Shown here piece after piece: positions 1-64,000 of a DNA stretch of 64,000 nucleotides (within the stretch, counting starts at the first letter, position 1; each line of letters begins with the position of its first letter). Source of the stretch: Amoebidium appalachense (Eukaryota > Protista > Ichthyosporea); assembly GCA_963693365.1 (NCBI GenBank), contig CAVNZM010000002.1, positions 4,170,259-4,234,258 on the forward strand. The letters run 5' to 3'. The notes beneath the pieces were generated by a model, which saw only the letters and a list, made by a program, of their open reading frames with translations, was not told the DNA's origin and did not search any database. Position numbers and translations under genes: made by a program.

Positions 1-453
1 AGCGCTCGTTGTTTCAGGAATAGTCTTATTGGTAACCAATCAAAACGTGCCACATAGGCGGCACCACCAGTTTTACCACGCTTTTACTGTACACGTGCTA
101 TACAGTGGAGATCTAATAAGTATAAGGTGGCATCATTTGCATGCCCAAACAACACACACACACACCAGTTTAACCGGTCATGTATCGCCAAATGTAGTTT
201 GATAGACCACATAATACCGCAACACACACACATCACATTCACAACAGACACCCAGAAAGATAGCCTACCTGTAAATTACAACATCCTTGATTTTATACTA
301 AACACGCGTAACTACGACCTGTTTATTAGATGTATTGATTGGCTTGAGAAACACATCACTACAAAATTATAGCGCACGCGCACACACACACACAAACACA
401 CACACACACACACACACACAACCAGCTGATACCGAGTGTCCCGAGGGGAGCCC

Positions 454-457
<4 letters not shown>

Positions 458-535
<78 letters not shown>
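458..535 (+). repeat. Poly(A) tract of about 78 nt
   Basis: Uninterrupted A run; possibly a retroposon tail, no clear TSD. Confidence 0.8.
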
Positions 536-536
<1 letters not shown>

Positions 537-1127
537 GGGGAACCCCAACTAATTGATTTCTCCTTGTAGTCTTTATGGTGTCTCGTAGAGAAAGTAAACC
601 CTGATATATAGTCACCACCCGACATCTATGTACGTGATCATGATATACCGCTGAGGGGATATTCCGAGCAAACCCCCCCCCCCCCTACCTGAGACTGGTT
701 CTCTTTGCCTCGAGTAAACAGCGTAAACCCCCCTTTTACTTGTGTCAACAAAACCTCAAAACCAAACCAGTTCGCCGAATCCGCCCACTGCATTGTTACG
801 TCTTTCACCATCGCTCGTCTCAGAGTATATGAGTTTCTTGGATTCCACTTTGCTGGTTTGGTAATGTGGTCCTTGTATGTGCTCTTGAATGGGGCACAAA
901 TGAGGATTCTAGCGGGTGGCTAACACAGCAATAAAAGTCTTGGGTAGATGGTGCCCCCATCTACCCATGGCCACAAACCTTAGCCGAGTTGACTTTTTGT
1001 TTGCTGCGTTTATACACTCTCCAAAACACTATGTATGGCCTCTGAAAGTTTGCCCACGTCTTTCAAAGCTCCTCCTAAGGCTGCTCATGTAAGCCCCGAG
1101 GCATGGTCTCTATTCTCTCCCTCGCAG

Positions 1128-1847
1128 GTCATCCTCGCCATACACCTAAGATCTCTTCCCCATGTCCCTTCCTCTCACCCCCCCCCCCCCCCCCCCCCCC
1201 CCCACTGCCCCCCCCCCCTTTTCAACCCCCCCCCCTCTCCCCTCCCCCCTCCCCCCAATCCTCCTTGCTCAATTCCTCCCACCATAACTAGAAACCCTAA
1301 CCCCATATCAAAATACCTTTCCCAGATGCCTCCAGCTTCTCCCCCCTCCCCTCCCGCCCCTTATATTCCTCCTCCGTTACCCAAAATCCTCTCTTTCAAC
1401 CCTGTCTCCTGCTGTTCCACCCCAGGCCCCATTCCATTCCCCTTGTTCCTTACCTTCCATCCTTTCCCTTTTTCCCTGTCAACACTATACACCGTCGGAC
1501 TCTGTTTCGGATATCCCTTAGGCATCTTTCCCAATCCCCCCCCCCCCTCCCCCCCCTCAAAACCCCCACCCCCCACCCCCACCCCCCTCTTGCAGTGCAA
1601 AGCTCCCCTCTTCCCCCCCCCCCCCCCCTCACCTCTCCCCACCGCACTGTGACACTTGTTGATTCAGAATTGGTACGCATGCCGCTTTGAACATTTATCT
1701 CCCCTTCCCTTCCTAGCCGCCTCCGGAACCGCATGCGTGCTTGTCTCTTATGGTGCTTATGCGCCCGTCTAGGTGTGACATTAATGGTATCGTCAGCCTC
1801 CCTTCATGTGTAACTTTCCCCTGTATTTCCAATGTGTGATTTTGTCC

Positions 1848-1894
<47 letters not shown>

Positions 1895-2437
1895 CCCACC
1901 CCCCCCACCCCCACCCCCCACCCCTCTGCCCCATCCCACACCCTCCCGTTCCCTCCTCCGTTTTGTCCTGTTTCAGACTCCCGTACATTAAACTTTATCT
2001 CTAAGATCTTTCAACTTAATTTTGCTTCCTCTGCCAACCTGCTGCCCCCAGCTTATTTCACAAGCGGCAGAGCCATCTTGCTCATCTCCGTATGGACCGG
2101 GTGTGCTACTTAGGCCACTTCTTTTAATCAACCCCTCCCCCCCCCCCCCCCCCCCCCCTCACCCCATTTGGAAGAATGCAGATCCCCCAACCCTTCACCG
2201 TGTTTCATGGCACAATGGGTTTCTACTGGTTTCGTGCTTGTTGTTACCAGCTTGCTCCCCTCCCCCTCCTCCGCCCCCCGGGGCCTCCCCCCTCCCCCCC
2301 CCTTACACGCACACTCACTGACACTCAACACCTCTTCATTCCCTTCTTTAACCCCTCCTCCCCCCGAATCTTTTATCTCGACCTCCTCTTATCTCTTATC
2401 GTGTCGAGGGTCCTTTGCCGAGGGTCTTTCACCGTGG

Positions 2438-2488
<51 letters not shown>

Positions 2489-3675
2489 CCCTTGGGGCAC
2501 CCGCCCATTCCATGTACTCCCCATCATGTTTGCTGTCCTTTCGGTCCGATCGGAGGGGGGTGTTGAATATGCACACGCCCGTACATGAGCATACTCTTTA
2601 TGTTAGTTATGATCCTATACTTCAACGGCTTTTTTCTGCTTATCAAGTTGAACACACAGGTACCGTCTGTTCTTTCCAGCCACACACATGCTAAGACATT
2701 ACACGCACATACACGAACGACGATTGCCCTTCACTGTACTTCCTCACCTGCCTCCCATGTGTTGTGCTGTCTGCCACGAATGTGATCACCCTCATTACTC
2801 TATAACACATATATCCCCCCTCCCCCCCCCCCTCCCCCCCCCCCCCCTCCCCCCTCCCCACCCACCCACCTTCCCCTCGCCCAGCTGCAGTGTTCCACAC
2901 ACCCCTGTGTACAGACAACGAAGATGACCAAGAAAGGGAGACAGACAGAAAGGGAAGAAAAGACGAATCGGCCACGGTGTGCTCCTCAATCAGACACACG
3001 TACATATGCATGTGCATAGGACTGATCAACTGAATGCACGTGCCGTTCTCAAAGCATCAGATATCATCATGATATGATGACAGATTCATAGCTGTTTCTG
3101 ATTTTTTGATGATTAATTAATAAAGCCATGAAATCACCCCGGCTGGCTATATATGAAACTGAGATGACAAGTCCTTCCCTTCCCCCCCCTCCCCCCCCCC
3201 CCCCCCCCCCCCCCCTTGTGATATTTAATGATACTATTGCATCTTTCCACATAGGTGTTTCGAATCCAGTGCATTGCAGAAGTTAACACTGGCCACCAGT
3301 ACACCCAAACAACCCCCCCCCCCCCCCTCCCCCACCCGATTTTCCGTCTGGGGGCCCAAAGTTTTGTTTGTCTTGTGACCAGCTGCAGCCTCCTGCATAT
3401 CAATCCCCATCCCCCCCCCCCCCCCCCCCCCCCCCCCCTCTGTATCTCCTGTGGTTGCCCCCCCCCCTCCCCCCCCCCCCCCCCCCTTCGCCCTTCAGTG
3501 TCTCCTTTCCATAATTCAACCCTCTAATGCATACATCCCCCCCTCCCCCCCCCTCCCCTGCAGCTGTCGCCGTCCGGGTTGACTCACCTATTGCCGTAGA
3601 AACAGAGGATGGGTTGGAATATCAAATGATTCTTTTGTGGCATGGGGATTTTTTATTTTCTTCACGAATAGCCTA
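1128..3675 (+). other. Possible divergent or decayed multi-exon gene (hydrophobic segments), unresolved
   Basis: Non-repetitive islands bounded by AG/GT between C-runs (e.g. 1977-2100 DSRTLNFISKIFQLNF...ILLISVWTG; ~2570-2659 YMSILFMLVMILYFNGFFLLIKLNTQ; 2914-2975; 3255-3298; 3563-3675). No start codon or recognisable family found. Confidence 0.25.
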
Positions 3676-4444
3676 GATGGGCTTTATTCAAGATTTGCTG
3701 TACATGTGCAGAGCTTTGGAGACCTTCCAAGGCAGCTCCCGAAACACAAATAACGTTTGTTTCTAAGTCACACTGTTCAATTGCTCGTGTCAAAGAGTTT
3801 GGTGACCACACAAGTTTAATAAAGACCCCCCTCCCCCACCCAAACCCGGGCTTGTTCCCCCCCTCCCCCCACCCCCCCCCGCCCCAAACAAAATAAAAAA
3901 GTTAACACCCACAAAAGCACCTCTCAAACCCCCCCCCTCCCCCCCCCCCCATAGACATACACTGTATCTCCATAGATAGATGTACATACACATTATACTA
4001 TCCCATACAAGGATAAAAATAAACAGAAGTGGACCCATTCCTTTGTACATAAATCACAAGGTCTAATCATCAAAGTTAGAGTTAGACACGCCCTTAAAAA
4101 GTGAAGCCACCTTTTGTTCTCAGCAGAGATGTGCCAAAGAGGAGATATATCCGTGGTATTCACCTTCCCTCCGGCCACCACTACCGATACCAAACCGTTT
4201 TGATTCCCATAAACATGTATGATAATCATTTAACTCGTTCGACAACAAACTCTCATTCGGTACATGTAGGTATATTGATATGTGTGTGCCAAGAACGTGT
4301 GTGTGCACGTGCGCATGCGTGCATTTGTGTGTGTGTGTTTGTGTGTGTGCGTGCGTGTGTGTGTGTGTGTTAGTGTGTGGGATTGCGACTGGATATCATG
4401 GGTGAATGGTGGCGGTGGTGTAAGGAACGAAGTTGAGGGGGTGA

Positions 4445-4475
<31 letters not shown>

Positions 4476-4485
4476 TGGCTGGTTT

Positions 4486-17628
<13,143 letters not shown>

Positions 17629-18455
17629 CTTCGAAGAGAAAAGATATATTTGGTCTATAAGGGATTTTTTGCGGCGAAAATAGTCAAAAACAAAAGTAAA
17701 TTTTTCACAGCCAACTCGCGGTGATCACTCGTGCTGAATCAAATGAACGTGCTGATCACCTCTTCGGAAAAAAAACACTGTTATCAACCACTACTAGGCT
17801 TACAAGAAAACATATACAGAACCTTCGCTATTTATTTTGCATGCATATCCATGCATTAGATACAAGAAATGAAATGGGAAATTGTCAAAGTTTACATGCA
17901 CCGGTGGCTTTCGAGAATGCTGATTTTTAATTACCGCGCCAAATTTTTAGAGGTCATGGATTGGTTAATCTAAATGTCACGTAAGTTAGATCGATTTTAT
18001 CACATTGGAATGTGTTCCATTCCTTACAGTTATCCGCTCTGGCAGTAGCTTCTGGCAGTGGCAAGACCGTCACGACGAAACGGGAGTCTTACGCGAGCGA
18101 CCCCCAACCACTTCGGCCCGCTGCAATAACTCGTACCTTTCTTCGTGTGCCTAAAAAGCCTTTTGGTCGATACCATTCATGAGTCCGCCTATATAAGCTT
18201 CCCTGTTCTTTTTTCAAACAGGGTTCACTTTGATACTCGCCTTCCTTGAAGTTTAGAGAATCGATGTATGGTGGCCATAACGCGTATCAGTCTTCAAACA
18301 CTCCGACCATCTTTTGCCTTTAGTAATTAATTCATTCTCCTTTACACATAAGCTTTCCCTACCACAGCCGCTCGTCTTCACCCAACCGGTTCCCTCGCAC
18401 TCGCTGTTTCTTGCCCACCTGTCAGTGTACGTGCGTGTGTTTCTTCGTCACAAAA
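17629..18455. promoter_or_regulatory. Bidirectional promoter region between divergent LRRC40 and syntenin-like A
   Basis: About 830 bp of microsatellite-free DNA between two outward-facing ATGs; includes ATTGG (CCAAT) motifs and an E2F-like CGCGCCAAA at 17935. Confidence 0.55.
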
Positions 18456-22185
<3,730 letters not shown>

Positions 22186-22425
22186 ACGCACAGAACAACA
22201 GTCCAGCATAACGTAGCCGGCCACGTCACCGGTTTGATACTTTGTAGGTTCCGACGATCTTATTGTTATCACAACTATTATAATTTTCTATTTGGATGCT
22301 CTTTTTGTGTGTAGGGACACCATTCGGGGGCCACTGAAAGAATGTATGCAATTAAGATACATGATACATCGGATAACAATGACTAGCATCGATATCCGTC
22401 CTTTTTTTTTGATGTTGATGTCGGG

Positions 22426-22487
<62 letters not shown>

Positions 22488-22497
22488 ATGGCCATAT

Positions 22498-22532
<35 letters not shown>

Positions 22533-22954
22533 AGGAGGGGGGTTGTTTCAAATCATCACATCATGGAAACACTGGGTGCGTTGATTTTACTCCTTTTGTG
22601 TGTGGTACATACATGTGTATTTGTCTGTAACATGGTGAAATGTTACTTACGTTTTCGATTCTCGGTGGTTACTTGGGGCAGTTGGGTGTTATCATGACCC
22701 TAAAAAAATGTTTCTGAAATATGTGTCCTGGGATATATTTGTGCTGGATCCTGCATGCGTGTGTACATGTGTGTTTGTCACGGTGTGTGTTGGGGAGAAA
22801 GGGGGGGGGGGGGGGGGGGGGGTAGGCACAGAAATAGTATGTAAAAATCATCTGCCATGCAGATATATGTTTGATGGCTTTCAATACGGTATACGAAGGA
22901 GTAAATAAACGGAGCATCTGCGCCATCTGTGTGTGTGTGTGTGTGTACATGTGT

Positions 22955-23017
<63 letters not shown>

Positions 23018-23693
23018 CTGGCTGAGGGGCTTCCCCAAACTATCGATAAATATCCGAAGGGACCTTTTGCCAAGAAGCAAGGTGTCGATCACGTGTGTTT
23101 ATTAACACAGGAGAAGCTCAGACAGATCAATGCTTCAAGGTTAAGTCCCCGATGAGTCATGATACGGGGATGAAAATATATAAACTTCGATTTCGCCATT
23201 TTTCACTTCCTTTATTTGGCAATCACACGATTTCTATAAGTGGAGATAGCATATAGTCAAGACCAATCACGGTGTGAACCATAAAGTCTAGCTGCCCTCA
23301 ACATGAAATAAATAGCACTGACGACAAAGAGACGTCAACCCGATTTAAAAATGCCGACAAGGGCAACATCTATACACATCTATTGGTCAAACACACCCCA
23401 GCTGTCATTTACACTCTGATCAAACCATTCCAAGCATATCCCAACATAAGTCCAAACAGAGGGCCAATCTCCTTAACATCAGAGCTCGAGTGTACACTGC
23501 TGTTATGCGGCATATACTGAACAAACCAGCCCATTCTATCTAAAACTGTAATCATTAACATGGTAACGAGAAATGAGAACCCTAGAGTGGGACATTCAAG
23601 ATTAGGTTAAATCATTTTGTCGATCGAAGCTCACCCACATTTATGTTCTCATGGAAAGTAGTACATCTGTATTTGACTTACTAAACTAGAGGT

Positions 23694-26764
<3,071 letters not shown>

Positions 26765-27041
26765 TTTCAACCACTTCAAAAGACCTTGTGGAGACAACAG
26801 AGTGGGTAGTTATATCTGGGCTTATTGAATTCTTTGCAGATAGCCACGGCGGGGGAATAGCGATCAGCAGGCCTGTAGGCCAAAGTGAAAGAGCAGAGAA
26901 TGAGAGAAAGAGGTATAGCACACACCAAGGATCTAGCTTGTGGTGGTTGACTGAAGATTGAAATCTCTTTCTATAGCAAGCTTGGCTTCGGTTCTGTGGA
27001 AGACGAAGGCCCTTTGTGAGCTGTGTTTGTGCTTGTGTATG

Positions 27042-27104
27042 ATTTTGGCGCCAAAATGTCACGGCCACCAATCCGATGGCAGTGATTCGTTCGTGATGAC
27101 GTCA
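27042..27104 (-). promoter_or_regulatory. Promoter module: palindromic E2F site, CCAAT box, CRE/ATF site (copy A)
   Basis: ATTTTGGCGCCAAAAT 27042-27057, CCAAT 27068-27072, TGACGTCA 27097-27104; all conserved in the paralogous copy. Confidence 0.65.
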
Positions 27105-27434
27105 GACATTAAAGTTCCCTCCGATTATGTTTCAAGAGTCCCGAGAGAGGAGGCAGCCGTGGAGTGAATCTGGAGGCAACATGAGATTGACAGTGTGACC
27201 GTGGTTAGTGATAGAGGAAAATTCGGCAGAGAGAGGTGAGGGTTTAGTCGTTTGGTTAAAGTGGGTTTGGTGGCTGTCTTGTTAAACAGCACAACCTCCT
27301 TTCGATGACTGAATAGCGTCTACTTCTTTGTGCTGGGGTTTTCGTTCCCACCCTCCCATCCCTGGATAGGTATAAGGGGGCATCTCCGGCCATTGTGGTT
27401 GGATTTGCTGTTCCCTTGACTAGGTATAGTGCAT

Positions 27435-27492
<58 letters not shown>

Positions 27493-27701
27493 CACACACA
27501 CACCACACACACACGATGGTGGCGCTTTAAATTAAAGTTTTAAGTTTTATGTTTAAAAAATTTATTTGTGTTACTATATGCAGTGTTTACACCCACGAAT
27601 AAATCTCCTCACTTGCTGTTCACATCATTTTCCATGTGTCAAGCTTCACGGGCAGCCAGGACGAACCGACAGGAATGGTTTTGCCTACGGCAATTATAGG
27701 G

Positions 27702-28381
27702 TGAGTCCCTTCCGGTGTTAGGACCGCAAAAACACCAACTACTAGTAGCCTATATGGCGGATACGGTTAGAGAGTCTCGTTCATACATAGATTCGTTTAT
27801 TCGTAATGTGGTGTGGTGTAAAAACGCAAAGATTATTATGGCTTGGCGGTGTAATCGGTTTCTGGTGTCTCCTGCTCGTATGTGTAATATGTGTGGGGGG
27901 CGGTTTACTCGCGGCTGCATATCTATCAATAAATGCAACCTGTTAGCTAATGTATTAGAACCGGAGGTTATTGGCGGTTTTATTCTCTTTTCTTCCTCTC
28001 TTCCTCAATATATCCGTTTTAAGATGACTATCCTAGATCACCTTATTAATGCTGCACAGTATGCATATTGTGATCCGGTGCCTTAACTTTCTTTCGGAGC
28101 TACCGATGCTAGCCTCTGCTTACCCATAATATGTAATAGGGGTGTCATATACTACGAGGGCGCTCATTGTTGCCTAGCATGTACATAGGTCACTGGCTGC
28201 ATTTGATTGGCTGTGCTGGAAAACGCAGTAGGCCGTCGAATGTGGCTGGGCCTCCTGACACTCCGGCAGTGTCCACGCAATAAAAAGTGTGTAAACCAAG
28301 GCCTCCTAAATAGCACACCAATTGTGTGCTATTTAGGAGGCCTTGTTTAGTGTGCTATTTAGGAGGCCTTGGTGTAAACCC
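27702..28381 (+). mobile_element. 5'-truncated LINE fragment (ORF2 C-terminal Cys-rich region plus 3' UTR) nested in the Kolobok-like element
   Basis: 11-bp direct repeat CAATTATAGGG at 27691-27701 and 28382-28392; ORF ...IMAWRCNRFL...CNMCGGRFTRGC...TILDHLIN resembles non-LTR ORF2 C-termini; AATAAA at 28279. Confidence 0.55.
28297..28371. mobile_element. 75-bp hairpin micro-MITE with 8-bp TSD
   Basis: GTGTAAAC at 28289-28296 and 28372-28379; 22-bp TIR CAAGGCCTCCTAAATAGCACAC with the right arm present twice. Confidence 0.65.
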
Positions 28382-28386
28382 CAATT

Positions 28387-28843
28387 ATAGGGCTAACGCG
28401 CCCTAATTGCCACATAGTCCGTGTATACACCAATCAAATGCAAGGTGGATACCAGGTTCGATTCGCTAGCTATCATGCGGCATTCAAAATAGTACAACTT
28501 CCTTTCTAGGATTGTGTAACGTCATTCCATAAGATTGTAAATTCAATTTTTGCATAGCGGCGTATGCACGAGTATACTAACTCTCTGCGGGACCAGCAAG
28601 TTAGTGAAAGTCGCTCTAGCAATGCGCTACGTTGTTGCAACTCAAAGTATCTGAAGCAAGTTTAAGAGATATTTTCCTGTGTGTAACATTGTATTGAGTT
28701 TTTTTTTTACTTTTGTGGTCTCTAGTCTCGAAAACGCACTGATGTGGCCACATCATGAGTCACATCAGACGTTGCGCAGGATTGGCGCTCATTTGATTGG
28801 TGTATACACTCTCTAATTGACATTAGTAGCGCGTTAGCCCTAT
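28387..28843. repeat. Bipartite inverted repeat (MITE-like)
   Basis: ATAGGGCTAACGCG...GTGTATACACCAATCAAATG (28387-28440) is the reverse complement of CATTTGATTGGTGTATACAC...CGCGTTAGCCCTAT (28790-28843). Confidence 0.7.
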
Positions 28844-29039
28844 GATATCGGAGGGAACTTTAAGGCTGGCCGTTAAAGAGAGCGTCACGGCCAACTTGTA
28901 AAACATCATTCTTGAAACATATTTCAAATTTGGCAAGATGGCCGTGGGCAGCACACACCAGTAACTACATTATAATACTCCTGCCTCCTCATGTCAGGCC
29001 ATCTTGGCTATGCTCTCGTGGAGGTTGAGGGGAGCGGGG

Positions 29040-29088
<49 letters not shown>

Positions 29089-29111
29089 CGGGGGGGGGGG
29101 GGGGAGGGGGG

Positions 29112-29147
<36 letters not shown>

Positions 29148-29329
29148 TTAATGGACGTGGGTGGGTGCATATGGTGGTGGTGGCCATGGTGGGTGAGGGT
29201 GGGATTGGGGTGGGGTGGGGTGCCGACCCAGGGTACTATAGATGGGTGGGTGGGTGGGTGGGGGAGGGGGGCCGGGGGGATGGGTGGGGGGGAGGGGGGA
29301 AGACTCAAGGGGTCCTAAGGGGTTTGACG

Positions 29330-29948
29330 AAAACATTGACAAATTTAAATATTCGGATGGACTTTTTCAATCAGCAAGAGGTGTGTTCTTTCACATATGG
29401 TGGGGGGGGGATCCAATGTGCTGTTTTATTAACATTTATCATGCTGCAGAAATTCAGAAAGCTTAACAATTCTTGAACAAGTAACAATTGAGTCATGCTA
29501 CATATACGGGGATGAGAACATAAAAAAAGTCTGCGTCGATTTCGGGATTTCTCGCGTCTCCGGATTCCTTTCTATGGCAATCAAAATCTCATAAAAGGAG
29601 ATAGCACCTTATATAGTCAAAGCTAATAATCCCGCTTGACGCCAATGCTTCGAGAATAGCACTGAGGTTTTATATATATATATATAAAAAGCAATAAAAA
29701 AAACCAAAAACATCACCCCTGGGCCACAAAGCGCCGACGTACACATATCCATGGCCGGTGGCCGCGCCCTATGAGTCATTAACCCAAACCCGTTACACTT
29801 AGCGTACATATCCATACATAAATCCAAACAGAAGGGCACTAGTCTTCTTAGCATCAGCGAACACTGCTCATAATAAGCGACAGTTGCTGAACACGAACCA
29901 GTCTATGACTATATTCCTTATTAATAACATGGCAACGAAAATTGAGAA

Positions 29949-29987
<39 letters not shown>

Positions 29988-30741
29988 TCTCAAAATTATA
30001 ATTAATACAAATCGTTTTGTCACGACTTGTCTTCTAGGTCTCCTGGGATATACATTTATATATCGGCATACAGAGCTAAACTTCAGTACCTCCCCCTCTC
30101 CCCTCTCTAATCTTCCCTTTTCATTCTCCACTGGTCTAATTTCGGAGCCCCCCCGCTTCCCCCCCCCACTTTTTCGCCTTGACAACAATCCACTCCCCCC
30201 CCCCCCCCCCCCCCCCTGCCCCCCGTTTCCGCCACTCACCACCCCTTTTTACCCTGCGCAGCCTCTCTCACTGTACACATGCAAGTCTTCAGTGTCACAC
30301 ATACACACATGCACACACGCATGCACCCAACCACACTGATATTTCGTATTCCACCTTGGCCCCCCTCCCCCCCCCCCCGCTCCCCCTCCCCCCTCCCCTG
30401 CCCCTCTTTCCCGATGCTTCCGGCCGATTACTATCTATTCCTACCCCCCTTCCCCCACCCTCTTCCTCCTCCTCCGTTTCTATTGTCCACTGCTTCTTCG
30501 TCACTTTCTACCTGAAGAGCAACCCCCATCCCCACCCCCTCCCTCCCCCCCCTCCCCCCCTCCCCCCGTCCTTAAACACACACACACATGCACGCACACA
30601 CGCACACACGCACGCACGCACGCACGCACACGCATGCACGCACGCACGCACGCACGCACACAAGCACGCACGCACGCACGCGCACACACACGCACACACA
30701 CATACAAACACACACTCTCACACCCACCCACCCACCCACAC

Positions 30742-30779
<38 letters not shown>

Positions 30780-31502
30780 ACACACACATGCACATACAAT
30801 CGCACGATCACACACGCACACGCGCGCGCACACACACAGACGCACACACACAAAACACACACAACATCAAAGTTTCAACACCCCCTACCTCCCCTTATCA
30901 CGTTGCTTCCAACCCCCTCCCCACTCTGATCCCTTCGTGCCCCGCTCCCCGAGACCCCGGTGGCACCCTACAGGCTTGGCCATAAAAAGACATGTGTGCT
31001 CACAAGGCACGAGCAAGGCTGGCTAACTTCGTTTCCGCAAAGGTAGGACCATTCCACCTTGGGTTACTTACTGACGGCACCCACCTCTCCGGGACTTGTT
31101 GCCCGTACGGGCTCTTGTGTGTGGGCAGCCTTCCAGAGTATCTAAGAGCTCTTCCTCTGCGGGTGACCATTGTATTTTTCTGGAGTCAAAAAGACAGTGA
31201 CGCAAAAACTTTTTCACCCACTTGAAAAACCCCATCAGAGTTAGCTAATGTGTAGTCACCTGGGCTAATAATCTTCCGTGGGCGTCGCCACCCGGAAGAA
31301 TCGGCGAAAAGTAGGCCTGTAGGCCGCTGTAAAGGTTCAGGAAGTGAGAGAATGAAGTATAGCACACACAAGGATCTGAGGGTCTAATTACAAAGTGCCT
31401 GACAGCACTGCCTGTTTGTGTTGCTCTTATTTTGCTTTTGGCGCCAAAATGTAACGGTCACCAATCATAATTCGTTCTTGATGACGTCAGACATTAAGGC
31501 TG
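29330..31502 (-). pseudogene. Degenerate copy B of the duplicated orphan locus
   Basis: 30990-31502 aligns with 26540-27112 (ATG changed to AAG, many C>T changes, 1-nt indel); 29330-29620 aligns with 23040-23260; internal exons were not found. Promoter motifs are retained at 31436-31489. Confidence 0.7.
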
Positions 31503-31713
31503 AAACGCTTTTATTTGCCCCCCTCCCTGTAGCCCGAGGTCCCGGTAAATACAGCTGCAGGCTCACACTTGGCTTGGGCCGCCCGCCCGCATGCTGGGCC
31601 CGTACAGTATCTCAAGTATATAGATATCAGGTGTTGTTTTCATATATCAAACGTTTTCTTCAGCTACTGATGATGGTACATAATAAAATACAAATAATAA
31701 TTTGATCAATTAG

Positions 31714-32239
31714 GGGGCGGGTTGGTGCAATGGTAAGATCTCTGCGTGTCAAGCTCAAAGTCGGTCCACCGGTCTGGCCGCCCCCTAGAAGCCATCACCC
31801 CAGACCACGTCAAGCAGCACCACCAATTTGTTATCATCCGGCCGCAAGACATGACGTCATGAACAGCACCGGCCCTCTGACGTCGACGGCGCGCCGCTTG
31901 GGCATCCCAGCCCAAATGGGAGACCAATCCGAGTCACCGGCCACGGTTCGGGTCAGCGTCCTGGGGTCTTCCCCTTTCAAGTCTTTATGTTTGTGTATGT
32001 GTCCCGGGTCGCTCCCGGCTGGTGTTGTTAAAGTGAGCTGTGCTCACTTCCCCACTAGCGTTGCTGCGGCTAGAACCGTGGGATAAGGCGTAACTAAAAA
32101 TAGTGCCAGTTGGGGTCAAATAGGATCCTGACTTATGAGTGTGCTATACAGTACGATCTGTGTCTAGACGGAAGACGGTAAGCTCCCCTGAGGCAGTGCC
32201 TCGCCGGGAGTGAAACGGGATAAAATAAAAAAATAAAAA
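31714..32239 (+). mobile_element. tRNA-derived SINE (about 525 bp)
   Basis: 15-bp TSD AATTTGATCAATTAG (31699-31713, 32240-32254). The head GGGGCGG..TGGTGCAATGG..GTC..CCGCCCC has an A box and acceptor-stem-like complementarity. A-rich tail. Confidence 0.82.
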
Positions 32240-32354
32240 AATTTGATCAATTAGATCAATTAGTAATGCACTAAAAATCTTCCGGCCCGAGGTGTTCATT
32301 TATTTTTTTATTATTTTTTTTTATTTTATTATTTTTTTTGTCCAGGGGCCGGGT

Positions 32355-32422
<68 letters not shown>

Positions 32423-32593
32423 GGGGGCCCCCGGGGGGGGGGGGGGGGGGAGAGAGAGAGAGAGAGAATGGCCGGGGGTATACGTAGGGCGGGGGGAGGG
32501 GCACGTGGGGGAGGAGGGGGGCAGCTGGGACAACCGTTATTATTATCAGTTGGTGTACTGTACCGTGTGTACGCGTGTGCGTGTACGCGTGCA

Positions 32594-32626
<33 letters not shown>

Positions 32627-32655
32627 AGTGTGTGTGCGTTTGACAACGTGTGCGC

Positions 32656-32686
<31 letters not shown>

Positions 32687-32814
32687 CATGTGTGTGTGCG
32701 TGTGGACGTGTGCGTGTTCGTGTGCACATTTGTACGTGTTTGTGCATGTGTGAGGGTGTAATACTACGTATCACAGGCGCATATATGCATGCAGGGGGGG
32801 GGGGGGGGGGGGGG

Positions 32815-32972
32815 TTTTGAATGCGTCAAAAAGTACGAAGTACACAAGAACAAACGGATAACACGATGCAGAATGCAAGCCATACATAAAGAGTATGCAT
32901 AATAAGCAGAGCCCATCCTCAGGGGGGGCCCACGTCATCCACAGTACCCGAGTTTCGACCTATTCCCCTCGT
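32815..32972 (-). mobile_element. Poly(C)-inserted retroposon, copy 1 (158 bp, most 5'-truncated)
   Basis: Near-identical to 40982-41138; G-runs on both sides (32794-32814, 32974-32993). Confidence 0.8.
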
Positions 32973-33613
32973 CGGGGGGGGGGGGGGGGGGGGATGTTGA
33001 GGGAGGGGATGCGCATACATGTACAGCCCACTGACAATGAGCCTAGTAGCAGCACTGCACTTAATTCTGCAGGTGTGACATGTGCATTGACTTCGCGGTA
33101 CATGCACAGTCGATCGGCAGTGTCGACCACCCGTCGAACTTTTACTATTGCAGACACTTTGTTCACAAGAACAAAGTGTTCTTACATGAATATCATAAGT
33201 GCGGGCATCACAGGCCACGGAGAAACAGAAGTACGGCATTTAAATTGACGTAATACAAAGCTTTGTCCATTCATACCGATATATGGGCATTAAAGAGCGG
33301 TTCACGATAATCATCGTCAATAAATCATGACATTACATAATGATAATCAATCAGATAAACAACAAATCCAATCATAAGGCAATACATACGCTACATGTAC
33401 ATTGCGGCGGTACACCACTCAGTGTGAATCACAGCTTAGTGATCCTTGAATGGTGTTCAAGTTTTAGACTGTAATACTCACTCACGGAAAGGTAATTTCA
33501 AAAGCAATGCATACATGCTCAAATCAGGGACCATTTATTTGCTCGATGCCGTCACATTTCGACCAGAAAAGAGAGTCATTATTTCCCTCACCTGACTAAA
33601 ACACGTATCCTCA

Positions 33614-33648
<35 letters not shown>

Positions 33649-33693
33649 CACACACACGAGTCACGACAGCAGGTTGATCTGTTCCCTACCCAA

Positions 33694-43980
<10,287 letters not shown>

Positions 43981-44344
43981 AGATCCGTTAATTCAATTCA
44001 TGTTCCAATGGAAGTGGAAACTAAACCTGACGTGATAAAACATGACACAAACTTTGCGCAGAAGAAGCAAGTCACCATATGGACTTAGTTAGTCCAAATT
44101 AGAAAAAGCGCGTAGCTTGAGATTAGGCGTATTACTGTGAGTCAAATTGTTGTAAATGTTAACGACCGAGCTGATTCTAGATGGTCTATGTCACAGGTCT
44201 TGGACTTCAGTCACAATATTTTGAGCTGTCTTAGCCAGTTTAGTGAAAGGAGGGGTGTGTGCTTATGCCGGTGATGTTACGGGAATGAGACTCTGTAAGT
44301 GAGCAAGTGTGTGTGTGTGCGTGTGTGTGCGCGTGCGCGCGCGC

Positions 44345-44378
<34 letters not shown>

Positions 44379-44799
44379 TGGGGGGGGGGAGGGTAGGACT
44401 GTTGGTCTGTGTGTGTTTGTGTTTGTGTGTATGCGTGTGCGTTTGCGCGCGCGGGCGCGCGTGTGTGTGCATGCATGTGCGTGTGTGCCATGTGTAAGCA
44501 CCCGAACAGTCATCACCCATCTGGCTCCTGCACACAAGTGCTCAGCCCCCCTTGAAGTTCCTCCCTCCCTCCCCCCCCCCCCCCTCCCTCCCCCCCCCCT
44601 CTCCTCCCTCCCCCCTCCACCGCCTCTTCTATACACACGCACAAGCACACGCACACAAACACGCACACACACAGGGCATATTCGCGTGTGAATCCGTGCA
44701 TCGCCGAGAGTGTGTGCAGTGTGTGTGTTGTGGGTGTCCTGCCCCCGTGTGTCTCGGTAGCTATGCTTTCACGTGTGTACTTGTATCCACTGATGTTTG

Positions 44800-45052
44800 C
44801 ATATCCCTGCATGCCCACCTGTCTCGGTGTGTGCGTGTACCTGTATACGGGTGTGCACGTGCATGAGTGTGCTGTCATACTTTGTTCGCGCATACATCGA
44901 CGAATGCATGCATGCATCCCTGGATGTACGCATGCCCGCCTGTCTTAGTGTGTGCGTGTGCCCGCCTGCGGGTGTGCACGTGCATACGTGTGCTGTCACG
45001 CAGTGCTCGGGTATTCATCCAGGCATGCATGCGTTCAAGCATCCCTGGATGT
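44800..45052. repeat. Diverged tandem duplication, unit about 120 bp
   Basis: GCATGCCC.CCTGTCT..GTGTGTGCGTGT...GGGTGTGCACGTGCAT..GTGTGCTGTCA...GCATCCCTGGATGT occurs twice. Confidence 0.7.
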
Positions 45053-45347
45053 CTGATGTATGCAGTTCCGCTGCTGGTAATATATGGTCGAGTGGTTTGG
45101 GTACGTACAGGCAGGGCTGAAGGAGGGCTGCATGGTGCACACAAGACACGGCAACTCCTTGGCAAATAAAGGATATCTTTTGGCCACTTTGGAAGGTCAG
45201 AAGTATGAAGCCTCTTGCTCCTCGAGCTCATGAGTGAGAGCAGGCTTGTACATGCGGACATTTTGATTGCGCTAGCATGACGTCACTGGTTTGCGCAATA
45301 ATCGGTGGGGGGGGGGGGGGGGAGAAGAGGTTGAGGGTCAATGAGGG

Positions 45348-45384
<37 letters not shown>

Positions 45385-45540
45385 GACTCGAGTTAGTTGT
45401 GGGGGAAAGGGGAAGGTGTGGTGGGGGGGATAAGCTGTTGGGCGTTCTCACCAGCCCCTTTGAATAAAAGGGTTTGGCGGGTGAAAACATGGCGAAAAAC
45501 ACTCTACATAAATGGGCAGTCATGCATGTAGAACACGGTG

Positions 45541-45830
45541 TGTTAGGATCACGGTCGAGTCGAGTCACGGGATCCCGCAGGGCTGGATCGCCCGGGCCAT
45601 CGGGAACAGTCAGTCAGTCACATGGGGCTCAGACCGCGCCTACAATAACAGGGGACCCACGGTTCGGCAGTCAGTCAGTCTGATTGTAGTCGGCTAGGAG
45701 TCATTTGTAGCGCTCTGCTGTTGTAAGTAGCTCTGCTCCGGCAGACGGGTGGACACCCATAGACACACACACATAGAGTTCGGTGGTTCCACAACCCCAT
45801 TTCCGATCTTTCCGATTCTCTATACTAACA
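45541..45830 (-). mobile_element. Probable isolated LTR (290 bp) with adjacent polypurine tract
   Basis: Termini TGTTAG...CTAACA; on the minus strand AGCGGGGG directly precedes TGTTAG; no TSD seen. Confidence 0.45.
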
Positions 45831-46421
45831 CCCCCGCTATACAACACACGGCATTGCGCAATTAAGGTGCTACCCTCAATTCCCAAGCTCCTAGGGTGTG
45901 ACGTAATATTTGGCACGAAATTTATTTGGCACGAGCCTGCAAAACGGTGAAAATGGGGCAGGATGTCGCCCAGGCACCGACAGGAGCTTGGGGATACCCC
46001 TGGATGTGCTCCGCTAGCGGGCTGGTGCCAAATAAATTCGTGCCACATTTTACGTCACCAGGTTCGTGCCAAATTATTTGGTGCCAAATTTATTTGGGGC
46101 ATAAATGGGTCGGTTCGAACTATTATGGGTCGAATCAGCTCGAATCGTTCCTGACCCGTTTTCTGACCCGTTTTTGTGGCTCATCGTTGGTGGCGTCTGA
46201 TTCGAGGAATAAACTCGAAAGGCGGGCTAAGCAAGACCACGTCAACCACGTGCAGGTGGTGGCGTACTTGAACGGGCAGTCACAGCCTGGACTGGCAGTT
46301 GACAGGTGTGACACAGCGCTAGCATCCTTATCATATTGCAGTAGGCCCATATAAAAATAATAAAAACAGACAACACCCTTTAATGCTCGATCATAACTGA
46401 CAGTACATATTTTGTGTGAGC

Positions 46422-47938
46422 ATGGGTTACAAACATGCTCGCGTCCGCATTGGACGTGGGCAAGGCCATTGGGCTTTGCTGAGGATTCTCGTTCATGTTA
46501 TCCTCGCCTTTTGTCTTTTGGCTGCAGCGGGTTCAACAAACAACCCAGATGGGGTGAACAAAAAAGTCATTAAGGAAAACAAATCTTGGTCTAAAGATCA
46601 TGCCAAGCTGGAACAGCCATTCGTTGCACGGTACATTGATTATTGCATAGCGGATCATGAGGACTCTGTCGAAGCTGGCACGTGCCCTCCCCAGCCCTTC
46701 CTCAGGGATTGGGTGTGGCATCAAACCCGTCATGGCGGCCGGATAGATGCATCTACAGCGGAGGGAGTCCATCAGGTGATTCCCCCCCCCCCCCCCCCCC
46801 CTCCCCCCTCTCTCCCCACCACCCCCTGCCTCTTTTCCACTTTTTCTCTCCCCTCCCCTGTCTCTCTGTTCTGGGCCTTACAGGTGGTTCCTCCGTTTTA
46901 GAAGTTGTTTTTTATGTAATACGTTAGGTGTGTCCTTTTGCATCTTGTGGATACCAATGCCTTCACCGCTCAGGCCTTCCCTTGCACTTAATCTTATGGA
47001 CCTTTGTGCCTGTCCCATGATCTGTTTGGCATGATGTGTGTGCCTGTGTGTGTATGTTAAAGACAGGGGAGGGGGGGAAGGGGGAGAGGTCAGGGTAGGG
47101 AGAAAGGGAGGGAAGGATGGGTGGGTGGGAGGGTTGGAGGGAAGGAGGGAGGGGGAGAAAGGGTAGAGGGAGGGATGGCGGAAAAGACAGAAAGAGAGGG
47201 GCAAAGAGAGGAGGGCAGTCGGTAAAGAGGAAGGGCGGGAGGGTGGGACGGAGAGGGAGAAGGGGGAAGTGGAGAATTAGGGCAGGGGAGGGGGCCGAGA
47301 GCAAGAGGGGGGGGGTGGGGAGGGTGTGGGCGGTGTGTGTGTGTGTATGTGTGTGTGTATGTATGTTGTGTGTGTGTGTGGGGGGGGGGGGGGGGGGGGG
47401 GGGTTGGATGGGGGATTCGGTTGGGAGTGGGTTCTTTATAGAACTGGCAACCATTGACCAGCTATTCTTTCACCCTGTCTTTGTCTTCACTCTGCAGCTT
47501 ATGGCAATAATGGCAAATGTTCCTTGGCTGAGTGTGGTATGGAGGTTGGGTCTTTCGACAGTGATGGCTCTGACGATGACGATGAGGGGTCAAGTGACGA
47601 GAGCCCCGGTCCATTCAACGTGTCAACATGTGTGCGCCTAGCAGGCCGCAAGCTTAACGCCCGGCGTGCGATGCGCAAGCTGATTGGGTCTGTGCACAGC
47701 TCCGAGGGGTTTGCTTTAGCAGCACAGGACCCGGATCATCTGCTCTTCACTCTAGTGTTCTTTGACGAGGCCGTGGCAGCAGACATACAGCTTGCCAGGT
47801 GCTTCCTGCCGAACCCCCCCCCCCCCCCCCCCCCCTTCCCCTCCAACGCCCCCCCCGCTCCTCCCTCTCGCCTCTCCCCCCCTTTCCCTGCAGGGCCTCC
47901 CTCCCCTTTCCCCCCACCCCCCTTCCCCCCTCCCCCCC

Positions 47939-47976
<38 letters not shown>

Positions 47977-50900
47977 CCCCCTTTTCTGCATCCCCCTCCC
48001 CCTCTCCTCCTTCCCACAATTCTTCCGCCCAACTGCTCCACCTCCTTACTTCCTTGCACGTATCAATCCATCTCTCCTTCCAACCCAAGTGACACCAGTT
48101 TTTTGTCAGACAACCTGCCTCCCCAGGCCCACTTATTATGCCTGTCCTGTTCCCCTCCCCCCCCCCTCCTCCCTCAGGAGGGCCTCTGCCCATTCGTCCC
48201 TCCTTTTCAAGTCCTCCATTACCTCTTACCTCCCCTAATTCTCATTATTCTCTAATAGTATACCTATATCTTCCATCCTACCTTTTTGGAAGCTCCCTGC
48301 TTCTCTTCCACCTATTTGAAAGCATCTGCATCTACCCCCCCCCCCCCCCCCCGTTCATAGCCCCTCCTTCATCAGTACTCCCTTACATCTGCCCGGCCCC
48401 CTTCAGAGTGCCCCCCCCCTCCCCCCCCCCCACACACACACCCCTCCCCTTTCACACACATGCACACACGAACGCACCCATGCATGCACGCATGCACCCT
48501 CCCTCGCAGCCACGAGCGCACACACTCTTATTCACTTATAGAATTGTTAATAATCTAATGCCCCCCCCCCCCCCCCCCCCCCAACCCCAACCCACCCACA
48601 CACGCACACACACACACACGCCAAGGTTTCCCTTGTTCTGCTCCTCGGCCTTTCCGCCTTCCCCATAATCTGTCTTTCTCTCTCTTCCTCCCCTCCCCCC
48701 CCCCCCCCCCCCCCCCAACCCCACCCCACCCCACCAGCACTGCCCTACCACCCTCCCACTTCTTGTCTTTGCTTATTCTTCCTTGTGATGTGCAACACAG
48801 GGACATATCCGGGCCACCTGAGGTCCAGCAACAACGCCTTCTTCAAATTCTGGGTGCCTGGAGAATGGAGCTTATGGAAACACCCGCTGACGGCAACTGT
48901 TTGTTTCATTCGGTGTGGCATTATATCAATCAGTATCTACAAAGTGGTCATGTAGCTACCCGTGAACACCTCAACACATTGGGGTTTACAGCTAATATGG
49001 AGCCTATAGAGGCGATTGGACGGCTACGCGAACTAATGGTAAACGAATGGCGGCGAAATCTAGCAGAATACCAAGGATTCCTTTCAAGGGTGACCCTCGC
49101 ATACGTAGCTGATGATTTCCGCTGTCCTCGGCGCGCCCATTTTGCTTCTGCAGCCGGTGACGCGATGGTGCTGGGCTTAGCCAACGCACTCCGCATACCA
49201 ATAACCATTTTTAGCACGATTGCCAATCACGGTGTAGTTGCGGTCACTCCACCCACCGTCATCGAACCCAACATTGCCATACCCGTATCACTTAACGGTG
49301 CAGCAGATCATTACTCAGTGGTAATACCTCGCTTGTCGCATGCGAACAAAATCTCGGACAACAACCAAGCACAGACATCACACTCAGTTGACACGGAAAA
49401 CTCGACGGAGTTGGCGTCTAACGCTAACACAACTGACACGTTCGGTGGGTTGCCCGCCAAGGGCTGCAGCTGTAATAGAAACAGTAAGGATAGAACACGT
49501 TTTTTTTGTGGTTTTAAGAACGGCGGGGGGAAAGTGCAGGCATACGATGGGCATGAGCGTTGCATATGCGCAAAGAACAAGCGGGCATGCACCCAGGCAT
49601 GCAGGTGTGAGAATTGTGGCAACAGGTGAGCCGTATGATATGCATTTGCTACTTTTCTTCTTTTGCATCCTCTATTTGCCCACACTTGGTACTTTATAAT
49701 CGAAACCTTAACTTGGCCAAATCCAGGTATTTCTGCTTGTCCCTCTCTTTATCCCCCCCCCCCCCCCCCCCCCCCTTTCCCCAAGACGGGTGACCTACTC
49801 ATGTTCAAGTGAAACAGTATCTGAGTTGGGTTTCGTTAACGAGGGGAATAGGTCGAAACTCGGGTACTGTGGATGACGTGGGCCCCCCCTGAGGATGGGC
49901 TCTGCTTATTATGCATACTCTTTATGTATGGCTTGCATTCTGCATCGTGTTATCCGTTTGTTCTTGTGTACTTCGTACTTTTTGACGCATTCAAAACCCC
50001 CCCTTTCCCCCCCCCCCCCTCCCTCCCCCCCCCCCCCCCCCCCGAGGGGAAAGAAAAGCCCCCTCTCCCAATCCCCTCCCCCTCCTGTATCCGTCGTTTC
50101 ATGATGTCTAACCCCTCCCCCTCCCCCCCACCTTCCCCACTGCTCACCACCTGCACACCCGCACACCATACACAAACTTAAACACACACACGCATGCACG
50201 TGTGCACGCACACACACAGCCCCTCCCCCCCCCCCCCCCCCCCCCCCCCCCACCCACACACACACACAATGCATCCGCGCATCATGGTCCATGCATACAC
50301 GTGTGTGGATAGATGCACAGGTGCACGAATCCACGCACGCACGCACCCACAGAGCACGTGTGCGCACGCACACACAAACACACATGTGTACACGTGCGCG
50401 CGCATTCACACGCACACACAAACGCACATACAAATGCAGTCATGGACAGCGGCCAGAGCCAAACCGTCCAGGTCGCCCGTCTACCATGCAGCTGCATTTA
50501 TCCGGCGAAGGGGGGAACCTTTCCCTGAGAAGTGGTGATGGGTCCAACACCACCCATACGGCCAACACAACAGCCACCAGGGGCAAGGCCACTGCCACGG
50601 TTCCAACGCAAAGGCGGCGCGCACGATTCACACAAACACGAACCACAGATCAGAATGGTTTGGAGTATTATGTGTCTGTGGGCGAGGAGGTACGTTCGGG
50701 TAGATGGTCGGATGCGGAGACCGCGTTGATTGAAAGTATTGTTATTTCGCTTGCGGAACAAAAGTTGCCGGCAACAGAGGAGGACATATTTGCACATTAC
50801 CATGCAGCATTGGAGGGCAACGAGGAGGGTGTGGGGCTGGATGCCATCCTTTCCAAAACGTTGAAGCAAATCAAGTCAAAAATAGAACACATTGAGAAGG

Positions 50901-51427
50901 AAAGACGTTTGCGTAGTCAGGTGGCCGCCGAGGTGAGGGAGGAAATCGCAAGGGCTAAGGAAGCCGCTGCTAGGACAGTTACGGAGAAAGCAAGCGAGAG
51001 AGCACGAAACACGAAACGTGGGCTGAAGTCACAGAGTAATTCACAGACTGCCCCGTCAAAGAAGGCCAAGCCCAGCGGCCTTTCACGTGCAAGCACCAAC
51101 ACAGGTGTTGCCCCTCAGGAGCATGATCCCACCAGTTCGTCAACCGATTCGGCGGATGAATTCCAAAGCACCCAACAGTCTGGGGTGATTCCCCCTAGCC
51201 AGCACCCGCACCATCCGCAAGCGTTCCACCCCAGTTATTATCACACATACCCGAGCACGATAGCCAGTGCACAATGTAGCGTCTGTCAACTGACTTTAGC
51301 AATCCCTCCCCATCTGTGTCATACTTACATGCAATGCTGTAGGTGCAAGGCCATGTTGTATGCTCTGGTCACCGCTTTTGGCATCCGCCTGCTCAGTTTT
51401 AGTGTCACGGATAATAGGTGGAAGTGA
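46422..51427 (+). CDS. Transposon-borne protein: OTU-family cysteine protease + CXC-like Cys cluster + Myb/SANT-like helical domain + C-terminal CxxC-CxxC
   Basis: Exons 46422-46775, 46928-~47030 (frame not closed), then 47498-47798, 48801-49625 and 50440-51427 (these three are phase-consistent). OTU: PADGNCLFHSV...LANALRIPITIF...DHY. Cys cluster: CSC...C...RCICAKNKRACTQACRCENCGN. Myb-like: GRWSDAETALI...KTLKQIKSKIEHI. Confidence 0.75.
49782..49996 (+). mobile_element. Poly(C)-inserted retroposon, copy 3 (215 bp) in an intron of the transposon gene
   Basis: Reverse complement of 40982-41195; CCCCCCCTTTCCC occurs on both sides as a candidate TSD. Confidence 0.8.
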
Positions 51428-51968
51428 GCCAATCCCTCCACGTAGTTTTTTATTTTTCTAATTGTTATTGTGGCTGCCAGCTGCTTTGGGGTCAGGTGGC
51501 AAACGTAGGGCATGTCTAGTAGGTTCGATTAGTATGGGATTTGGCATCATGATGCCAAGACTTAGTCAATACAGTAACTTAAGAATCAGTTTGTTAGGTG
51601 TTAGTTGTAACATTTAACTTCCAGTAATGTTCAGCATGTCATAGTGGTAGTTTATGATTGTAATGTTACTTACAGTTTAACTACATGTAATGTCATGGTG
51701 TATGTAGAGTATGCTGTCACATTCAATGCACACACACACGGCACACACACACGAACATGCACACACGCAACCACATACACGTCAAGCACACACTACGTAT
51801 ACATCCATGCATGCGACATTCGCCTTTTTAATACCTATGATATCATTACGTAGTCAAAATACCATAATAATAATGTGTAGAAGTGATTGCAGGTCACTTT
51901 CACATGCTGCAGCTGTTTTATTAATAATGACACCGTAAATTAATGGCAAGCACACTGCAGACTCGGAT

Positions 51969-52017
<49 letters not shown>

Positions 52018-52070
52018 AAAAAAAACCCCCCCCCCCCCCCCCCCCCCCCCGTTCCCCCCTCGAAATTTTC

Positions 52071-52143
52071 GGGGGCGGGGGCGGGGCGGGGCGGGGCGGG
52101 GCGGGGTGGGGCGGGGCGGGGCGGGGCGGGGCGGGGCGGGGCG
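52071..52143 (+). repeat. (GGGGC)n array
   Basis: About 14 tandem GGGGC units just inside the right TIR. Confidence 0.85.
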
Positions 52144-52922
52144 GGGGGGGGGGGGGAGAGCTTGGGAAACGAGGGTGCAACCGCAATTAAAAAGGAATTC
52201 ACCGGCAACCGCTACAGAACCTAAAAAGGTTCACAAGTAGTAGCAATGATTGGTCAGTGAAGGCACGCCCGCGAACATTCGCAAATCAAATAGATGAGCC
52301 TCGAATCTTCTAGGCGCAAGAGACTGGCTGTGAGTCACGATTACGTATCACCGGGCACTGGCCTGTCAGCAAGAGTACCTCCGCTCATGATCATAAACAG
52401 TTTAAAATTTATATATATCCGCTTAAGACCTTTTGAAAACACAAACAACGAATCAAGTGCTTTGTTTTAACATTATGGGTAAATGGTGAATGCCCGTTTC
52501 ATCAGCTGTTGTGTTTCCGCGTATATAAAGTACCGTGAAGCACCCGCCCGTTCGGTTATTCTGTCCATGCAGCTGATTCGCACCGCTTGTAAAAAACAGA
52601 GGGGAAAAAAAAAACGCGAAAAAACTATAACTGAAAGTTATGTCAAAACGTTCGACAACAGCATCTTCCTGTACGTTTTGGACCACACTTTGAAACTAAA
52701 AACGGTATTTGAGGTGTGCACGTGCCCCCGTTTTTATTTTCAACGAAGGTCAGCAACTAAGATTCCAGCAGAAAGGACTGTCGGTAGATTCGTTTTTGGG
52801 AAGAGACGTTTTTTCCTGACAAGTGGACCTTTTTTATAGACCTATGAGCCAAACATACACAGCCTGAAGCTCACAATTTGCCTTCGAAGTTTTCTTCTCT
52901 CTTTTTCTCTCGTTTTCCTTCA

Positions 52923-53445
52923 ATGATGGGGTCAAGCTCGCTTTATCCCCACGCACACGCCAACATGAACACACAATCCTCACACTCTCAACACTCCAGC
53001 AAGTGCGTTTGTGAGGCCTCGTGCCGGTGTGTGGAGAGAAAAAAGCCCACACGGCGGGAACTTGTAGTGCACAAGAGCGAGGATGAGGAGTTTGGGGCTG
53101 TTCTTTTTCTCATTGATGGGAGGGTGTACATTGGGTGGGTGCCCGACCAGGAGGGGTCGTGGGTGCACTCGGCGGCTTACAGGTGCGGTCTGGACTTCGG
53201 TGACCAGGTGTGTAGCTTTTTCTAGTCTTTCTTCTTCTTCTTCTTCTTCTTTTTCTTTTTTTGTGTGTGTGTGTGTTTGGGGGTCGGTTGTTTTTTTACC
53301 CGTTGGTTTCTGTCTCCACGTGCATAGCTCGTTTGATTCCTGCTCTGTCACCCACGGCCGTGCGCACCCAGGTACACACACACACACACTCGCGCGCGCG
53401 TGCACACACACACACACACACACATTCATGTGCGCGTGCGCACAC

Positions 53446-53481
<36 letters not shown>

Positions 53482-53573
53482 TCAGACAAGGACAAATGCG
53501 AGAGGTTGAGAGAGTGAGGGTTAAGTGGCCCTTTTTTAAGTGGACAGTATGTACGCTGTTCGATCACTTGCTT

Positions 53574-53629
<56 letters not shown>

Positions 53630-54999
53630 GCTTCGTGTACATGCCGGGTCAGTTTTCGTACAGCCGCTTGCAAAGGTTATTTTACTGAATTATACACTTC
53701 TATTACTCAGGTACATGTTTTCTGCTTGAGGATAGTTTGTTTTGAGTGGGTTGGCTTTTTGAGGTATATGGTAGTGCTTTCTTTTAAATGTAACGTGGTG
53801 TGGAGTAGCAAATGGGCGAATGCGTGTTTTATTTTTCCATTTTGATAATGCCAACATGTTTCTGTGTGTACATGTGTGTGTGTGCGCGCACGTGTGCTCT
53901 GCTGTGTCCTCTTTTTCTCTTTGCGTGTGCGGTTGGTGGGGGTAATGGTACTCACCCGTCTTGTTAGTTGGTAGCCAAACAAGTTGTGCTTCACGAGGCT
54001 CTGGGGCTTGTGTTGCTTGTGTCTGGCCCATGTTTGTGTCTGGCCCAAGCCAGCTGGTGGGGTATTTTCTCACATGGCACGCGCACCTGCAGTCCTGTTG
54101 TGTGTGTGTGTGTGTGTTTGGGGGGGAGGGGGGGTTCCCTGTCACCTCCTCTTCTAGGTTGCACCAAACTCTCACTTGTTTTTTTGTTTGTTTGTCACTG
54201 CCCAATAATCGATATATGGAAGTGTGTATGGTTTTATATCTTGGTAACAGAGTTCCCTACGAGTTTTGTGCTTTGAAAGGGGGTTCCTCTTTTCGTGATG
54301 CCTATGCACATTCCATTCTGCTCAAGCGCATCGAACCTAAGCAGGTGTGAATTGATTGTGGCCGTAACGGGCGGAGAGGGGCACTTTGGGGGGAGGGGGG
54401 GGGGGGGGAGGAGGGGGGGTTATGCATACACGACATGTAGACATGCCCACGTCATGTCCATCACTCCTAACCCCCTGCATTCTTCCCCGCCGTAGATCAT
54501 GAACATCAACGGACACGAAGTCACCGGCCTGGGCCCGTGCGAAGTTCAAGAACTCCTGGACAACGGCACAAAAACAACGCTCGAAGTTTCTGACGCGCCT
54601 CTCATACGCACACTCTCTTTCCCGTGCGCAAAGGGAAAACCAAAAAAGGAGCCGCTTGGTTTCGTTTATTTCAAGTCGCAGGCGAGGTTCGTTCAGAGTG
54701 GTTCGTTTGCGGAGAGGGGAGGGATGGAGGTTGGGGACTGTGTGATTGACGTTGACGGGGTGAGTGTGTTCGGTATGCCTGATCACGAGGTGGTGGAAAC
54801 GATTAGGCAGGCGAGATTGAAAGTTGACGGGGATGATGTTGTGTTGAGGGTAATGCCGGCATGCAAGGCGGAGAAATTCCTAATTTGCTTTCGCGAAATT
54901 TTGAGGAGGAGGGGTCAGAGCCACCTGCAACCGTACCAGGTGCTGAGCCCGAGGACACAGACGATTGGTGGGTGGCTGGGCGATAGGTGCTGCTGCTAG
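52923..54999 (+). CDS. Syntenin-like tandem PDZ protein B (2 exons, 262 aa)
   Basis: Exons 52923-53207 and 54496-54999 join as GLDFGDQ|IMNING (syntenin GLRFGDQVLQING). Also N-terminal SLYP, linker DAPLIRT, PDZ2 PLGFVYFK...VDGVSVFGMPDHEV...VLRVMPA; ends DRCCC*. Confidence 0.88.
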
Positions 55000-55167
55000 C
55001 AGGCTGAATTTTAAATGTTTTTATCCTTTTTTTTAAAAAAAGAAAAGAGTATTGACTTCAAAATTTTTTGTTTTTTGCTTGTGCCAGTTGTCAAGACACT
55101 TCATATGCAGTACACATTGTGTCTCTGGTTGACCTGACATAATTTTCAATGTCTGTTATTCCGTGAT

Positions 55168-55241
55168 TATAATCACTGGTGCTAGTTGAGTGTGTGCGCT
55201 CTCCTATAATCACTGGTGCTAGTTGAGTGTGTGCGCTCTCC
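55168..55241. repeat. Perfect 37-bp tandem duplication downstream of syntenin-like B
   Basis: TATAATCACTGGTGCTAGTTGAGTGTGTGCGCTCTCC occurs twice. Confidence 0.85.
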
Positions 55242-55778
55242 ATTTACGCAGTGTATACATGTGTTTTAAAGGAGCACTTTAAACTGTTGTTTTATTGGGC
55301 AGTTTTTGATAACGGGCCATAGTTATTCAGATTTTTGCGCAATACATTATTGGCAAAAATTCGAAACTTTTGCAGGCATCAAATATTGTAGTTTAGGGGC
55401 CCAGTGTTTCGGGGAATTTTTTTTTTTAACTGCATCTCAAGTTTTGTAGATAGATTAGGCAATTGCACGAATGTATTGTTCTTTTCATGTTGTCGGGTGT
55501 TTTCGACGAGTCTGTGTTTGCGAATGATAATGCAGTTGGCATATCTTCGGCCATTATTCCATCAGAAAAAGAAATCTTGCAAAATATTTTTGGTACATGT
55601 TACTTCTACGGGGTTTGAAATTCATTATCTTAACGTTTTATGAATAAATCGAAATGTACATACCGTCTCTAACATGTACATATTGCAACAGGGCATTTGG
55701 ATATGCTCTTCCAGTTCCATACACACCTGTAAGGGTTTAGAAAATTGGAAGCTGTTAATTTTGCAATTGGTCCCCCCC

Positions 55779-55809
<31 letters not shown>

Positions 55810-56531
55810 AAAAAAGTGTGCAAGCACACGCGCGCGCGCGCCTCCGCGCTTGACACACACACACATCCGGAAGCAAGAGAGCCTTGAATTCCGAATGAGA
55901 GAAAACTACCTTCTCACACGTAGCAGAGTCTGCACTAACACAAGTAGAGTGTATAGTCGTTGCACACACACACATGGAGGTGATCAGTCTCTATATGGGT
56001 GCAATATACCACCTACTAAGTGTGTACTTAATCGGGCTGCATGCACTATCACCTAAGTATCACACAAGTGTCCACACAGTGCTCGGAGAGTCTGTTGCAA
56101 CAGTCAAATATCGTTATAACTCCCAATATTATTATGTTACATGTGCGGGTTTATATGCTCCGCCGTGATCCAGTCACCAGCCATCCAGGATGGCATCCGG
56201 GTTGACTACGTAATCCCTAGATCTGGATGGTGCGTTCCTAACCAATCATATGGCAGTTAGATATCACAATTCATCCTAGGAATCACACGATCCATCACCT
56301 AGCCATCACACAAAAACACGCGTACACCGCTGTTGGATGGTTACATATATCACAAACACGAATAATATGGTGATATTGGGGTTGTATATCCAACACACCC
56401 CTTACAACACAATAGCACCTAATCTACAAATCAGCCAATCATATCGCAGCGTCGATTGCTGCACCCTCAGCCAGGCACTGGTTGCCTGCAGCAATAAACT
56501 AGCACACCCCTGCCTCCACATCACATGGTGA

Positions 56532-59500
56532 TCACTTGCTGTCCATGCCCATGGCCTTCTTGCAGCTCTCGAGGGCAGCACGGGGCAGGGCCATGGTCAG
56601 CGCATCAGCCGCCTGCTGATTGGTCGGCACGTAGACCAGCACAACGTTGCCCTACTTGACGTGCCAGCGCACCAGGTGCAACTTGATGTCGATGTGCTTG
56701 GTGCGAGAAAAATCTACGGGGTCCTTGGCAATGCTGATGCATGCCATATTGTCCTCATACAGCACCATGGCCTCCTCGGTGCTGAAACCAAATTCGCGCT
56801 GGAGTTTGCGCAACCACATGGCCTCCTTGGTGGCGCGGGCCGCACTCACATACTCAGCCTCTGCTGTGCTGTCTGCCACCACGGTCTGCAGCTTGGAGCA
56901 CCAGCTGATGCCTCCGTTGCTGGCCAGAAACGCAAAGCCGGAGGTGGAGCGGTGGTTGTCTGGGTTGCCTGCCCAGTCGGCATCCACGTAGCCAATCGCA
57001 TGGCCCGGCACCTTGACGCGCTGGTAGGTGATGCCGTGGCTGGCAGTCCCCTTGAGGTTGCGCAACACGCGCTTTGCAGCAATCAGGTGGGCCTGGCCAG
57101 GGTTCTGGTTGAACCTGGCAAGCACCCCTACGGCCTGAGCAATGTCTGGCCGGGTCCAGCTGGCCAGGTACATCACACTGCCCACGATGCCCTGGTACAG
57201 CGCCACATATGGCGCCATGGCGCTGATCTCCCGGGGGTGGCAGGGCACTGGGCCTTGCTCAGCTTGTCGAGGGTCATGGGTGTGTCCACAGCCCTGCAGT
57301 CAGCCATGCCGTATTTCTCCAACACACGTGCAGTGTAGGCAGACTGGTGGATCTTGATGGTGCCGAGCTCCCTGCAGATCACAATCTGCACCCCTAGGAA
57401 GCAGTCGGCCAGAGGCATCTCCTTGATGGAAAAGATGGTGCCCAGCTGCTTGGCCAGCTGCTTGGCTGCCTGCATGCTGGCTGTGCTGGCCACCATGTCG
57501 TCGATGTGGATCACCAGCAGCTCCATATGCTTGCCCTTGCCGCGAATATACAGGCAGGGGTCGGCTGCAGCCTGCTTGAAGCCCAGCTTGGCCAGGCCGG
57601 CTGTGAAGGTGTCGCCCCACGCTCGTGCAGCCTGGCGCAGCCCGTAGATGGCCTTGTGCAGCCTGCAGACAAGGTGCTCCTGGCCGGGCACCACATACCC
57701 CTCGGGCTGAGCCATGTAGATTTCCTCGCTGAGCTCAGCATTGAGGAATGCACTGTCTACATCGTACTGGCTCAGGTGGCGGCCCAGTGGGCTGCGGCAG
57801 TGGCGATCAAATACCTGGTGGTGGTCGGGCTGGCTGTGGGGGCAAAGGTGTCGGTGAAGTCCACACCAGGACGTTGGCTGAACCCTTTGGCCACCAGTCT
57901 GGCCCGGAACTTGGTCACCTCATTGACGCCGTTGTGCTTGACATCATACACCCAGCGATTTTTGATTGGTCGGCGGCCCTCGGGCAGTGGCACTAGCGAA
58001 TAAGTGCCGTGGCGCTGCAGTTTCTCAATCTCGGCATCACATGCCTGCTTCCACATGGTGGCATGGTCTGAGACCATGGCCTCCTTGTAGGAGTTGGGTA
58101 TGGGCACCTCCGACACCAACAGTGCAGGCTGCAGGGGCTGCTTGCCGTGCACCAGCGCAGATGCAGCTGCAGTCATGGCCAGCGCTTTGGCCTCAATCAC
58201 GGTGCCGTTGCCATTGCCCAGGTGCTGCTGGGTGCTGAAACGTGTCCACTCCGTGTCACCCTAGGCAGGTGGTGGCTCGGCACGTTGCTGTCGGTGAAAT
58301 GCACCCGCTTGGCGATTGGCTGTGCTGACTTGGCGGGCGACGAGTCCATGCGCGCACGCTTAAGCATGCCGGCACCCCCTTGCGCTGCCCCCTCATCTTC
58401 GCTCTCACTGTCGCTGTCATCAAAGCCATCGCTGCTGGTGCCTGTGGCCGTGGTGGCCACAGTGCTGGCAGGGTCCGAGTCCCTGCCTGTCTCCTCCTTG
58501 GTGGTGGTGTGCTCCTCCTGCACAAATGGGTCATCTGCGCTGGTCTGGCCAGGTGCAGCCGGGCTGGTGGCCATGCGCATGCTCGGGTTGAGGGCAGTGG
58601 GCGTGCCCTTCACCAGGGTGGCGGCCTCGTTGAACTGCACACTCCTCCTCACGACCACTGAACCGAAACTGCCACTGGGGGTAACCAGCAGGATGCGGTA
58701 GCCCTTGGTCTCCTCCCCGTAGCCAATCAAAATGCCCCGCTGGGCACGTGGTGCCAGCTTGTTGCCGCACTGCTCCTTGGCGATGGTGGGGTAGGCTAGG
58801 CAGCCATACGCACGAAGGTAGCCTACACATCAGGCACCTGGTTGTAGAATGCCTGCCAGGGTGTCATGCCAGACACGGCCTTGTGGGGGCTCATGTTGAT
58901 CAGCAGCACCGCCGTGCCGACAGCCTCGGGGCAGCGGTTCTGCGGGAAGCCCGGCACAGATGCCATCATGGCCCGGGCCTTGTCTATCACCGTGTAGATG
59001 TAGCGCTCAGCCACACCGTTCTGGCCGTGTTAAAATACACGTTCATGTGTGTATAATACGTCTAGAGTTGCAAGAATTCGAAGTTGTTGCATACTATAGT
59101 ATATACTCTGTAGAAATCATATATTATCTGTTCCTCTCTCTCTCCCTCTCTCAGTGAAACGCTGCTGCTTCCTCTGTATCCAATCATTTGCCCTTTGGAT
59201 ACACGTTCTTGCTCTCCATTCTGATAGGTCTAGTGTACGTGTTCCTGACGTACTACACCTGCACGCCAAGAGCTGTGCACATATCAGACCATGGTAATAA
59301 TATTGTGATCAAGTAGATTCAATGTTTGTATGTTTATGTGATTAACTATATAAACATTTCCACTTTATTATTATCCATTTGTCAGTTGTTTTGCTAGGTT
59401 GTACATGATGTACATGACCGCGAAACTGACTATGGCGTTTTCATATTCATATCTGATTGGCTGTATATCACGATTCCATATGCCCATCTGTGCGCGGCTT

Positions 59501-59858
59501 ACTGGATAAGTCGGACGTGCACTCAGAATACAGCTCAGTCGAAGCAAAGTCAAAGCAAGTTCAAGTCTGCTACGGCTCCTTGATTGTTCACGATGTAGCG
59601 TCCGCCATAAGTGCTATTCGTGGTGTTTTTACACTGCACCACTGTGTCTCTGCTTTCCCTGTCCTTGTCCTAATACTTATATAATTTTTCAGGCCGTGCT
59701 CATAGGCCACCACCATCTGATGCACAATGCCGTTGCTGATGCAGAAACTTTGGAAGCCCCGCTACTTGAATTCGCCGGCGCCGTCTGTGCGGTAGATGCG
59801 CACGTTGTGGCCATGCTGCCGCTCCATCTTGGTGGCCCAGGCAGCCAGGGTGGCAGGC
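56532..59858 (-). pseudogene. Copia pol remnant (integrase core, RT, RNase H) with frameshifts, stops and an insertion
   Basis: RTDGAGEF (59700-59858), QNGVAER, KFRARLVAKGFSQRPGVDF, IHIDD, TRPDIAQAV, GYVDADWAG, YEDN, RTKHIDIK; premature TAG at 56652. Confidence 0.93.
59030..59691. mobile_element. 662-bp AT-rich insertion in the copia integrase, 7-bp TSD
   Basis: GGCCGTG at 59023-59029 and 59692-59698; removing the insertion restores YEHGQNGVAER. Confidence 0.8.
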
Positions 59859-60367
59859 TTGAGTGGGGATGTTGGAATACATCACTACGTAGGACAGCAA
59901 GAGTCTTGAAGTATGTATGTGTCTTAGCTTTGCTTGTATTCGATTCTGCTCTCTTTCTTTGTGCTCTCCCCCTTCTCTCCCTTTTTCTCTTTTCTTTCTC
60001 TCTCTCTCTCCGTCTCTCTCTCTCTCTCTCTCTCTCTCCCCCCCCCCCCCCCTATCTCGCTCTCTCCCTTGCTTCTGTGTGCACAGATATCTGTTAGATC
60101 TGTGCACACCTGGCTCTCTTGCCTGATAGAACTTATTGTATTTTATTTGTGTTTGCTCTCCTCTGTTTATCTGAGAGGTAGCGTGATTGGCTAGCTACAT
60201 TCGTTGTCTTTGTTTTTGTTCAAAGTGGCTTAGTTTCAGTTCACAATAAGATGACTCACCAATAGTCGCGAGTGAGTACATCATATAGTGTTGGAAGATG
60301 GTATCGTTATCCAGTCCGATCGCATGAATCAGATCATGATCGGCTGGTGGCCTGCGAGATCTTAACC

Positions 60368-60440
60368 GATCTCGTAGCTCAGTTGGTAGAGCACTCGACC
60401 GGAGATAGAGGGGTCGCGGGTTCAAATCCCTTCGGGATCA
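60368..60440 (+). tRNA. tRNA-like sequence in the TRIM 5' LTR (class I body, GGA anticodon, T-stem mismatch; likely pseudo)
   Basis: 73-nt cloverleaf with A box TAGCTCAGTTGG and B box GGTTCAAATCC, followed by TTTTT. Confidence 0.7.
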
Positions 60441-60737
60441 TCTTTTTCTCATCCTCTTCTCGCTGGGGTAAAAGCCAGCACGCCTTTATTGGCGTCATCA
60501 CAACCATCGGCAGTGGTTAGGTTGTGATCTCAAGGCTAGCAAGATCGCTAGACTCTGCACCAGGACAAAATCTAAAATGGTAGCATGAACAGAGGTTCAG
60601 TGGGGACTGAGGGGGCAGTCCACCCTAACCTGATTCTGCGATTCGTCCTGAGTGGGGATGTTGGAAGATGGTATCGTTATCCAGTCCGATCGCATGAATC
60701 AGATCATGATCGGCTGGTGGCCTGCGAGATCTTAACC

Positions 60738-60810
60738 GATCTCGTAGCTCAGTTGGTAGAGCACTCGACCGGAGATAGAGGGGTCGCGGGTTCAAATCCC
60801 GTCGGGATCA
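60738..60810 (+). tRNA. tRNA-like sequence in the TRIM 3' LTR (class I body, GGA anticodon, C33)
   Basis: Acceptor GATCTCG/CGGGATC, D arm GCTC/GAGC, anticodon arm CTCGA-CCGGAGA-TAGAG, T arm GCGGG-TTCAAAT-CCCGT, A73, then a T5 terminator. Confidence 0.75.
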
Positions 60811-62201
60811 TCTTTTTCTCATCCTCTTCTCGCTGGGGTAAAAGCCAGCACGCCTTTATTGGCGTCATCACAACCATCGGCAGTGGTTAGGTTGTGATCT
60901 CAAGGCTAGCAAGATCGCTAGTCTCTGCACCAGGACAAAATCTAAAATATAGATCGTGTTGTGCATTCCTGTCTATTAATATACGTGTTATGATTGGACA
61001 CAATAGAGATGTATGGAATTCGGTTTATCGTAATGTGTCTTCACTTTGAGAGTGTCGACTATTAGGAATATATGTTTTTTTTGAAATGAGTTTCTTTATA
61101 GAGACGAGTATATATGTGTATTAATAGTGACTAGATGTATAATTGCTTGATTTATTAAGAGTTTCTAAGCTTTAGTTAGGTCGGAAGTTGGAATGCGCAG
61201 GCTCTGTCGGAATGTGTTTTTCTATCATCTGATAGAACCGATTGGTTCTCCCCCTTTAGTTGAGATAAGATGATAAGTTGCAAGTACAAAAAGACCCGAG
61301 AGCACAATATATTAAAAGGTCAGTTGTTGTTTGAAATCTTTCATGTGTCGTGAACAACTCCGATTGCCCTCTCTTTATTGTGTTGGTCGTGTTTTACATG
61401 ACACCTCTGTGCACTCTGCTCCCTTAGACCCGTCAAAACAACAGGCGCAGGACGTTGCAGGACGTCGCAGTGGTTTCCTCCTCACCACGGGAGGGGCCGG
61501 CATCAGTGACACTCGTGCCACCTTCAGGGATTTCCAGAATCACGTTCAGGCTGTGGCTGGCCGCCGCACAGCGGCGTAACCTCCACAGTTACAGTCTCAG
61601 TGCCGGCAGAAACGTTGCCAGCAGGCGCAGGAGATGAACGACGCTTCCTGCGCACCTGGGTGGAAGGGGGTGCCAAATAGCAGTCGGCAAACCCCTTGGA
61701 CTCAGCGTAAGCTAGCCACAACGGCTCAAACACCACCCTGTCAATCATTGATTGCTACCTGTCAATCTAGGCCTGTCAAACGACCGCGGTGCCATCTTCG
61801 AAGCAGTGGAAAGCGTTGCGAAGGCACAGAACCTGAGAGAAAACTACCTTCTCACACGTAGCAGAGTCTGCACTAACACAAGTAGAGTGTATAGTCGTTG
61901 CACACACACACACACGGAGGTGATCAGTCTCTATATGGGTGCAATATACTGGCTACTAAGTGTGTACTTAATCGGGCTGCATGCACTATCACCTAAGCCT
62001 TTCACACAAGTGTCCACACAGTACTCGGAGAGTCTGTTGCAACAGTCAATTGTCGTTATAACTCCCAATATTATTGTGTTACATGTGCGGGTTTATATAC
62101 TCCGCCGTGATCCAGTCACCAGCCATCCAGGATTGCATCCGGGTTGACTACGTAATCCCTAGATCTGGATGGTGCGTTCCTAACCAATCATATGGCAGTT
62201 A

Positions 62202-64000
62202 AAAACCACCACAAATTTAACTCTACATTAGTCGACACATCCACACACCCCGGTTACGCGAAAAACCGAGGCATTATTGTACTTGCCGCGCCACACGTGA
62301 GAGTGAAGTGCAAACCGGTAGCAAAAACGGAATTCTCGGTTTCTATAGAGTTTCTTTCTAATGTTTTTACTTTTGTATATTACCCACCATCTATGTCGGT
62401 TGCCGAATTGACTCACGAGTTGTCACAGTCAGTTACCAATGTCCACTGTTATTTTAGGTGATTTGAACACGCGACTCCACCACACAGACACACTGCAAGT
62501 GAGTGTCGGGTACCCATCTAAGCCCCCCGGAGCGCGCTATCCCTTTAGCAAGGTATGTCCAAAGTCACACTTTGCGGATCCCTCAAATATCCCATGCTGT
62601 CCACAACACCGACTGGGGAGTGGCCTTTTGGCAATCAACCATGTCAAAACTCTCTCTCCCTCCTAACCTCTCTAGGTCATCTGACCACTCTCCTATTCTT
62701 TTCCTACCTAAGATCTCCCTTGATCTGTTCCCCCCTCCTCCTCCCACCTTTCGCCTCCGTCTATCCCAGCTCAAGTCACAGTGGGGTAGAGTTGATGTAT
62801 GTGTATGCTATGCAACGAAACACCCTATATATATGCACCTATTAGAATCTGCACAAGCCAGACCAGATTCACATCTTGTACTAGATACATGCACTAACTT
62901 TATTGTTGATGATTTAATAGATCTCGGTGATTATGCTGGTGGTGGTAGGAAGGAATATCCCGATGCTCTCTTGTTACCAGACACCACTCCCGCTAGACTA
63001 GGTGAGCCCGCCCTGTCTCAAAATAAAGCTTGCGCCGGCTTGCTAGTATGAATCGATTTGGCCCCCCTGCTGGTATTATTGGTGATACCACTGGAGACCC
63101 CCTCATAGACTCTGATAAGTATTTCTCGGAACTGTTTAAAAATAGGGTCCGGACCCCCGCTCAGAAACCTATTGTGTGGCCTGTAGACCCATCTATCCCC
63201 ATAGAATCGATCCTCCCCTTTTTCAGTCCCGATACCATATGGTCTGTGATATCTAGTTATAGCTCTAGTAAATCTTGTGGACCTGATGGACTTCCTGCTG
63301 GGTTTCTTAAAATCCCTGTTCCCTCCTACCCACAAAAGGAAAGTGATCGTGCTATTAAACCTGATCTTACTATTATGTTAAGCTCTCTCTTTTCTTGGTG
63401 TGTTAAATGTGGACATGTCCCGTCATCTTGGCTATGATACCTTAGTAGTTAAGAAGGACTCTGGGGGCCTCATATCATCTTTTCGCCCCATCACACTAAC
63501 CCAGGTTATTCGTAGATTCTTTGAAGCTTGCTTACTTAGGTTTTTTGCACATCACCCTAGGCCTCAATCTATTCTTCACATACACCCATGCCAATCCGCT
63601 TTTCGTAAGAACAATTCATGTTATGTTCAAATAATGGCACTGCACGATTCTATGCAAGTTGGTGCACGATATGTTGGCTTTATTGATTGGAAAACTGCTT
63701 ACGATTCTGTCTCCCCTGGTCCGACCTATGGGAAAAGCTTGCTGCACGGGGTGTACCACACTGCATTGGTGTTCTGTTAGAAGCACTCTTGTCTCAAACC
63801 TATGGTAGAGCTGTGGTTAATGGGCATCTTTCATATGGTTTTGCTCGTACTAGAGGTCTCTTGCAGGGTTCATTGCTTATCCCCTTTTTGTTTAACCTAT
63901 TTATAGATGATTTGGCTGTCAAGATCCGAAAATGATGACCCTATTAATAACTTTCCGCCTGCACTTCTCTATGCTGATGATCTGTCCCTCCTTGCCCGTA
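62202..64000 (+). mobile_element. Degenerate LINE ORF2 (APE endonuclease + reverse transcriptase), 5'-truncated, runs off the window
   Basis: APE motifs VYYPP, ILGDLN, SDH; RT motifs KSCGPDG, FRPITL, QSAFR, FIDWKTAYDSV, RGLLQGS..PFLFNLFIDDL, LYADD; several frameshifts and stops. Confidence 0.92.

Follow-up and report, generated by a model that had tools for sequence, protein, structure and literature searches.

A young TRIM family carrying a tRNA-like unit in each LTR, very probably of the Helenus type, in a likely holozoan genome

Within the window analysed here, a single stretch of 64,000 nucleotides, we identified a 659-bp non-coding LTR element of the TRIM kind, in which two LTRs of 289 bp enclose an interior of 81 bp and each LTR harbours a tRNA-like unit followed by a T5 run. 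The element is a member of a young, dispersed family and, as we hold with very little doubt, of the Helenus (TRIMp3) type; it thus belongs to an already named kind, since Helenus is the tRNA-bearing group of TRIMs. Taken as a whole, it is probably a non-coding Helenus-type TRIM that is transcribed by Pol III from the A and B boxes of its 5' LTR and mobilised by Copia-type helper enzymes. The coordinates of its parts and of the surrounding retroelements are collected in Table 1.

Table 1. The element, its parts and the retroelements around it, in positions of the window
Feature	Position	Strand	Basis or remark
Left TSD, TATAG	60284..60288	+	Sequence; empty-site host LTR forms in run contigs skip 60283-60947/60949
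5' LTR, 289 bp, start TGTTGG, non-canonical AA end	60289..60577	+	Sequence comparison
Leader arm antisense to tRNA positions 1-10, 5' copy	60352..60361	+	
tRNA-like unit of 5' LTR; A box 60375-60386, B box 60419-60429; unpaired at position 64 of the T-stem	60368..60440	+	ARAGORN, Rfam
T5 of 5' LTR, likely a weak Pol III terminator	60443..60447	+	Strength after PMC9278858
PBS TGGTAGCA, abutting the LTR without spacer	60578..60585	+	
Non-coding interior, 81 bp	60578..60658	+	
PPT (polypurine tract)	60650..60658	+	Same tract plus TGTTGGAA recurs at 59860-59877 (18/18, E 0.003)
3' LTR, 289 bp	60659..60947	+	Unrelated flanks in run contigs join at 60658-60660
Leader arm antisense to tRNA positions 1-10, 3' copy	60722..60731	+	
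tRNA-like unit of 3' LTR, T-stem intact; A box 60745-60756, B box 60789-60799	60738..60810	+	ARAGORN, Rfam
T5 of 3' LTR, likely 3' end of the genomic RNA (inferred role)	60813..60817	+	
LTR tail, four stacked hairpins, likely U5	60811..60947	+	Fold z = -4.5; 0/200 shuffles equally stable
Right TSD, TATAG	60948..60952	+	
Host element: PPT and 3' LTR (59870-61443) of another high-copy LTR element, with the TRIM inserted within	59860..61443	+	
Decayed Copia, RVT_2 and SH3 domains; LTRs 55896-56395 / 61834-62209, 95% identical	55896-62209	-	
Solo LTR, 664 bp, TG…CA, TSD GGCCG; splits the Copia integrase	59028-59691		

Sequence comparison recovered every part of the architecture that the original prediction had described, namely the 289-bp LTRs with two differences, the 81-bp interior, the PBS, the PPT and the TATAG duplication on both sides. 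The 5-bp length of the TSD is known from this copy alone, and no run contig spans another insertion. The two LTRs differ at 60431 (T) versus 60801 (G) and at 60552 (A) versus 60922 (T), that is at 2 of 289 sites, and both changes apparently lie in the 5' copy, as judged from the mismatch counts of one family contig (X14 record 15). A 6-bp duplication (ATATAG) is formally possible at this copy and was rejected, because a minor family variant with a canonical CAACA end abuts the PBS directly and so fixes the LTR end at 60577. The PBS probably pairs with the 3' end of initiator tRNA-Met. The longest Met-started ORF has 101 codons in one frame and spans interior and LTR, and the predicted fold of the entire element is rich in hairpins (z = -8.4). 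The LTR contains GATC 8 times against 2.55 expected (p about 0.001; 0.03 for any 4-mer); a link to DAM-bearing retrotransposons was considered and dropped, because most of these sites sit in inverted repeats and the preprint on DAM-bearing retrotransposons makes no mention of GATC.

The multi-copy nature of the family emerged from contigs of public runs, compared with the locus for 8 of the 24 listed runs. In six rows of loose ends (7 contigs; runs X2, X5, X9 and X17) unrelated flanks meet the start of the LTR at 60658-60660, and one further row brings another 3' flank, joined at 60951. Joints corresponding to the host repeat without the TRIM were found in all four runs examined for them; these empty sites are probably paralogous copies of the host repeat rather than an allele of this locus. 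In X2 the LTR reaches a depth of 2646-2759 and the interior 1253, a ratio of ~2.1, which suggests mostly intact two-LTR copies, and comparison with the locus-specific contigs of the same run (depth 20-38) suggests a family of some tens of copies, a rough figure as depth is not copy number. Only five substitution rows were listed when run contigs were compared with LTR and interior, four of them within the LTR, and it is this small number that marks the family as young. The young TRIM of the original prediction is thus borne out, as a multi-copy family, by unrelated flanks, empty-site forms and scarce variants. Two repeats that are 99.3% identical and lie 81 bp apart could also arise if a tRNA locus were duplicated locally in tandem, or as an assembly artefact; TSD, PBS and PPT are however in place, and unrelated flanks, empty sites and LTR-interior junctions in contigs of several runs refute such an origin, to which we give practically no credence. 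Tandem duplication at a single locus was the very outcome against which the original prediction had set its reading, and the six unrelated flanks together with the empty sites contradict it.

Several further features of the run contigs deserve a record. In X20, a 5-nt deletion in the U3 hairpin at 60695 accounts for a depth of 424 out of 2057 and is absent from the other runs among the four compared; it could represent a subfamily or a skip during reverse transcription. A low-depth contig of X2 departs from the interior at 60615, after 38 nt, into a second tRNA-like A-box motif, and a 761-nt contig of X5 enters the last 57 nt of the interior at 60601 from unrelated sequence. Both appear to be longer relatives and serve as leads toward a helper or a larger element. 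Contigs of X14 and X20 span the LTR tail, PBS, interior and U3, but an RNA origin of these two runs is a guess, so that they are no evidence of expression. Scans of metagenome contigs for exact patterns gave no match.

ARAGORN predicted exactly two tRNAs in the 64-kb window, one per LTR, and Rfam scored them at 50.0 and 57.4 bits (gathering score 29; E 3.6e-9 and 3.3e-11). An Rfam scan of 59500-61800 with E up to 1 returned only tRNA and no 5S rRNA-derived match. Both boxes are intact and fit the consensus, including the Helenus motifs TRGCY and YGG in the A box and GGTTC in the B box, and, apart from the T5 lying 2 nt past each unit, the 370-bp repeat unit contains no stretch of T reaching four letters. 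No TATA, AATAAA or ATTAAA occurs within the LTR. The full 73-nt cloverleaf with A and B boxes and T5, as originally proposed, therefore stands as to completeness and boxes, but not as to an intact arm structure: the anticodon arm is defective (C33, a G30.A40 mismatch, anticodon GGA for Ser, a variable loop of 5 nt), and the 5' copy carries G64T, which breaks the T-stem pair at that position.

One may ask whether the TRIM is a vehicle that amplifies a functional tRNA-Ser(GGA) gene, as a complete 73-nt cloverleaf found by both ARAGORN and Rfam would permit, the more so as the 73-mer, folded by itself, forms its acceptor stem. A canonical tRNA-Ser has U33, a paired anticodon stem and a long variable arm, and the unit lacks all three. 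Furthermore, a hairpin predicted in the leader removes the acceptor stem, and most units of Helenus elements are judged non-functional (PMC10886601). We therefore consider a vehicle of this kind highly improbable; the unit is tRNA-shaped, yet by its sequence implausible as a working tRNA, and a role in translation is unlikely. Nor does the unit act as its own primer: its longest complementarity to the interior amounts to 6 nt and lies outside the PBS.

As to relatives of the unit, we compared 24 viral loci with identical first 25 nt, 22 of which are Lys tRNA genes. The acceptor stem and D arm are the same as in these real tRNA-Lys(TTT) genes, and positions 66-73 are identical in 20 of the 24 loci. 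Lys(TTT) is the nearest match, with 52-55 of 73 positions identical for the 22 Lys genes, though a source isotype is not implied since the loci were chosen by their first 25 nt. A paired acceptor stem might have been read as the product of selection within the LTR; because real tRNA-Lys genes share that stem, this reading is unsupported. Separately, a contig seen in X2 and X9 shows at least 255 unrelated upstream letters that join exactly at tRNA position 1 (60738); runs labelled organism A and organism B share this flank. The contig may derive from the tRNA gene that gave rise to the unit, from a parent SINE or from a copy truncated at its 5' end.

Elements of this layout have a name since Kojima 2024 (PMC10886601), where Helenus (TRIMp3) comprises TRIMs of less than 1 kb with tRNA-derived sequence in their LTRs, found in basidiomycetes, six animal phyla and one lycophyte (Selaginella), and Ajax denotes a 5S-bearing group of nemerteans. 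The original prediction had these two names swapped, with Helenus as the 5S and Ajax as the tRNA group. Our element is shorter than 1000 bp, non-coding and bounded by two LTRs, with an interior that opens with the PBS and closes with the PPT, and with a boxed tRNA unit that is not its own primer; its TSD is of 5 bp, within the 4 or 5 bp of the group as far as one copy can tell, and the family is dispersed and multi-copy. Its 289-bp LTR and 81-bp interior fall within the ranges reported for Helenus, a group described as polyphyletic with sizes of 311-1263 bp, and a mismatch of isotype and anticodon is common to our unit and to most Helenus units, which are known to inflate tRNA predictions (PMC10886601). 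Closest in type are fungal families: fungal Helenus elements have a 5-bp TSD and a Copia-like PBS, some of them on the 3' end of iMet as is likely in our element, whereas animal Helenus elements have a 4-bp TSD and a Gypsy-like PBS (PMC10886601). Several fungal interiors even begin with the same 7-8 letters as our PBS, and fungal LTRs carry T4-5 runs right behind the tRNA part (PMC10886601), likewise as here. In our element, unlike in Helenus as described in that source, the tail after the tRNA part is longer and rich in hairpins, and a 10-bp leader arm opposes the acceptor strand.

Other systems resemble the element in part. Cassandra and Ajax also place the Pol III promoter of a small-RNA gene inside each LTR, yet theirs is a 5S type-1 promoter (in plants and nemerteans, respectively), whereas that of our element is of the tRNA type-2 kind; moreover, Cassandra builds long tandem arrays, in contrast to the mostly single two-LTR copies suggested by the depth ratio above. 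SINEs derived from tRNA (SINE2) share the tRNA-derived internal promoter and the short non-coding body, but have no LTRs, PBS or PPT and move by target-primed reverse transcription (PMC10886601). Ichthyosporeans are absent from Table 1 and Table S1 of PMC10886601, three short motifs of the window are absent from its supplement as consulted, and the titles and abstract openings of the literature searched report no ichthyosporean Helenus. Thus, the class has been known since 2024 and it is the host record that is new, likely the first Helenus from a unicellular holozoan.

How might such an element propagate? Judged from its sequence features, transcription by Pol III is probable. Yeast Pol III initiates between -9 and -12, where a pyrimidine is followed by a purine (PMC13451320), and our LTR has a single such step in this range, C/G at 60355/60356; initiation would thus be expected near -12 of the tRNA part, with G at -12. 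A T5 is a minimal and inefficient Pol III terminator in yeast, strengthened by a nearby hairpin such as an acceptor stem (PMC9278858). Most transcripts would then be short, non-translating tRNA-like RNAs, and some polymerases would run past the weak first T5, in the 5' LTR, and terminate at the one in the 3' LTR, yielding an RNA of ~460 nt with an R repeat of ~90 nt. Initiator tRNA-Met would prime first-strand synthesis at the PBS and the PPT would prime the second strand. Finally, the AA end of the LTR notwithstanding, the cDNA would be integrated by a blunt-end Copia-type integrase, with duplication of 5 bp at the target; we propose blunt-end insertion of the Copia type because the PBS adjoins the LTR and the TSD is of 5 bp.

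Alternatively, the element could be an ordinary TRIM that owes its transcripts to Pol II or to read-through from neighbouring sequence, with the tRNA or SINE part as a mere passenger that fires short T5-ended RNAs or acts as a boundary element. Indeed, a T5 only 2 nt past the cloverleaf would end most Pol III transcripts, and the match of acceptor stem and D arm to real tRNA-Lys(TTT) genes means that the integrity of these two parts may reflect recent capture and not selection. A passenger, however, fits poorly with an LTR devoid of TATA and poly(A) signals, with an anticodon arm that decayed while both boxes stayed perfect, and with the recurrence of the same layout in many Helenus families, including T4-5 runs behind the tRNA part in fungal LTRs (as given in PMC10886601). 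We accordingly find this alternative unlikely, while according it more weight than any other rival, and favour transcription by Pol III.

A Copia-type source of the enzymes appears likely, slightly less so than the use of Pol III. A PBS that abuts the LTR and starts in the manner of iMet, combined with a TSD of 5 bp, is the pattern of the fungal, Copia-linked Helenus elements. Gypsy elements of the chromovirus type likewise use iMet primers and generate 5-bp TSDs, and a Gypsy chromovirus helper is possible. The Copia element decaying next to our TRIM was rejected as a helper because its PBS is different. The host LTR that received the TRIM has 18 nt of PPT and LTR start in common with it, so that the family of this LTR may be kin to the helper.

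The locus itself is a nest of retroelements. The host LTR family has very high depth in the run contigs and contains a CT microsatellite; at this locus it has lost its interior. The decayed Copia has lost gag and part of its integrase and received at least three nested insertions, and its PBS resembles the anticodon-loop (half-tRNA iMet) type with which many fungal Helenus interiors start (PMC10886601). Degraded RVT_1 frames at 62500-64000 (+), possibly of a non-LTR element, seem to have disrupted the region of the Copia 5' LTR. A word-index protein search returned 9 distant Copia RTs, and an atlas search only PDZ/syntenin neighbours.

Further upstream, an intronless frame of 355 aa at 48562-49626 (+) matches OTU proteases weakly, short of the cut-off (E 0.0014), and is Cys-rich at its end; a repeat of ~260 bp beside it recurs at 40938 and 32794, and the frame is possibly derived from a transposon or virus. 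The window is rich in introns and microsatellites, and in its positions 1-55000 the introns are extremely rich in poly-C/G and CA/TG runs, with a CpG observed/expected ratio of ~0.5 that is partly a homopolymer effect. Two syntenin-like PDZ genes or exons lie at 18900-21200 (+) and 54496-54996 (+). The former, searched against 1.84 billion representatives, gave 222 matches; among the 10 examined, the closest reached 55%, and the second was an EukProt protein of the ichthyosporean Amoebidium parasiticum (42-43%, E 1.5e-18, over two exons). Proteins named syntenin, among the examined matches aligned to this gene, were 31-35% identical, and word-index protein searches returned no match for the PDZ exon and none for an LRR exon. 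The resemblance to the A. parasiticum protein makes an ichthyosporean host likely, although a single gene does not amount to a phylogeny, and the holozoan host that had been proposed is likely as well.

A conspicuous detail of the LTR is its leader, as positions -16 to -7 are predicted to pair with tRNA positions 1-10 in a 10-bp helix. The predicted probability of the acceptor stem depends on the start: 0.93 for transcripts beginning at -5, 0.3-0.5 at -10/-11 and 0.03 at -12; in the full RNA, the leader hairpin of the 3' copy is predicted to be kept at 0.94-0.96. Helices of at least 10 bp arose in 60 of 20000 shuffles, a test devised post hoc on an LTR that is rich in hairpins anyway, and the 14 distinct upstream regions of the viral loci with the same first 25 nt form helices of 2-5 bp only. 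Three of the four listed LTR substitution rows fall in the leader arm (in coordinates of the 3' copy); two of these variants keep the pairing and one breaks a pair. Visual inspection of three fungal Helenus LTRs of PMC10886601 gave no sign of masking by a leader. If the hairpin replaced the acceptor stem, it might lower the strength of the T5 and shield the RNA from both RNase P and RNase Z, which is the most speculative step of the proposed cycle, and a function of the leader hairpin, argued from predicted folds, is doubtful.

The end of the LTR constitutes a further peculiarity. The copy in the window ends in AA, not in CA. At 60573 this copy carries T against a C in nearly all of the run depth, and A at 60576 is what remains once the mismatches of the dominant contigs are counted (one other letter differs in X2 record 1 and X20 record 9, three in X14 record 15, four in X17 record 18). 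From these counts the common end of the family would be TCCAAAA and TG…AA thus its dominant form. The minor variant, with CAACA directly before the PBS, has a depth of 23-46, which is also that of the X2 contig departing at 60615. In vitro, the integrase of Ty1 requires CA as long as metal concentrations are physiological and tolerates AA only when Mn is millimolar (PMC8487063). An active family ending in AA is hard to reconcile with this, and the AA end is an unexplained oddity. In plants, LTRs with non-TGCA ends are mostly of Copia type (89%; 10.1101/137141). Like our TRIM, these plant elements (Ou and Jiang, 10.1101/137141; lotus, PMC9804982) have short LTRs of ~270-320 bp, a non-canonical end and a 5-bp TSD; their third terminal letter is, however, C, G or T, and TG…AA is not among the types listed in the parts of these two sources drawn on. 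Moreover, they are mostly coding and free of tRNA parts, unlike the non-coding TRIM with its tRNA unit. No LTR ending in AA was seen by eye in supplement part 1 of PMC10886601.

Although largely speculative, a joint reading of leader and terminus may be sketched, in which the leader arm captures the nascent 5' acceptor strand, so that the cloverleaf never forms, the T5 leaks and neither RNase P nor RNase Z can cut the genomic RNA, and in which the family spread after it had lost its CA end. We judge the whole of this to be improbable, a shade more so than a function of the leader hairpin by itself. If true, it would provide a model for a Pol III-driven LTR element that evades both its own terminator and the tRNA-processing enzymes, and the spread after loss of CA would imply that a unicellular relative of animals has an integrase of unusual tolerance.

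For annotation, LTR finders that demand TG…CA would miss this TRIM, and each of its copies adds two false tRNA-Ser(GGA) calls to the genome. The doubling of tRNA-like loci with every insertion had been foreseen in the original prediction, the inflation as such being already noted in PMC10886601. An ichthyosporean record would bridge the fungal Helenus elements (5-bp TSD, Copia-linked) and those of animals (4-bp TSD, Gypsy-linked), with a holozoan host and a fungal-looking type. Furthermore, as use of Pol III has so far been shown for no Helenus element, this young and homogeneous family would offer a clean test of it, and likewise of read-through at the T5 of the 5' LTR.
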